From the NCBI GenBank assembly GCA_963800865.1, contig CAWDCL010000004.1, forward strand, positions 791,013-855,012: 64,000 bases of DNA, given 5' to 3'. A program made the translations under genes and the position numbers. The stretch comes from an uncultured Acidobacteriota bacterium (GTDB lineage: Bacteria > Acidobacteriota > Polarisedimenticolia > J045). Below the pieces are notes generated by a model. It was not told the origin of the DNA. It did no database searches and saw only the letters and a program-made list of their open reading frames with translations. Numbering within the stretch: the first letter of the stretch is position 1; the number at the start of each line of letters is the position of its first letter. Below, one piece after another: positions 1 through 64,000 of this stretch.

Positions 1-200
1 GGCCAACCCCGCCGGGTCGTGCGGATGTCAGGCCAACCCCGCCGGGTCGTGCGGATGTCAGGCCGGCCCCGCCGGGTCGTGCGGATGTCAGGCCGGCCCC
101 GCCGGGTCGTGCGGATGTCAGGCCAACCCCGCCGGGTCGTGCGGATGTCAGGCCGGCCCCGCCGGGTCGTGCGGATGTCAGGCCGACCCCGCCGGGTGCG
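1..200. repeat. 30-bp tandem direct repeat, about 6.6 copies, running off the window start. Two unit variants (A = GGCCAACCCC..., B = GGCCGGCCCC...) occur in the order A-A-B-B-A-B, then a truncated copy.
   Basis: Exact reiteration of GGCC[AA/GG]CCCCGCCGGGTCGTGCGGATGTCA starting at 1, 31, 61, 91, 121, 151 and 181. There are no unique spacers, so this is not CRISPR. It sits immediately 3' of the minus-strand tsaC-like gene. Confidence 0.9.
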
Positions 201-206
201 GGGCTG

Positions 207-836
207 CTACGCGAACGGCGCCGGGTCTCCGGCCCCCTCGCGGATCACCTCGACGCCCCCCTCCGCCAGCTCCACGACCGTCGACGGTTCGACGCTGCCC
301 CAGCCACCGTCGAGGAACAGGTCGACCGCGTGTCCGACCCGCTGCTCGATCTCGTCCGGGTCGGCGAGCGGCAGATCGTCGCCCGGGAGCCGGACCGTCG
401 TCGCCAGCAGCGCCCCGCCGGCAGCGGCCGCGACCGCGCGGCAGACCGCGTTGTCCGGCACCCGCAGCCCGATCGTCTTGCGCTTGGCCAGCAGGATCCG
501 CGGCACCTCGCGCGTCGCCGGCAGGACGAAGGTGTAGGGGCCCGGCAGGTAGCGCTTCAGGATCCGGTAGGCGTGGGTGTCGACCAGCGCGTACGTGGCC
601 ACGTCCGACAGGTCGGGGACGATCAGCGAGAAGAGCTTCTTGTCCGGGTTCATCGCCTTGAGCTGCGCGATCCGGTCCAGCGCCTGGCGCGAGCCGGGCA
701 GGGCGACGAACGCGTAGCAGGTGTCGGTCGGGATCACGATCACGCCGTGGTCGGAGAGCACGCGCCCGGCGCGCTCGACCAGCCGCACCTGCGGCGTGAC
801 CGGGTGGATCTCGAAGCGCTGCCCGCCGCGGGTCAC
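207..836 (-). CDS. tsaC: L-threonylcarbamoyladenylate synthase (YrdC/TsaC/Sua5 family). The start is a GTG at 836; an alternative in-frame GTG at 887 would overlap the upstream gene by 44 nt.
   Basis: The translation contains IHPVTPQVRLVERAGRVLSDHGVIVIPTDTCYAF, LIVPDLSDVATYA and GPYTFVLPAT, which are YrdC-domain hallmarks. GAGGGA lies just upstream of the GTG at 836. Confidence 0.7.
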   Translation of the reverse strand: MTRGGQRFEIHPVTPQVRLVERAGRVLSDHGVIVIPTDTCYAFVALPGSRQALDRIAQLKAMNPDKKLFSLIVPDLSDVATYALVDTHAYRILKRYLPGPYTFVLPATREVPRILLAKRKTIGLRVPDNAVCRAVAAAAGGALLATTVRLPGDDLPLADPDEIEQRVGHAVDLFLDGGWGSVEPSTVVELAEGGVEVIREGAGDPAPFA

Positions 837-843
837 GGGTCCC

Positions 844-1695
844 TCACGCCCCGAGCTCGACCGGCTCGACCGAGAAGCGGCCGTCACCGTCGCGCACGAC
901 GCGCCCCGCCGCGACGACCGGGTCGTGCGTGAAGACCAGCGTGCCGTTCCGCCGGACGAGGTCTTCGAGGATCGCGCGCTTCTCGTCGATCACCAGCTCG
1001 GGGAAGCGGTCGTAGCCCATCGTGATCGGCAGGTGGACCCACGCCGCGCCGGGGATCAGGTCGCCGGGGTAGACGACCGGGCCGTCGTCGGTCTCGATTT
1101 CGCTCACCAGGAGACCCGGCGTGTGGCCGTCCGAGCGGCGGAAGCCGTAGCCGGGCCCCAGCGTGTCGCTGTGCCCGCCCTCGACCAGCTCCAGCCGGCC
1201 GCTGTCGTGCAGCAGCGCCGTCAGGCCGGGGATGAACGACGCGCGGTCGCGCGGGTGCGGCTCGAGCGCGCGCTCCCACGCCCCGCGGCCGACCAGGATC
1301 CGCGCCCGCGGGAAGAGCAGCCGCAACGGACGGCCCTCCTCCCACGGCGCGAGCAGGCCGCCGGCGTGGTCGAAGTGCAGGTGGCTGAGCACGACGACAT
1401 CGATGTCGAGGTCGGTCAGCCCCTGCCGCGCGAGGTTGTCGAGCAGCACGTGCCGCTCCTCCTGGACCGCGAAGCGCTCGCGCAGCCGGGGCTCGAAGAA
1501 GGTCCCGACCCCGGTCTCGAACAGGATGTTGCGCGACGGCTCGCGGACCAGCAGCGCGCGGCAGGCCAGCGGGATCCGGTGCCGCTCGTCGGGCGCGATC
1601 CAGCGCTCCCAGACGACGCGCGGCGCGTTGCCGAACATCGACCCGCCGTCGAGCCGCTGGGTGTTTCCCGCGACCGGGATGAGACGCCGCTCCAT
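844..1695 (-). CDS. MBL-fold metallo-hydrolase
   Basis: HLHFDH (HxHxDH) zinc motif. The ATG at 1695 ([11 protein letters not shown]) was chosen rather than the ORF-track start at 1815. Confidence 0.7.
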
Positions 1696-1846
1696 CCGGA
1701 GATTCTCGCTTCCGGCTGCCCGGCTGTCACGCTGCCGCTGCGGATCTCGCGGGCCCGCATCCGGTCCGCCGCCGCAGCGTGACAGACGGGGCCCTTTCGC
1801 CCCGCGCCCCGGCACGGCATCATCCCGGTCCTCCCGGACCCCCTCG

Positions 1847-2560
1847 ATGCCGACGACTCCCAGGCCTCCCCGCTCGACCGCCGGCGCCCCCGCTCCGGCG
1901 GCGGCGCGCGCGCCGGCGATCCTCGCCGGCCTCGAGCGGCTCTACCCGGACGCCGACTGCGAGCTGGTCCACGTCGACCCGTTCCAGCTGCTGGTGGCGA
2001 CGATCCTGTCCGCCCAGACGACCGACCGGGCCGTCAACCAGGTCACGCCGGGACTGTTCGCGCGCTTTCCGGACGCCCGGACGCTGGCCGTCGCCGACCC
2101 GCTCGACCTCGAGCCGCTGATCGCCACGATCGGCCTGTTCCGCAACAAGGCGAAGTCGGTCGTCGGCGCGGCGCGGGCGCTGGTCGAACGCCACGGCGGC
2201 GCGGTTCCGCGCGAGCGCGAAGCGCTCGAAGCGCTCCCCGGCGTCGGCCGCAAGACGGCCAACGTCGTGCTCTCGACCGCCTTTCGCGAGCCGGCCCTGG
2301 CGGTCGACACCCACGTCACCCGGCTGGCCGGGAAGCTCGGCCTCTCCGCCGCGACCGACCCGCGCCGGATCGAGGACGACCTGACGCGGCTGTTCCCGCG
2401 CGAGCGCTGGGGGTTCGTCAGCCACGCCCTGATCTGGCACGGCCGCCGCGTCTGCGACGCCCGGACGCCGCGCTGCGAGGCCTGCGGCCTCGCCCCCCAC
2501 TGTCCCTCGGCCTTTCTCGCCGCGAAGCGGCCGGCCGCGAAGAAACGGAGTCCACGGTGA
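1847..2560 (+). CDS. nth: Endonuclease III (DNA glycosylase/AP lyase)
   Basis: [24 protein letters not shown] and C-terminal Cx6CxxCx5C [4Fe-4S] cluster ligands. The protein is colinear with E. coli Nth. Its stop overlaps the wecB start (GTGA). Confidence 0.9.
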
Positions 2561-3667
2561 CCCTGCGGGTGATGCTGATCGCCGGCGCGCGGCCGAACTT
2601 CATGAAGATCGCCGCGGTCCACCGCGCGCTCGTCGCGCGGCCCGCCTTTCGAGGTCAGCCTGGTCCACACCGGCCAGCACTACGACGCCGCGATGAGCCG
2701 GCTCTTCTTCGACGAGCTGGGGATCCCGGCGCCGGACGTCAACCTCGAGGTCGGCTCGGGCACGCACGCGGCGCAGACCGCCGAGATCATGAAGCGCTTC
2801 GAGCCGGTCGTGCTCGAGCGCCGGCCCGATCTCGTCGTGGTGGTCGGCGACGTCAACAGCACCGCGGCCTGCTCGATGGTGGCGAAGAAGATCCCCGGCG
2901 TCGGGCTGGCCCACGTCGAGGCCGGGCTGCGCTCGTTCGACCGCTCGATGCCCGAGGAGATCAACCGCCTCGTCACCGACGCGCTGTCGGACCTGCTCTT
3001 CACCTCCGAGCCGTCGGGGGAGCGGAACCTGCGCGCCGAGGGGATTCCGGCCGAGCGGATCGTCCCGGTCGGGAACGTGATGATCGACACCCTGCGCACC
3101 CACCTGCCGCGGGCCGCCGCGGCCGGCGCGCGCCAGCGCCTGGGCCTCCCGGAGCGGACCTACGCGCTGATGACGCTGCACCGCCCGTCCAACGTCGACG
3201 ACCCGGCCGTCTTCGGGCCGCTGATGGACGCGATCGCCGAGGTCGCGGCGCGGCTGCCGGTCGTCTTCCCGGTCCACCCCCGGACCCGCGCCACCCTCGG
3301 GCGCTGGGGGGCGGAGCGGGGCGGGATCCCGGCCGGGCTGGTCGTCCTGGACCCTCTCGGGTACCTCGACTTCCTTGGCCTGATGACCGGGGCCCGCCTG
3401 CTGATGACCGATTCCGGCGGGGTCCAGGAGGAGACGACCGCGCTCGGGATCCCCTGCCTGACGCTGCGCGAGAACACCGAGCGCCCGGTAACGGTGGAGG
3501 TGGGGACCAACCGGCTGGTCGGGCGCGACCCGGCCCGGCTGCGCGACGCGGCGTTCGAGGTCCTGGCCGGGAAGGGGCAGCGCGGGGCGCTGCCGGAGGG
3601 CTGGGACGGCCGGGCCGCGGAGCGGATCGCCGAGGCCCTGGCCGGATGGGATCGGCGACTCCGTTGA
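2557..3667 (+). CDS. wecB: UDP-N-acetylglucosamine 2-epimerase (non-hydrolysing), interrupted by a +1 frameshift near 2647-2651.
   Basis: N-terminus [31 protein letters not shown] reads in frame 1. The remainder, EVSLVHTGQHYD...HVEAGLRSFD...DSGGVQEE, reads in frame 2. Both halves are colinear with E. coli WecB, and one extra base at about 2650 separates them. Confidence 0.8.
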
Positions 3668-3734
3668 CCGGAAGCCCCGGAGAGGCGAGACTTTACCCCC
3701 GGATCCGGCGGACCCGTCGCGGGCAGGCCCGCGA

Positions 3735-3763
3735 TTGACGCCCGCAGGAAACCGGACTACTTT
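3735..3763 (+). promoter_or_regulatory. Sigma-70-like promoter: TTGACG, 17-nt spacer, TACTTT.
   Basis: The hexamers lie about 100 nt upstream of the OMP gene at 3864. AAGGAGACG is an RBS 5 nt before the ATG. Confidence 0.4.
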
Positions 3764-3863
3764 GCCCGTGTTTTGAGACGTTCGGAGGGGAGCGGGAGTT
3801 CGTGCCGCAGGCACTCCGCCCGGCCGCCCTCCCCGTCCTTGAGATGCCAAGAAGGAGACGAAA

Positions 3864-4559
3864 ATGCGTTGGACCAAGGCAGCGATACTGGCTCTGGGCA
3901 TGACGATGCTGTTCGGCGCGGTGGCGCTGGCCGGGGATGACTTCACCGGACCCTACTTCGGCGGCACGCTCGCCTACGTGTCGCCCACCGGCAACGTCAA
4001 CGTGGACGGCGTGAACTCGGAACTCGCCAACGGCTGGGGCGCCGCCCTGCTCGGCGGCTACCGCTTCGACAAGCTGTGGCAGCTCGACGGCGAGATCATC
4101 TACTCCTCTCACACCTTCAAGTTCAACGACCTGGTCAACGACGTCTCGGGGGATGGTGACACCTCGGTCATTCAGTACCTGGCCGAAGCGAACTTCCATT
4201 TCCTGTACTACTGCGGCGTGCAGGTCTACGCCGGCCCGGTGATCGGGCTCGCGACGTTCGACGCGGTCGATCTCGGCACCGCGAACTTCGAGATCGACAA
4301 CACGTTCGTCTACGGCGCCAACATCGGCATCGACGTGCCGTTCTCGGGACGCGACGACGAGAAGGGCTGGAACTTCACCGCGCGCGTGAAGTACCTGATC
4401 ATGGAGCCGGATACCCAGAACACCGCGGACTGCGAATTCTGCGGCGGCGTCGGCGACGGTGGCGACTCGGGCGGTTCGAGCGGCTCGACCGACGTGAGCC
4501 ACTACAATCTGAAGGTCGACCCCTGGGTGCTCCAGGCGGGCATCCTCTACAAGTGGTAG
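3864..4559 (+). CDS. Outer-membrane beta-barrel protein (OmpA-like/OmpW-like small porin family, with signal peptide)
   Basis: Signal peptide MRWTKAAILALGMTMLFGAVALAG. The body has alternating amphipathic beta strands, and the C-terminus ends ...ILYKW with the aromatic terminal residue typical of OMPs. Confidence 0.7.
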   Translation: MRWTKAAILALGMTMLFGAVALAGDDFTGPYFGGTLAYVSPTGNVNVDGVNSELANGWGAALLGGYRFDKLWQLDGEIIYSSHTFKFNDLVNDVSGDGDTSVIQYLAEANFHFLYYCGVQVYAGPVIGLATFDAVDLGTANFEIDNTFVYGANIGIDVPFSGRDDEKGWNFTARVKYLIMEPDTQNTADCEFCGGVGDGGDSGGSSGSTDVSHYNLKVDPWVLQAGILYKW

Positions 4560-4615
4560 CCGGCGCTCCCCGGGGCCGCCTCCGGGCGGCCGCGGGGGCG
4601 TCCCGAACCGATCGC

Positions 4616-4649
4616 GGGCGCGGCCTCCGGGCCGCGCCCGTTGCTTTTC
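4616..4649 (+). terminator. Rho-independent terminator
   Basis: Stem GGGCGCGGCC, loop tccg, stem GGCCGCGCCC, followed by GTTGCTTTTCC. Confidence 0.6.
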
Positions 4650-4833
4650 CGGGCGCTGGGCTCCGGGCCGGAAGCCGCGCGGGGCGGGCGGTTTCGCGGT
4701 TCGGCCCGGCCGGGTGAGGGGCCCGTTGTCGGGCGGCCCTCCGGGCCCCACATTGTCAGGGAGCGGCGACCCGCGGGTCAGGGCGGTTCGCCTGCGCCGG
4801 CGGGAGGCCGGCCCCCGAGAGGAGACGCACCGC

Positions 4834-5523
4834 ATGAACTCGCTGAAGGTCCTCGCCCTCGCCACGCTGGCTATCGCGCTCGCGCCCGCCGCGTTCGCAC
4901 ACGATCCCACCAACGTGTACGACCCGGCCGTCAAGGTGGTCTCGACGGTGGAGAATCAGTACCTGTACACGCCGCACGCCAGCGGCCGGGTATCGCTGGT
5001 CTACGTCAGCCCGACCGGCGACGGCGACCTCTTCGGCTCGACCGCCGAAGCCGCAAGCGGCTGGGGCGGATCGCTCGGGTGGGAGTTCCGCTGCGGCCAC
5101 TGGATCGGGATCGACCTCAACGCGATCTACGCCAAGCACGACATCGACGTCGGAGGGTTCGGCACGATCGGCCAGACCGCCTTCGTGCCGATCACGCTCG
5201 GACTCAACGTGCACGTGACCCCCGAGAAGAGCCCGGTCGACGTCTTCCTCGGGCCGCTGTTCGGCTACGCGATGTACGACGACCTGTCGGCCAAGGTCGA
5301 CGGCTCGACGGTGGCGATCGACGTCGACTCCAATTTCATCTACGGCCTGAACCTCGGGATCGAAGTGCCGGCGCCCCGGCACGGCTGGGCTTTCTACGCC
5401 TCGGTGAAGTACCTCGTGACCGAGTACTACGGGAGCCTGACGGTGGACGGCGCGGGGATGGACAACGTGGGTGTCGACGTCGACCCGTGGATCGCCCAGG
5501 CGGGAATCGCCTTCCGCTACTGA
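4834..5523 (+). CDS. Outer-membrane beta-barrel protein, a paralogue of the 3864..4559 gene
   Basis: Signal peptide MNSLKVLALATLAIALAPAAFA, and the protein ends ...IAFRY. RBS GGAGACG precedes the ATG. The architecture is the same as the upstream gene. Confidence 0.7.
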   Translation: MNSLKVLALATLAIALAPAAFAHDPTNVYDPAVKVVSTVENQYLYTPHASGRVSLVYVSPTGDGDLFGSTAEAASGWGGSLGWEFRCGHWIGIDLNAIYAKHDIDVGGFGTIGQTAFVPITLGLNVHVTPEKSPVDVFLGPLFGYAMYDDLSAKVDGSTVAIDVDSNFIYGLNLGIEVPAPRHGWAFYASVKYLVTEYYGSLTVDGAGMDNVGVDVDPWIAQAGIAFRY

Positions 5524-5554
5524 TACCGACCGCGCCGCACGGCATCGTGCTCGA

Positions 5555-5589
5555 GGGCCGGGACCCGCGTCCCGGCCCTTCGCTTTTCG
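5555..5589 (+). terminator. Rho-independent terminator
   Basis: Stem GGGCCGGGAC, loop ccgc, stem GTCCCGGCCC, followed by TTCGCTTTTCGG. Confidence 0.6.
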
Positions 5590-5605
5590 GGCCCGCTTGG
5601 TCATC

Positions 5606-5785
5606 ATGGCGGGCGAGATGTGCCCCCCCTCCCAGCCGTCCCCGCTCCCGCCGGCGCCGCTCCCCGCCGAGCGGGCGATCCGGACCTGCCCCAACTGCGG
5701 CCGCGAGCTGGCCGAGCGGAAGTGCAAGCTCTTCTGCGAAACCTCCGGTTGCGGCTACTACCTCAGCTGCGCCGACTACTACTGA
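5606..5785 (+). CDS. Small zinc-ribbon protein (59 aa), function unknown
   Basis: Proline-rich N-terminus followed by CPNCG...CKLFCETSGCGYYLSC, which gives four or more Cys ligands. Confidence 0.4.
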   Translation: MAGEMCPPSQPSPLPPAPLPAERAIRTCPNCGRELAERKCKLFCETSGCGYYLSCADYY

Positions 5786-5795
5786 GCGCCCCCCG

Positions 5796-6308
5796 ATGCT
5801 GCTGACGCTCCACCTGCTGCTGGCGGTCGTCCCGGGGCTGCTCGCCCTCGCCGCCGCCGTCGCGCTGGCGGCGGGGATCGTGCGCGGGCGCCGGGAGCTG
5901 TTCGCGCGGGGCCTCGCGCTGCTGCTGGGCGCCGCGGCGTGCGCCGTGCCCGCAACCCTGACCGGGTGGCCGGCCTGGGGCGCGGTCGCCTTCGCGGACG
6001 GCTACTCGGCGGCGCATGCCGAAGCTCACCGCACCGCCGGCCTGTTCGCGGCCGGTGCGGCGGTCCTTGCCGCCGCCGTCGCCTGGCGGGCCCGCAGCCG
6101 GATGAAGGCGCGGGGCGGGGTCAGCCGGGCACTTGCGCTGGTCACCGCGCTGGTGGCGGCGTTCGCGGCGCTGCTCGGCGCCTGGGCGGTCGGCTCCGGC
6201 TGGCAGATCCGCCGCCCCGAACTGCGGCACTACGAGGCGCGCACCAACGAGCTGCCGGTGGAGCGGGGGACGCCGCGCGTCGGGAGCGGCCCGCCGCCCC
6301 AGGACTGA
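5796..6308 (+). CDS. Integral membrane protein (about 4 TM helices), hypothetical
   Basis: The ATG lies 10 nt after the previous stop. The product has Ala/Leu-rich hydrophobic segments separated by RR/K loops. Confidence 0.5.
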   Translation: MLLTLHLLLAVVPGLLALAAAVALAAGIVRGRRELFARGLALLLGAAACAVPATLTGWPAWGAVAFADGYSAAHAEAHRTAGLFAAGAAVLAAAVAWRARSRMKARGGVSRALALVTALVAAFAALLGAWAVGSGWQIRRPELRHYEARTNELPVERGTPRVGSGPPPQD

Positions 6309-6342
6309 GCCTCGATCCCGGTCCCGTCCGCGCTGCGGACCG

Positions 6343-7122
6343 TCAGACGCGCCAGGGCTCGGGAGCGGCCGGCCGATCCGGGAGGGGCGAGGCGGCGGCC
6401 AGCGCGCTGGTCACGAACCGGTGCGCGGCGGCAGCGGCGTCCGCGGCAGGCAGTCCCAGCGCGAGGTAGCCGGCCGCGGCGATCGATCGCGCCCCCGAGG
6501 CGCCGCGGCTGCCGGCGTGGGCGGTTGCGACCGCTTCGACGATCGACGCCTCCGCCGGCCCGGCGAGCGCCGCCGGCGTTCCGGTCGCAGCGTCGGCGCC
6601 CGCCCCGGCCCCGTCCGTGGCCCCGACCACCAGCGCGACCCGGGCCGGTCCCGCCAGCGCGCGGGCGAGTTCCAGGAGCGATTCCCGCGATCCGTCGTAC
6701 GGCCGCCCGGTCACCCGGGCGGCATCGGCGGCACCCGCGACCACGAGCGCCGCACCTGCGAGCGCTCCGAGCGCTCCCGGGCCGCGCCAGGCGAGGTCGG
6801 CCACCAGCGGCGCGCCCAGCGCCCCGGCGGCGGCGGCCACCGCCTCGGCCTGCGGCTCTCCGGCGAGGATCCCCGCGTGGACGACCCGCAGCGCGCCGTG
6901 CAACGCCTCCACGGCGGCGGCGAGCTGGTCGGCGAAAGTGCCGGGATCCACCGCGCGCCCCGGCCGCGTGCCGAGCGCACGGTCGACCGCGATCACCGCC
7001 GCGACCGGGGCCATCCGCACGCCCAGGCGCCCGAGGAACGCGCCATCGAGGCCGAGCCCGGTTTCGCCGGTGGGATCGAGCCGGCCGACGCTGAGGACGA
7101 TCGGGGTGGCACCGGAGAGCAA
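6343..7122 (-). CDS. ThiD/PdxK-like kinase of the ribokinase superfamily (divergent and possibly degraded)
   Basis: N-terminus VLSVGRLDPTGETGLGLDGAFLGRLGV aligns with ThiD TIAGTDPSGGAGIQADLKTFSALGA. Ala/Gly low complexity dominates, and the C-terminal GTGC motif is not obvious. The start is a TTG. Confidence 0.4.
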   Translation of the reverse strand: MLSGATPIVLSVGRLDPTGETGLGLDGAFLGRLGVRMAPVAAVIAVDRALGTRPGRAVDPGTFADQLAAAVEALHGALRVVHAGILAGEPQAEAVAAAAGALGAPLVADLAWRGPGALGALAGAALVVAGAADAARVTGRPYDGSRESLLELARALAGPARVALVVGATDGAGAGADAATGTPAALAGPAEASIVEAVATAHAGSRGASGARSIAAAGYLALGLPAADAAAAAHRFVTSALAAASPLPDRPAAPEPWRV

Positions 7123-7213
7123 GGGCCGCTCCTTCCAGGTGCATTATCCCCGCCCGCGCGCGCCGCGTCTCCGGCCCCGGGCGTCTCGGCGTATCTTCCG
7201 GCAGGAGCTGTCG

Positions 7214-10200
7214 ATGCGTGGAGGGGGGACCCGCCGGGCGTGGTGCGTCACGGTCCGCCGGGCTGCCCTCGCGGCGTGCCTCGCGGCGCTGCTCGCAGCG
7301 GGCCTGTCCGCTCCGCCCGCCCTCGCGGCACAGCCGCCCGCGGTGACGCACGACTGCGCGCCGCGGGTCAACACGCTGCCGCGGCCCTGTGACAACACCA
7401 CCGACGTGCCGTCCACCACGACGATCTACTTCGAGGTCACCGTCCCCTCGACGAATCCGGCCGCCGCCGACGTCGACCCGGACAGCGTCACCGCCTCGCT
7501 CTCGTGGCCCGGCGGCGGACCGCTGTCGATGCTCCTGCCGGGCCAGGTCCCCGGCGACGGGTTCGCCGGCCGCACGATCCCGCTCTTCACCGACGGCGGG
7601 CGGCGCGGCTACGGCTTCTTCATCGAGCCGCGGCAGCCGCTGCGGGCCTCGACCGTCTACACCGTGCGCGTCGACGCGCGGACCCTCTCCGGCGCGGCGC
7701 TCGACCCGGCCGGCGCGGCCTGGTCCTTCGCCACCCGCCGGCCGCTCGAGGGCGCGACGGCTCGTTTCGACGTCGACCTCGCCGCGCCCGCGTTGACCTG
7801 GCGGGGGCGGTTCTTCGCCGGTGCGATCAAGCCCAACTTCGGCACGTCGGCGCTGTTCCAGCAGGAGCCCGTCTACGCGCTGATCGATGCGGCGCGGGCC
7901 GACGCGCCGGAGTTCTTCCTCCAGCAGCGCGACTGGCCGCTGTTCGCCGACTTCTGGCAGGCCAACGGCTTCTTCGACGGCAACCCGAACCTGGTGCGCG
8001 AGCGCGAGACGCGGCGGATCACGCAGATGCAGGACGGCGGCTCGCGCACGGTCCTGACCGTGGCCGACATGCTCGAGGCACCGCTCTACAACATCGCGCC
8101 CAACCGGCCGCTGTCCCCGGACTACCATGCCGGCGACCAGGTACTGGTCTGCGACCGCAACAAGTGCGAGACCGCGACCGTGCAGTCGGTCAGCGACGCC
8201 CTGCGCCAGGTGAATGTCAGCCGTCTGGCGACCCCGCCGGGCAGCTGGACGCTGAACTGGGCCGGCTCGACGCCGCTGGACAACCCGGCGACCCCGGACA
8301 ACTTCTCGCTCCCGCTCGGCTCGTTGCGCAAGCTCGCGCCGGCGGGAACGCCCCGCTACTACTGGAAGCGCCTCGACGACGAGTGGGACCGCCACGTCGC
8401 GCACGGCCGGCGGCCGCACGTCAACTTCGCGGCCCCGCCCTACGACCTCAGCCGCACCGCGCTCGGCCAGGACCCCTCGGGCGGAGACTCGCCCTACCCG
8501 CCGAAGGACTGGACCGAGTGGCACCACGTGGTCCGGGCGGTCGTGTTTCACATCCTCGACCGCTACGGCGCACAGGTCGCCGACTGGACCTACACGGTCG
8601 GTAACGAGCCCGACCTCGACATCTTCTGGAAGGGGACCGACAACGAGTTCCTCGCCTTCTACGACCACACCGTGAACGCGGTTTTCAAGGCCTTCGAGGA
8701 GCGCGGGATCGACAGTGCGCGGATTCGCGTCGGCGGACCGGAAGCGACCGGCCTGTTCGAGGGCTACATCACGCAGATCCTCTACCACGCCTCGCCGACC
8801 GCGGTGAACCCGGCGGCCGGCTTCGAGGAGCGCAACTTCGTCTGCCTCGACCCGGCGTTCGCGCCGCTGCTCTCGCAGCGTCTCGCGGCGCACTGCGCGG
8901 CGCACCAGGACCGCGGCACGCCGCTCGACCTGGTCTCCGTCCACGGCTACAAGCGCGCCGCCGAGGCCGCGGCGACCCTGATCGGCGCGCGCAACCAGGC
9001 GCTCTCGATCGACGGGCCGTACTTCGCGGGGCTCTCGGTCAACAGCCACGAGACCACCCCGGACTGGATTCCCGGGCGCGATCCGGGATCGCGCGACATG
9101 TACCGCTGGGGCGGCTACTTCTCGTCCTGGGGGGCCGACTTCTTCCGCCGCCTGCTGGAGGAAGGGGCGGCCGATCCGCGCAAACGCGCCGGCGAGCTCA
9201 CGCTGACGACCTGGCCCTTCAACACCAACTTCTCCGGGTACGCCTGCATCGCCGGCCAGCTGCGGATCGACGCCGACGGCGACGGGACGCAGGACCGGGT
9301 CGACGCGGTGCCGGTCCCGTTCTTCCACATGGCGCACCTTGCGGCGCGGATGTCGCACGAGGTCGCCCCGCTGGCCGCTGTCGAGGACGCCGGCTCCCGG
9401 CTCTCCGGCTGGCGCTCGGTCGAGCCCGCGGCGGACCTCGTGCTGCTCTACGCGCACGACGCCGACGATGCGCCGGGCGAAGAGCGCGGAGGCTGGGACC
9501 TGACGCTGGCGCTGGCGAACCTGCGCTTCCCGCTGGTCGAGGTGACGGAGTACCGGCTCGACCGCGAGCACGCCGCGCGCGCGGCGCTCGACGCGCTCCC
9601 GGAGCGCGGCGAAAGCGGGGTCTACCGGCCGGACGAAGTGGCGGCGTTCGAGGCGGCGGCGAAGCTGGCGCCGTACGGTGCGCCGCAACGCCACGCCGTC
9701 GTCGCCGGCCGGCTCGATCTTCCGTCGCGCCTCGTGGCGCAGGGGGTCGTCTTCCTCGAGATCCGGCGCCCCGACCCCGATCGCGACGGCGTGTACGACC
9801 CGGACGACAACTGCCCCGACACGGTCAATCCCGACCAGCTCGACGCCGACGGCGACCTCCACGGCGACGCCTGCGACTGCGCGCCCGGCGATCCGCTGGT
9901 GTTCGCCGCGCCCCGCGAGGTGACGGGTCTCCAGCTCGGCGTGGACGGAGCGACGATCGCCTGGGACTCGGCGGCGCCGTTCTGCGGCAGCGCGACCGTC
10001 CACGACCTCTATCGCGAGGCCGCGGAGCGCGTGCCGGCGGGCGGCGCGGGGGGCGGCGCCTGCCTCGCCCCCGGGACGCCCGCGGCGTCGTTCGTGGACG
10101 CCGACCGCCCCGCGGCCGGGACCGGCTACCGCTACCTGGTGCGGGCGCGCAACGCCTGCGCGGCCGGGCCGTGGGGCGATTCCAGCGACGGCCTGCCGCG

Positions 10201-10222
10201 ACACGTGAGCGCTTGCCCGTAA
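7214..10222 (+). CDS. Large secreted protein (about 1000 aa). It has an N-terminal Ig-like region, a clan GH-A glycoside-hydrolase-like core, and a thrombospondin type-3 calcium-binding repeat near the C-terminus.
   Basis: Signal peptide AALAACLAALLAAGLSAPPALAAQP. The motif TVGNEPDLDIFWKGT contains NEP (the acid/base Glu context of GH39/GH5). DPDRDGVYDPDDNCPDTVNPDQLDADGDLHGDACDC is a TSP3 repeat. The ATG at 7214 was chosen. Confidence 0.6.
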   Translation: MRGGGTRRAWCVTVRRAALAACLAALLAAGLSAPPALAAQPPAVTHDCAPRVNTLPRPCDNTTDVPSTTTIYFEVTVPSTNPAAADVDPDSVTASLSWPGGGPLSMLLPGQVPGDGFAGRTIPLFTDGGRRGYGFFIEPRQPLRASTVYTVRVDARTLSGAALDPAGAAWSFATRRPLEGATARFDVDLAAPALTWRGRFFAGAIKPNFGTSALFQQEPVYALIDAARADAPEFFLQQRDWPLFADFWQANGFFDGNPNLVRERETRRITQMQDGGSRTVLTVADMLEAPLYNIAPNRPLSPDYHAGDQVLVCDRNKCETATVQSVSDALRQVNVSRLATPPGSWTLNWAGSTPLDNPATPDNFSLPLGSLRKLAPAGTPRYYWKRLDDEWDRHVAHGRRPHVNFAAPPYDLSRTALGQDPSGGDSPYPPKDWTEWHHVVRAVVFHILDRYGAQVADWTYTVGNEPDLDIFWKGTDNEFLAFYDHTVNAVFKAFEERGIDSARIRVGGPEATGLFEGYITQILYHASPTAVNPAAGFEERNFVCLDPAFAPLLSQRLAAHCAAHQDRGTPLDLVSVHGYKRAAEAAATLIGARNQALSIDGPYFAGLSVNSHETTPDWIPGRDPGSRDMYRWGGYFSSWGADFFRRLLEEGAADPRKRAGELTLTTWPFNTNFSGYACIAGQLRIDADGDGTQDRVDAVPVPFFHMAHLAARMSHEVAPLAAVEDAGSRLSGWRSVEPAADLVLLYAHDADDAPGEERGGWDLTLALANLRFPLVEVTEYRLDREHAARAALDALPERGESGVYRPDEVAAFEAAAKLAPYGAPQRHAVVAGRLDLPSRLVAQGVVFLEIRRPDPDRDGVYDPDDNCPDTVNPDQLDADGDLHGDACDCAPGDPLVFAAPREVTGLQLGVDGATIAWDSAAPFCGSATVHDLYREAAERVPAGGAGGGACLAPGTPAASFVDADRPAAGTGYRYLVRARNACAAGPWGDSSDGLPRHVSACP

Positions 10223-10249
10223 GCCGCCCGGGCAGCCTAGAATCGTCGG

Positions 10250-10990
10250 GTGCGCAGCCACGAGTCGAGTTCCCGCCCCCGGATCGTCGCCAACCTCGCG
10301 ATGAGCGCCGACGGCAAGATCGACAGCGTCTATCGCGAGGGGCGGGGCCTGGGCTCGCGTCTCGACCGCGACCGGCTCGACGAGCTGCGCGCCGAAGCCG
10401 ACGCGGTCGTCGTCGGCGCCGCGACGATCCGCGCCGAGGATCCGCCGCTGGGGGTGCGCGACCCGGGGCGCCGCCACCAGCGGCTCGGCGAGGGACGCCC
10501 GGCGCACCCGACGCCGGTCGTGCTCAGCCGCACCGCCGACATCCCTCTCACCGCGCGCTTCCTCGGCGGGGACGCGCCGCAGAAGATCCTGGCCGTTCCC
10601 GCGGATCTCGACCCCTTTGCGACCGCACCGTACGAAGCGCTCGCGGCGAGCGGCGGGGTGCGGGTGCTGCGGGCCGGCGCGGGCACGGTGGACCTGCAGG
10701 CGCTGGTCGCCGCGCTGCACGAGGACGGCGCGCGGCTGATCGTGGTCGAAGGGGGCGGCGACGTCGTCGCCGCGTTCCTCGCGGCCGGGCTGCTCGACGA
10801 GCTGCGCCTGACGCTGGTACCGGCGCTGCTCGGCGGCCGGGACGCGCCGACCCCGGTGGAGGGCGGGGGCTGGGCCTTCGCCGACCGGCGGCGGCTGACG
10901 CTGCTCGAGTCCGAGCGCGTCGGCGACGAACTGTACCTGCGCTACGAGGTCAATCTCCGGCCCGACGAAGACTCGCTTGCCAAGCCCTGA
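10250..10990 (+). CDS. RibD C-terminal-domain (dihydrofolate-reductase-like) reductase family protein
   Basis: RIVANLAMSADGKI...DAVVVGAATIRAEDPPL...LIVVEGGGDVVAAFLAAGLLDELRLTLVPALLGG. The start is a GTG. Confidence 0.65.
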   Translation: MRSHESSSRPRIVANLAMSADGKIDSVYREGRGLGSRLDRDRLDELRAEADAVVVGAATIRAEDPPLGVRDPGRRHQRLGEGRPAHPTPVVLSRTADIPLTARFLGGDAPQKILAVPADLDPFATAPYEALAASGGVRVLRAGAGTVDLQALVAALHEDGARLIVVEGGGDVVAAFLAAGLLDELRLTLVPALLGGRDAPTPVEGGGWAFADRRRLTLLESERVGDELYLRYEVNLRPDEDSLAKP

Positions 10991-11059
10991 CCGCGGGGGC
11001 AACATGCCCGCTTCCCGCGCGGCCGCGCCCCGCCAGCCGGCCCCCGGGACGAGGACTCC

Positions 11060-11323
11060 ATGACCTACGTGATCACCCAGCCGTGCATCACCGTGAAGGA
11101 CGCCTCCTGCGTCGCGGTCTGCCCCGTCGAGTGCATCCACCCGACCAAGGACGAGCCGGACTTCGCGACCGAGAGCCAGCTCTACATCGACCCCGAGACC
11201 TGCATCGACTGCGGCGCCTGCGAGCCGGAGTGCCCGGTGGACGCGATCTTCGAGGAAGAGTTCGTCCCCGAGAAGTGGAAGAGCTTCACGGCGATCAACG
11301 CCGACTGGTACAAGAAGCGCTGA
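11060..11323 (+). CDS. fdxA: Ferredoxin (7Fe, [3Fe-4S][4Fe-4S] FdxA type)
   Basis: CITVKDASCVAVCPVECIHP...CIDCGACEPECPV. The Cys spacing is the classic one. Confidence 0.85.
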   Translation: MTYVITQPCITVKDASCVAVCPVECIHPTKDEPDFATESQLYIDPETCIDCGACEPECPVDAIFEEEFVPEKWKSFTAINADWYKKR

Positions 11324-11324
11324 G

Positions 11325-12488
11325 ATGGGAGAGGCCCCGGCGCTCGCCCCCTGGGCGCAGCCCGACGCGCGGACGCGGGGCCGGCGCCACGACGAGCCGG
11401 AACACGGATACCGCCCCGTCTACGCCCGCGACCGCGACCGGATCATCCACTGCCGCGCGTTCCGCCGCCTCGAGTACAAGACGCAGGTCTTCGTCAACCA
11501 CGAGGGCGACCACTACCGCACGCGCCTGACGCACTCGATCGAGGTCGCGCAGATCGCCCGCACGGTGGCGCGGGCGCTCGGGCTCAACGCCGACCTGTCC
11601 GAGTCGCTGGCGCTGTCGCACGACCTCGGGCACACCCCGTTCGGGCACCTCGGCGAGGAGGTGCTCGACCCGCTGCTGCGCGCGCTGGGAGGCTTCTCCC
11701 ACAACCGCCAGACGCTGCGGATCGTCGAGGTCCTCGAGCAGCGCTACCCCGACTTCCCGGGGCTGAACCTGACCTGGGAGGTGCGCGAGGGGATCGCCAA
11801 GCACAGCGGCACGCCGGACCTGGCGCGCTTCCCCGAGGCGGCGGAGTACGACCCCGCCGTGCCGCCGCCGGTCGAGGCGCAGATGATCGACCTCGTCGAC
11901 GAGATCGCCTACAACCACCACGACATCGACGACGGGCTGGAGTCGCGGCTGCTCGAGGTCGACGACCTGGTGCGCACGGTGCCGCTGTTCGGCCGGGTCT
12001 ACCAGGACGCGGCGCGGCGCTGGCCGGCGCAGGGCGATCGGATGTGGGTCAAGATCGCGCTGCGCGGGGTGATCGACACCCTGGTGAGCGATCTCGTCGA
12101 CACCACGCGGGCCGAGTTGACGGCGCGCGGGCTGCATTCGGTGGACGACGTCCGCGCGCAGGCCCGCTGGCTGGCCGCGCTCTCGCCCCCCGTCGCCGCC
12201 GAGAACCGCGTGCTCAAGCACTACCTGCACGAACACCTCTACCGCCACCCGCGCATCCTCGAGACGAAGCGTCACCTGGCCGACGTGCTGCGGGACCTGT
12301 TCGCGGCCTACGCCGCGCGCCCGGCCGAGATGCCGGAGCGCTTCGCCGCGCTGGCCGAGACGGAGGGCGCGGCGCGCGCCGCGAGCGACTACCTGGCCGG
12401 CATGACCGACCGCTTCGCGCTGCAGGAGCACCGGCGGCTGTGCGGCGGGCCGGGGCCGGACGCGTTTCCGTTCGCGACGCGGCCGTAG
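11325..12488 (+). CDS. dGTPase-like deoxynucleoside triphosphate triphosphohydrolase (HD domain)
   Basis: YRTRLTHSIEVAQIAR...SHDLGHTPFGH...DIDDGL. Only a 1-nt gap separates it from the ferredoxin gene. Confidence 0.85.
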   Translation: MGEAPALAPWAQPDARTRGRRHDEPEHGYRPVYARDRDRIIHCRAFRRLEYKTQVFVNHEGDHYRTRLTHSIEVAQIARTVARALGLNADLSESLALSHDLGHTPFGHLGEEVLDPLLRALGGFSHNRQTLRIVEVLEQRYPDFPGLNLTWEVREGIAKHSGTPDLARFPEAAEYDPAVPPPVEAQMIDLVDEIAYNHHDIDDGLESRLLEVDDLVRTVPLFGRVYQDAARRWPAQGDRMWVKIALRGVIDTLVSDLVDTTRAELTARGLHSVDDVRAQARWLAALSPPVAAENRVLKHYLHEHLYRHPRILETKRHLADVLRDLFAAYAARPAEMPERFAALAETEGAARAASDYLAGMTDRFALQEHRRLCGGPGPDAFPFATRP

Positions 12489-12615
12489 GGGCCGGTCCGG
12501 GGGCGTGCCGGCCCGGCGACGCTTTGACAGTCCGGGCCGGTGGACCCGAGAATCCCGCCCTTCGCTTCACCGTCTTCGCCCGAGAGAAGTCACCGGAATG
12601 CCCCAAGGAGGCTCC

Positions 12616-13233
12616 ATGAAAGCGGCAACGATGTTCTCGATCTCCTCCCTGATCCTGGCGATGTCCGCCTCGATCCCGGCCGCGACGGCGGACAGCGCCG
12701 AGGCGACCTGCCAGCTCCGCAAGGACGGCGAGACCAAGGCGAGCGCGTCCGGCCCCTGCACCTTCTCGCAGCGGCAGGGCAACATCGACATCGACCTGAA
12801 GAACGGCGACACGGTCAGCCTGACCCTGGGGGACAAGGCGAACCACTACAAGGACCAGAAGGGGAGGACGGTCGTGCGGACCGTGCTCCCGGACGGCGCC
12901 CACGAGTACAAGTGGGAGGGGAAGAAGCTCCTCGTGACCTTCGAGACGACGGGGTCGGCCACCCACGGCCAGCAGGGTCAAAGCAAGCCGCAGGCCGATT
13001 CCGACACGCCCGCCAACCTGCGGGACCTCGTCGGGGGTCGCCGCGTCGGCGGCGAGGTGGACGACGAGCTGGTGCGGCGCGGCTACGAGCACATCAAGGA
13101 CGACGTCAACGAGCCCGACGTCTGGAGCTACTGGCGCCGGAAAGGCAGCTCGGAGTGCGTCGTCGTCCACTTCGACGCCAAGCGCGTCGTCCAGTCGATC
13201 GCTCCCGGGCTCGCGAGCAGCTGCAAGCGCTGA
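12616..13233 (+). CDS. Secreted hypothetical protein (205 aa)
   Basis: RBS AAGGAGG precedes the ATG at 12616. Signal peptide MKAATMFSISSLILAMSASIPAATA. Confidence 0.55.
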   Translation: MKAATMFSISSLILAMSASIPAATADSAEATCQLRKDGETKASASGPCTFSQRQGNIDIDLKNGDTVSLTLGDKANHYKDQKGRTVVRTVLPDGAHEYKWEGKKLLVTFETTGSATHGQQGQSKPQADSDTPANLRDLVGGRRVGGEVDDELVRRGYEHIKDDVNEPDVWSYWRRKGSSECVVVHFDAKRVVQSIAPGLASSCKR

Positions 13234-13288
13234 CGGTTGGCGGCATACGACCGCCGGTCCGGGCCCCCAGCGGCGGTCCGGGCCGGCG

Positions 13289-14037
13289 CTAGCCTCCCCG
13301 GACGAGAGCGTCCGGGACCTCGTACCGCTCGTCTTCTCCGAGCTTCACGACGGTGAGATCACCCGTGCGCGTGAAGGTCAGCGGGCCGGTCGAATCCGAC
13401 GCCACGGGATCGCCCTTGACGAACAGGACGCGGCGCACGAGGCCGCCGGGGCCGTGCACCTCGACCGTGGCGGTGCCGTCGAAGCCGCGGCGGGTGACGA
13501 AGGCCTCGCACTCCTGCGGCTTCGTCTCGAACGGCGGCACGCACGGGATCTTGGCCGAGGCGTGGAAGGAAGTGCCCGGGACGAGCGCGTCCTTCGAGGC
13601 TGCCGTCGGCGCGAGCGCCTGGCCGGTCACGCCGAGGGTCAGCGTGTAGTTGCTCGACTCGTTGCGGCGCGCGGCGGGGCGCATCAGGTAGACGCGGACC
13701 GTGTAGTCGCCGTCGGTCGGGGAGCATGCCCTTGAAGTCCGCGCCGCTGTCGCCGACGAACATCGCGACGTCCGAGCTGCCCGGCGGGAGCACGTTGAAA
13801 TAGTTCTGCGGGTTGGACTTCTTCAGCGCTACGACCAGCGTCTGGCCGGCCCCCGCGCGCAGGACGTAGTCGACGATCTGGTCACCCTTCAGGGCGCCCT
13901 GGATCGTGGCGCTGCTCGCGCCCGGCTTGAAGTGGACCGTTTCCTTGCGGATCTGCTGCGCCGTGGCCGGAACGGCGAGCGCCAGCAGGACCGCGACCGT
14001 CCCGATCGTCATCGACATCGATCTCATCTCGCCACCT
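13289..14037 (-). CDS. Secreted hypothetical protein, interrupted by a frameshift near 13718-13726 (a CCCC run on the coding strand)
   Basis: RBS GGGAGGTGG precedes the ATG at 14037. Signal peptide MRSMSMTIGTVAVLLALAVPATAQQ. The N-terminal part is in the 13359..14267 frame and the C-terminal part (TDGDYTVRVYLMRP...) is in the 13289..13684 frame. Confidence 0.55.
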
Positions 14038-14079
14038 CCCTCGACGCGCCCGGTTCTCGATCCCGGGATCCCGCCGCAG

Positions 14080-15201
14080 CTACCCTTTCTTCTTCTTCTC
14101 CTGCTCCGCTTCGACGACCGTGAAACCGGCGGGAGTCGTCGTTTCCGCGGTGGCTGCGGTCGGGGTGACGACCATCGTCGTTCCCGCGACCATCGCGCCG
14201 GCGACCTTCTCGACGAACTCGGGAGAGATCCGGACGCCCGAGAGCAGCGCCTCCGTCGTCTGCGCATCCATTTCCTTGCCCGCGAGCACCATCCAGCGCC
14301 GCTGCGGCGAGTCGGCTGCGCCGGCGCTCACCGCCACGCCCGGCGGCTGGAGCAGCGTGAAGATGTGCGGCATCAGCTTGCGCTCGGGATCGGTGAGCGT
14401 GAACGGGGCCCGGCCGATCTCGACCCCGTTGCGGAAGATCCGGACGCGGCCGTCCGCCCCGCTGACCAGGACCGACACCGGTCCCTCGGGGGCCGCCTCC
14501 GGTTTCCAGACGTAGTCCCCGGTGCGCACCGGCTCCGGGGCGTGATTGCCCGCCGCGTCGATCGGCGCGAACAGCCCGGGGTGGGCGACCGTCGAAGGGA
14601 ACTGGGACTCGTCGGAGACGACCACGGTCATCCCCTTCTTCGTCTCGGCGAACAGCAGCTTGGCGAACTCGTACGGCATGCGGACGCAGCCGTGCGAGGC
14701 GGGATAGCCGGGGAGCTTGCCCGCGTGAAGCGCCACGCCGGACCAGGTCAGTCGTTCCATGTACGGCATCGGCGCGTTGTTGTAGACGTTCGAGTGGTGG
14801 TCGACGTCCTTCTCGAGGATCGTGAAGACGCCGGTCGGCGTCTCGTGCCCCTTCTTTCCCGTCGACACCGTCGCGACGCCGATGACCACACCGTTGCGGT
14901 AGACGTGCGCGCGCTGATCGGGCAGCGAGACGACCATCACGATCGGCCCCTCCGGCGAAGCCTGGGGGTACCAGAAGTACTCGCCGGGCTTCAGCGTTGC
15001 GGGCGGTGCGGTCCGGGCGACCCCCACCGTGGAGGTGGACTTGGTCGGGACCTGCTCCGGGGCGGCGGTGGCCGGGAGGAGGGCGAGGAGGGCGAGGGGA
15101 CGACGAGGGGTGCGGGGGCCGAGATGCGCATGAGCTTCGTACTCTCCCTTGAGAAAACAGCCAGTCAGCCGGCGACAACCGCTGCCGCGAGCCGGTGCCA
15201 T
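14080..15201 (-). CDS. L,D-transpeptidase with tandem YkuD domains; the start is uncertain
   Basis: HGCVRMP catalytic motif in domain 1, and a second YkuD-like repeat (YVWKPEAAPEGPVSVLVSGADGRVRIFRNGVEI). There is a signal-like segment RRPLALLALLPATAAP. The ATG at 15201 is 34 aa upstream of the h-region, and an out-of-frame ATG lies at about 15132. Confidence 0.65.
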   Translation of the reverse strand: MAPARGSGCRRLTGCFLKGEYEAHAHLGPRTPRRPLALLALLPATAAPEQVPTKSTSTVGVARTAPPATLKPGEYFWYPQASPEGPIVMVVSLPDQRAHVYRNGVVIGVATVSTGKKGHETPTGVFTILEKDVDHHSNVYNNAPMPYMERLTWSGVALHAGKLPGYPASHGCVRMPYEFAKLLFAETKKGMTVVVSDESQFPSTVAHPGLFAPIDAAGNHAPEPVRTGDYVWKPEAAPEGPVSVLVSGADGRVRIFRNGVEIGRAPFTLTDPERKLMPHIFTLLQPPGVAVSAGAADSPQRRWMVLAGKEMDAQTTEALLSGVRISPEFVEKVAGAMVAGTTMVVTPTAATAETTTPAGFTVVEAEQEKKKKG

Positions 15202-15337
15202 TTTCCGCGCCCCGCGGAACAATGCAACGGTCGAGCGGTTCTCCTCCCTGTGCGTCCCGCCGCGTTCGCCCGGCGCTTGCCGCGGCCGGGAGCGGTCGCT
15301 AGACTCCCGCGGCCGCCAGCCACCAGGGAGATTCGAC

Positions 15338-16318
15338 ATGGCCCGCCCGACGACCCGATCGCTTGCCCTCCTCCTGTTCGCGACGCCCGCGCTGTTCGCG
15401 GCCGCAATCGGCTTCGCCGCCGCGCAGGAGTTGACCGAGGAGTGGGGCGTCAAGCGCCCGGGCGGCGAATACCGCACCTACCGCGCCGGCAACCTCGACA
15501 ACTGCATGGACGCCTGCCGGGCGGACCGGCGGTGCCGGGCATATGTGTACAGGACGGGCTCGACCGAGTGCTCGCTGAAGGGGACGGTCGGCAACAAGGA
15601 GCGGGACAGCAACCGCGTCAGCGGGGTGAAGAAGTCGGGCGGAGGCTCCTGGGAGAACGACTACGGCACGCACCGCAGCGCGTCGGAGGCCTGTCGCGCG
15701 GAGGTCGCGCGGAGGGTTGGCGTCGGCTCCCAGGACGTGCGGCTCGAGTACGACGACGGGCGCAACTCCAACAGCACCTTCATCTGGCGCGCCGCGAGGA
15801 AGCGCGGCAACTGCGTCGCCAACGACCGCGGCCGCATCGTCGAGTTCAACGACTGGGGCTGGGGGAACGCCTCGAACCCGCGGCCGCAGTGGAAGCAGGA
15901 CCCGGAAGGGGTCTGCCGCCGGGAGGTCGAGCGGCGCGTCGGCGTGCCGCGCCAGGACATCAACCTGTCGAGCGTCGAGTACGCGGGCGGTTCGGCCTTC
16001 ATCGACTGGCGGGGCGGGGGAGAGCGCGGAACGTGCGAGCTGAACGCGCGCACGGGCGAGTTCATCACCCTCCAGGGCCACGGCAACTCCTACGAGTCGT
16101 ACGACTCCGGGCGCCCGAGCCAGGACCAGATCTCGCGCGGCTCGCAGAAGTGCCGGGAGGAGGCGGCGGCGCGCACGAACACCCGCGCCTCGAACGTCAG
16201 CGTCGAGTTCAAGCGGGTCAAGGACGGGGCGCTGGTCTACGCCTGGAGGGCCGCGGGCGAGCGGGGAAAGTGCGGCGTCAGCGAGTACGGCCGCGTCGGC
16301 TACTTCGAGCGCGACTGA
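15338..16318 (+). CDS. Secreted protein with an N-terminal PAN/apple-like domain and three tandem ~60-aa cysteine-pair repeats
   Basis: RBS AGGGAG. Signal peptide MARPTTRSLALLLFATPALFAAAIGFAAAQE. The PAN-like segment is NLDNCMDACRADRRCRAYVYRTGSTECSLKG. The repeats start at about residues 118, 186 and 254 and share the pattern C[RK]xE...R...V.VE......W....RG.C......G.i.EF. Confidence 0.6.
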   Translation: MARPTTRSLALLLFATPALFAAAIGFAAAQELTEEWGVKRPGGEYRTYRAGNLDNCMDACRADRRCRAYVYRTGSTECSLKGTVGNKERDSNRVSGVKKSGGGSWENDYGTHRSASEACRAEVARRVGVGSQDVRLEYDDGRNSNSTFIWRAARKRGNCVANDRGRIVEFNDWGWGNASNPRPQWKQDPEGVCRREVERRVGVPRQDINLSSVEYAGGSAFIDWRGGGERGTCELNARTGEFITLQGHGNSYESYDSGRPSQDQISRGSQKCREEAAARTNTRASNVSVEFKRVKDGALVYAWRAAGERGKCGVSEYGRVGYFERD

Positions 16319-16335
16319 GGAACGCCGCCCGGCCC

Positions 16336-17385
16336 CTACCGGATCCGCACCACGACCTTCCCCAGCGCCTTGCGCTCCTCCAGCTTGCGGTGCGCGGCGG
16401 CCAGCTCCTCGAACGGGAAGACCGAGTCGACGACCGTCTTCAGCCGCCCCGCCCCGATCAGCTGCACGATCGTCACCAGGTCGGCGCGGCGGCCCATCGT
16501 CGAGCCGAGGATCTCGAGGTTCCTGAAGAAGACCGGGCGGAAGTCGGCCTTCATCTCGAAGCCCGACGAGGCCCCGACGAAGACGTATCGGCCCCCCTTG
16601 CCCAGCGTCTGCAGCGAGCCCGGGAAGCTCTCCTGCCCGACGTGGTCGGCGACGACCTGGATCCCGCGCGGGCCGGCCCAGTCGCGGACCCTCTTCACCC
16701 ATCCCGGGTCCTTCGAGTCGAACGCCTCCTCGGCCCCCAGCGTGAGCGCGAGGGCGCGCTTCTCCGGCGTCCCCGCGGTGGCGACGACGCGGGCCCCGTG
16801 GAGGCGAGCGACCTGGATCGCCGCCACCGAGACCCCCGACGCCGCGGCGTGGACCAGCACCCGCATCCCGGGCTCGACGCGCGCCTTGTGGACCAGCATG
16901 TGCCAGGCGGTGAGGAAGGTCAGCGCGAACGACGCGCCGCTCTCGAGGTCGAGCGCGTCGGCCAGCGGCCAGACGCTCGTCGCCGGCAGCACGAGGAACT
17001 CGGTCGCGGTCCCGTTGCGCGCCTCGCCGAGGATCGCGTAGCTGGGACAGAGGTTGTCCCGGCCGGCAAGGCAGCTTTCGCAGCGCATGCAGGAGACCCC
17101 CGGCATGATGAAGACCCGCGTCCCCGGCAGCGGCCCGGCCACCCCGTCTCCCAGCGCGTCGATCCGCCCCGAGCCGTCGCAGCCGGGGACGATCGGCAGC
17201 GGGAAGCGCACCCCGGGTATTCCGCGCCGGACCCAGATATCGAGGTGATTGAGCGCCATCGCCTCGAGCCGCACCCGGACCTCGCCCGGGCCGGGCTCGG
17301 GGAGGGGAAGCGCCTCCATCCGCAGCACCTCGGGGCCGCCGTGCTCGTGGATCCGGAACGCGCGCATCGTCGTCGCGGCCGCCAT
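16336..17385 (-). CDS. Zinc-binding alcohol dehydrogenase / quinone oxidoreductase (MDR superfamily)
   Basis: GGAGGAG RBS precedes the ATG at 17385. GHE-like catalytic region plus a structural zinc Cys cluster CMRCESCLAGRDNLC, and a Rossmann segment AAASGVSVAAIQVARLHGARVVA. Confidence 0.8.
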   Translation of the reverse strand: MAAATTMRAFRIHEHGGPEVLRMEALPLPEPGPGEVRVRLEAMALNHLDIWVRRGIPGVRFPLPIVPGCDGSGRIDALGDGVAGPLPGTRVFIMPGVSCMRCESCLAGRDNLCPSYAILGEARNGTATEFLVLPATSVWPLADALDLESGASFALTFLTAWHMLVHKARVEPGMRVLVHAAASGVSVAAIQVARLHGARVVATAGTPEKRALALTLGAEEAFDSKDPGWVKRVRDWAGPRGIQVVADHVGQESFPGSLQTLGKGGRYVFVGASSGFEMKADFRPVFFRNLEILGSTMGRRADLVTIVQLIGAGRLKTVVDSVFPFEELAAAHRKLEERKALGKVVVRIR

Positions 17386-17421
17386 CGGGCTCTCCTCCGA
17401 AAGCCGGATTATAGTCACCGG

Positions 17422-18364
17422 GTGCGCACGCCCCTCCCGCCCGCGTTGGCCGCCGCCGCGCTGCTCGCGTCGTTCGCGGGCGGCTGCTCGCCCGGTTCGG
17501 ACGAGCCCGAATCGCCGCTCCTCGACTCCCCGGCGATTGGAGCTGCGGATGCCCGCCGAGAGCGTCCCGCCCAACCTCGGGATCATCGACATGAAGGCCT
17601 ACCAGGTCCTGGTGTCGCGCGACGAGCGCCGGGTCCTGGTGCGGGCGCTGATCGAGAATCAGTCGGCGCACGACCTGCCCTCGCCGTTCCGGCTGGACGT
17701 CAGGCTGCACCGCGGCGGGCAGGCGGTCGGGACCTGCCGCGGCGACGAAGGGCTGCCGGCGGCGCGGGTGGCGCTGTGCGAGGTCTGGATCGACCCGAAG
17801 GACCCGGCGCTGGAGGGGGCGATCCTCGAGGTCGAGCTGGCGCGCAACGTCCCCGGCTTCGCGGAGTGGGACAAGGTCCCGGCCGACGACCGGCGCGAGG
17901 TCGTGCTGCGCACGCTGACCGAGGAGACCGGGACGCTCCGGATCACCGAGTGGTCGCTCGAGCCGGTCATGCTGCCGCGCGGGGGCGAGGTCAGCTTCCG
18001 CTTCGCGGTCGAGGGAGCGCACCTGGTCTGGCTGATGTCCGAGGAGAAGACGCCCCGCCTGCTCGCCGGGAACCCGGCCGACGGTCTGCTCGAAGGAGGC
18101 GGCCGGGTCAACGTCCTGACCACCGGCCCGGTCACGCTGATCGCGCGGAACTCGCTCGGCGTCTACGTCTACCGCGCGGCGCCGGTCTTCGTCAGCGGCA
18201 CCACCGGCGAGCTGTGGGCGGCGGCACAGGTTCCCACCGCGAGCGGCAACGCGCAGGCGCAGATCCTGGAGCCCGGGATCTACGACATCTACGAGCAGGA
18301 TCAGCTGCTGCTGGAGAGCATCCGCGCTTTCCAGCGCGGCCTCGCCGCGCCGGGGGCGCCGTGA
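17422..18364 (+). CDS. Lipoprotein, hypothetical; the signal peptide and the mature domain are in different frames (+1 near 17535-17550)
   Basis: GTG at 17422 opens VRTPLPPALAAAALLASFAGGCSPGSDEP, a lipobox-like signal, in frame 1. The mature region MPAESVPPNLGIIDMKAYQVLVSRDERRVL... continues in frame 2. Confidence 0.5.
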
Positions 18365-19281
18365 GCGGGACCGCCGCATCCGGGCGGCCCGGCGCCGTCC
18401 GGCTGTTCGAGGTCGGGCCGCGCGACGGGCTGCAGAACGAGGCGCTGCTGGTCCCGCTCGAGCAGAAGCTGCGCTTCGTCGAGCAGCTGATCGCGGCCGG
18501 GCTCTCCGACATCGAGGTCGGCGCCTTCGTGCACCCGAAGTGGGTGCCGCAGATGGCCGACGCCGACGAGCTGGTGCGGCGCCTGCCCGCGCGCGAAGGG
18601 GTCCGCTACTGGGCGCTGGTCCCCAACGAGCGCGGCCTCGACCGCGCGCTGGCCGCGGGCGCCGCGCACCTGGGACTGCTGGCCTCGGCCAGCGAGACCC
18701 ACAGCCGCAAGAACATCAACCGCTCGGTGGACCGCGTGCGGGCCGAGAACCGGCGCGTCGCGGCCCGCGCGCTGGCGGCCGGCGCGACGCTGCGCGGCTA
18801 CGTCTCGGTCGCCTTCGGCTGCCCCTACGAGGGAGAGGTTCCGCTGGACCGCGTGCTGATGCTGGCGGAGGAGTACCTCGAGATGGGCGTCGCCCAGGTG
18901 GCGCTCGGCGATACGACCGGGATGGCCGAGCCGGACCAGATCCGCCGCGCCGCGCGCCGCGCGCTGGACGCCTTCGGCGCCGAGCGCGTCGCGTTCCACC
19001 TGCACGACACGCGCGGCACCGGCCTCGTCCACGCGCTCACCGCGCTGGAGGAGGGGGTCGCGACGCTCGACGCCTCGACCGGCGGGATCGGCGGCTGTCC
19101 CTACGCGCCGGGCGCGGCGGGGAACCTGGCGACGGAGGACCTGCTCTACCTGCTCGACCGCCTGGGGATCGGGACCGGCGTCGAGCTCGAGGGGATCGTC
19201 GCGGCCTCGCAGTGGCTGCGCGACGAGCTGGGGCTGGCGATCCCGTCGCGCTACTTCCGGTTCGCGATCGCGGACCGGTGA
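18361..19281 (+). CDS. Hydroxymethylglutaryl-CoA lyase
   Basis: LFEVGPRDGLQNE...SFVHPKWVPQMADA...AFHLHDTRGTG...GGCPYAPGAAGN. The GTG start overlaps the upstream stop (GTGA). Confidence 0.85.
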   Translation: MSGTAASGRPGAVRLFEVGPRDGLQNEALLVPLEQKLRFVEQLIAAGLSDIEVGAFVHPKWVPQMADADELVRRLPAREGVRYWALVPNERGLDRALAAGAAHLGLLASASETHSRKNINRSVDRVRAENRRVAARALAAGATLRGYVSVAFGCPYEGEVPLDRVLMLAEEYLEMGVAQVALGDTTGMAEPDQIRRAARRALDAFGAERVAFHLHDTRGTGLVHALTALEEGVATLDASTGGIGGCPYAPGAAGNLATEDLLYLLDRLGIGTGVELEGIVAASQWLRDELGLAIPSRYFRFAIADR

Positions 19282-19320
19282 GATTCGGACCGGCCGGGGC
19301 TGGACCGTGGCAACCGGTCG

Positions 19321-19557
19321 TCAGGCGCTCCGACGTTTCCGCTGGCGACGGACGATCGGGGCCAGGGCCCGGAGGGCCTCGTTTACCGACGTCCCGTCCG
19401 GAAACACGTCGAGCACGTCCGGATCGATCATCACGATGTTCGCGCCTTCGGCATAGCGGGCTGCCGTCACCCCGCGGACCGCGTTCGAGAAGTCGTATTC
19501 GGGCCGCATCGTGTCACGATCCGATACCCGGGAAGGCGTGCTAGCTTTCTTCTTCAT
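19321..19557 (-). CDS. brnA: BrnA-family antitoxin (type II TA)
   Basis: MRPEYDFSNAVRGV...IVMIDPDVLDVFPDG...NEALRALAP matches the BrnA signature. The start overlaps the brnT 3' end. Confidence 0.7.
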   Translation of the reverse strand: MKKKASTPSRVSDRDTMRPEYDFSNAVRGVTAARYAEGANIVMIDPDVLDVFPDGTSVNEALRALAPIVRRQRKRRSA

Positions 19558-19559
19558 AC

Positions 19560-19868
19560 ATGCTCCGCTCTCTGCGAGTCGCCCGCCGCGCGGAGATCAA
19601 GCGGGTCCGTGGGGGCCGTTCGGCAAATGCTACCACCAGGAGACGCGCCGAGCGGACATGCCAAGGACAAGATACCGCTGTTCGCCGACCGAGTGGAAGG
19701 ATCGGATTGAAGCATGGCGAGGGGGTCCGCGAACGCCGTCGTGGCCTCGTCGAAAGAGACGCGGTGCTTGCGCCGGTTGGCGTCTGCCTTCCGCAGGTCC
19801 CATTCGAACAGGTAGCCCATGCTCGGCCTCGGACACGATTTCGTGACTCTCCGGACGGGGTCGCGCAT
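19560..19868 (-). pseudogene. brnT: BrnT-family toxin (DUF497) split across three reading frames by two -1 frameshifts (near 19695-19705 and near 19630-19645)
   Basis: Frame a reads MGYLFEWDLRKADANRRKHRVSFDEATTAFADPLAMLQSDP. Frame b reads HSVGEQRYLVLGMSARR. Frame c reads LLVVAFAERPPRTRLISARRATRRERSMY. Concatenated, these reproduce the BrnT consensus. Confidence 0.65.
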
Positions 19869-19871
19869 CGC

Positions 19872-20324
19872 CTACTTCTTGAAGAGCGAATCGAACAGCG
19901 ACTTGTTGTTCTGCGCCGGGACTCCGGCGAGTCGCTTGCCGGTGGCGTCGAGCACCAGGCGCGGCTCGTAGAGGTCGCACGCGTTCGGCGCCCACTTGTC
20001 GCCGATCGCCGCCGGGACTGCCTTCTTGCACTGGAAGCGCGCGCCGCTGTCGAAGAAGGCGCAGTGCCGGCACGAGTGCAGCGCGGTCCCGCACTTGTCG
20101 CAGGTGGTCATCGGGCCGATGAAGGCGGCCTCGGCCGGCTGCTGGTGGCCGCACTTCTGGCAGCGGATGACTTCCGCCGCCGAGCGCTCCATGCCGCGCT
20201 TGAGCCGCTTGACCTGCTCCTCGTTGCCGAGGTCGGGCCGCTGGGGGGGCTTCTCGGGAGTGCGGCGGTCGCGCTGAGCGCCGCCACGGTCCCGTTCCCG
20301 GTCCCGGTCGCGCCAACTGTCCAC
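19872..20324 (-). CDS. Cysteine-rich double zinc-ribbon protein with an Arg/Asp-rich N-terminal tail, hypothetical
   Basis: RCQKCGH...CDKCGTALHSCRHCAFF...FQC. The start is ambiguous: either 20324, or the internal Met MERSAAE at about 20192. Confidence 0.4.
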   Translation of the reverse strand: MDSWRDRDRERDRGGAQRDRRTPEKPPQRPDLGNEEQVKRLKRGMERSAAEVIRCQKCGHQQPAEAAFIGPMTTCDKCGTALHSCRHCAFFDSGARFQCKKAVPAAIGDKWAPNACDLYEPRLVLDATGKRLAGVPAQNNKSLFDSLFKK

Positions 20325-20470
20325 GGGGGGCCTCTCGAACTTGGGGGGAAAGGACGCTCTGGGAGAGAATACGACGAATGCCGGGCGGAGGGTACGGGGA
20401 GCGGGGGAATCGTCTCCCGGCCGTTGCCCGCGCGGGATTCGTCGGGGGCGCCGAGCCCTGGAGGAAGAGG

Positions 20471-21316
20471 ATGCTCGCAGCTGTTCGTCGGACCATGAGA
20501 AGCGCCGCGGCGCCCGCGATCGCGGCCCTGGCCGCTGTCGTCGCGGCGATCTGTGTCGCCGCAGCCCTGTGCGCCGGCGCGATCGCCGCGCCCGCGTCGC
20601 CCCCCGCGCCCGCCGGGCCCCCCGCCCTCGACGAGATCCTCGCCGGCTACGTCAAGGCGCGCGGCGGCCTCGGCGCGCTCAACGGCACGCACTCGATGCG
20701 CGCCGCCGGCACGATGACGCTCGGCAGCGCCGCGCCCGTGCCGTTCACGCTCGAGGTCCGGCGCCCGGACAAGATCCGCCTCGAGTACCGCACCGGCAGC
20801 GCGACCGTCGTCCGCGCCTACGACGGCAAGCACGGCTTCTCGCTCGTCCTGCGCGAGGGGGCGCCGGTCGAGCCGAAGCCGATGTCGCCCGAGGAGGAGC
20901 GGCTCGCGGCCGAGCAGGCCGACCTGGCCGGCCCGCTCATCCTCCCCAAGACGAAGGGGAACAAGGTCGAGTGGATCGGCGAAGAAGTGCTCGACGGACG
21001 CCGGACCTTCGCGCTGAAGGTCACCCCGAAGGGACGCACGCCGCGCACGATCTGGCTCGACGCCGAGACGCTGCTCAACGTGCAGGAGGAGGGGACGCGC
21101 CGCGCCGGGTCGACGGACGTGGCCTACGTGATCCGCACCGCGGACTGGCGCAAGGTTGGCGAGGCCGGGAAGGAGGCTCGGATCGCGGTGCCGTTCCGGA
21201 TCGAGACCGGGCTGAAGGACGGCCGCGACCGGCAGGTCTTCGTCTTCGAGACGGTCGAGCTGGATGTCGGCCTGTCCAACGCGCGTTTCGCGCCACCGGT
21301 TGAATCGAAGCGTTGA
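20471..21316 (+). CDS. Exported LolA-like / outer-membrane lipoprotein-sorting-family protein (putative)
   Basis: GGAGGAAGAGG RBS. Signal peptide MLAAVRRTMRSAAAPAIAALAAVVAAICVAAALCAGAIAA. The body is predicted to be a beta-rich sandwich. The family assignment is tentative. Confidence 0.45.
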   Translation: MLAAVRRTMRSAAAPAIAALAAVVAAICVAAALCAGAIAAPASPPAPAGPPALDEILAGYVKARGGLGALNGTHSMRAAGTMTLGSAAPVPFTLEVRRPDKIRLEYRTGSATVVRAYDGKHGFSLVLREGAPVEPKPMSPEEERLAAEQADLAGPLILPKTKGNKVEWIGEEVLDGRRTFALKVTPKGRTPRTIWLDAETLLNVQEEGTRRAGSTDVAYVIRTADWRKVGEAGKEARIAVPFRIETGLKDGRDRQVFVFETVELDVGLSNARFAPPVESKR

Positions 21317-21325
21317 GCCCCCGCC

Positions 21326-21676
21326 GTGGCCGCCCGCCGCCGCTACCGCGTCTACGTGATCGAACTGCTGAACGACGACGGCTGGCAGGGCGACCCGTCG
21401 ATCCCCTGGGTCTACGTCGGCCACACCGCCAAGCGGCTGGAGGAGCGCTGGCGCGAGCACGCCGAAGGGGTTCGCGGCAAGTCGACGAAGTGGACCGACG
21501 GCCGCTGCGGCCCGCTGCTCGCGGAACTGTACGGGACGATCGAGGCCGTGGCGACGCGCGCGGAGGCGCTGGAGCTGGAGCGCGCGCTGTCGATCCGGCT
21601 GCACGAGACCGGTTACGGCGTCCACGGCGATGGGCTGCCGCGCGGGCTGCGGCGCCGGAGCGGCCGCAGCCCGTAG
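21326..21676 (+). CDS. GIY-YIG nuclease-domain protein (small, YhbQ-like)
   Basis: YRVYVIEL...VYVGHTAKRLEERWREH fits GIY-(10-11)-YIG...R...H/E. Confidence 0.6.
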   Translation: MAARRRYRVYVIELLNDDGWQGDPSIPWVYVGHTAKRLEERWREHAEGVRGKSTKWTDGRCGPLLAELYGTIEAVATRAEALELERALSIRLHETGYGVHGDGLPRGLRRRSGRSP

Positions 21677-21800
21677 GGGCCGGGCTCCGTCCCGGCCCGC
21701 ACGTCGACTCCGCGTTTCGGGCCGGCACAGAGGCCGGCCCCTACGCTGCTGCGACGGCAACCGTTGCCCGTGTCCCGACCCAGGCCACAGCGGGCGGCCC
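21677..21800. repeat. GC-rich palindromic REP-like intergenic element cluster (two inverted copies)
   Basis: GTAGGGGCCGGGCTCCGTCCCGGCCCG and, in inverse orientation, GGGCCGGCACAGAGGCCGGCCCCTAC plus GGCAACCGTTGCC. The same modules recur at 46354-46520 and 56110-56176. Confidence 0.7.
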
Positions 21801-24251
21801 CTACCGCCCGTAGTGCCCGAGCAGCCCCTCGCCCTTGACCCCGACCGCCGACACCAGCCAGCAGGTCAGCGAGCCGGGCGCCGACGCCGAGCGGTCCGTG
21901 AAGGCGGTGTCGGACGCGCTGACATCCTCGCCGGTGACGTCGACGAAGCTGCCGGAGGCTTGCGGGTCGCTGCCGCGGTACACCGTGTAGGTCAGCGCCG
22001 AGCCGACCGGCCACCAGGTCAGCGCCGTCGCACCGCCGGCCTGGCGCGACAGGTCGCGCAGCAGGACCTCCGGGAGCGGGGTCTCCCAGGGGCGCGTCTT
22101 CAGCTCCAGCCGCCAGGACTGCAGCGAGCCCACGTTGCCGGCCGCCGCGTCCTGCACCTCGAGCGTCCAGGTCCCGAGCGACGACCGGCCGCGCAGCACG
22201 TCGAGGCTGTCGACCGGCGCGGTCAGCGTGTCGTAGGTCGTGTCGATGTTGTCGGCCGAGCCGCCCTGGCGGCTGTGCAGCCGCACCCGCGTCCCGTCGG
22301 GCGCGACGAGCGTCACGCGCAGGTCGGCGATGTAGGGGTGCGTGATCTGCACCCGCACGTCGACCTCCTCCAGCTCCTCGTCGAGCGTCACGCCGATGGC
22401 CGAGGTCGTCTTCCCGGGGTTGGGGATCGCCTTCGGGGTGTCGGTGGCATCGCGCTGCGTCAGCAGCGGCGCGCCGAGCGGGACGAAGAAGGCGTCGGTC
22501 GTGCCGGAGGCGCCCTGCGCCGTCGTCCAGTCGACCGCGAAGGCCAGCTTGTGCCCGGCCGGCGCGTTCGGCGCGACGGAGAGGCCGAAGTGCGGCGCGA
22601 CCGTCTCGGCCGACGCGCCGGTCCCGAGATCGGGCCACAGGGCGCCAGTCTGCGGCTGGCCGTAAACGGTCAGCGGCCGCAGCGTCCCGGAGATCCCGGT
22701 CGCCGCGCCGCCGGCGTTGCGCACCGTCACCGCGAGCTGTCCCGCCTCGCCGGGCGCGAACCAGCCGTCCGCGTTCGTCTCCTGCGCGGCGCGGCTGGCG
22801 GTCACGGCCAGCCCGGTCGGGTTCGGCGAGAGGGTCACGTCCAGCCGCGTCGCGTCGCCGCGCGAGCTGGCCACCGTGAACGGGACGACGCGGGTCTGGT
22901 ACCCGTCGGCGCTGACCTCCAGCTGGTACGAGCCGGCCTTCAGCACGCGCTGGTAGTCGCCCACCGGCAGGTCCGTGAAGAACGGGTGCTGGCGGCCGTC
23001 GACGCGCAGCGTCGCGGCGAGCGGCGCGCCGGTCGTGACGTCGGTGACGCGCCCCCGCACGCCGGTCAGCGCGCGCTCCATAGAGGAGAGCATCGACTCG
23101 CGGTTGTCGTTCCAGTAGCCGTCGAGGGTGCTGGCGGCCGGCGTCTTGGGGCCGCTCAGCTCGACCGTCAGGTCGAGGTCGCCCTGCCAGACCATGTTCC
23201 AGTCCTGCATCCCGCCGTAGATGACGTACCAGTCCGCGCCGTTGGTGATCCCCTGCGAGAACGAGCCGCTGCCGTGCATCGGCGCGTTGTCCTCGGCGTA
23301 GTCGAGCGCGATGTCGACCAGGACGTCGTCGTCGGGGGCCACCGAGTAGTTGGGAAGCCCGTTGGTGTTGCCGTCGTAGGGGTAGTTCGTCACGACCGCC
23401 CCGCCGTGGAAGTTCCCCGACAGGCTGGTCTGGTGTGCGAACTGCCAGTTCATCATCAGCCCGGTTTCCTTCGCGCGCCCGGCGGTCGTGTTGACCGGAT
23501 CGTTCCAGATGTCCGGGAAGTCGCGGTTGAGGTCGACGCCGGCCGCGTTGTAGCGCTGGGCCAGCACGTTCCCGTCGGGGTTCATCGAGACCATGATCCA
23601 GATCTCGAGGTTGTCGACGAGCCGCTGGACGCGCGTGTCGGTCGCGTAGCGGTCGGTCAGCCAGTCGATCAGCCGCAGCAGGTTCTCCGCCCCGACCTTC
23701 TCGTCGCCGTGCATGTTGCCGACGTACTTGAAAGCGGGCTCGTCCTCTTCGACGTCGGGGTTGTCGGTGATCTTCAGCCACCACAGCTCGCGCCCCTGCA
23801 CGCTCTTGCCGGCCGAGCTGAGGCGCGTGATCGCCGGGTGATCGTTCGCGACCTGCTGCAGCTGCGTGGTCCAGGAGCTGTAGTCGTGGTAGGTGGCCTC
23901 GGGGGCCAGCGGCCCGTCCTGCTGCTGCTGCCGGGCGAGGAACTCCGCCAGGCCGGGGTCGGGGAGCTCGGTCCAGGAGAGGCCCAGTGCCTCGAGCTTC
24001 TCCATCTCCTCGGCGGTGACGTAGGCGATCACCTCGCGCTGCTCGTCACGCTCGACGTCGAAGCCGGCGTTGAGCAGCTCGGCGAACTCGACCGGGCCGG
24101 CGCCCAGGATCCGCACGATCCGGTACTCGGCGCGGCCGAGGGGGCCGATCGGGCGCGGCGCGGGGCCGGCGGCGAGGAGGACGGGGAGAGAGGCCGCCAC
24201 GAGGAGGGCGGCGAGCGGGCGGATCCGGCCGAGGCCGGGCAAACGCGGCAT
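21801..24251 (-). CDS. Secreted M14 zinc carboxypeptidase with a C-terminal proprotein-convertase P-domain
   Basis: Signal peptide. KYVGNMHGDEKVG is the M14 zinc-binding HxxE signature. PYIADLRVTLVAPDGTRVRLHS...GNVGSLQSWRLEL is a P/Homo-B domain. Confidence 0.85.
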   Translation of the reverse strand: MPRLPGLGRIRPLAALLVAASLPVLLAAGPAPRPIGPLGRAEYRIVRILGAGPVEFAELLNAGFDVERDEQREVIAYVTAEEMEKLEALGLSWTELPDPGLAEFLARQQQQDGPLAPEATYHDYSSWTTQLQQVANDHPAITRLSSAGKSVQGRELWWLKITDNPDVEEDEPAFKYVGNMHGDEKVGAENLLRLIDWLTDRYATDTRVQRLVDNLEIWIMVSMNPDGNVLAQRYNAAGVDLNRDFPDIWNDPVNTTAGRAKETGLMMNWQFAHQTSLSGNFHGGAVVTNYPYDGNTNGLPNYSVAPDDDVLVDIALDYAEDNAPMHGSGSFSQGITNGADWYVIYGGMQDWNMVWQGDLDLTVELSGPKTPAASTLDGYWNDNRESMLSSMERALTGVRGRVTDVTTGAPLAATLRVDGRQHPFFTDLPVGDYQRVLKAGSYQLEVSADGYQTRVVPFTVASSRGDATRLDVTLSPNPTGLAVTASRAAQETNADGWFAPGEAGQLAVTVRNAGGAATGISGTLRPLTVYGQPQTGALWPDLGTGASAETVAPHFGLSVAPNAPAGHKLAFAVDWTTAQGASGTTDAFFVPLGAPLLTQRDATDTPKAIPNPGKTTSAIGVTLDEELEEVDVRVQITHPYIADLRVTLVAPDGTRVRLHSRQGGSADNIDTTYDTLTAPVDSLDVLRGRSSLGTWTLEVQDAAAGNVGSLQSWRLELKTRPWETPLPEVLLRDLSRQAGGATALTWWPVGSALTYTVYRGSDPQASGSFVDVTGEDVSASDTAFTDRSASAPGSLTCWLVSAVGVKGEGLLGHYGR

Positions 24252-24327
24252 GAGCGGAGGGCTCCCGGGAAGGGTGCCTCAAATGTACCCGAGAAATGGG
24301 GCAGCGGTCGTCCGGGCCGGCGACGCG

Positions 24328-25815
24328 TTACGGCGGGGCGTCCGCAGCCGGCGCCGGCAGGCCGGCGACGAACCCTTCCAGCCGGGCCTCGACGTAAGGG
24401 AAGAACGGGTTGTGGCGGAGCCGCAGGAAGGTCCCGGGGTCGAGGACCAGGACGCCGCGCTCGCCGCGCACCTCCGGCCAGCCGAGGAAGATCCCCTCGT
24501 CGCCGGGGCGGCGCTGAGCGCCGTACACCGGGTCGTCGGGCGGGAAGGGGAGGGCCACGTGCGAGAGCGAGAAGACACCGCGCGGCCACTCGAGGCCGAT
24601 CGGCTCGCGCCGGACCTCGCCGCTTCCCGTCGGGCGGTGGAGCGCGACCAGCGCGCCGCTCTCCGGGCTTTCGTTGGTCAGGACCGTGAGGTCGAACGGC
24701 AGCGGGGGGCCCTGGAGGAGATGCTCGCGCGGCGTGCGGGCCGAAGGGAGCATCAACTCGAGGCTCGCGGCGAAGCGGTTGATGTCGAACAGGACCAGCG
24801 CATGACCCTCCGGAGCGAGCCGGCGGAAGAGCGCATCGACGACCGCGTCGGTCGAGACCGTACCGTCGGCGACCGACTGGAAGGCCAGGATCGGGGCGAC
24901 CCCGGCGACGCCCCGCGGGCCGGCCAGCGCCTCGAGTCGGGTCCTGATCGAGCGCGTGATCCTGTGCATCTGGTCCGCACCGTTGACCGCGAACGAGTTG
25001 AACTTGTACGGGTCGTACTCCGGCAGGATCGAGCTCCAGGCGGCGCCCGAGAGGCCGGGGATCCCCTCCAGCCGGCCCTGCAGGCGCGCGAACGCCGCCA
25101 CGCGCGAGATCCCGATCGCGGGGGAGACCAGGACCAGCGCGGCCGGGCGCGGCAGGTCCTCGCCCTGCACGCGGGCCAGCTCGTACTCGACGGCCAGCGC
25201 GGCCCCCATCGAGTAGCCGACGATTACCAGCGGCCGCGATGGTCCGATCGCCTCCCGGACGGCGCGGGCGCCCAGCCGCACCGCGGCCTCGAGGTCCGCC
25301 ACCTTCACGTCGCGCATCCCCGACGGTGCAGCCCCGTGGCCCGGGAGCCGCAGGCCGACCGCCAGGAAGCCGCGCGCGTGGAACCACTCCGCGATCGCCC
25401 GCGTGGAGTACGGCGAGTCGGTGAGGCCGTGGAGCAGCAGCACGCCGCCCCGCGGGTCCGGCACGTCCAGCACGAACGTGCGGTTCCAGTTCGGCCGGCG
25501 CGCAAGCGGGTTGCTCCTGCTGCCGGGAGCGAAGCGGATGAGGCTCTGCGGGCCGGTCGCCGGAACCTCGGCGCAGACCTCGCGCTCCAGCTGCTCGAAG
25601 ACGCGGTCCTCGACGCGGCGGTAGTCGTCCAGCGTCCGCACCGTCGCGGCGTCGCCGGCCTGGAACTCCGCGTCGAGGGGAACGCGGTGCCAGAGCTGCG
25701 TCTCGGGGAGGCGGCGGAGGTGGACGATGTAGACCACCACCAGGGCAAGGAGCGCGCCGAGCGCCCCGTAGAGCAGGAACAGGCCGAGCTGCCTGATCGC
25801 GCGACCGCCCCGCAC
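24328..25815 (-). CDS. Membrane-anchored alpha/beta hydrolase (esterase/lipase fold)
   Basis: N-terminal TM helix. GYSMGAALAV is the GxSxG nucleophile elbow. Confidence 0.7.
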   Translation of the reverse strand: MRGGRAIRQLGLFLLYGALGALLALVVVYIVHLRRLPETQLWHRVPLDAEFQAGDAATVRTLDDYRRVEDRVFEQLEREVCAEVPATGPQSLIRFAPGSRSNPLARRPNWNRTFVLDVPDPRGGVLLLHGLTDSPYSTRAIAEWFHARGFLAVGLRLPGHGAAPSGMRDVKVADLEAAVRLGARAVREAIGPSRPLVIVGYSMGAALAVEYELARVQGEDLPRPAALVLVSPAIGISRVAAFARLQGRLEGIPGLSGAAWSSILPEYDPYKFNSFAVNGADQMHRITRSIRTRLEALAGPRGVAGVAPILAFQSVADGTVSTDAVVDALFRRLAPEGHALVLFDINRFAASLELMLPSARTPREHLLQGPPLPFDLTVLTNESPESGALVALHRPTGSGEVRREPIGLEWPRGVFSLSHVALPFPPDDPVYGAQRRPGDEGIFLGWPEVRGERGVLVLDPGTFLRLRHNPFFPYVEARLEGFVAGLPAPAADAPP

Positions 25816-25831
25816 GCCGCGGTCCTCCCGG

Positions 25832-26416
25832 CTACTTCAGCTCGTCCGCGACCTTGCGGTGGGCGTCCTCGGCGAAGAACGCCGCCAGCCGATCGAGCGC
25901 CTCCTGCTCCTTCGCGTCGATCCGCGGGCCGAGGCCGAAGAAGGCGCCCGACGCCTCCGCGACCCGGCGCGAGAGCGCGACGATCTGCTCGCCCTTGACC
26001 ACGTCGCCCTTGAGGAAGTCGCGCAGCACGAGCCGGAGTTCGTCGTACAGCGCTCCCGAGGGCCGGGTATCCAGCAGCGACGCCATGAAGAGCCAGGGGT
26101 TGCTCTCGGCGGAGTAGCCGCGCGCCTCGACCAGCTTCATCACCTCCGCACGCTCGGAACGCGAGACCGAGCCGTCGGCCCAGGCCACCATCACCAGCGG
26201 CACCAGGTCCAGCAGCGGGGCGGTCTCGGTGGTGATCCCGAGCGCCTTGAGGCGGTCGGCCAGCGACACGTCCGAGAGCCCGGCCGCTTGCGCCAGCCGC
26301 TCCTTCTCGGCCAGTTCCGCGGCCCGGAGCTCCATCTCGGCGCGCACCCGGCGGCGGTGCGCGGCTTCCTGCTCGGCGAAGTACTTCTGCTCGTTCTCGC
26401 TGGGGTTCACGGGCAT
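25832..26416 (-). CDS. TerB-like-domain hypothetical protein
   Basis: VMVAWADGSVSRSERAEVMKLVE resembles the TerB/DjlA-N helical repeat. The assignment is weak. Confidence 0.4.
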   Translation of the reverse strand: MPVNPSENEQKYFAEQEAAHRRRVRAEMELRAAELAEKERLAQAAGLSDVSLADRLKALGITTETAPLLDLVPLVMVAWADGSVSRSERAEVMKLVEARGYSAESNPWLFMASLLDTRPSGALYDELRLVLRDFLKGDVVKGEQIVALSRRVAEASGAFFGLGPRIDAKEQEALDRLAAFFAEDAHRKVADELK

Positions 26417-26480
26417 CGGGTCACCTCCGGGGCGGCGCGCGGTCGCGCGGGGGAGAGGATACCGGGCTGGGCGGCGGATG

Positions 26481-28575
26481 CTAGCGGTCCGCGAGCAGCC
26501 CGAGCAGCTCGGCGCCGTAGCGGTCGAGCTTGGCCGGACCGACCCCCTTGATGCGGGCCAGCGATTCCAGGCTGCCCGGACGGCGGCGCGCGAGCTCCTC
26601 CAGCACGCTGTCGTGGAAGACGGTGTAGGCCGGAGTGCGGGCCGCGGCGGCGCGGCCGCGGCGCCATTCCTTCAGCCGTGCAAGCAGGGCCGGGTCGGGC
26701 GGCTCGGCGGACAGGTCGGCCAGCGCCCGCGGCGCCTCGCGCGGCGCGCCGCGTCGGCGCGCCCGGGGCGGCGGCGGTTCGGCGGGGAGGCGCGGTGCGG
26801 GGAACGGCAGCTCCGGCCGCACGTCGCCTCTCATGACGCGAGCCCCTTCCGGCGCGAGGCCCAGCACCGCGGCCCCGGCGCGGGCCCCGGCGATTGCGCG
26901 CCGCTCGACCAGCCCGGCCGAGACGAGCACGTCGAGCAGCTCGCGGATCGCCTCCAGTGGCAGCGCCGCCAGCCGGCCGTGCGTCGGCAGCGCTGTCGAG
27001 CCCGCGGTCGACGACCTTCCGGTCGCTGCTCCCGGCCAGCACCAGCGCGATGACCTCTCCGCCGAAGCGGCCGTCGAGCCGTGCGACCGCGGAGAGCGCG
27101 ATCCTCACCCGCTCGTATTCGGCGTCGCTGAGCGGCCGCACCGGCGCCGTGCGCTCGCCCGAGCAGACGTCGCAGGCGCCGCAGCGCGGCGCGACGCCGC
27201 CCCGCGCCGCGCCGGCGAAGTAGTCGTAGATGTAGCGCGTCCGGCAGGCGCGGTGGAAGGCGTAGCGCACGATCGCGTCCAGTCGTTGACGGTCGCGCCG
27301 CGCCTTCTCCGCGCGCGCATCGAGGTCCAGCGGCAGCGGTCCCTGGCCCGGCGCGACGCCACGCGCCTCGGCCGCCTGCCGCAGCAGGCGCACCGCGGTC
27401 GCGGCGGCCATCGATTCCGCCGCGGTCCGCCCGGCGCGGGTCCCGAGCGACTCGAAGTCCTCCTCGCCTTCGCAGCCGGCGAGCAGCTCCCAGGTGCGCC
27501 GCAGCGTCGCCTCGTCGGGGTTCGAGCCCTCGAGGAAGAACTCCTGCGTGCGGATGTCGGCCGGCGAAAAGAGCAGCTCGCAGCGCGCCGGCTTGCCGTC
27601 GCGCCCGGCGCGGCCCGCCTCCTGGTAGTAGGCCTCGACGCTGCCCGGGATGTCGGCGTGCACGACGAAGCGGATGTCCGGCTTGTCGATGCCCATGCCG
27701 AACGCGTTGGTGGCGGCGATCGCGTCGAGTTCGCCCGCCAGGAAGGCGTCCTGCACCCGCACCCGCTCGGCGTCGGCCACGCCGCCGTGGTAGGCCCCGG
27801 CGGTGAGGCCCAGCGCGCCCAGCGCGTGGGCCCACTCGTCGACCGCCTTGCGCGTCGCCGCGTAGACGATCCCGGGCGTCCCGGCGGCGCGCACGACGCG
27901 GGCCAGCTCGCGGTGTTTCTCCGCCCGCGTGCGCACCGGGACGACCGCCAGCGAGAGGTTGGGGCGCTCGAAGCCGGTGACCACCTCGAGCGGGTCGTCG
28001 AGCGCCAGCTGGCGCGCGATGTCGGCCCGGACGTCGGGCGTGGCGGTCGCGGTGAAGGCCCCGGCCGGCACGCCGAGCTGCGCGCGCAGCGGACCGAGCC
28101 GCAGGTAGTCGGGGCGGAAGTCGTGGCCCCAGGCGCTGATGCAGTGGGCCTCGTCGACGACCAGCCGGACCACGCGCAGCGCCGCGAGCCGCGCCAGGAA
28201 GCCCGGCGCGGCGAGGCGCTCGGGCGCGACGTAGAGCAGCCGCAGCGCGCCGTCGGCGAGCGCGCGCTCGGCCGCCGCGCGCTCCGCCGGCCCCTGGCCG
28301 GAGTGCAGCGCGGCGGCGGCGAGCCCCTTCGCGGCCAGCGCGTCGACCTGGTCCTTCATCAGCGCGATCAGCGGCGAGACGACCAGCGTCACGCCGTCGA
28401 GCAGCAGCGCCGGCAGCTGGTAGCAGAGCGACTTGCCGGCGCCGGTCGGCATGACCGCCACGACGTCGCGCCCGGCGTAGAGCGCCTCGGCGGCCTCGCG
28501 CTGGCCGGGGCGGAAGGCGCCGTGGCCGAAGGCGGCGGCGAGGGCGGCGTCGAGCGAGGTCGGGGGAGCGGCCAT
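26481..28575 (-). CDS. recQ: ATP-dependent DNA helicase RecQ, interrupted by a +1 frameshift near 26985 between the RQC/WH and HRDC domains
   Basis: FRPGQREAAEAL...PTGAGKSLCYQLPAL...DEAHCISAWGHDFRP...ATNAFGMGIDKPDIRFVVH, plus the RQC Zn Cys cluster. The HRDC domain (ARLKEWRRGRAAAARTPAYTVFHDSVLEELARRRP) is in the adjacent frame. Confidence 0.85.
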
Positions 28576-28709
28576 GGAGGAGGGAGTGTAGCGGAGGCCG
28601 CTCCAGGGGGACGGTTCCGGTCGCGCGGCCGCCTCGCCGCCACGCCGTTGGGGCCGCGAATCGCGCGATAATCGCGTGGTTCCGCCCCTCCCGCCGGAGA
28701 ACCGACGCC

Positions 28710-29710
28710 ATGAGGCGCTGCCCGCCGCCCGTCCTGGCCCTGCTCGCATTCCTGCTCCTGGTGGCGTCGTGCGGCGGGCCTCCCGCGGGCGGGAAGCCCG
28801 ACGCGCCGTCGCCCGCGCCCGCCGGCCGTCCTCGCCGTCGCCGGCGGGCCAGCCCGCCGCCGGCCCGGCCAAGGTGATCGGCGTCACGCTGCTGAACCGC
28901 GGCGCGCTCTTCTACCGCGACCTCGAGGAGGGGCTCCGCGAGGCGGCGGGGCGCCACGGCTTCGAGCTGGTCGTCACCGCGGCCGACTTCGACCTGGGCC
29001 GGCAGTCGGCGCAGATGGAGGACTTCGTCGCCCGCAAGGTCGACGCGATCGTGCTCTGCCCGGTCGACTCCAAGGGGGTCGGCCCCGCGGTGCGGCGCGC
29101 GAACGCGGCCGGGATCCCGGTCTTCACCGCCGACATCGCGGCGCAGGAGGGCGAGGTCGTCTGCCACGTCGCGTCCGACAACGTGGCCGGCGGCCGCCTG
29201 GCCGGCGAGTACCTGGCGAAGGCGCTCGGCGGGAAGGGGCGCGTGGCGATCATCAACCAGCCGGTCGTCACCTCGGTGCTCGACCGCGTGCAGGGCTTCC
29301 GCGAGGCGATCGCGCGCTTTCCCGGGATCGAGATCGTGGCCGACGTCAACGGGCAGGGGGTGCGCGACAAGGCGCTCGAGGCGACCTCCGACGTGCTGCA
29401 GGCCCACCCGGAGCTGGGCGGCATTTTCGGGATCAACGACGACTCGGTGCTGGGCGCGCTCGACGCGGTCCGTCAGTTCAAGCGCGACGGCGTCGTGCTC
29501 GTCGGCTACGACGCGACCGAGCCGGCCGTGGACGCGATCACGAAGGGGACCGCGCTCAAGGCCGACGTGATCCAGTACCCGCGCAAGATCGGCGTGACGA
29601 CGATCGACACGATCGCCGCGCACTTCTCCGGCACCGCGCTGCCGAAGACGATTCCCGTCGAGGTCGGCATCGTCGACAAGGAGTCGCTGGCGGCCCCCGC
29701 CGCGCGATGA
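28710..29710 (+). CDS. Sugar ABC transporter periplasmic substrate-binding lipoprotein (RbsB/LacI-type fold); a frame change lies in the Pro/Ala linker near 28820-28850
   Basis: MRRCPPPVLALLAFLLLVASCGG lipobox in frame 0. The mature domain KVIGVTLLNRGALFYRDLEEGLREAA...DNVAGGRLAGEYL is in frame 2. Confidence 0.7.
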
Positions 29711-31258
29711 CCGCTCCGCCGCTGCTCGCGATGCACGGCGTCTGCAAGGCGTACGGGGGGGTCCCGGCGCTGCAGGACGTGTCGTTCGAGCTGCGGGCCG
29801 GCGAGGTCCGCGCGCTGGTCGGCGAGAACGGGGCGGGGAAGTCGACGCTGGTCAAGATCCTCTCCGGCGCGATCGCGCGCGACCGCGGCACGATCCGGCT
29901 CGACGGTGCGCCGGTCGAGGTCCGCTCGCCGGCGGCGGCGCTGGCGCTGGGGATCGGGATGATCTACCAGGACCCGCAGCTGGTCCCCGCGCTGACGGTC
30001 GCGGAGAACGTCTTCCTCGGCGCCGAGACGGTGCGCGGCGGCGTCCCGCTGGTCGACCGGCCCGCGATGGAGCGCGCGGCGCGCGGACTGCTGGCGGAGC
30101 TGGGCGAGGCGCTCGATCCGGCGGCGCCGGTCGGCAGCCTCTCCGCGGCCCGGCGCCAGGTCGTGGCGATCGCCCGCGCGCTGTCGCGCCGCGTTCGGAT
30201 CCTCGTGCTCGACGAGCCGACCGCCGCGCTGACCGGGCACGAGGCGGAGAACCTGTTCCGGATGGTGCGCCGGCTGCGCGGCGCGGGGGTCGGCGTCGTC
30301 TACATCACGCACCGGCTGGACGAGGTCTTCGCGCTGGCGGACAGCGTGTGCGGTGCTGCGCGACGGCCGCGAGGTGCTGACCGCGCCGGCGCTCGAGCTC
30401 GACCGGCGGGCCCTGATCCGCGCGATGGTCGGGCGCGACCTGGTCCGCGAGTACCCCGCCGCGAGCCGCGAGCGCGGCGAGGAGCTGCTGCGCGTCGAGG
30501 GCCTCGTCAGCGGCCTCGTCGGCCCGGTCGGCTTTGCGCTCTACCGGGGCGAGATCCTGGGCCTCGCCGGCCTGGTCGGGTCGGGCCGCAGCGAGCTGGC
30601 GGCCGCGCTCTTCGGCGCGGCGCCGCGCGACGCCGGCCGCGTGCTCCTCGACGGGCGCGAGATCGACCCGCGCACGCCCGGCGAGGCGATCGCGCTGGGC
30701 CTGGGCCTTCTGCCCGAGGACCGCGACCGGCTGGGCCTCGTCGGCTCGATGGACGTGCGCGAAAACGTCACGCTGGCCAACCTCGACGACGTCGCGACCG
30801 GCCCCTTCGTGCGCCGCGGGCGCGAGGAGGCCGCAGCCCGCGCGCGGGTCGACGAGCTGCACATCCGCCCGGCCGACACCGCGATGCCGGTCCCGCACCT
30901 CTCGGGCGGCAACCGCCAGAAGGTCGTGCTGGCGCGCTGGCTCCACACCCGCTCGCGCGTGCTGCTCTTCGACGAGCCGACCGCCGGCGTCGACGTCGGC
31001 GCGCGCTTCGAGATCTACACGCTGATCCACCGGCTGGCCGCGGCCGGGACCGGCGTGCTGGTCATCTCGTCCGACCTGCCGGAGCTGCTGGGGATCTGCG
31101 ACCGGATCCTGGTGATGTGCGAGGGGCGGCTGGCCGGGGAGTATCGCGCGGCGGAGGCGACGCAGGAGGGGATCATGCACCTCGCTTCCGGGGGCGCGGA
31201 TGGGGCCGGCGGCGGCGGGAGCGGGGCGGCCGGCCCGCCGGCGGGGGAGGACGCGTGA
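29707..31258 (+). CDS. Sugar ABC transporter ATP-binding protein (tandem NBDs, RbsA/MglA-like), with a +1 frameshift near 30345-30352
   Basis: NBD1: GENGAGKST, LSAARRQ, ILVLDEPTAAL. NBD2 is in the next frame: GLVGSGRSEL, LSGGNRQK, LLFDEPTAGVD. Confidence 0.85.
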
Positions 31259-32211
31259 CGGGCGCCCTCCTCCGGCGCTGGAACCGCAGCGGCGAGCTGG
31301 GGATCCTCGCCGCGGTGGTGCTGGAGTGCCTCGTGCTGGCCGCGCTCTCGCCCCACTTCTTCACCGCCGAGAACCTGCTCAACGTCTCGCTGCAGGCCTC
31401 GATCACCGCGATCATCGCGGCCGGGATGACCTTCGTGATCCTGACCGGGGGGATCGACCTGTCGGTCGGCTCGCTGGTCGCCGCGGCCGGGATCGCGGCC
31501 ACCAGCGTGCTCCAGGCCCACCTGGCGCCGGGGCTGGCCTACCCGCTCGCGGTCGCCGCGGGGCTGGCGCTGGGAGCGCTCTCGGGTGCGGTGGCCGGGC
31601 TGTTCGTCACGCGCTTCGGGATCGCGCCGTTCATCGTCACGCTCGCGCTGATGACGGTCTGGCGCGGCGCGGCCTTCGTGTTCACCGAGGGGCGGCCGGT
31701 CTGGGAGCTGCCCGAGGGGTTCGCGCGGCTCGGCGGCTCGCGGATCGCGGGGCTGCCGACGCCGACGATCGTGATGCTCGCGGTCTACGCCGTGGCGCAC
31801 GTCGTGCTCCGCGCCACCCGCTTCGGCCGGCACGTCTACGCGGTCGGCGGCAACCCCGAGGCGGCGCGCCTGGCCGGGATCCGGACCGGCCGCGTCGTCG
31901 CGGCGACCTACGTCCTGTGCGGCACGCTGGCCGCCGCCGCCGGGATCCTGCTCGCCTCGCGCATGAACTCGGGCCAGCCCAACGCCGGGATGATGTACGA
32001 GCTGGACGCGATCGCCGCGGTGGTCGTCGGAGGGACCAGCCTCTCCGGCGGGCGCGGCTCGATCGCCGGAACTTTCCTGGGCGCGATGCTGATCGCCGTG
32101 CTGCGCAACGGCCTGAACCTGCTCAACGTCAACTCCTACGTCCAGCAGGTCGTCGTCGGCGTCGTGATCCTGCTGGCCGCGCTGCTCGACCGCCTGCGCC
32201 GCAGGCCCTGA
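31255..32211 (+). CDS. Sugar ABC transporter permease (RbsC/AraH-like)
   Basis: GTG start with GTGA overlap. The product has multiple TM segments and the conserved loop GGTSLSGGRGSIAGTFLGA. Confidence 0.8.
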   Translation: MTGALLRRWNRSGELGILAAVVLECLVLAALSPHFFTAENLLNVSLQASITAIIAAGMTFVILTGGIDLSVGSLVAAAGIAATSVLQAHLAPGLAYPLAVAAGLALGALSGAVAGLFVTRFGIAPFIVTLALMTVWRGAAFVFTEGRPVWELPEGFARLGGSRIAGLPTPTIVMLAVYAVAHVVLRATRFGRHVYAVGGNPEAARLAGIRTGRVVAATYVLCGTLAAAAGILLASRMNSGQPNAGMMYELDAIAAVVVGGTSLSGGRGSIAGTFLGAMLIAVLRNGLNLLNVNSYVQQVVVGVVILLAALLDRLRRRP

Positions 32212-32220
32212 GAGGTCACC

Positions 32221-35200
32221 ATGAACCGTCGCTGCACCGTCGCCGCGCTCGCCGTCGCCCTGCTGGTCACGGGCCTCGTCTCCTTCCTCCCCGCGATCGC
32301 GGCGGACTCGGCGGTCGACCGGCTCGTCGCCCGCTTCGACGAGCTGACCCTGACCGGCCTGGACGGCTGGCGCGTCAGCCCCGACCTGAAGACCAGCCCG
32401 ATCGCGGGGGACGCGCCGGCGCAGCCGGCGTTCGACGACTCCGCGTGGGCGCACGCTGAAGATCGACGAGCGGCTCTACGCCGACTCGGTCTGGCTGCGG
32501 CGGCGCGTCGTGATCCCGCAGACGGTCGCCGGGATGGCGGTCGACGGGCCGCTGACGCTGAAGCTGACGGTCAACGACTACGGCTTCCTCTGGGTCAACG
32601 GGAAGGAGCTGGGCCGCTTCGACTGGAACGGCTCGTTCGCGCTGACGGACGACGCCCGCCCGGGCGAGGTCTTCGACATCGCGATCAAGGCGGTCAACAC
32701 GGCCGGCGCGCTGCAGCTGCTCCGCGCCGACCTGCTGCTCGAGGAGGCCGCGCGCCAGCCGGCAGGAGATCAACGACTTCGCGCTCAGCCTGCGGGTCGG
32801 GCAGAAACTGCTGGGCTTCGACACCTACCAGACCAACGCGCGCCAGAAGGTCGACCCGGGGATCGATCGCTCGACCGCCGATCGGGCGGAAAAGCAGCGG
32901 CTGAACGCGCTCCTGCAGGAGATCGCGGCGGGGATCGACACCAAGGCGCTCGAGGCGGGGGACCTGGCGCGCTACCGGGCGTCGGTCGACGCGGCGCGCG
33001 CGCGGCTCGGCCCGATCAAGGAGTTCGTGAAGAGCTACACCCTCTTCTTCGCCGCCAACGCCCACATCGACGCGGCCTGGCTCTGGCGCGAGGGCGAGAC
33101 GATCGCGGTCTGCAAGAACACCTTCGCGTCGGTGATGAACATGGCCCGCGCGCGGACCGACTTCAGCTACACCCAGAGCTCGGCCGCCTACTACGACTGG
33201 ATGGAGCGGCTCTACCCCGAGCTGTTCGGCGAGATCAAGGCGCGGATCGGCGAGGGGCGCTGGGAGGTCGTCGGCGGGATGTGGGTCGAGCCCGACTGCA
33301 ACCTGCCGTCGGGGACCTCGTGGGCCCGCCAGCTGCTCTACGGCAAGCGCTACTTCCGGGAGAAGCTCGGCGTCGACGTCACGATCGGCTGGAACCCCGA
33401 CTCGTTCGGCTACAACTGGAACATGCCGCAGTTCTACCGGAGCGCGGGCATCGACGCCTTCATCACCCAGAAGATCGGCTGGAACGAGAAGAACGTCTTC
33501 CCGCACCGCGCCTTCTGGTGGGAGGGGCCCGACGGCTCGCGGATCCTCTCGTACTTCCCGTTCGACTACGTCAACACGATCGACGACCCGGCCAGGCTGG
33601 TCGACTGGCTGCGCCAGTACGACGCCAACACCGGCTTCCGGAAGATGTTCGTGCTGTTCGGCGTCGGCGACCACGGGGGCGGCCCGTCGATCGAGATGAT
33701 CGGGCGGATCGACCGGCTGAAGACGCTCGACATCTTCCCATCGATCGACTTCGGGACCGCGGGCGAGTACCTGGGGTGGATCAAGCAGCAGGACCTGACG
33801 AAGCTGCCGGTCTGGCGCGACGAGCTGTACCTCGAGTACCACCAGGGGACCTTCACCACCCAGGCGAAGATCAAGGAAGCGAACCGCCGCAGCGAGATGC
33901 TGCTGACCGGCGCGGAGGCCTTCTCGGCGATCGCGGCGCTCTCCGGCCGGCCCTACGGGGGCGCGCGGCTCGAAGCGGCTTGGCGCGACGTGATGTTCAA
34001 CCAGTTCCACGACATCCTGCCCGGCTCGTCGATCCGCGAGGTCTATCTCGACGCCGCCGAGCGTTACCGCGAGGCCGAGGCGCTGGCGGGGCACGAGCTG
34101 TCGGGCGCGCTCGACCACCTCGCGGGGCAGGTCGACACGTCGCGGCTGGCGGGCGAGGCGGTCGTCGTCTTCAACCCGCTGGGCTGGGACCGCCCGGGCC
34201 TGGTGCGCGTGCCGCTTCCGGCCGGGGACGAGGCCGAGGTCGCGGTCTTCGACGTCGACGGCCGCGAGCTGCCGTCGCAGGCGGTCGCCACGGGGACGCT
34301 GACGCGCGAGGTGCTCTTCATGGCGCCGAAGGTCCCGTCGCTGGGCTACGCGACTTTCGAGTTGCGCCGGAATCCGCCGCGGGCGAAGTTCCCGGGGACG
34401 CTGACCGTCACGGAATCGGCCCTGGAGAACGACGCCTTCCGCGTCGCGCTCGACCCGGCCTCGGGCTGGATCCGCAGCATCGTCGACAAGCGCACCGGAC
34501 GCGAGGTGCTGGCCGGGCCCGCGAACCGGCTGCAGCTCCTGGAAGACAAGCCGGAGGCCTGGGACGCCTGGAACGTCGGGCTGACCGGCACCGAGTACCC
34601 GTCCACGCTGCGCTCGATCGAGGTCGTCGAGCGCGGGCCGGTGCGCGTCGTGCTGCGGGTCAAGCGCGACTTCCTCGCCCCCGGCACGAAGAAGGAGGCC
34701 CCGACCGAGGACTTCCCGAGCAGCTTCTTCACCCAGGACATCGTGCTCTACGCGGGATCCGACCGGATCGACTTCATCACGCGGGTCGACTGGTGGGAGC
34801 AGAAGACGATGCTCAAGGTCGCGTTCCCGGTCGCGGTGACCAGCGACGTCGCGACCTTCGAGATCCCGAACGCGACGATCGAGCGCTCGACCGGACTCGA
34901 AACGCCGCAGGAGCAGGCCCAGGTCGAGGTGCCCGCCCAGCGCTGGGCCGACCTGTCGCAGGCCGACCACGGGGTCAGCCTGCTCAACGCGGCGAAGTAC
35001 GGCTACGACGTCAAGGGGAACACGCTGCGGCTGTCGCTGCTCCGATCGCCCGTCTGGCCCGACCCGACCGCGGATCGCGGCAAGCACGTCATCGAGTACG
35101 CGCTCTACCCGCACGCGAAGGGCTGGCGCGAGGCCGGGACCGTGCGCCGCGGCTACGAGCTGGACCACCCGCTGCTGGTGGCACGCACCGGGCGCCACGC

Positions 35201-35489
35201 CGGGGCCCTGCCGGCCGAGCAGTCGTTCGTGCGGCTGGCGCCGGACAGCCTCGTGCTCACCTCGATCAAGAAGGCCGAGGACTCGGCCGCGTGGGTCGTG
35301 CAGTGGTACGACGCCCACGGCGACGGCGCGGCGGCGACGCTGACGCTCCCCGCGGCCCCGGCCCGGGCGGTGACCAGCGACTTCCTCGAGGCCGACGGCG
35401 CACCGCTGGCGGTGGAGGGGCGGGGGGTCAAGGCGCCGACCGGACGGCGCGCGACGGTGACGGTCAAGGTCGCGCTCCCGCCCGCCTAG
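32221..35489 (+). CDS. GH38 alpha-mannosidase with a ~270-aa N-terminal extension (signal peptide plus beta-sandwich sugar-binding-like region). There are two +1 frameshifts, near 32452-32456 and 32757-32763. A GTG at 33027 is an alternative start for a stand-alone GH38 protein.
   Basis: Signal MNRRCTVAALAVALLVTGLVSFLPAIAA. FDDSAWAH/LKIDERLYADSVWLRRRVVIP resembles a GH2-N-like segment. Three consecutive frames carry real protein. The GH38 core has FAANAHIDAAWLW (HxDxxW), WNPDSFG, GVGDHGGGP and EYHQGTFTTQ. Confidence 0.8.
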
Positions 35490-35595
35490 CCGCGGCCCCT
35501 CGCAGGGGGCGCGGGGCCCGCCGGGGGCCGCGACGGGGGCGGGGCAACGGCGCTACAATCCCCGCTCCCCGTCCCCCCTTCGCGAGAGCCATCCC

Positions 35596-37119
35596 ATGCC
35601 CGTCCGCATCACCGGCAAGAGCCTGTCCATCGAGGACGTCGTCCGCGTCGCGCGGCACGGCGAGCGCGTCGAGCTCGACCCCGCGGCGCTGGAGCGGATC
35701 AAGACCTGCCGCGCGATGCTGCAGCGCAAGCTCGACGCGCGCGAGGTGATGTACGGCACCAACACCGGGATCGGCGAGATGTCGGAGATCGTGCTGAACG
35801 ACGAGGAGGTCGCGCAGTTCCAGCGCTATCTCATCTACAACCACGCCGCGGGGATCGGCGAGCCGGCGCCGGTCGAGCACGTGCGGGCCGCGATGCTGTC
35901 GCGCATCAACGTCCACGCCAACGGCCACTCGGCCTGCCGGCCCGAGATCACCGGGACCTACGTCGCGCTGCTCAACGCCGGGATCACGCCGGTGGTCTGC
36001 GAGAAGGGAAGCGTCGGGGCCTGCGGCGACCTGGCGCCGATGAGCCAGCTCGCGCTGTCGCTGATGGGCGAGGGCGACTGCTTCTGGAACGGCGAGCGGA
36101 TGCCGACCCGCACGGCGATGGAGCGGGCCGGGGTCCCGGTGCCGGGGCTGCAGGCCCGCGACGGCCTGGCGGCGATCAACGGCAGCAACCTGATCACCGG
36201 GATCGGCTGCCTGTTTCTCTACGACGCGCTGCGCTGGACGAAGCAGGCCGAGATCGCGGCGGCGATGACGCTCGAGGCGCTGATCGCCAACCTCAAGCCC
36301 TACCAGTCGAAGCTGCACGAGCTGCGCGGCTTCCCCGGCGCGGTCGCCTGCGCGGCCAACCTGCGCGCGGTACTGGACGGCTCCGACCTGCTGACCGGCA
36401 AGCTCAAGACCAAGGTCCAGGACGCGTATTCCATGCGCTCGACGCCGCAGGTGATCGGCGCGCTGCGCGACGCGCTGGGCTGGGCGCGCGCACAGCTCGA
36501 GATCGAGCTGAACGGCGTCGCCGACAACCCGATCTTCGTGCCCGACGAGGACCGCGTCTACACCGGCGCCAACTTCCAGGGTTCGCCGATCAGCCTGCCG
36601 CTCGACATGGCGGCGGCGGCGGTGACGATGGTCTCGGTCCTCAGCGAGCGCCGGCTCAACCGGCTGCTCAACCCGGCGCTGTCGGTCGGCCTGCCGCCCT
36701 TCCTGACCGCGCACGCCGGGATGTTCTCGGGCCTGATGCTGAGCCAGTACACCGCCGACATGCTGATCGTCGAGCAGCGGATCCTGTCCACCCCGTCGTG
36801 CACGCAGTCGATCCCGGCCGCCGCGGACCAGGAGGACTTCGTCAGCATGGGGATGAACGGCGCGCTCAAGGCGGTGCAGATCCTGAAGAACGCGCACGGC
36901 GTGCTGGCGATCGAGTTCATCGGCGCGGCGCAGGCGCTCGACTTCCGGGAGCACGGCTTCGGGCGCGGGGTGAAGGCCGCCCAGGGCGCGGTCCGGAAGG
37001 TCGTCGCGCACCTCGGCGAGGACCGGCCGCTCTTCCCGGACCACAACGCGATGATGGCCGCGGTGGCCGGCTGCGCGGTGCTGGACGCAGTCGAGGCGGA
37101 GGTCGGGCGGCTCGGGTAA
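35596..37119 (+). CDS. Histidine/aromatic-amino-acid ammonia-lyase family (MIO enzyme)
   Basis: GTNTGIGE, YNHAAGIG and GSVGACGDLAPMSQLAL are colinear with HAL. The MIO-forming tripeptide reads Ala-Cys-Gly rather than Ala-Ser-Gly. No hutU or hutI genes are adjacent. Confidence 0.8.
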   Translation: MPVRITGKSLSIEDVVRVARHGERVELDPAALERIKTCRAMLQRKLDAREVMYGTNTGIGEMSEIVLNDEEVAQFQRYLIYNHAAGIGEPAPVEHVRAAMLSRINVHANGHSACRPEITGTYVALLNAGITPVVCEKGSVGACGDLAPMSQLALSLMGEGDCFWNGERMPTRTAMERAGVPVPGLQARDGLAAINGSNLITGIGCLFLYDALRWTKQAEIAAAMTLEALIANLKPYQSKLHELRGFPGAVACAANLRAVLDGSDLLTGKLKTKVQDAYSMRSTPQVIGALRDALGWARAQLEIELNGVADNPIFVPDEDRVYTGANFQGSPISLPLDMAAAAVTMVSVLSERRLNRLLNPALSVGLPPFLTAHAGMFSGLMLSQYTADMLIVEQRILSTPSCTQSIPAAADQEDFVSMGMNGALKAVQILKNAHGVLAIEFIGAAQALDFREHGFGRGVKAAQGAVRKVVAHLGEDRPLFPDHNAMMAAVAGCAVLDAVEAEVGRLG

Positions 37120-37146
37120 TCTCTCCCGTCGTCCCGGAGGTCACCG

Positions 37147-38151
37147 ATGCGCCCGCTCGCTGCCGTTCCGCTCGCCCTCTCCCTGCTGGCCGCCGCGCCG
37201 GCCGCTGCACCGGTCCTCGCCCAGGAGTTCGGCCCCGCCCGCCCGGTCACCGTGCGCGAGTTCGTGCTGACCTACGAGGTCCGGGTCAAGGACGTCCCGG
37301 CCGGCGCGAAGTCGGTCCAGGTCTGGCTGCCGATGCCGATGTCGACCGTACTCCAGGAGGTCAGCAACCCGCGGATCGATCCGGACCCGACCCCGAAGCG
37401 GTTCGTCAGCGACGACCCGTACGGAACGCGCTTCCTGGTGCTCGAACTGACCCCGCCGCCGGAAGGCGGGACGACGGCGCCGGTCACCGTCGCGTTCACC
37501 GTGCTGCGCAAGGGCTACCGCGGCGCCGCGCCGCTCACCGGCCAGGGGAGCCGCGTCCCGGCCGAGCGCTGGCTGGCCGCCGATCCGCGGACGCCGATCG
37601 ACGGCAAGGTCGCGGACGCGGCCCGCGCGGCGGTCGGTGACGCGACCGAGCCCGTGGCGAAGGCGAAGCGGCTGTACGACGCGCTGATGGCCGGTGTGAA
37701 GCTCGACCCGACCGGCGAGAGCTGGGGCGCCGGCGACGCGGCCTCGGTCCTCGACGTGAAGGCGGGTGGACCGCGCGACCTGGTCGCGCTGTTCGTCGGC
37801 GAGGCGCGCAGCGTCGGCGTTCCGGCCCGATTCGTCTCGGGCTTCGTGCTGCCGCCGGCCGTGAAGGAAGGATCGCTCGTCTCCGACGAGGCCTGGGCCG
37901 AGATCCGGCTCGAAGGGAAGGGGTGGCTGCCGGTCGACGTGGTCTCCGGGAAGCGCTACCCGGACGCGACGGAGGTCTACTTCGGCGCGGTCGACGAGCA
38001 CCGGGCGCAGGTCGCGATCGGCCGCGACGTGAAGGTCCCCGAGTACCCGGGACCGAAGCAGGAGATCGTCGCCTGGCCGCTCGCGGCGGTGGACGGCGCC
38101 GCCGTGCCGCCCGCCAAGGTCGACACCGCGCTGCGCTTCGCGCAGCGCTGA
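37147..38151 (+). CDS. Secreted transglutaminase-like-domain protein, probably non-catalytic
   Basis: Signal peptide. The core GDAASVLDVKAGGPRDLVALFVGEARSVGVPARFVSGF...DEAWAEIRLEGKGWLPVD keeps the TGase-like fold, but the Cys and His positions appear to be substituted. Confidence 0.55.
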   Translation: MRPLAAVPLALSLLAAAPAAAPVLAQEFGPARPVTVREFVLTYEVRVKDVPAGAKSVQVWLPMPMSTVLQEVSNPRIDPDPTPKRFVSDDPYGTRFLVLELTPPPEGGTTAPVTVAFTVLRKGYRGAAPLTGQGSRVPAERWLAADPRTPIDGKVADAARAAVGDATEPVAKAKRLYDALMAGVKLDPTGESWGAGDAASVLDVKAGGPRDLVALFVGEARSVGVPARFVSGFVLPPAVKEGSLVSDEAWAEIRLEGKGWLPVDVVSGKRYPDATEVYFGAVDEHRAQVAIGRDVKVPEYPGPKQEIVAWPLAAVDGAAVPPAKVDTALRFAQR

Positions 38152-38167
38152 GCGAGGCCGCCGGCGC

Positions 38168-39235
38168 GTGCCGCCGACCGTCCAGCTGATCGAGCCGTAC
38201 CACGGCGAGTCGCACGCCCGCCTCGTCGACGGGATGGTCCGGCGCCTGCCGTTCGACTTCCGCCTGCTGACGATGACGCCGCGCAAGTGGAAATGGCGGA
38301 TGCGCGGCGCGGCGCTGTGGGCGGCCGACGCGCTGGCCGGCGCGCCGCCGGCCGAGGTGCTGTTCGCGTCGGCCTACCTGTCGCTGCCGGACTTCCTGGC
38401 GCTGGGACCGCGCTGGTCGCGCGACGCGCTCAAGGTGGTCTACTTCCACGAGAACCAGTTCGTCTACCCGGCGCGGCTGGAGAAGGAGTGGGACTTCCAC
38501 TTCGCGCTCTCCAACGTGACGACCGCGCTGGCGGCCGACCGCGTGGCCTTCAACAGCGCCTACAACCGCGACTCGTTCCTGGGCGCGATCCCGGGCTTCC
38601 TGAAGAAGTTCCCCGACTACCGGCCCGAGCGCGTCGCCGAGCGGATCGCGGAGCGCTCGCGCGTGCTGCCGGTGCCGCTCGAGCCGGAGGAGTTCACGGA
38701 CCTGCCCCGGCCCGCGCGTGAGGGCCCGGCGCGGATTCTCTGGAACCACCGCTGGGAGTACGACAAGAACCCCGAGGAGTTCTTCGAGGCGCTGTTCCGG
38801 CTGGCCGACGCCGGCCTGCCGTTCGAGGTCGCGGTGGCGGGGGAGTCGTTCGCCGAACGGCCGCCGGTCTTCGACGCGGCGCGGGAGCGGCTGGGCGGGC
38901 GGATCGTGCACTGGGGCTTCGTCGAGTCGCGGCGGGCCTACCTGGAGCTGGCCGCCTCGTGCGACCTGGTGGTCTCGACGGCGCTGCACGAGTTCTTCGG
39001 CGTCGCGGTCCTGGAGGCGGTGCGCGCGGGGTGCTTTCCGGTGCTGCCGGACCGGCTGTCGTACCCGGAGCTGTTTCCAGCCGGGCACCTGTATCGCGAG
39101 GGGACGCTGGTCGAGACGCTCGCGCGGCGGATCGAGGCGATCGATGCCGTGCGGGGGCAGGACCTGCGGGGGCTGGCGGCGCGGTACGAGTGGCCGGCCT
39201 GGGAACCGGGCTATCGCGCGCTGCTGGAGCGGTGA
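38168..39235 (+). CDS. Glycosyltransferase with a DUF3524 N-terminal domain and a GT4-like C-terminal domain (homologous to GTDC1 / queuosine-tRNA mannosyltransferase)
   Basis: IEPYHGESHARLVDG...YFHENQFVYP N-terminus, and the GT1/GT4 C-terminal motif EFFGVAVLEAVRAGCFPVLPD. The start is a GTG. Confidence 0.65.
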   Translation: MPPTVQLIEPYHGESHARLVDGMVRRLPFDFRLLTMTPRKWKWRMRGAALWAADALAGAPPAEVLFASAYLSLPDFLALGPRWSRDALKVVYFHENQFVYPARLEKEWDFHFALSNVTTALAADRVAFNSAYNRDSFLGAIPGFLKKFPDYRPERVAERIAERSRVLPVPLEPEEFTDLPRPAREGPARILWNHRWEYDKNPEEFFEALFRLADAGLPFEVAVAGESFAERPPVFDAARERLGGRIVHWGFVESRRAYLELAASCDLVVSTALHEFFGVAVLEAVRAGCFPVLPDRLSYPELFPAGHLYREGTLVETLARRIEAIDAVRGQDLRGLAARYEWPAWEPGYRALLER

Positions 39236-39310
39236 GACGCGCCCCGGCCCCGCGAGGGAGCCGGGACGCGCGCGAACGCAATCAGACGATCAAGACCGAG
39301 GGTGAGCCCG

Positions 39311-39559
39311 TCACTCCGTCGGAACCGGGCCGCCGTCGGTCGGGTAACAGGGCTTCGGCGCCTTGGCCACGTCGGCGTAGCACTGGTTCGAGTAGACGAC
39401 GCCGTCGGCGCAGATCACCGGATCCCACACGTCCGGGCAGACCTTCCCGCCGCCGCCACCGCTGGGCGGCTTCTTGCCGGCCATGGCCGTTCCGATCGCC
39501 AGCGCGAGCGCCAGCACCAGCACGAATCCGATCAGCAGGCGAACACTCTTCTTCCTCAT
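39311..39559 (-). CDS. Small secreted Kazal-type-like protein (82 aa)
   Basis: GGGAGGA RBS. Signal peptide MRKKSVRLLIGFVLVLALALAIGTAMA. CPDVWDPVICADGVVYSNQCYADVAKAPKPC matches the Kazal pattern C..(PVC)..DG.TYsN.C....C. Confidence 0.55.
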   Translation of the reverse strand: MRKKSVRLLIGFVLVLALALAIGTAMAGKKPPSGGGGGKVCPDVWDPVICADGVVYSNQCYADVAKAPKPCYPTDGGPVPTE

Positions 39560-39784
39560 CCGGATCCTCCCTTGGCTGGGGCCGGACGATGCGGTCCGGC
39601 GGCAGGAGCCGTTGCTACCACAGCTCTCGGTGACGATTCAAGCGGCGGCCCGTGGGGGCACCTGGCCGCCATGTCCAGACCCCGACCGGGGGTACTTCCG
39701 CTGCACCGGCAGGACGCATTCTAGGCAGGTTCTTCGTCCCGGGATCAAGCGCGCAACCCCATCGGAGCAGGTCACCGCCCCCCG

Positions 39785-39950
39785 CGACGCGAAACGCGGC
39801 ATCCTCCCAGTGGCTGCGGTCGGCCGGAGTTCTTCCGGTACAGACCGTCCGATCCGCAGGCGCGGGAGCAGCGCTCCGCGTGACGAGATGCCTCGAGGCA
39901 CGCTAGGATCGGTGCTCCGGCGAGCCGGGTTGAAGCGAGGTCGGCCATGA
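39785..39950 (+). pseudogene. HicA-like toxin remnant (internally deleted or degraded) whose stop overlaps the hicB start
   Basis: IRRRGSS...MPRGTLGSVLRRAGLKRGRP* resembles the HicA segments RxKGSH and LPxGTLxSILKQAGL, but about 17 residues are missing between them. The last four bases overlap the hicB start as ATGA. Confidence 0.3.
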
Positions 39951-40210
39951 GGAAGTACCACTACCTGGTTCGAATCACGAGGGACGCCGACAGCGACTGG
40001 GGCGCATCGGTGCCGGATCTGCCCGGGTGCGTCGCCACCGGAAAAACGCTCGATACCGTCATCCGTCGCATTCAGGTCGCCATCACGCTTCACATCCGGG
40101 GGTTGCGCGACGACGGGCTGGCCGTGCCCCGGCCGCGGGCGCGCGCCGTGATGCCGCGCCGGACCGGGAAGCCGTTCGATGTCTGTGCCACCGTGGAGGT
40201 GGCCGCGTAG
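39947..40210 (+). CDS. hicB: HicB-family antitoxin
   Basis: YHYLVRITRDADSDWGASVPDLPGCVATGKTLDTVIRRIQVAITLHI is the HicB/UPF0150 signature. Confidence 0.75.
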   Translation: MRKYHYLVRITRDADSDWGASVPDLPGCVATGKTLDTVIRRIQVAITLHIRGLRDDGLAVPRPRARAVMPRRTGKPFDVCATVEVAA

Positions 40211-40224
40211 TCGCCGGCGTCCCA

Positions 40225-43763
<3,539 letters not shown>

Positions 43764-43769
43764 CGTGGC

Positions 43770-44213
43770 TCAGCGCAGCGGCGGCTCGTCCAGTGTGCGC
43801 AGCCGCAGCCCCGGGAAGCGCGCGAAGTCGCGGTCGCAGGTCAGGAGGTCGGTCGCGCCGTGCTCGAGGCAGAGCGCCGCGATCTGGGCGTCGAAGACCA
43901 GGTTCCCGCGCGCGTCGCCGCGCCGGACGCACTCCGCGAGCAGCCGCGGGAAGCCGGGCCCGGGCAGCAGCACGCGGACGCTCGGGCTGGCCATCAGTCC
44001 CTCCAGCGCGGCCAGCGCGTCGTCGACGGCGGTCGGCGGGTCGAACAGCCGCGGGTGGGTCACGACGCGCAGGAACTCGCCGAGGCAGAAGACCGGAAGC
44101 CCCCAGGGGATCGGCCCGGTGGCGAGGTGCTGCAGCCAGGCCAGCGCCGTCGCGTGCTCCGGGCGTCCGGGGCGCTGCGCGTGGACCAGCACGTTGGTGT
44201 CGACGGCGATCAC
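43770..44213 (-). CDS. vapC: VapC PIN-domain ribonuclease toxin
   Basis: VIAVDTNVLVH... are the PIN acidic residues. The GTG start overlaps the vapB stop (GTGA). Confidence 0.7.
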   Translation of the reverse strand: MIAVDTNVLVHAQRPGRPEHATALAWLQHLATGPIPWGLPVFCLGEFLRVVTHPRLFDPPTAVDDALAALEGLMASPSVRVLLPGPGFPRLLAECVRRGDARGNLVFDAQIAALCLEHGATDLLTCDRDFARFPGLRLRTLDEPPLR

Positions 44214-44461
44214 CGCCCGTCCTCGGCGCTCCCTTCCATGGCGTCGTAGAGCGCGTCGCGGTCGTTGAGATCGACGCCGGGACGGAGTCGCCCTTCGGTT
44301 GTGACCCAGCGCAAGCTGTAGACGCGGTCGTCGGGCCGCCGCCGGACGAGCGCCTCGCGCAACGCCTCCTCGATGACCGCGGTGATCGTCGTGCCGGCGT
44401 CGGCGGCCCGCTTGCGGACCAGCTTCATCAGCTCGTCGTCGAGGTTCAGGGTGGTTCTCAT
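44210..44461 (-). CDS. vapB: VapB-type antitoxin (RHH/CopG-like)
   Basis: MRTTLNLDDELMKLVRKRAADAGTTITAVIEEALREALVRRRP is an RHH motif. It is directly upstream of and overlapping vapC. Confidence 0.65.
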   Translation of the reverse strand: MRTTLNLDDELMKLVRKRAADAGTTITAVIEEALREALVRRRPDDRVYSLRWVTTEGRLRPGVDLNDRDALYDAMEGSAEDGR

Positions 44462-44578
44462 GCATATAAGCATACAGTCAAAGCAGCGATATGCCACACC
44501 TGGCTTCTAACCCCCGGAACCCGCCCCCGCCGCCGCCCGCGTTGACAGCACCTGCCCCCGGGGGCACAGTCCCGCCCC

Positions 44579-45496
44579 GTGTTCGCCGACCTCGAATCGC
44601 CCGGCCGGCCGGCCGCCCCGCCGGTCCGGCTGAAGGACCGCCTGGCCGATCCGCGCCCGCTGGTCGCGGTCGAGCTGCGCCCGCCGCGGCGCGACCTCGA
44701 GGGGGTCGGCGCGATGGAGGCCTGGATCGACGCCTACCACGCGGTCCAGAGCCTGTCGGCGACCGACACCGTCGTCTTCCTGACCGACAACGCGATCGGC
44801 AGCAGCGAGGAGGAGAACCTCGGCCACCTCGTGCGCAACCTCGGCCCCGCGGCGCGGCGCGAGCGGATCGTCCCGTTCCTGACGCTCAAGCACCCGCTGG
44901 ACTACTGCCGCCGCTACGCCGGCCGCGCGCGCCGCGAGCGCTTCCCCGGGCTGGTCGTGCTGGGAGGCGACACGCACGACGCGATCCCGCGCTGCCTGCC
45001 GCACAGCTGGCAGCTGCGCGAGGCGCTGCGCGCGGAGCAGCCGGGGCTGCTGCTGGGCGGCTGGGTCAACCCGTACCGCGATCCCGCCGAGCAGGTCTCG
45101 CTGCTGCTCGATCACGGCGCGGGGCTGGACTTCCTGCTGACGCAGATCGTCTCGCACCACGACCTGGCGCCGGTCGCCGCCTTCGCCGAGGAGGCCGCGC
45201 GGCGCGGGCTGGCGCTGCCGACCTTCGCGGGCGTCTTCTTCTACCGCAGCGCGCGCCGGCAGACGCTCGACGCGCTGGCGCAGTTCATCCCGGTCCCGGC
45301 CGCCGGCTTGTCGGCCGACTTCCTGGAGCGGAAGATGTCGGCCGAGGAGGTCGCGGCGGCGACGCTGTCGGCGCTGGCCGGCCTCGGCTTCACGCGCTTC
45401 TACATCTCGAACCTCGAGACGGGGCGGGCGCCCGCACGGCGGACGTCGATCGCGCGCCGCGCCGGGCTCTCCGCACCCGAAAGGACACCCCGATGA
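44579..45496 (+). CDS. Methylenetetrahydrofolate reductase family protein (MetF-like)
   Basis: VAVELRPP...VVFLTDNAIGS...FYISNLE is colinear with MetF VSFEFFPP...FHFYTLNRAE. It lies near metH. The start is a GTG. Confidence 0.5.
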   Translation: MFADLESPGRPAAPPVRLKDRLADPRPLVAVELRPPRRDLEGVGAMEAWIDAYHAVQSLSATDTVVFLTDNAIGSSEEENLGHLVRNLGPAARRERIVPFLTLKHPLDYCRRYAGRARRERFPGLVVLGGDTHDAIPRCLPHSWQLREALRAEQPGLLLGGWVNPYRDPAEQVSLLLDHGAGLDFLLTQIVSHHDLAPVAAFAEEAARRGLALPTFAGVFFYRSARRQTLDALAQFIPVPAAGLSADFLERKMSAEEVAAATLSALAGLGFTRFYISNLETGRAPARRTSIARRAGLSAPERTPR

Positions 45497-46353
45497 GTGC
45501 CACCACCTACGACGTGACCACCGCCGGATTCGAGAAGGACGTGATCGAGAGGTCCGACGAGGCCGTCGTCGTGATCGACTTCTGGGCCCCCTGGTGCGGG
45601 CCGTGCAAGACGCTCGGCCCGATCCTGGAAGACGAGATCGGCAAGCTCGACGGCCGGGCCGTGCTGGCCAAGGTGAATGTCGACGAGAACCCCGAGCTGG
45701 CGCAGGCCTTCCAGGCCCAGTCGATCCCGATGGTCGTCGCGATCCACAAGCGGCGGCCGGTCTCGTCGTTCCTCGGCGCGCAGCCGCGCGACGTCGTCGA
45801 GCAGTGGCTGAAGCAGGTCGTGCCGAGCGCGGCCGAGACCAGCCTGGAGTCGGCGAAGAAGCTGCTGGCCGAGCACGAGTACGCGCAGGCCGAGACGGTG
45901 CTGCGCAAGGTCCTCGCCGCCAACCCGAACGACCAGACCGCGCTGCTCGAGCTGGCGCGCGTGCTGGCGCGGCGCGGGGAGCGGGCCGAGGCGCTGGTGC
46001 TGCTCGACCGGATCCCCGCCGGGACCCCGGAGTACGACGCCGCCGAGCGCGAGCGGTTGATGTTTGCGATGTTCGACGCCGGGGAGCAGGCGGGGGACCT
46101 CGCGGCGGCCAAGGCGAAGGTCGCCGCGAACCCCGCGGACAGCGCGGCGCGCTTCGCGCTGGCCGGGGCGCACTGGCTGGAGGGGGAGATCGAGCCGGCG
46201 CTCGCGGAGTTGCTGACGATCGTGCGCAAGGACCGCGCCTTCTGGGACGATGGGGCGCGCAAGGCGCTGCTGGCGTTGTTCGACTACCTCGGCGAGGGGA
46301 TCCCGGCGGTCGACACCGCGCGCTCGGAGCTGGCGAACATCCTCTTTTCGTAG
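45493..46353 (+). CDS. Thioredoxin-domain protein with a C-terminal TPR-like domain (YbbN/CnoX-type chaperedoxin)
   Basis: VVIDFWAPWCGPCKTLGPIL is the WCGPC active site, followed by helical TPR-like repeats. The start overlaps the previous stop (ATGA). Confidence 0.75.
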   Translation: MSATTYDVTTAGFEKDVIERSDEAVVVIDFWAPWCGPCKTLGPILEDEIGKLDGRAVLAKVNVDENPELAQAFQAQSIPMVVAIHKRRPVSSFLGAQPRDVVEQWLKQVVPSAAETSLESAKKLLAEHEYAQAETVLRKVLAANPNDQTALLELARVLARRGERAEALVLLDRIPAGTPEYDAAERERLMFAMFDAGEQAGDLAAAKAKVAANPADSAARFALAGAHWLEGEIEPALAELLTIVRKDRAFWDDGARKALLALFDYLGEGIPAVDTARSELANILFS

Positions 46354-46520
46354 GCGGGGCCGGCCCGAACGGGGCGAACGGTTCCTTAGGGCCGGCCTCC
46401 GTGCCGGCCCGAAGGGCAGCGCAACGGTTCCTGTAGGGGCCGGCCTCCGTGCCGGCCCGAAAGGGCAGCGCAACGGTTCCTGTAGGGGCCGGCCTCCGTG
46501 CCGGCCCGAAAGGGCAGCGT
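46354..46520. repeat. REP-like tandem array: three copies of a ~50-bp unit, GGGCCGGCCTCCGTGCCGGCCCGAAAGGGCAGCGCAACGGTTCCTGTAG, plus a degenerate leader copy
   Basis: The perfect 8-bp stem palindrome GGGCCGGC/GCCGGCCC with a ctccgt loop is repeated. This is the same family as the elements at 21677-21800. Confidence 0.85.
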
Positions 46521-46521
46521 G

Positions 46522-46899
46522 ATGGCCGACGACGCGCTCCAGGTGAAGCTCGGCAAGCTCAACGTCGGCCGCGCGCGCCGGCACCTGTTCCTCTGCGCGC
46601 AGCAGTCCAAGCCGAAGTGCTCGACCTACGAGGAGAGCGCGGCCGTCTGGGCCTACGTCAAGCAGCGCCTGAAAGAGCTGGGGCTCGAGGGGCCGGAGGC
46701 CGGCGATCCGTGCGTCCTGCGCAACAGGGTCGACTGCCTGCGGATCTGCCAGGACGGGCCGATCGCGGTCGTTTACCCGGAGGGGGTCTGGTACCGCGGG
46801 GTGACCGTCGAGGTCGCGGAGCGGATCATCCAGGAGCACCTGATCGGGGGTCATCCGGTCGAGGAGTTCGTGATTGCTCGGGCGCCGTTGAACGGCTGA
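46522..46899 (+). CDS. Thioredoxin-like [2Fe-2S] ferredoxin family protein
   Basis: [13 protein letters not shown]...[19 protein letters not shown]. The Cys pattern is that of Trx-like Fd. Confidence 0.55.
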
Positions 46900-46969
46900 C
46901 GCGTGAAAGTGCCCCCCCGGGGCGCGGGCTCCATTCGGGCGCCCCGGGGGGGCACTTTCACGCGTCAGC
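46895..46969. terminator. Bidirectional intrinsic terminator: a 31-bp perfect inverted repeat with a 13-nt loop. Both convergent stop codons are inside the stem.
   Basis: GCTGACGCGTGAAAGTGCCCCCCCGGGGCGC ... GCGCCCCGGGGGGGCACTTTCACGCGTCAGC. The TGA of the + gene is at 46897-46899, and the TGA of the - gene is the complement of 46965-46967. Confidence 0.7.
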
Positions 46970-47693
46970 CTCCGGGCGCGAGCTGGACGGTTAGGACCGG
47001 CCGATCTTCGCACGGTGCTTCTGGCTGGTAGGTGAGTTGAATCGCCGTTCCCTGGACGGTGATCGTGGTGAGGCTGACCGTCTCGGCTTCGTCGCGATGC
47101 ATGCAGGGGGAGTAGGGGCCGCGGTCGGGGTGGTGGCTGCGGTGGAAGGCATCGAGCGCCGCGCGCGTGATCCCGCCGTGCTGAGCGGCGACGCGGGCGA
47201 GCGTGCCGCGACGGGAGCGGGCGACGCCGTCGGCGTCGCGGCCCGATGACGTCAAGGGAAGGGCGGCGGCGTCGAGTGGGAACGCCTCGATCGATTCGCC
47301 GTCCCAGCGCAGGGCGCGCGGCGCCTCGCCCACGCCGAAGAGGGCCAGCGTGAACGGCTGATAGCGCGCGAGGTCGGCGTGGGAGAGGGCCTCCCCGGCG
47401 GCCTCGACGGTCGTCGAACCTCCCAGCCCCAGCACCAGCAGCCCGCGGCTGATCGGCGGCCGGTCCAGCGGGAAGGGGTGGTCGCGGAACAGGTTCAGCA
47501 GGCAGGCCGCGACGCCCCGCTCGTTGACGAAGGCCCATGTCCCGCCGGCCTCCCCGTCGCGCGGCGCGACGAAGTGGAGGCCCGCGGCCGAGTCGATCCG
47601 CGGCGGCTCCGCCGGGCGGCGCGAGCGCCGCTCGTCGCGGTTGAAGAAGACCGCGTAGCCGTCCGGCTCGACGATCCAGCTGAGGGTGCACAT
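46965..47693 (-). CDS. NRDE-family protein (TANGO2-like, DUF833)
   Basis: MCTLSWIVEPDGYAVFFNRDE is the family-defining N-terminus. Confidence 0.7.
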   Translation of the reverse strand: MCTLSWIVEPDGYAVFFNRDERRSRRPAEPPRIDSAAGLHFVAPRDGEAGGTWAFVNERGVAACLLNLFRDHPFPLDRPPISRGLLVLGLGGSTTVEAAGEALSHADLARYQPFTLALFGVGEAPRALRWDGESIEAFPLDAAALPLTSSGRDADGVARSRRGTLARVAAQHGGITRAALDAFHRSHHPDRGPYSPCMHRDEAETVSLTTITVQGTAIQLTYQPEAPCEDRPVLTVQLAPGG

Positions 47694-47806
47694 GGCGCGG
47701 CGGGAGTATGCCTGAAACGGGGCAGCACCGAAGTCGGCGAAACGATAGGCGCCAAAGTCGGGGGCCGAGTGCTGGGCCCACCGGCTGACGGCGAGTCCCT
47801 GGAGGC

Positions 47807-48289
47807 GTGATGGATCCCGCGATCCTGCTGCTGATCGTCGTCTTCGTCCTGGCGCCGAGCTTCGGCATGTTCATGCTCGCCGCGGCCCGCACGCCGGCGC
47901 TGCACCGCGAGGTCGTGCGGGCGCTGCGCGAGACCGGCCGCGCCGGAGGTCCGGCCTACGACGACGGGGCGCTCGCGGGCTGGGTTCCGTGGCGCGTCCC
48001 GCCCGGCCTCGAGGAGGTCTACGCCGAACCCGAGCACGCCGGGGGCGAGCCGGTACGCAACGCCGTTGCCCTGTGGCGCGCCAACCGCCGTCTCGCCTTC
48101 GTCATGCTGGCCGCGCTGGCGATCGACGCCGTGCTGCTGGCGCCTGGTCGTGCTCTGGCTGGCGCGCGCGCTGACGCTCAGTGGTGCCGGCGCAGCAGCC
48201 GCCCGAGCGACGCGACCAGCAGCACCGCGACCAGCACCGGCCCGAACGGCTGGTCGAGCAGGATCGCCGCCGCGAACGCGACCAGGTAG
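47807..48289 (+). CDS. Hypothetical small membrane protein. The 3' end is uncertain (it may stop near 48174); it is convergent with znuB and overlaps it.
   Basis: Hydrophobic N-terminus MMDPAILLLIVVFVLAPSFGMFMLAAA and a second TM segment LAFVMLAALAIDAVLLA. Beyond about 48180 the translation looks like antisense of znuB. Confidence 0.3.
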   Translation: MMDPAILLLIVVFVLAPSFGMFMLAAARTPALHREVVRALRETGRAGGPAYDDGALAGWVPWRVPPGLEEVYAEPEHAGGEPVRNAVALWRANRRLAFVMLAALAIDAVLLAPGRALAGARADAQWCRRSSRPSDATSSTATSTGPNGWSSRIAAANATR

Positions 48290-48966
48290 CAGACGAGCGC
48301 CACCCCGACGCTCCCGATCAGCGTCTTCTTCCAGCCCGGCGCGAAGCGGAAGGCGATCCAGGGCGGCACGAAGACCAGCGCGAAGGCGGCGAAGACGCCG
48401 ATCGCCGTCGCCGCGAAGGCCAGCGTCACCGCGACCAGCAGGTCGAAGACGACGTCGTGGTGCGGGGTGGCCAGGCCGTTGGCGCGGAAGAAGTCCGGGA
48501 AGAAGCGCCCCAGCAGGAGCCGGCGCGAGATCCAGGGGAGGACCGCCGCGGTCAGCAGCACCAGCGAGCCCAGCCCCTCGAGGTGCGGCAGGCCGGTGAA
48601 GTAGAGCTGCCCCTGGATCAGCGCGCGCGACAGGTCGTCGCCGTGCGTCGAGTTGGCGGCGGCGATCAGCGCGACGCTCCAGCCGAAGAGGATCATCACC
48701 GCGTAGGCGTCGTTGCCGGTCCGGCCGACCAGCGCCTTGGCCGCCGCGGCCAGCGCCGCCGCGACCAGCGCGACCAGCAGCACCGGCTCGAGGAACATCC
48801 CGCCCAGCACCACGCCGGCCGCCGCCGCCTGCGCCAGGCCGAGCGCCGCCAGCCACTCCTCGCGCAGCCGGATGTAGCAGCCGAGCACGGGCAGCAGCAG
48901 CGCCAGCGCCAGCCCGTTCAGGAACGGCAGCAGGAACAGCCGGTCGAAGACGAGCCCGATGTTCAC
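48178..48966 (-). CDS. Metal ABC transporter permease (ZnuB/TroC family)
   Basis: GTG start overlapping the upstream stop. There are 7-8 TM helices and the characteristic LAQAAAAGVVLG segment. Confidence 0.8.
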   Translation of the reverse strand: MNIGLVFDRLFLLPFLNGLALALLLPVLGCYIRLREEWLAALGLAQAAAAGVVLGGMFLEPVLLVALVAAALAAAAKALVGRTGNDAYAVMILFGWSVALIAAANSTHGDDLSRALIQGQLYFTGLPHLEGLGSLVLLTAAVLPWISRRLLLGRFFPDFFRANGLATPHHDVVFDLLVAVTLAFAATAIGVFAAFALVFVPPWIAFRFAPGWKKTLIGSVGVALVCYLVAFAAAILLDQPFGPVLVAVLLVASLGRLLRRHH

Positions 48967-49529
48967 GCGCCCACCTCGACGATCGTCGTCGCGATCCGCT
49001 CCAGGAACTCGTGCTCGTGCGTCACGACCAGCACGCCGCGCTGCTCGCGCCAGGCCAGCAGCAGGTCGCCCAGCGTCTCGATCGTCCCGGGGTCCATGTT
49101 GTTGGTCGGCTCGTCGAGGTAGATCAGGTCGGCCGGGCTGCCGAGCGCGGCCCAGACCTGCAGCAGCTGGAACTGCCCGCCCGACAGCCGGTCGACGCGC
49201 GGGTCGAGCAGCGGCTGCAGCGCGGGCGGTGCGTCGCGGTCCCTGGCGCGCGTCAGGTGGAGCAGCTCGTGCCCCGTGATCGGCATCTCCGGCAGCTTCA
49301 CCGGCCGTTGCGTCTGGACCATCACGCGCGTTCCCGCACGCCGCACGACCGAGCCGGAGAAGACGCGCACGGAGCCGATGATCGCGCGCAGGATCGTCGA
49401 CTTGCCGCACCCGTTTGGACCGGTCAGGCCGACGATCTCGCCCGCGCGGACCGCGAACGAGAGGGGGCCGACCACGGGCTCTCCGTAGCCCGCGACCAGC
49501 CCCTTCACATCGAGCAGCGGCTCGCTCAC
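48963..49529 (-). CDS. Metal ABC transporter ATP-binding protein (ZnuC/TroB family, short form)
   Basis: GPNGCGKST, LSGGQFQ, LIYLDEPTNNMD, VVTHE. The GTG start overlaps the znuA-like stop. Confidence 0.8.
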   Translation of the reverse strand: MSEPLLDVKGLVAGYGEPVVGPLSFAVRAGEIVGLTGPNGCGKSTILRAIIGSVRVFSGSVVRRAGTRVMVQTQRPVKLPEMPITGHELLHLTRARDRDAPPALQPLLDPRVDRLSGGQFQLLQVWAALGSPADLIYLDEPTNNMDPGTIETLGDLLLAWREQRGVLVVTHEHEFLERIATTIVEVGA

Positions 49530-50417
49530 GAGCGCGAGCTTGCCACCGCAACGACCCACTTGTCGACGAGGTCGAGGTACGCCGTCGCGTCGCCGTCGAT
49601 CGCGACCTCGAGCGGGAGCTGCTGCGCCGTCCAGCCGAGTTCCTTCGCCACCCGGTTCGGGCCGTCCGAGGACTGGAAGACCGCGTAGAGGATCACCCCC
49701 TTCTTTCCCGAGAGGGTCGTCACGAGGTCCTTGATCGACGACGCGGTCGGGGGGATCCCGGGAAGCGGCTCGATGTAGCCCAGCACCGGGACGCCCAGCA
49801 GGCTCGCGAGGTAGTTGCCGTCCTTGTGATAGAAGACGATCCCCGGCGCTCCCGCCGCCCGCTGCTTCCACCCCGGAACGCGCGCGGCGACCGCTTTCCC
49901 GAACGCCGCGGCGTTGGCCGCGAACTCCGCCTTGTGGGCCGGGTCGAGCGCCGCCATCCGCTCCGCGAGCGCGGTCGCGATCGTCGCCATCCGTTCCGGG
50001 TCGAGATAGAAGTGAGGATTGCCGAGCGGGTGGACGTCCCCCTTGGCCCGGTCGGCCGCGCCCCCCTTCTCGATCAGGTCGACCTGCGCCGCTCCCTCGA
50101 AGTAACCCGGCTGGCCCGCGAGGATCTTCGGGTTGTTGCGCACTGGACAGCGCCGAGGGAAGCCAGCCGGTCTCCAGTTCGGCGCCGACCGCCACCAGCA
50201 GGTCGGCGTTGCGCAGCGCGATCATCATGCTCGGCTTGGCCAGCAGGTAGTGGGCGTCGCGGTCGGGCGGAGCGAGGACGGTGACCTTGACCTGGTCGCC
50301 GCCGACCGTGCGCGCCAGCATCCCCATGCTGGAGGTCGTGGCGACGACGTTGAGCCTGGCCTCGGCGGGCAGGGCGAGGGCGGCGGCGAGGATCGTGACA
50401 CAGGCGAGTCTGCTCAT
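49526..50417 (-). CDS. Periplasmic metal-binding protein (ZnuA/TroA family), with a +1 frameshift near 50143-50150
   Basis: Signal MSRLACVTILAAALALPAEA. N-terminus LNVVATTSSMGMLARTVGG...LRNADLLVAVGAELE in one frame. The C-terminus NPKILAGQPGYFEG...GDVHPLGNPHFYLDP is in the next. Confidence 0.8.
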
Positions 50418-50428
50418 GGCCGGCCCCC

Positions 50429-51847
50429 TCAGAACTTGTGCGCGCCGTGCGCGCCGAGGCTGAACTGCAGCTGGATGGTGTAGGCGTCGACCTTGGTCGG
50501 GGTGCCGTCCACCGTGACGTCGATCCGCTCGTACTGCGCGCGGCAGCGGGAGAACTCGGTCGGATTGAATGTCATGTCTCCGGACCACCGGGAGGTCGAG
50601 CCGAAGTTCTCCGTCACGCCGCCTCCGCGGACCTGGTTGGAGGAGCCGGCCTGGTCGTAGCGGACGCCGGCGGTCCAGCGCTTCGCGAAACCGTAGACCG
50701 CCTGGACGTAGTACGCGTCCTGGTCGAAGGTGAACGGGACGGGCGGGACCGACTCGCCGTCCACGGCCACCAGGTCGAGGTCCCGGTTGCGGGCGATGTA
50801 CTCCCCCTGGAGCGTCAGGTCGCCCTGGCCGAACTCCTTCGGCGAGTCGTACTTGTAGACGACGTCGATCCCCCAGAAGTCGGTCGAGCCCTCGTAGGCG
50901 TGGTCGACCTCGCCGTCGCCGTCCTGGTCCTGCAGCTCCTGGTGGGTCCGCCCCGTCCCGTAGAAGCCGCCGATCTGGAGCGCGTTGCTGTACCCGACGT
51001 CCGGCGCGACCTTCACGAACAGGTCGAACAGGCGCGGCCCGGCGTGGTTCTCGAACCAGGGCGTGTCGTCGCTCTCGCCGTAGTAGGAGGAGACCCCGGG
51101 GTTCACCCCCTGCGCCGCCTCGATCCCGATCCGCGTGTAGAAGGGGAGCGGCGGCAGCCAGTTGAGCTGGACGCCGGCCTCGTTCAGCGCGCCGCCGAAG
51201 ATCAGCTGGTAGGGGAGCGCGGTGTCGACGAAGTCCCACTGGTGCGGGTGCTGCGAGTTCTGGTAGCCGATGCCGCTGTAGAACTGGCCGACCTTGAGCT
51301 GGAACCCGGGGATGAACTTCCGGGTCTGCGCGTAGGCCTCCTCGACCTCGATCCCGTCGCCCGAGATCGCGAGGATCGCCCAGAGGTCGAAGTAGGGGTC
51401 GACGGTGCCGCTGAAGGAGAGCTCCGTCTCGCGCAGCGAGAATCCTTCCGCGGTCGCCTCGGGTTCGACGCCGGAGAGCGGGAAGCCGTCGGCTGCGGCC
51501 AGGATCTCGGCGCCTGCGCCGTCGACATCGTCCCGGTAGAAGACGCCGTCGAAGATCACGGCGATCGACGGATTGAAGGCCGACGGGTTGGAGACGGAGT
51601 CACTGCTGCTCCCCCCGACCAGGTTGTAGGGGACGAGCCCGACCGGGTCGAGCGGGCCGCGCGGCCCCGTAGCGGTGCTCGGCGGCTGTGCCGCGGTCGG
51701 GGCCGGGGGAGGGGATGGATCCTGCGGAGGAGAGGGGGCCGGCGGCGCCGGAACGGCCTCCTCCGGAGGGGTCTCGGCCCGGCTCACGTCCGCGGCGCAC
51801 GTCGCCGCGAACAGGAGCGCGAGCGGGATCGCGATCGCTCTTCTCAT
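50429..51847 (-). CDS. Outer-membrane beta-barrel protein (porin-like) with a His-rich C-terminal tail, co-located with the znu-like operon
   Basis: Signal peptide MRRAIAIPLALLFAATCAA, followed by a Pro-rich linker. The protein ends ...QFSLGAHGAHKF with a terminal Phe, and it contains many alternating beta strands. Confidence 0.6.
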   Translation of the reverse strand: MRRAIAIPLALLFAATCAADVSRAETPPEEAVPAPPAPSPPQDPSPPPAPTAAQPPSTATGPRGPLDPVGLVPYNLVGGSSSDSVSNPSAFNPSIAVIFDGVFYRDDVDGAGAEILAAADGFPLSGVEPEATAEGFSLRETELSFSGTVDPYFDLWAILAISGDGIEVEEAYAQTRKFIPGFQLKVGQFYSGIGYQNSQHPHQWDFVDTALPYQLIFGGALNEAGVQLNWLPPLPFYTRIGIEAAQGVNPGVSSYYGESDDTPWFENHAGPRLFDLFVKVAPDVGYSNALQIGGFYGTGRTHQELQDQDGDGEVDHAYEGSTDFWGIDVVYKYDSPKEFGQGDLTLQGEYIARNRDLDLVAVDGESVPPVPFTFDQDAYYVQAVYGFAKRWTAGVRYDQAGSSNQVRGGGVTENFGSTSRWSGDMTFNPTEFSRCRAQYERIDVTVDGTPTKVDAYTIQLQFSLGAHGAHKF

Positions 51848-51927
51848 GTCCGTTGTCCTCGTTCCGATCCTGAAAAATCCGCCCGCGCGTCCGGGGGGAC
51901 GCGCGGCGACACGAAGCACGCAAGGGC

Positions 51928-52194
51928 TCAGGCGAGCGGCGGGCTGCGGGGATCGGGAAGAGCGAAGAGCGGCGGGAAGCCGGGGAGCGACGCCTCGGAG
52001 GCCCGGACCGGCACCGCGCCGGCGTCCGGCGCGGGGACCGCGGCGGCATCCGGGAGGACGACGCCGTGGTGCGACGCGATCTGGCAGACGGGACACGCGA
52101 AGTGCTCGTCGGCGAGGCCGTGGTGGTGCACGAACGGGGCGAGGATCGTGACGGCGAGCGCCAGCACGCCGAGCAGCGCGATCCAGGACGTCAT
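51928..52194 (-). CDS. Small membrane-anchored protein with HHH and CxxC motifs (88 aa), a putative metal-binding protein
   Basis: MTSWIALLGVLALAVTILAPFVHHHGLADEHFACPVCQIASHHGV. It lies immediately upstream of the OMP gene. Confidence 0.45.
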   Translation of the reverse strand: MTSWIALLGVLALAVTILAPFVHHHGLADEHFACPVCQIASHHGVVLPDAAAVPAPDAGAVPVRASEASLPGFPPLFALPDPRSPPLA

Positions 52195-52351
52195 CCGTTC
52201 CCGCACGAGGGGCTTCACGGGGCGGAGGCTAGCGGGGTGGTGCGGGGCTGTCAAGAATCGGCGAGGTGACAGAGGCCGGGGGCGACCGCCCGCGCGCCGG
52301 GTACAATCGGCACCCTCCGCGGGAGAGCCGTTGGAAGCGCGCATCAAGGCG

Positions 52352-53185
52352 ATGGTCCCGGTCCTGGTCTGGCCGGTCGCGATGGTCACCGCCGTCGCGG
52401 TGACCGCCTGGGGCCTGTCGATCGGCCGCGGGCCGCTGGTCTACATCCTGGCCTACCTGGGGCTCGCCGGGGCGCTCTTCGCCCTCGAGCGCCGGGTCCC
52501 GCACGAGCCGGCCTGGCTCGAGAACGACGGCCAGGTCTTTCCCGACTTCGCGCACACGGCCGTCTCCAAGTCCTTCGCCTGGGCGCTGATCGTCTTCGGC
52601 GGGTCGGCCGGGCTGTTCGACGCGCTGCGCAGCGGCGCCGGGATCTGGCCGGAGCGCTGGCCGCTCGTGGCGCAGGTCGCGCTGGGCCTGGTGATCGCCG
52701 AGTTCGGCTTCTACTGGGGGCACCGGCTGTCCCACGAGTGGCCGTTCCTGTGGCGTTTCCACGCGGTGCACCACAGCGTGACCCGGCTCTGGTTCTTCAA
52801 CACCGGCCGCTTCCACTTCGTCGACACGCTGCGCGCGATGGCGTTCGGTCTGCCCCTGCTGTTCGTCGCCGGCGCGCCGGAACTCGTCTTCACGTGGGTC
52901 AGCGCGATCACGTCCTTCATCGGCCTGCTGACGCACTGCAACGTCGCGACCCGCACGCCGGGGCTCAACCGGGTCTTCGTCACCCCCGGGCTGCACCGCT
53001 GGCACCACTCGCGGGACCCGCGCGAGGGGAACCGCAACTACGGCGAGAATCTCGCGCTCTGGGACCAGCTCTTCGGCACCTTCCTCGACAAGCCCGTCCG
53101 CCCGCCGCGCGACATCGGGATCGACGAGCCGATGCCGGCCGGCTTCCTCGGCCAGCTCGCGGCGCCGTTCCGCGCGCGGGCCTGA
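52352..53185 (+). CDS. Fatty-acid hydroxylase / sterol desaturase superfamily membrane protein
   Basis: His boxes HRLSHE, HAVHH and HRWHH. Confidence 0.8.
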   Translation: MVPVLVWPVAMVTAVAVTAWGLSIGRGPLVYILAYLGLAGALFALERRVPHEPAWLENDGQVFPDFAHTAVSKSFAWALIVFGGSAGLFDALRSGAGIWPERWPLVAQVALGLVIAEFGFYWGHRLSHEWPFLWRFHAVHHSVTRLWFFNTGRFHFVDTLRAMAFGLPLLFVAGAPELVFTWVSAITSFIGLLTHCNVATRTPGLNRVFVTPGLHRWHHSRDPREGNRNYGENLALWDQLFGTFLDKPVRPPRDIGIDEPMPAGFLGQLAAPFRARA

Positions 53186-53201
53186 GCGGAAGGCGGGCCG
53201 G

Positions 53202-54260
53202 ATGCCGCGCGCCGCCGTCCTCGCCGCCCCGTTCGACCTTCGGCTCGAAGAGCGGGCCCGGCCGGCACTCGCGCCCGGCGACGCCCGCGCCCGCGTGCGG
53301 CGGGCCGGCATCTGCGGGACCGACGTCGCGATCTACCGCGGCGACTACCGCGTGCCGCTCCCGCTGGTCCTCGGCCACGAGTGGTCGGGCGAGGTGATCG
53401 AGGTCGCGCGCCCCGCCGACGAATCCTGGCTCGGCCGGCGCGTCACGGCGGAGATCAATCGCCACTGCGCCGCGCGTGGCGCGGCGGAACTCTGCCCGCT
53501 TTGCGCGCGCGCGCTTCCGACCCACTGCGCGACGCGGACGGTGACGGGGATCGCCGGCGCGGACGGCGCGTTCGCGGAGGAGATCGTCGTCCCGGCCGGG
53601 ACGCTGGTCGGGCTGCCGGAGTCGCTCGACGACGACGCGGCGGTGCTGGTCGAGCCGTTCGCGGCGGCGCTGCAGGCCTTCGCGCTGTCGCCGGTCACGC
53701 CGGGCGAGCTGGTCGTGGTGCTGGGCGCCGGCCGGCTCGGAGCGCTGATCGCGCTGGTCGCGGAGCGGCTCGGCGCGCGGGTCGTCGCGGTCGGGCGCGA
53801 GCGGACGCGGCAGCGGCTCGCGCCCCTCGGATTCGCGGTCGAGATCGCCGACATTTCCACGCGGGTCGCGCCGGACGACCCGCTCGCCGCCGCGCCGTCG
53901 GCGCTGCTCGACCGCGTCCGGTCCCTGTCGGACGGCTGCGGCGCGGACCTCGTCGTCGAAGCGACCGGCAGCGCGGAGGGGCTCGCGACGGCGCTCGACC
54001 TGGTCCGGCCGCGCGGCACGGTGGCGCTGAAATCGACGCCGGGTCAGCCCGTGGCGCGCTTCGACCTGACGCGGGCGGTCGTCAACGAGGTGCGGCTGCA
54101 GGGCTCGCGCTGCGGCTCGTTCGCCGAGGCGCTGGCCTTCCTCGAGCGCCACCCGCTGCCGCTCGACGCCCTGATCGAGGCCTCGTTCCCGCTGGCGGAG
54201 GCGGGGCGGGCGCTGGACGAGGCCGCGCTCGGCGGGAAGTTCGTGCTGGAGTGCGGGTAG
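53202..54260 (+). CDS. Zinc-dependent alcohol dehydrogenase (MDR; sorbitol/threonine-dehydrogenase-like)
   Basis: GICGTDVAIY...GHEWSGEV with a structural zinc Cys cluster, and GAGRLGALIALVAERLGA as the Rossmann segment. Confidence 0.8.
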   Translation: MPRAAVLAAPFDLRLEERARPALAPGDARARVRRAGICGTDVAIYRGDYRVPLPLVLGHEWSGEVIEVARPADESWLGRRVTAEINRHCAARGAAELCPLCARALPTHCATRTVTGIAGADGAFAEEIVVPAGTLVGLPESLDDDAAVLVEPFAAALQAFALSPVTPGELVVVLGAGRLGALIALVAERLGARVVAVGRERTRQRLAPLGFAVEIADISTRVAPDDPLAAAPSALLDRVRSLSDGCGADLVVEATGSAEGLATALDLVRPRGTVALKSTPGQPVARFDLTRAVVNEVRLQGSRCGSFAEALAFLERHPLPLDALIEASFPLAEAGRALDEAALGGKFVLECG

Positions 54261-54289
54261 AATCTCCTTCCCCCACCGAAGGACGATCG

Positions 54290-55042
54290 ATGCGAATCCG
54301 ACCGAAGGCTCTTACGTTCCTCCTCTGCGCGGTAATCGCCGCCGCTCCCGCTGCCCCCGCCGCGTTTGCCGAGCAGATGCCGGCCGCCGCGCCTCCGGCC
54401 CACTCCGAGACCAGCTGGCAGGTCCCCGAGCTGTTCGCCTTTCACGAGGTGATCGCCACGATCTGGCACGAGGCCTGGCCGGCCAAGGACATCGCGCAGC
54501 TCAAGGCGCTGACGCCGCAGGTGAAGGCCGGCGCGGCCAAGGTCGCGGGGGCGCAGCTCCCCGGCATCCTGCGCGACAAGCAGGCGGCGTGGGACGAGGG
54601 GGTCGCGGGGCTGCAGCGGACGGTCACCGACTACGAGACCGCCGCCGCGTCGGGCGACGACGCGCGCCTGCTGGCCGCTGCCGAAGCGCTGCACGCGCAG
54701 TTCGAGAAGCTGGTGCGCACGATCCGCCCGCTGACGAAGGAGCTCGACGCCTTCCACCAGGTCCTCTACCCGCTCTACCACCACCAGCTCGATCCCTACG
54801 ACGCGGCGGCGGTGAAGGCCACCGTCCCGCAGCTGCAGGAGAAGATGGCGGCGCTGGCCAAGGCTCCGCTGCCGGAGCGATTCGCGCCGAAGACCGGCGC
54901 CTATGACGCGGCCCGCGCGGAACTCGGCCGCGAGGTCGACGCCTTCGCCGCCGCGGTGGCGACCGGCGACCCGGCGAAGGCCAAGGCCGCGGCCGAGACG
55001 ATGCACTCGGCCTACGTCAAGCTCGAGGCCGTCCTCGGCTGA
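54290..55042 (+). CDS. Secreted hypothetical protein (helical, 250 aa)
   Basis: AAGGA RBS. Signal peptide MRIRPKALTFLLCAVIAAAPAAPAAFA. Confidence 0.55.
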   Translation: MRIRPKALTFLLCAVIAAAPAAPAAFAEQMPAAAPPAHSETSWQVPELFAFHEVIATIWHEAWPAKDIAQLKALTPQVKAGAAKVAGAQLPGILRDKQAAWDEGVAGLQRTVTDYETAAASGDDARLLAAAEALHAQFEKLVRTIRPLTKELDAFHQVLYPLYHHQLDPYDAAAVKATVPQLQEKMAALAKAPLPERFAPKTGAYDAARAELGREVDAFAAAVATGDPAKAKAAAETMHSAYVKLEAVLG

Positions 55043-55104
55043 CGAGGGCGAAGCGAAGCGCAGCCCCGCGTGGCTGCGCGGAAGCCGGGCGGGAGAGGAA
55101 CGCG

Positions 55105-56106
55105 ATGCCCCACGAGGTGACCCTGATCCCCGGCGACGGCATCGGCCCCGAAGTGGCCGAGGCGACCCGCCGCATCATCGACGCCTCCGGCGCGGCGATC
55201 GCCTGGCACGAGGTGCCGGCCGGGCTCGGCCCGTTCGAGGCCACCGGCAGCCCGCTCCCCCCCGAGACGCTGGCGTCCCTGAAAGCGACGCGCGTCGGGC
55301 TCAAGGGCCCGATCACGACGCCGGTCGGCGGCGGCTTCCCGTCGGTCAACGTCGCGCTGCGCAAGGCCTTCGACCTGTACGCCAACTACCGTCCCGCGCG
55401 CTCGATGCCGGGCGTGCCCACCCGCTTCACCGACGTCGACCTGATCGTCGTGCGCGAGAACACGGAAGGGCTCTACAGCGGGATCGAGCACCAGGTCGTG
55501 CCGGGAGTGATCGAGAGCCTGCGGATCGTCACCGCGACCGGCTCGGAGCGGATCCTGCGCTTCGCCTTCGAGGTCGCGCGGCGCGAGGGGCGGCGCAAGG
55601 TGACGGTGATCCACAAGGCCAACATCCTCAAGCTCAGCGACGGGCTGTTCCTGGAGATCGCGCGCCGGATCGCGGAGGAGTTCCCCGAGATCGAGTACGC
55701 CGAGTCGATCGTCGACGCGACGGCGATGCGGCTGGTCATGGACCCGAAGCAGTTCGACGTCCTGGTGATGGAGAACCTCTTCGGCGACATCCTCTCCGAC
55801 CTGGCCGCGGGGCTCGTCGGGGGCCTCGGGCTGGCGCCGTCCGGGAACATCGGCGAGTCGATCGCGCTCTTCGAGGCGGTCCACGGCTCGGCCCCCGACA
55901 TCGCCGGGAAGGGGATCGCCAACCCGACCGCGCTCCTGCTGTCGGGGGTGATGATGCTGCGGCACCTCGGCGAGGCTGCGGCCGCGGCGCGGGTCGAGGA
56001 GGCCGTGCGGCGCGTTCTGGGCGACGGGAAGGTCCGGACGGGCGACCTCGGCGGGACGGCGTCGACACGGCAGTACGCGGACGCGCTGATCGCGGCGATG
56101 GGGTGA
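55105..56106 (+). CDS. Isocitrate/isopropylmalate dehydrogenase family; most like NAD-dependent isocitrate dehydrogenase
   Basis: LIPGDGIGPEV, NLRKAFDLYANYRP, VRENTEGLYSGIEH. Confidence 0.75.
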   Translation: MPHEVTLIPGDGIGPEVAEATRRIIDASGAAIAWHEVPAGLGPFEATGSPLPPETLASLKATRVGLKGPITTPVGGGFPSVNVALRKAFDLYANYRPARSMPGVPTRFTDVDLIVVRENTEGLYSGIEHQVVPGVIESLRIVTATGSERILRFAFEVARREGRRKVTVIHKANILKLSDGLFLEIARRIAEEFPEIEYAESIVDATAMRLVMDPKQFDVLVMENLFGDILSDLAAGLVGGLGLAPSGNIGESIALFEAVHGSAPDIAGKGIANPTALLLSGVMMLRHLGEAAAAARVEEAVRRVLGDGKVRTGDLGGTASTRQYADALIAAMG

Positions 56107-56109
56107 GCG

Positions 56110-56176
56110 GACGACTTACCGGCTAACGGTTGCTGTCCCCGATTCGACCGACTTACCGGCTTACGGTTGCTGTCCC
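56110..56176. repeat. Two direct copies of GACTTACCGGCT(A/T)ACGGTTGCTGTCCCCG, related to the REP-like family
   Basis: The copies are at 56113-56139 and 56148-56176. They share the GC(A/T)AACGGTTGC(C/T)GTC core with the elements at 21755-21785 and 46420-46440. Confidence 0.6.
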
Positions 56177-58053
56177 CGGTTGCGGCGTAGCCACTGCGTC
56201 CGCGGGCGGACGTCGATCGTCACGACCGCCTCGTCGATCAGCACCGGCTCCGAGCGGCCGTAGGCTTCCCAGAGGGCGGCGAACTTCTCGCCGCGGTTGG
56301 GGCGCTCGTCGGGCTGGGTCGGGTCGCAGCCGTAGTCGAACGGATCGCAGGTCGAGCGGCTCTCGGCGGCCAGGAACCGGGAGTACTCGCGCGGCACGAC
56401 CTGGTGCCAGAGCCGGACGCGCACGAGCATCGGCCCGCTGGCCCGGGTCGGGATCCAGACCGGGTAGCGCGTGTCGTCCCAGTGCGCGAGCCCGCCGCTC
56501 GCGGGGTCGTCCGCGAAGCGGGCGCCGACCGGCTCGGTCTCGGCGTCCGGCCGGAAGCCTCGCGGCGGGATCCGGTTGTCCTTGACGACGCAGTCGTTGA
56601 GCACGAAGTGGAACATCTCGTGCCCGGTGGCGGCGTCCACGGTGTCGCAGTGCCCGTCGCCGTTGTAGTCGAAGATGCCGTGCTTCGCCTCGTAGACCTT
56701 GAGGTGCGGGTCCTCCGGCAGCGTCGCGGTGGCGGCGTCGTACCGGCCCGAGGACCAGGTCGTCTCCGCCGCGGTGAGCGAGCCGTCGCGGTCGGCGTCG
56801 ATCCCCGCCGCGACCTCCAGCCAGGCGCGCCGCCCCTCGGTGTAGCCGGTCGGGAACTTGTGCCCGCCGAGGTTGGTGACCCGGACGTCGACCGGGAGAT
56901 AGCGGCCGGAGAAGACCAGCTGCGTCGCCGAGACGCGCAGCTCCGCGGTCCGGTTCTGCAGCAGGTCGAGCGTGGCCGCGCGGGCCTGGGCGTAGGCCGC
57001 GGTCCGCCGCAGCGGAGCGCCGTACTCGGCGGCCAGGAGATCGAGCATGAAGACGTTCGCGCCCTGGAACTGGTGGGTGCGGTAGGGGCCCTCGAGCTCC
57101 GTGTTCGTACCGCGCGGCCCGGGCGGCGAGGAGCACGCGGTGGCGGCGTCGGCCCGTCCGTCGGCGTCGAGGTCGGGCCGGGGCATGTGGCAGGCCTGGC
57201 AGGTCGCGGCGACGCGCGAGCCGGGGCGCGCGTACTCCGACTGCTGCCACTCGCGGTAGGTCCGCTCGATCGGGAACCGGTAGCCGAGATCGGCTCCGCT
57301 CTTCGCGTCGCGGCGGTTCTTCACGGGGTTCGTGATGTCGTGGCACTGGCCGCAGAGCGCGGCCGAGCGCTGGAACGGCGTCGCCGCGAACTGGTGGCCG
57401 GTCGGGACGGAGTCGGCGAAGGGGCCGAACATCAGCTCGGGCGTCCGCGAGAGGTAGATCTGCGCGTTCCCGGCGTAGGGCGCGCGCGGGTCGGCGAACT
57501 CCCCCTCCGGCGGCCGCGAGGCGTCATACATCCGGTGGCAGCTGGCGCAGACGATCCCCTCGAAGTCGGTGTTGTTGCGCTGCGGCGTCCCCTGCAGGCA
57601 GCTCCCGTCGAACGGCTGGCCCCAGGCGTTCTCGCAGCTCGAGCGCCCCTCGTACCAGGCCTTGGGCGCGTGGCAGCGCAGGCAGAAGTCACCGACGCCG
57701 GCGTTGCCGAGCTTCGCGTCGTCCTGGTTGGCGACGTCGAGCGCGGCCCAGAAGAGCGGGTCGCGCGCGGCGTTCGCCATCAGCGAGCCGGCCCAGGTGT
57801 CGTACGGCTCGTAGGGCGCGGTCTCCGGCGCGCGATACCCGCCGTGGCAGACGTTGCAGCGCCCGGGCGGGTCGAGCAGCCCCGGGTCGTCGTGGTCGGC
57901 GAACGCGGGGAACCCCGGGTCGCCACTGCCGTCGCGAGGCTGCGTCCCGGGCAGGCGGACGCCCGCGGGGGCGGCGGCGAGCACCAGGAGGGCCGTCCCG
58001 GCGAGCAGCAGCAGCGCGGCGGGCAACCGGAGGCGGCGAGGTGACAGGGGCAT
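56161..58053 (-). CDS. Secreted multiheme c-type cytochrome with five CxxCH motifs
   Basis: Signal peptide MPLSPRRLRLPAALLLLAGTALLVLAAAPA. Heme-binding motifs CNVCH, CLRCH, CASCH, CGQCH and CQACH. Confidence 0.8.
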   Translation of the reverse strand: MPLSPRRLRLPAALLLLAGTALLVLAAAPAGVRLPGTQPRDGSGDPGFPAFADHDDPGLLDPPGRCNVCHGGYRAPETAPYEPYDTWAGSLMANAARDPLFWAALDVANQDDAKLGNAGVGDFCLRCHAPKAWYEGRSSCENAWGQPFDGSCLQGTPQRNNTDFEGIVCASCHRMYDASRPPEGEFADPRAPYAGNAQIYLSRTPELMFGPFADSVPTGHQFAATPFQRSAALCGQCHDITNPVKNRRDAKSGADLGYRFPIERTYREWQQSEYARPGSRVAATCQACHMPRPDLDADGRADAATACSSPPGPRGTNTELEGPYRTHQFQGANVFMLDLLAAEYGAPLRRTAAYAQARAATLDLLQNRTAELRVSATQLVFSGRYLPVDVRVTNLGGHKFPTGYTEGRRAWLEVAAGIDADRDGSLTAAETTWSSGRYDAATATLPEDPHLKVYEAKHGIFDYNGDGHCDTVDAATGHEMFHFVLNDCVVKDNRIPPRGFRPDAETEPVGARFADDPASGGLAHWDDTRYPVWIPTRASGPMLVRVRLWHQVVPREYSRFLAAESRSTCDPFDYGCDPTQPDERPNRGEKFAALWEAYGRSEPVLIDEAVVTIDVRPRTQWLRRNRGQQP

Positions 58054-58070
58054 GCCGCGATCGTAACCCG

Positions 58071-59561
58071 TCAGCCGCCGTAGAGCACGCTGTAGAACGC
58101 CTTCGGGGCCGGGTTGTTGTCGATGTAGCTGCCAGTCGGCGAGGCCCCGAGCATCAGGGCGTCGGAGAAGTCGGGCTTCGTCGCGCGCCAGACCTCGCAG
58201 ACGCCGGGGAAGTAGTGGGTCCACTGCAGCAGCGCCGCGCCGTTCGCGAGGCGGGTCACGGTCAGCTGGGCCCCCGACGAGTGCAGCTCGACGTGGCGGT
58301 AGTCGATCCGCGTGTAGGTCATCCGCGCCGGGTCGAAGCGCTGGCCCTGCGGCAGCGCGACGTGCTCGTGGACCCCCTGGCCCTTGGCCTCGGCGAACTG
58401 CAGGTAGCGGCGCGCCCACGAGCGGCTGGAACCGCAGCCGCCGTCGCTGGCCGGCTCGGCCTCGAGCAGGTCGATCATCACGGAATCGGCCGCGACCGGG
58501 TCGTCCGAGACGATCAGGTTGCAGGGCCACTCGCTGCGGAAGGTCACCCAGGGGCGCGGGACGACGTCGAAGTTCCGGCAGGGCTGCCCGTAGAGCATGT
58601 CGCCGACGGTCAGGACCGACTTCTGCGCCAGCGACCGGACCGACGGGTCGCCCGGCACCACCGGGCTGCCCATGATGTCGGCCAGCACCGAGGCCTCGGG
58701 GACGTCGCTGAAGAGCCAGGGGTGCAGCCGGTCGGCGCGATCGATCGAGCCGAGGTGCGCCTTGTAGCCGAGCGTCACGTTGGCCTGGCCGTGCCGCTTC
58801 ACGATCGGCACGTTGACCAGGTAGTCGCTGGTGCGGGCCACCTGCGCGATCCGCGTGTCGGGCGGCGGGCTGACGTAGGCCGTGCTCCAGGTGACGTACT
58901 CGCGCGGGTCCGGCGCGTCGCCGGACGGCGCGCCGAGCGGGTCGTCGGCCCCAGCCGCGAATCCCTCGCTCCCCCCCGCGGCGCGGAACTTCACGTCGGG
59001 GAAGACGGCCTTGACGCGGTTCTTGAACCACGGCGCCATGTGGCGCGTCGGCTGGGTGTTGGTCGAGTCGTAGATCGTGCAGTTGGCCGACAGCCCGCCC
59101 GCGCGCACGAAGCCCTTGATCACCGCGATGCACGGCTCGGGGACGGCGTCGATGAAGTTCCCCGCGCCTTCCACCGGGTCGGTCGCGTTGTTCAGGTTGA
59201 CCTTGATCGCCAGCGTCCGCGTCTGTGGCGCGGCGAGCGGGAAGACGCGGCGCCAGGCCTCGTCCACCCCGGCGTCCTTGAGCACCATCACCGCCTGGTC
59301 GAGCATCCGGTCGATCGAGGCCTGGTCGAGGAAGTCGCGGTAGAGGCCGGTCGTGCGCGACCAGCGCGCGGCGCGGCCGTGGTGGACGTGCACGACGCGC
59401 GGCAGGGCCGCGGTCCCGCCCGCGCCCGCCGTGCCGCTCATCCCTTCCGCCCACGCGAGGCGCCCGACGACGACCGGGGCCGCCGACGCGATCGCGGTGC
59501 GCCGGATGAACGCTCGCCGGCCCTGGTCCGCACCTTTCCCTGGGGACTTCCGCTCCGCCAT
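58071..59561 (-). CDS. Tat-exported DUF362-domain protein
   Basis: The twin-arginine motif RRAFIRRTAIASAAPVVVG follows the MAERKS start. Colinearity with DUF362 is a recall-based call. It sits 18 nt upstream of the cytochrome gene on the same strand. Confidence 0.6.
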   Translation of the reverse strand: MAERKSPGKGADQGRRAFIRRTAIASAAPVVVGRLAWAEGMSGTAGAGGTAALPRVVHVHHGRAARWSRTTGLYRDFLDQASIDRMLDQAVMVLKDAGVDEAWRRVFPLAAPQTRTLAIKVNLNNATDPVEGAGNFIDAVPEPCIAVIKGFVRAGGLSANCTIYDSTNTQPTRHMAPWFKNRVKAVFPDVKFRAAGGSEGFAAGADDPLGAPSGDAPDPREYVTWSTAYVSPPPDTRIAQVARTSDYLVNVPIVKRHGQANVTLGYKAHLGSIDRADRLHPWLFSDVPEASVLADIMGSPVVPGDPSVRSLAQKSVLTVGDMLYGQPCRNFDVVPRPWVTFRSEWPCNLIVSDDPVAADSVMIDLLEAEPASDGGCGSSRSWARRYLQFAEAKGQGVHEHVALPQGQRFDPARMTYTRIDYRHVELHSSGAQLTVTRLANGAALLQWTHYFPGVCEVWRATKPDFSDALMLGASPTGSYIDNNPAPKAFYSVLYGG

Positions 59562-59686
59562 CGAACCTCCGGGACTGCTGATACCGCGGCCGGGCGAGCG
59601 AAGCAAGCGGAAACCGTCGCGGACCGCGCTGGGCACCCGCGGGGGGCCTTTCCGCGCTCCGCGCGATGTGCCATCGTCCCGGGCCG

Positions 59687-62047
59687 ATGGCTGCTCCTCC
59701 CTGGGAGGAGGCGCTCGCGCGCCTCGCTCCCGACCTGCCGCGCCTCGAGACCGTGATCGACGTCGTCGACCAGCTGGTCGACATCGCGCTCGACTTTCGC
59801 CAGTCGGGTCACCCCGGCGGGTCGCGCTCGAAGGTCCCGATGCTGGTCACCCTCGCCCTGTCGGGGGCGATGCGGTGGGATCTCCGGCATCCGGAGAAGG
59901 TCGGCGCCGACCGGTTCGTGCTCGCGGCCGGGCACGCCGTTCCGGCGGTCTACGCGCTGCTGGCCGCGCTCCACGAGGCACTCGCAACCCGGGCGGACGC
60001 GACGGGCGACCCGCGGTTCGGCGCCGCGAACGCCGCACGCTGGTCGCTTCGCGCCGAAGACCTCCTGTCGCTGCGCCGCCGCGGGGGTCTCCCCGGGCAC
60101 GCCGAGTTCGCCGGCAGGTCGCTCTTTCTGAAGTTCAACACCGGGCCCTCGGGACACGGCCTGCCCGCCGCGGCCGGGATGGCGCTCGCGCTCCGGCGCG
60201 GCGGGCTGCCGGGCGTGCGCGTCTTCGCGCTGGAAGGGGAGGGCGGCGCGACCGCCGGCAGCACGCACGAAACGCTCAACGCGGCCTGGGGCCTCGGGCT
60301 CGACAACCTCGTCGTGCTGCTCGACTGGAACGACTTCGGGATCGACCCGCGGCCGGCCTCGGCGGTCGTCTACGGGACGCCGACGGACTGGTTCGCGAGC
60401 CACGGCTGGCGCGTCGCGGGCGCCGCCGACGGGGCGAGCCCGGCGCAGCTGGCGCGCGCGCTCTTCCAGGCGACGCTCGATCCGGAGCCGGGCGGCCGCC
60501 CGGCCGCGGTCTGGGCGCGCACCCGCAAGGGACGGGGCTACGGCCGCTTCGATGCCGCGAGCCACGGCGTGCCGCACGCCGCCGGCTCGCCCGCGTTCTG
60601 GGAGACGAAGCGCCCGTTCCAGGAGCGGTACGGCGTGCGCTTCGACGGCTTCGGCGAGCCGGCGCCGTCCGAGCCCGCCGCGCGCCGCTCGCGCGCCCTG
60701 GCGAACCTGCGCGCCGTGCTCTCGGTCCTGCGCGACGACGCCGAGTGCTGCCGCTTCGTCGCCGAGCGGCTGGTCGAGCTGGGCGAGGCGGTGCCGGAGC
60801 GGCCGGGCGGTCTCGCGGCGAAAGGCGCGCGCAACCCGTGGCACGACCCGCGGCTGACCGAGGCGCGGGCCTACCCCGACGCGCTCCGGTTCGCACCCGG
60901 CACGCGCGTCTCCAACAAGGTCGCGCTGGGTCGCTGGGGCGCGTGGGCGAACAGCTGGGCCCGCGAGGCGTACGGACGGCCGCTCTTCCTGGCGCTGTCG
61001 GCCGACCTCGCGGAGTCGACGAGCCTGGCGCTCTTCGCGCGCGACTTCGAGGGGCGCGCCGGCTTCGGCGACTACGAGCGCACGGCGAACCCCGGCGGCG
61101 TGCTGCTGCCTGCGGAGATCACCGAGTTCACCAACGCGGCGATGGCGGCGGGGATCGCCTCGGTCAACTTCGATCCGGCGCCGGACCGCGACTGGAACGG
61201 CTTCGCGGCAGCGCACTCGAGCTACGGGGCATTTGCCTACCTGCAGTACGGGCCGATGCGGCTCTACTCCCAGATGGCGCAGGACGCGGAGCTGAAGGTC
61301 GGTCCGGTGCTCTGGGTGCTCGGGCACTCGGGGCCCGAGACCGCGGAGGACAGCCGCTCCCACTTCGGCGTCTTCGCGCCGTCGGTGTCGCAGCTCTTCC
61401 CGGAGGGGCAGGTCTGCGACCTGCACCCGTGGGACCCGAACGAGGTCCCGGTGCTGCTCGCCGCCGGACTGGCCGCCGGGTACCCGATCCTCGCCCTGCA
61501 CCTCGCGCGGCCCCCCCTGCTCGTACCCGACCGCCGTGCCCTGCAGATTCCCACCGAGTTCGAGGCGGCGCGCGGGGCCTACCTGCTGCGCGAGGCGCGG
61601 CCCGGAGTGCCGCGCGACGGCGTGATCGTGGTCACCGGCGCGTCGAGCACGGCGAACGTCGTGGCGCTGCTGCCGGAGCTCGAGCGTCGCGGGCTCAACC
61701 TGAAGATCGTCGCCGCGCTCAGCCCGCAGCTGTTCGACCGCCAGGAGGCGGCCTGGCGCGAGCGCGTCCTGTCCGGGTCCGACCGACTCGACGCGATGGG
61801 GATCACGAACCGCTCGCGCGCGTCGCTGGCACGCTGGCTGCCGGACGGCGACGCGCTCGCCGCGTCGCTGTGCGCCGACTGGGACGATCGCTGGCGCACC
61901 GGCGGCACGGTCGAGGAGGTCCTCGAGGAGGCGCAGCTCGATCCGGGCGCGATCCTCGACGGGGTCGTCCGCTTCGCCGGCGCGCGCGAGGCTCGGCTCC
62001 GGCGGCACGCGGCGCGGCTGGAGGCGCTGCGGACCGGTCTGCCGTGA
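59687..62047 (+). CDS. Transketolase-family thiamine-diphosphate enzyme (long form, 786 aa)
   Basis: GHPGGSRSKVPMLVTLALSGAMRWD, RFVLAAGHAVPAVYA, and EGEGGATAGSTHE...LDNLVVLLDWNDFGID as the TPP/Mg site. The GDG Asp appears to be replaced by Glu. Confidence 0.7.
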   Translation: MAAPPWEEALARLAPDLPRLETVIDVVDQLVDIALDFRQSGHPGGSRSKVPMLVTLALSGAMRWDLRHPEKVGADRFVLAAGHAVPAVYALLAALHEALATRADATGDPRFGAANAARWSLRAEDLLSLRRRGGLPGHAEFAGRSLFLKFNTGPSGHGLPAAAGMALALRRGGLPGVRVFALEGEGGATAGSTHETLNAAWGLGLDNLVVLLDWNDFGIDPRPASAVVYGTPTDWFASHGWRVAGAADGASPAQLARALFQATLDPEPGGRPAAVWARTRKGRGYGRFDAASHGVPHAAGSPAFWETKRPFQERYGVRFDGFGEPAPSEPAARRSRALANLRAVLSVLRDDAECCRFVAERLVELGEAVPERPGGLAAKGARNPWHDPRLTEARAYPDALRFAPGTRVSNKVALGRWGAWANSWAREAYGRPLFLALSADLAESTSLALFARDFEGRAGFGDYERTANPGGVLLPAEITEFTNAAMAAGIASVNFDPAPDRDWNGFAAAHSSYGAFAYLQYGPMRLYSQMAQDAELKVGPVLWVLGHSGPETAEDSRSHFGVFAPSVSQLFPEGQVCDLHPWDPNEVPVLLAAGLAAGYPILALHLARPPLLVPDRRALQIPTEFEAARGAYLLREARPGVPRDGVIVVTGASSTANVVALLPELERRGLNLKIVAALSPQLFDRQEAAWRERVLSGSDRLDAMGITNRSRASLARWLPDGDALAASLCADWDDRWRTGGTVEEVLEEAQLDPGAILDGVVRFAGAREARLRRHAARLEALRTGLP

Positions 62048-63000
62048 GCGCGCCGGACACGCTCGTCGTCGTCAACCGGAACGCCGGCACGGCGGCGCGC
62101 CGGCGGGCGCTCCGCGCGGCGCTGGAGGCGTGCGCGGCGGAGGCCGCGGGGGCGGGAGGGAACGCTCCCGGTCGCGCCGGCTTCGCGGTGCGGGAGACCG
62201 CGACCTACGACGGAGGGCTCGCGGCCGCCCGCGAGGCGGCGCGCGACGGAGTCCGCCGCGTGGTGGCGGTCGGCGGCGACGGGACGCTGCAGGCCGTCGC
62301 GGCCGGGCTCGTCGCCGGCCAGCCCGACCCGGCGGCGCGCCCGCTGCTGGGACTCGTACCCGCCGGGAGGGGCAACGACCTCGCGCGCGCGCTCGACCTG
62401 CCGTTCGAGCCGCGCGCCGCGCTGGCCCTGGCCCTTACCGGGGAGCGGACGCTCGCGCTCGACCTCGGCCGCCTCGTCGCCGACGGGCGCGAGGTGATCT
62501 TCGTCAACGCCGCGGGGCTCGGGTTCGACGGCGACGTAGCGGTGCGGGCCCGGCGCCTGCCGCTGCACGGGTTCCCGGCCTACGCCCTCGCCGCGCTCGG
62601 CTCGATGGCGGCCCGCCCCGGGCCGTGGGAGATGGACGCCTCGATCGACGGCCGGTCCTCCCGCGGCGCGGTGATCCTCTTCACGGTGGCCAACGGCAGC
62701 ACCACCGGCGGCGGCTTCGTGATGGCCGCCGCGGCCCGGCCGGACGACGGGCTGCTCGACTACGCCCGGGTCGGACCGTCGAGCCGGGCCGAGGTGCTGC
62801 GCTTCCTCTGGCGGGCGTCCCGCGCCGGGCTGGGCGAGGAGCCCCGCTTCGAGTTCGGCCGTTTCCGGCGGCTTACGGCGAGTTTCACGCCCGGGATCCC
62901 GATTCACGCCGACGGCGAGATCGTGGCGACCGGAGCCGGCGAGGTGACGATCGATCTCCTGCCGGCGGCCCTGCGCGCGATCGTCCCCGGGCCGGAGTAA
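62044..63000 (+). CDS. Diacylglycerol-kinase-family lipid kinase (YegS/DagK-like)
   Basis: The GTG start overlaps the previous stop. VVAVGGDGTLQAVAAGL is the GGDGT motif, and PAGRGNDLARAL follows. Confidence 0.7.
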   Translation: MSAPDTLVVVNRNAGTAARRRALRAALEACAAEAAGAGGNAPGRAGFAVRETATYDGGLAAAREAARDGVRRVVAVGGDGTLQAVAAGLVAGQPDPAARPLLGLVPAGRGNDLARALDLPFEPRAALALALTGERTLALDLGRLVADGREVIFVNAAGLGFDGDVAVRARRLPLHGFPAYALAALGSMAARPGPWEMDASIDGRSSRGAVILFTVANGSTTGGGFVMAAAARPDDGLLDYARVGPSSRAEVLRFLWRASRAGLGEEPRFEFGRFRRLTASFTPGIPIHADGEIVATGAGEVTIDLLPAALRAIVPGPE

Positions 63001-63024
63001 ACTCCCGGGTCCTCCGGAGGCCCG

Positions 63025-64000
63025 ATGACCGCCGATCCCGCCGCGACGCGCGCCCTGCCGGCCCCGCCGCCGGCCTACCGCTGGGCCGTGCTGGTCGTGC
63101 TCAGCCTCGCGATGTTCGGGAACTACTACGTCTACGACTCGATCAGCCCGCTGGCCGACGTGCTCGTCAAGCAGCTGCAACTTCACCGACGACAACATCG
63201 GCCTGCTCAACGCGATCTACAGCTTCCCGAACATCATCATGGTGCTGATCGGCGGGATGATCATCGACCGCATCGGCGTCAAGAAGTCGACCTTCCTGTT
63301 CTCGATGCTCTGCGCGCTCGGGGCGGTCCTCACCGCGCTCACGCCCACCCTGCCGATGATGGCGGCGGGCCGCCTGCTGTTCGGGCTCGGCGCCGAATCG
63401 CTGATCGTCGCGATCACCACCGCGCTGGCCCAGTGGTTCCGCGGCAAGGAGCTCTCCTTCGCTTTCGGCATCAACCTGACGATCGCGCGCCTCGGCTCGT
63501 TCGCCGCGCTCAACTCGCCGACCTGGGCGCACGACGCCTACCAGGGCTGGCAGGGGCCGCTGCTGATCGCGACCGTCTTCGGCTTCGTGTCGCTGATCGC
63601 GGGGGCGGTCTACTGGATCATGGAATCGGGCGCGGTGAAGCGCTACGACATGGCCGCCGCCGGCTCGTCCGACAAGGTCGTGTTCGGCGACATCCGCGCC
63701 TTCGGCCGCTCCTACTGGTTCGTGGTCGCGCTGTGCGTGACCTTCTACTCCGGGATCTTCCCGTTCCAGACCTTCGCCGTGAAGTTCTTCCAGGACGCGC
63801 ACGGCGTGTCGCGCGAGGAAGCCGGCTTCCTGTCGTCGATGCTGACGCTGTTCGCCATGATCTGCACGCCGCTGTTCGGGCTGCTCGTCGATCGCGTCGG
63901 CAGGCGGACGCAGTTCATGATGGCCGGCTCGCTGCTGCTGGTGCCGGTCTACCTGATCATGGCCTACAGCAGCATCTCCCTCTACGTGCCGATGGCGATC
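63025..64000 (+). CDS. MFS transporter, 3'-partial (runs off the window end), with a +1 frameshift near 63175-63181
   Basis: N-terminus AVLVVLSLAMFGNYYVYDSISPLADVLVKQL in frame 1. NFTDDNIGLLNAIYSFPNIIMVLIGGMIIDRIGVKKS...GRLLFGLGAES continues in frame 2 through 64000. Confidence 0.7.
   Translation, partial: MTADPAATRALPAPPPAYRWAVLVVLSLAMFGNYYVYDSISPLADVLVKQLQLHRRQHRPAQRDLQLPEHHHGADRRDDHRPHRRQEVDLPVLDALRARGGPHRAHAHPADDGGGPPAVRARRRIADRRDHHRAGPVVPRQGALLRFRHQPDDRAPRLVRRAQLADLGARRLPGLAGAAADRDRLRLRVADRGGGLLDHGIGRGEALRHGRRRLVRQGRVRRHPRLRPLLLVRGRAVRDLLLRDLPVPDLRREVLPGRARRVARGSRLPVVDADAVRHDLHAAVRAARRSRRQADAVHDGRLAAAGAGLPDHGLQQHLPLRADGD

What the first reader, a model, noticed from the sequence alone, without database searches (positions are those of the whole stretch)
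39311..39559. A Kazal-like mini-protein in a bacterium
The 82-aa protein has a signal peptide, a Gly-rich linker, and then CPDVWDPVICADGVVYSNQCYADVAKAPKPC. This fits the Kazal serine-protease-inhibitor signature (the PVC..DG.TYsN.C core) with 4-5 Cys. There is a strong SD. It is convergent with the DUF3524 glycosyltransferase gene. Kazal domains are mostly eukaryotic. A bacterial one may be a horizontally acquired protease inhibitor, for example for defence against host or predator proteases.
Basis: partly seen in the sequence, partly recalled or inferred. Interest (0 to 1): 0.5.

Follow-up and report, generated by a model that had tools for sequence, protein, structure and literature searches.

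The report
Secreted two-disulfide bacterial mini-Kazal domain
This is a real, conserved gene for a small exported protein carrying a shortened Kazal-type protease-inhibitor domain; the domain is common in Acidobacteriota and Planctomycetota and partly annotated already, so it is a modestly interesting, untested bacterial member of a known family rather than a recent import from eukaryotes.

Summary
The 82-aa ORF at 39311..39559 (-) is real. It has a GGGAGGA ribosome-binding site, a Sec signal peptide (cleavage predicted after A-M-A27), a Gly-rich linker and a 31-residue four-Cys core. It is under purifying selection (dN/dS 0.29-0.40).

It scores below Pfam's Kazal thresholds (17.2 bits against 21), but Kazal homology is solid:
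- All 16 single-sequence PDB hits are Kazal inhibitors.
- The family profile hits them at E = 7.8e-9.
- hhalign against Pfam-passing bacterial Kazal domains gives 98.7% probability.
- Close orthologues pass Kazal_1.
- Two AlphaFold models retrieve almost only Kazal folds.
- P3 Cys and P15' Asn are in register.

The framework is a short variant: C3 is shifted by one residue and only 10 residues separate C4 from C6. Six-Cys relatives show C1 and C5 always present or absent together (101 both, 23 neither, 0 mixed), matching the Kazal 1-5 disulfide.

The most likely function is a periplasmic or secreted standard-mechanism serine-protease inhibitor with P1 = Asp. The target may be subtilisin-like, but that is an inference.

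Native codon usage, synteny and wide bacterial distribution argue against recent horizontal acquisition. NCBI already names an 81%-identical relative "Kazal-type serine protease inhibitor".

The parts
39311..39559 (-). Coding sequence of the 82-aa pre-protein (stop codon 39311-39313)
   Evidence: ORF list and sequence. Only frame with a coding-like GC3 in this stretch. End-to-end alignment with 36 relatives of 68-104 aa. dN/dS 0.29-0.40 against four orthologues.
39565..39573 (-). Shine-Dalgarno site AAGGGAGGA, with the GGAGG core 6 nt upstream of the ATG
   Evidence: Read directly from the sequence.
39479..39559 (-). Sec (type I) signal peptide, residues 1-27; cleavage predicted after A25-M26-A27
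   Evidence: The n-region MRKKSVR, a 16-residue hydrophobic core and an AxA motif are read from the sequence. The equivalent ALA|GKK, AFA|KKP and AYA|KKP sites are conserved in relatives. No lipobox Cys. The cleavage site is inferred by the -3/-1 rule, not by a predictor.
39440..39478 (-). Basic, Gly-rich linker, residues 28-40 (GKKPPSGGGGGKV). It replaces the segment that carries Cys1 in six-Cys relatives.
   Evidence: Alignments A1 and A3. In multi-domain relatives the same KPGGGG segment is the inter-domain linker (L019, L022, L025).
39347..39439 (-). Kazal-like core, residues 41-71: C41(=C2)-x8-C50(=C3)-x9-C60(=C4)-x10-C71(=C6). Predicted disulfides are C41-C60 and C50-C71.
39422..39439 (-). 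Predicted reactive-site loop P3-P3': C41-P42-D43(P1)-V44-W45-D46. The scissile bond would be D43-V44.
   Evidence: Register against CrSPI-1, GmSPI-2 and PSTI in the HMMER alignments. P15' = N58 is conserved in 268 of 270 domains. P1 is Asp in 61% of domains, with 14 other residue types.
39314..39346 (-). C-terminal tail, residues 72-82 (YPTDGGPVPTE), with the conserved GGPVP motif. It is low-confidence in the model and acts as the inter-domain linker in tandem relatives.
   Evidence: Alignment A1. pLDDT 56 for the last block. Tandem proteins L019, L022 and L025.
39237..39271 (.). GC-rich 15-bp hairpin in the 75-bp gap between the two convergent genes. It is a candidate bidirectional terminator without a U-tract.
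   Evidence: RNA fold of 39232-39315 (-): MFE -42.2 kcal/mol, z = -2.37. The consensus terminator scan found nothing, so this is only suggestive.

Best explanation
The gene encodes a small pre-protein that the Sec pathway exports. Signal peptidase I is predicted to cut it after Ala27, leaving a 55-residue mature protein in the periplasm, from where it may be released. Its 31-residue core is a shortened, two-disulfide Kazal-type domain with predicted disulfides C41-C60 and C50-C71, equivalent to Kazal 2-4 and 3-6. The 1-5 bridge present in six-Cys relatives has been lost. It most likely works as a canonical (Laskowski standard-mechanism) serine-protease inhibitor. The rigid loop C41-P-D43|V-W-D46, braced by Asn58 (P15'), would dock like a substrate into a protease active site with Asp43 in the S1 pocket. 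By analogy with its closest characterised relatives, the likeliest targets are subtilisin-like (S8) proteases, or other proteases that accept Asp or Glu at P1. No protease gene is linked to it, so it would protect the cell envelope against foreign or the cell's own secreted proteases, in the way ecotin does, rather than partner a protease encoded next door. Shown here: the gene is real, its sequence has the layout of an exported protein, it has Kazal homology and a Kazal fold, and the Cys covariation fits Kazal topology. Inferred: the cleavage site, the disulfide pairing, inhibitory activity, the target class and the physiological role.
Confidence: 0.6

Rival explanations
1. It is a non-inhibitory Kazal-like module. 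The domain keeps the fold but acts as a binding or structural unit in the cell envelope, as the Kazal-like domains of follistatin, SPARC/BM-40, agrin and OATP transporters do, and does not block a protease.
For: Follistatin, FSTL1, BM-40, complement factor I and OATP Kazal-like domains are among the structural matches. The putative reactive loop is strongly conserved across phyla instead of hypervariable. There is no linked protease gene. Giant proteins with many Kazal repeats in Saprospiraceae look more like adhesins or surface arrays than classical inhibitors.
Against: The best sequence and structure matches are true inhibitors, not follistatin-type modules. The inhibitor-specific P3 Cys and P15' Asn register is kept. 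P1 is the position that changes chemistry, including between the heads of tandem proteins. The protein is a free single domain with nothing attached that it could scaffold.
Confidence: 0.2
2. It is a secreted disulfide-rich antimicrobial or signalling peptide that merely reuses a Kazal-like scaffold.
For: It is small, exported, disulfide-stabilised and monocistronic, with variable genomic context. It evolves faster than its neighbours (85% against 95% identity to L003). Several paralogues can occur per genome (L036, L027, L028).
Against: The mature peptide is not cationic or amphipathic (5 Lys against 5 Asp plus 1 Glu, read from the sequence). There are no immunity, transporter or modification genes nearby. 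The conservation pattern matches inhibitor scaffold positions.
Confidence: 0.07
3. One reading: it is a recently horizontally acquired eukaryotic Kazal inhibitor used against host or predator proteases.
For: Every solved relative found in the PDB searches is eukaryotic. P1 = Asp is otherwise typical of oomycete effectors (PMC7382257). Defence against exogenous proteases is compatible with the absence of a linked protease.
Against: GC3 of 0.89 is like the host genes. Synteny is conserved in a related MAG. The short framework (C3 shift, C4-x10-C6) was found in 270 distinct domains; the genome loci that carry it are bacterial MAGs, while the taxonomy of the other held proteins was not determined. 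It grades into classical-type bacterial Kazal domains. The defensive role may still hold, but the recent-transfer part is not supported.
Confidence: 0.05
4. It is a spurious ORF in a 73% GC genome.
For: High-GC genomes produce many long random ORFs, and several overlap this locus.
Against: There is a strong SD, coding-like GC3 in this frame only, hundreds of homologues with the same length and architecture, and purifying selection.
Confidence: 0.01

Closest known systems
Galleria mellonella silk protease inhibitor 2 (GmSPI-2; PDB 4HGU/2M5X)
   Different: It is an animal protein. Its C3 sits at the classical position (PVCG). It has 14 residues between C4 and C6, forming a third beta-strand, against 10 here. 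Its P1 is Thr, not Asp. The window protein's Cys-to-Cys core is 31 residues against 35.
[quoted passage not shown]
   Same: Best sequence hit (9.1e-6 for the single sequence, 7.8e-9 for the profile). Domain 1 has two disulfides. Domain 2 has an acidic P1 (Glu) and inhibits subtilisin at Ki 2.5 nM. P2' is aromatic and stacks on subtilisin Phe188 (PMC3082530). The window protein has Trp45 at P2'.
   Different: It is two-headed and eukaryotic, with classical C3 placement and a different C-terminal segment (3-10 helix).
Phytophthora infestans EPI1 (domain EPI1a) and EPI10, Kazal-like effectors
   Same: Secreted microbial Kazal-like inhibitors with P1 = Asp that inhibit subtilisin-like proteases (PMC7382257). 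EPI1a is a stable inhibitor with only two disulfides (PMC1236909).
   Different: EPI1a lacks the 3-6 bridge, whereas the window protein lacks 1-5. The EPI proteins are eukaryotic, multi-domain, and have a known host target (tomato P69B).
Classical-type bacterial Kazal domains (Hymenobacter lipoproteins, Woeseiaceae and Saprospiraceae multi-Kazal proteins; Pfam PF00050/PF07648)
   Same: Bacterial and secreted. They share the core ...C-[PL]-D-V-[YW]-D-P-V...DG.TYSN.CYA..A and are often P1 = Asp (19 of 48). hhalign gives 98.7%.
   Different: They keep PVCG (the classical C3 position) and C4-x14-C6, and they pass Pfam thresholds (28.7-115.9 bits). The window's subfamily has PVxC, C4-x5-C5-x3-C6 (or C4-x10-C6 in four-Cys forms), and mostly falls below threshold as single domains.
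Ecotin (MEROPS I11), the periplasmic serine-protease inhibitor of Gram-negative bacteria
   Same: A functional analogy only. It is an exported bacterial inhibitor that is not aimed at the cell's own proteases and is thought to protect against exogenous ones (PMC9904509).
   Different: It has an unrelated fold and a dimeric mechanism, with no sequence relationship.

Membership tests
Kazal-type inhibitor domain (Pfam PF00050 Kazal_1 / PF07648 Kazal_2; MEROPS I1) | Score at or above the Pfam gathering threshold | tested here: not met
   Window protein: Kazal_1 17.2 bits (cut-off 21) and Kazal_2 15.2 bits (cut-off 22.8). Orthologues at 79-89% identity (A1) score 21.3-23.2 on Kazal_1, just above the cut-off, so the clade straddles the threshold.
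Kazal-type inhibitor domain | Statistically significant sequence homology to established Kazal domains | tested here: met
   phmmer against the PDB gives 9.1e-6 with all 16 hits being Kazal. The family profile gives 7.8e-9. hhalign against Pfam-passing-type bacterial Kazal domains gives 98.7%, E = 3.6e-16 over 30 columns. The family profile retrieves multi-Kazal proteins that pass Pfam with up to 520 bits.
Kazal-type inhibitor domain | Six Cys forming 1-5 / 2-4 / 3-6 disulfides | tested here: not met
   Only four Cys are present (C2, C3, C4, C6 equivalents). Six-Cys relatives exist, and C1 and C5 are gained or lost strictly together (101 both, 23 neither, 0 mixed), consistent with a 1-5 bridge that this clade has lost. 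Two-disulfide Kazal domains are accepted members (GmSPI-2, PMC4169406; EPI1a, PMC1236909). The actual pairing was not determined.
Kazal-type inhibitor domain | Classical spacing C2-x7-C3-x10-C4 | tested here: not met
   The spacing here is C2-x8-C3-x9-C4. The C2-to-C4 distance is identical, but C3 lies one residue later (PVIC against PVCG) in all 270 short-type domains.
Kazal-type inhibitor domain | Conserved contact and brace residues: P3 = Cys, Tyr in the hairpin, P15' = Asn | tested here: met
   C41 = P3 and D43 = P1. Y56 is invariant. N58 lies exactly at P15' and is Asn in 268 of 270 domains. The P3 Cys / P15' Asn consensus is stated in PMC1236909.
Kazal-type inhibitor domain | Beta-hairpin plus alpha-helix plus third strand fold | tested here: inconclusive
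Kazal-type inhibitor domain | Tight, substrate-like inhibition of a serine protease | not testable with these tools
   This needs recombinant protein and enzyme assays.
Non-classical Kazal group II (LDTI/rhodniin type, Cys-x3-Cys cystine-stabilised helix) | C1-x1-C2 and C4-x3-C5 | tested here: not met
   The window protein has neither C1 nor C5. A few relatives (for example the third paralogue in L036) do show C1-x1-C2 with C4-x3-C5. The group definition is from PMC3082530.

The most novel reading that the evidence does not exclude
The 'short' framework (PVxC, with C4 to C6 only 10 residues apart and a 31-residue Cys-to-Cys core) would be the smallest functional Kazal scaffold known and a radiation specific to bacteria. 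It occurs in single- and multi-headed forms across Acidobacteriota and Planctomycetota. Its unusually conserved CPDVWDPV loop with P1 = Asp would be aimed at one widespread class of Asp-accepting (subtilisin-like or Glu/Asp-specific) extracellular proteases. That would make it the first functionally defined bacterial Kazal inhibitor system and a general envelope defence in soil and sediment bacteria.
Probability: 0.3. Interest if true: 0.5.

Novelty: new member of a known kind. Interest (0 to 1): 0.3.

Why it matters
Protein protease inhibitors of bacteria are poorly explored, and I found no bacterial Kazal-type inhibitor that has been tested biochemically. This gene represents a large, mostly unannotated subfamily of exported mini-Kazal domains in abundant but little-cultivated soil and sediment phyla. 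The family profile retrieved 713 proteins from the 5.8-billion-cluster collection. If these proteins are active, they would show how such bacteria protect their envelope in protease-rich habitats. They would also give a very small two-disulfide inhibitor scaffold with an unusual acidic P1 residue. In practical terms, the subfamily sits right at Pfam's Kazal threshold, so most members are currently labelled 'hypothetical protein', and a dedicated model would fix that. The finding does not change any concept: the fold, the mechanism and the presence of Kazal domains in bacteria are all already on record.

Tried and rejected
- An exact-sequence look-up of the window protein in public assemblies found nothing on record. 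The source organism was therefore inferred from relatives: Acidobacteriota MAGs, 84-86% identical.
- NCBIfam gave only noise.
- The sigma-70 promoter and intrinsic-terminator consensus scans of 39150-40000 found nothing. Rfam found nothing in 39200-40300.
- Genomic context gave no target. Relatives sit in unrelated neighbourhoods. A motif search for S8 (HGTHVAG / GTSMAxP) and S1 (TAAHC / GDSGG) proteases in 1.05 Mb of flanks around 81 loci found none; the patterns are strict, so divergent proteases could be missed. The ten large window ORFs that were scanned encode no serine endopeptidase; there is an M14 carboxypeptidase and an alpha/beta hydrolase matching the S33 serine-aminopeptidase family.
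- Four literature searches for characterised bacterial Kazal inhibitors returned nothing relevant. The library lacks most subscription journals, so this is weak negative evidence.
- The AlphaFold-database fold library was unavailable, so UniProt-level annotation of structural neighbours could not be checked.
- The 'Cake' and 'Scone' designer beta-propeller hits in the profile-against-PDB search were rejected as artefacts. Each repeat scores about 2 bits on PVIGEDGTIY, with no significant individual domain.
- The spurious-ORF and recent-HGT explanations were rejected (see rival explanations).
- Model coordinates are not exposed, so S-S distances in the AF2 models could not be measured.

Full report

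Yes.
MRKKSVRLLIGFVLVLALALAIGTAMAGKKPPSGGGGGKVCPDVWDPVICADGVVYSNQCYADVAKAPKPCYPTDGGPVPTE

- In this 73% GC window many long ORFs overlap the locus. Only this frame has the genome's coding signature (GC3 0.89, GC2 0.57).
- The ATG is preceded by AAGGGAGGA, with the GGAGG core 6 nt upstream.
- The N-terminus has the layout of a Sec type I signal peptide: basic MRKKSVR, a 16-residue hydrophobic core, then A-M-A|G, with no lipobox cysteine.
- A basic, Gly-rich linker follows, then a four-cysteine core (C41, C50, C60, C71).
- The gene is convergent with a glycosyltransferase at 38168..39235 that matches PF12038. This family is now called QTMAN_N; that it was formerly DUF3524 is from my own knowledge.
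- A 15-bp GC-rich hairpin at 39237-39271 lies in the 75-bp gap between the two genes.
- Corrections to the finding: there are four Cys, not 4-5, and the motif is PVIC, not PVC.

**2. Is it a gene?**

Yes.
- The single-sequence search found 36 relatives, all 68-104 aa with the same architecture.
- A domain profile found 713 proteins in the 5.8-billion-cluster collection. It found 2,815 representatives among 1.84 billion, and that figure includes classical multi-Kazal proteins.
- dN/dS against four orthologues is 0.29-0.40.
- In the related Acidobacteriota MAG locus L003 the order is conserved: aromatic amino-acid ammonia-lyase, transglutaminase-like protein, glycosyltransferase, then this gene. 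The lyase and glycosyltransferase are 95% identical, the transglutaminase-like protein 80% and the mini-protein 85%.

**3. What is it?**

*Sequence evidence for Kazal homology*
- The window protein matches Pfam Kazal_1 and Kazal_2 only below their gathering cut-offs: 17.2 against 21 bits and 15.2 against 22.8 bits.
- All 16 phmmer hits in the PDB are Kazal inhibitors. The best are horseshoe-crab CrSPI-1 (9.1e-6) and Galleria GmSPI-2.
- The family profile raises these to 7.8e-9 and 2.1e-6.
- 33 of 37 family members hit Kazal_1 at E<1.
- Orthologues at 79-89% identity (alignment A1) score 21.3-23.2 bits, just above the Kazal_1 cut-off.
- The GTDB genome scan also recovered classical-type bacterial Kazal domains (PVCG.DG.TYSN.C...C). 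They occur in Hymenobacter lipoproteins, Woeseiaceae, and giant Saprospiraceae proteins, and they pass Pfam comfortably at 28.7-115.9 bits.
- hhalign between the two bacterial types gives 98.7% probability, E = 3.6e-16, over the 30 columns from just before C2 to seven residues past C4.

*Structural evidence*
- AlphaFold2 models of the window domain (pLDDT 81.7, core 90-93) and of a six-Cys relative (pLDDT 88.7) show a hairpin, a short helix and a short strand.
- The absolute statistics are weak because the domain is tiny.

**4. How does it differ from textbook Kazal?**

The framework is C2-x8-C3-x9-C4, whereas the classical one is C2-x7-C3-x10-C4. The C2-to-C4 distance is the same, but C3 lies one residue later.

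More distant relatives have six Cys: C1-x4..7-C2 ... C4-x5-C5-x3-C6. C6 therefore follows C4 by only about 10 residues. The gap is 14 in GmSPI-2 and in the classical-type bacterial domains.

Across 124 distinct short-type domains:
- C1 and C5 are both present in 101 and both absent in 23. No domain has only one of them.
- The losses fall in at least two different tail contexts (...AKAPKPC in the window's clade, ...AGATGC or ...AKATGC elsewhere), but I did not count independent loss events.
- Every domain with C1-x1-C2 has C4-x3-C5, and C4-x3-C5 occurs in no other domain. This is the pattern of LDTI-type non-classical Kazal inhibitors (PMC3082530).

This covariation is what a 1-5 disulfide predicts. 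The window protein would keep the 2-4 and 3-6 bridges (C41-C60 and C50-C71), as GmSPI-2 does (PMC4169406).

The inhibitor register is intact. C41 is P3, D43 is P1, and N58 falls exactly at P15'. P15' is Asn in 268 of 270 domains, and PMC1236909 states the P3 Cys / P15' Asn consensus.

The Gly-rich head and GGPVP tail of the single-domain proteins are the inter-domain linkers of tandem relatives with two to more than five heads (L015, L019, L022, L025, L047).

**5. How does it probably work?**

Sequence features indicate Sec export; export itself was not tested. Everything else in this section is inference.

The most economical reading is a periplasmic or released standard-mechanism serine-protease inhibitor. 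It would present C-P-D|V-W-D as a substrate-like loop.

Support:
- Scaffold positions are invariant, while P1 takes 15 residue types of very different chemistry (Asp 61%, then Met, Ala, Leu, Phe, Lys, Thr).
- P1 differs between the heads of multi-headed relatives.

The closest characterised proteins are all subtilisin-family inhibitors:
- GmSPI-2 inhibits subtilisin and proteinase K (PMC4169406).
- CrSPI-1 domain 2 has P1 Glu and a Ki of 2.5 nM, and its aromatic P2' stacks on subtilisin Phe188 (PMC3082530).
- Phytophthora EPI1 and EPI10 have P1 = Asp and inhibit subtilases. P1 = Asp is reported as rare in animal Kazal inhibitors (PMC7382257; PMC1236909).

I therefore favour subtilisin-like or other Asp/Glu-accepting proteases as targets, but with low confidence.

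Caveats:
- No protease gene is linked to the family. No S8 or S1 active-site motif occurs in 1.05 Mb of flanks around 81 loci.
- The ten large window ORFs that were scanned contain no serine endopeptidase domain. They include an M14 carboxypeptidase and an alpha/beta hydrolase that matches the S33 serine-aminopeptidase family.
- This fits an ecotin-like protective role (PMC9904509) better than a dedicated protease-inhibitor pair.
- The loop is unusually conserved for an inhibitor family. That leaves room for a non-inhibitory binding role (rival explanation, about 0.2).

**6. Horizontal transfer?**

A recent event is not supported.
- Codon bias is native (GC3 0.89 against 0.86-0.98 for neighbouring genes).
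- Synteny is conserved.
- The short framework forms a broad bacterial radiation in Acidobacteriota (Thermoanaerobaculia, Polarisedimenticolaceae) and Planctomycetota (Phycisphaerae). It grades into classical-type domains in Bacteroidota and Pseudomonadota.
- The deep origin relative to eukaryotic Kazal domains was not tested.

**7. Novelty**

- Kazal domains in bacteria are already in Pfam.
- NCBI's pipeline names an 81%-identical relative of the same four-Cys clade (P0097) and a six-Cys relative (P0099) 'Kazal-type serine protease inhibitor'.
- Most other members that carry a name are called 'hypothetical protein'.
- I found no biochemical study of any bacterial Kazal protein in the searchable library.

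The gene is therefore a new, uncharacterised member of a known family. It belongs to a short-framework subfamily that, as far as I could find, has not been described as such. Interest is modest (0.3). It would rise to about 0.5 if the subfamily proves to be an active, minimal, Asp-P1 inhibitor scaffold with a defined target.

**8. Dead ends**

- Exact-sequence look-up of the window protein.
- NCBIfam.
- Promoter and terminator consensus scans.
- Rfam.
- The AFDB fold library was unavailable.
- The 'Cake' and 'Scone' designer-propeller hits are repeat artefacts.

Noticed in passing
window 40225-43763 (-): The methionine synthase gene (metH) is split over three reading frames. The main ORF 40443..43763 turns to nonsense in its last roughly 210 residues. 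The activation domain continues in ORF 39638..41041 and ends in ORF 40225..40431. That implies two apparent frameshifts, near 41,050-41,100 and near 40,430-40,520. The MetH of a related MAG is called as one intact 1177-aa protein (L001). This is either a pseudogene or indel errors in the assembly.
   Followed up: partly
window 39640-40210 (+): A HicB-like antitoxin gene (39947..40210; PF15919, E = 3.5e-12) is preceded by what looks like a frameshifted hicA. Only the C-terminal ...EMPRGTLGSVLRRAGL is recognisable, in the frame ending at 39950. This cassette fills the gap between metH and the Kazal gene. In related MAGs (L001 and L002, the same contig) that gap holds a 2021-aa beta-propeller/Sortilin-like protein.
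   Followed up: partly
L002 8001-8222 (= L001 10001-10207; MAG MFD00032.bin.3.232): The closest genomic orthologue (84-86% identical) has Cys2 replaced by Ser and Trp(P2') replaced by Arg (ASPDVRDPV), and it lacks the normal start. It is either a decaying copy or a long-read sequencing error.
   Followed up: no
L019, L022, L025, L047, L015, L023, L034, L037: These are tandem multi-headed versions of the short-type domain (2 to more than 5 heads) in Phycisphaerae, Planctomycetota and Acidobacteriota. P1 differs between heads (Asp, Ala, Met, Lys, Leu). L022 contains near-identical repeated units, which suggests recent internal duplication.
   Followed up: partly
L036 (Phycisphaeraceae MAG), three paralogous ORFs: Three paralogues lie on one contig. 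One has C1-x1-C2 and C4-x3-C5 (GCVCPHVYDPVLC...CFASCYGQTGC), the cystine-stabilised-helix pattern of leech LDTI and rhodniin. The non-classical group II framework has therefore also arisen in bacteria.
   Followed up: no
L061, L065, L069, L072, L075, L078, L079 (Saprospiraceae and other Bacteroidota MAGs); P0131, P0133: These are giant proteins of 1,200 to more than 3,100 aa built from many classical-type four-Cys Kazal repeats (up to 22 Pfam Kazal_1 stretches, 520 bits). Their function is unknown, and they look like surface arrays.
   Followed up: no
window 38168-39235 (+): This glycosyltransferase has a full-length match to QTMAN_N (PF12038, tRNA-queuosine alpha-mannosyltransferase N-terminal domain, E = 1.1e-55) plus a GT1 domain, in an Acidobacteriota-like genome. 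It is 95% conserved in L003. Its substrate in bacteria is unclear.
   Followed up: no
window 21801-24278 (-): This 825-aa protein combines an M14 zinc carboxypeptidase domain, a carboxypeptidase regulatory-like domain and a proprotein-convertase P-domain. It is the only clear protease among the ten large ORFs of the window that were scanned, and it is not a Kazal-type target class.
   Followed up: no
L062 668-814 (MAG labelled Candidatus Micrarchaeota archaeon): A classical-type Kazal domain (CPAVYQPVCGTDGNTYSNSC...) sits on a contig binned as an archaeon. This may be binning contamination or a rare archaeal occurrence.
   Followed up: no
window 39311-39559 compared with L003: The mini-protein is 85% identical to its L003 orthologue, whereas the flanking lyase and glycosyltransferase are 95% identical (the transglutaminase-like neighbour is 80%). 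Most differences fall in the signal peptide, the linker and the C-terminal tail, so those parts evolve faster than the Cys core.
   Followed up: partly
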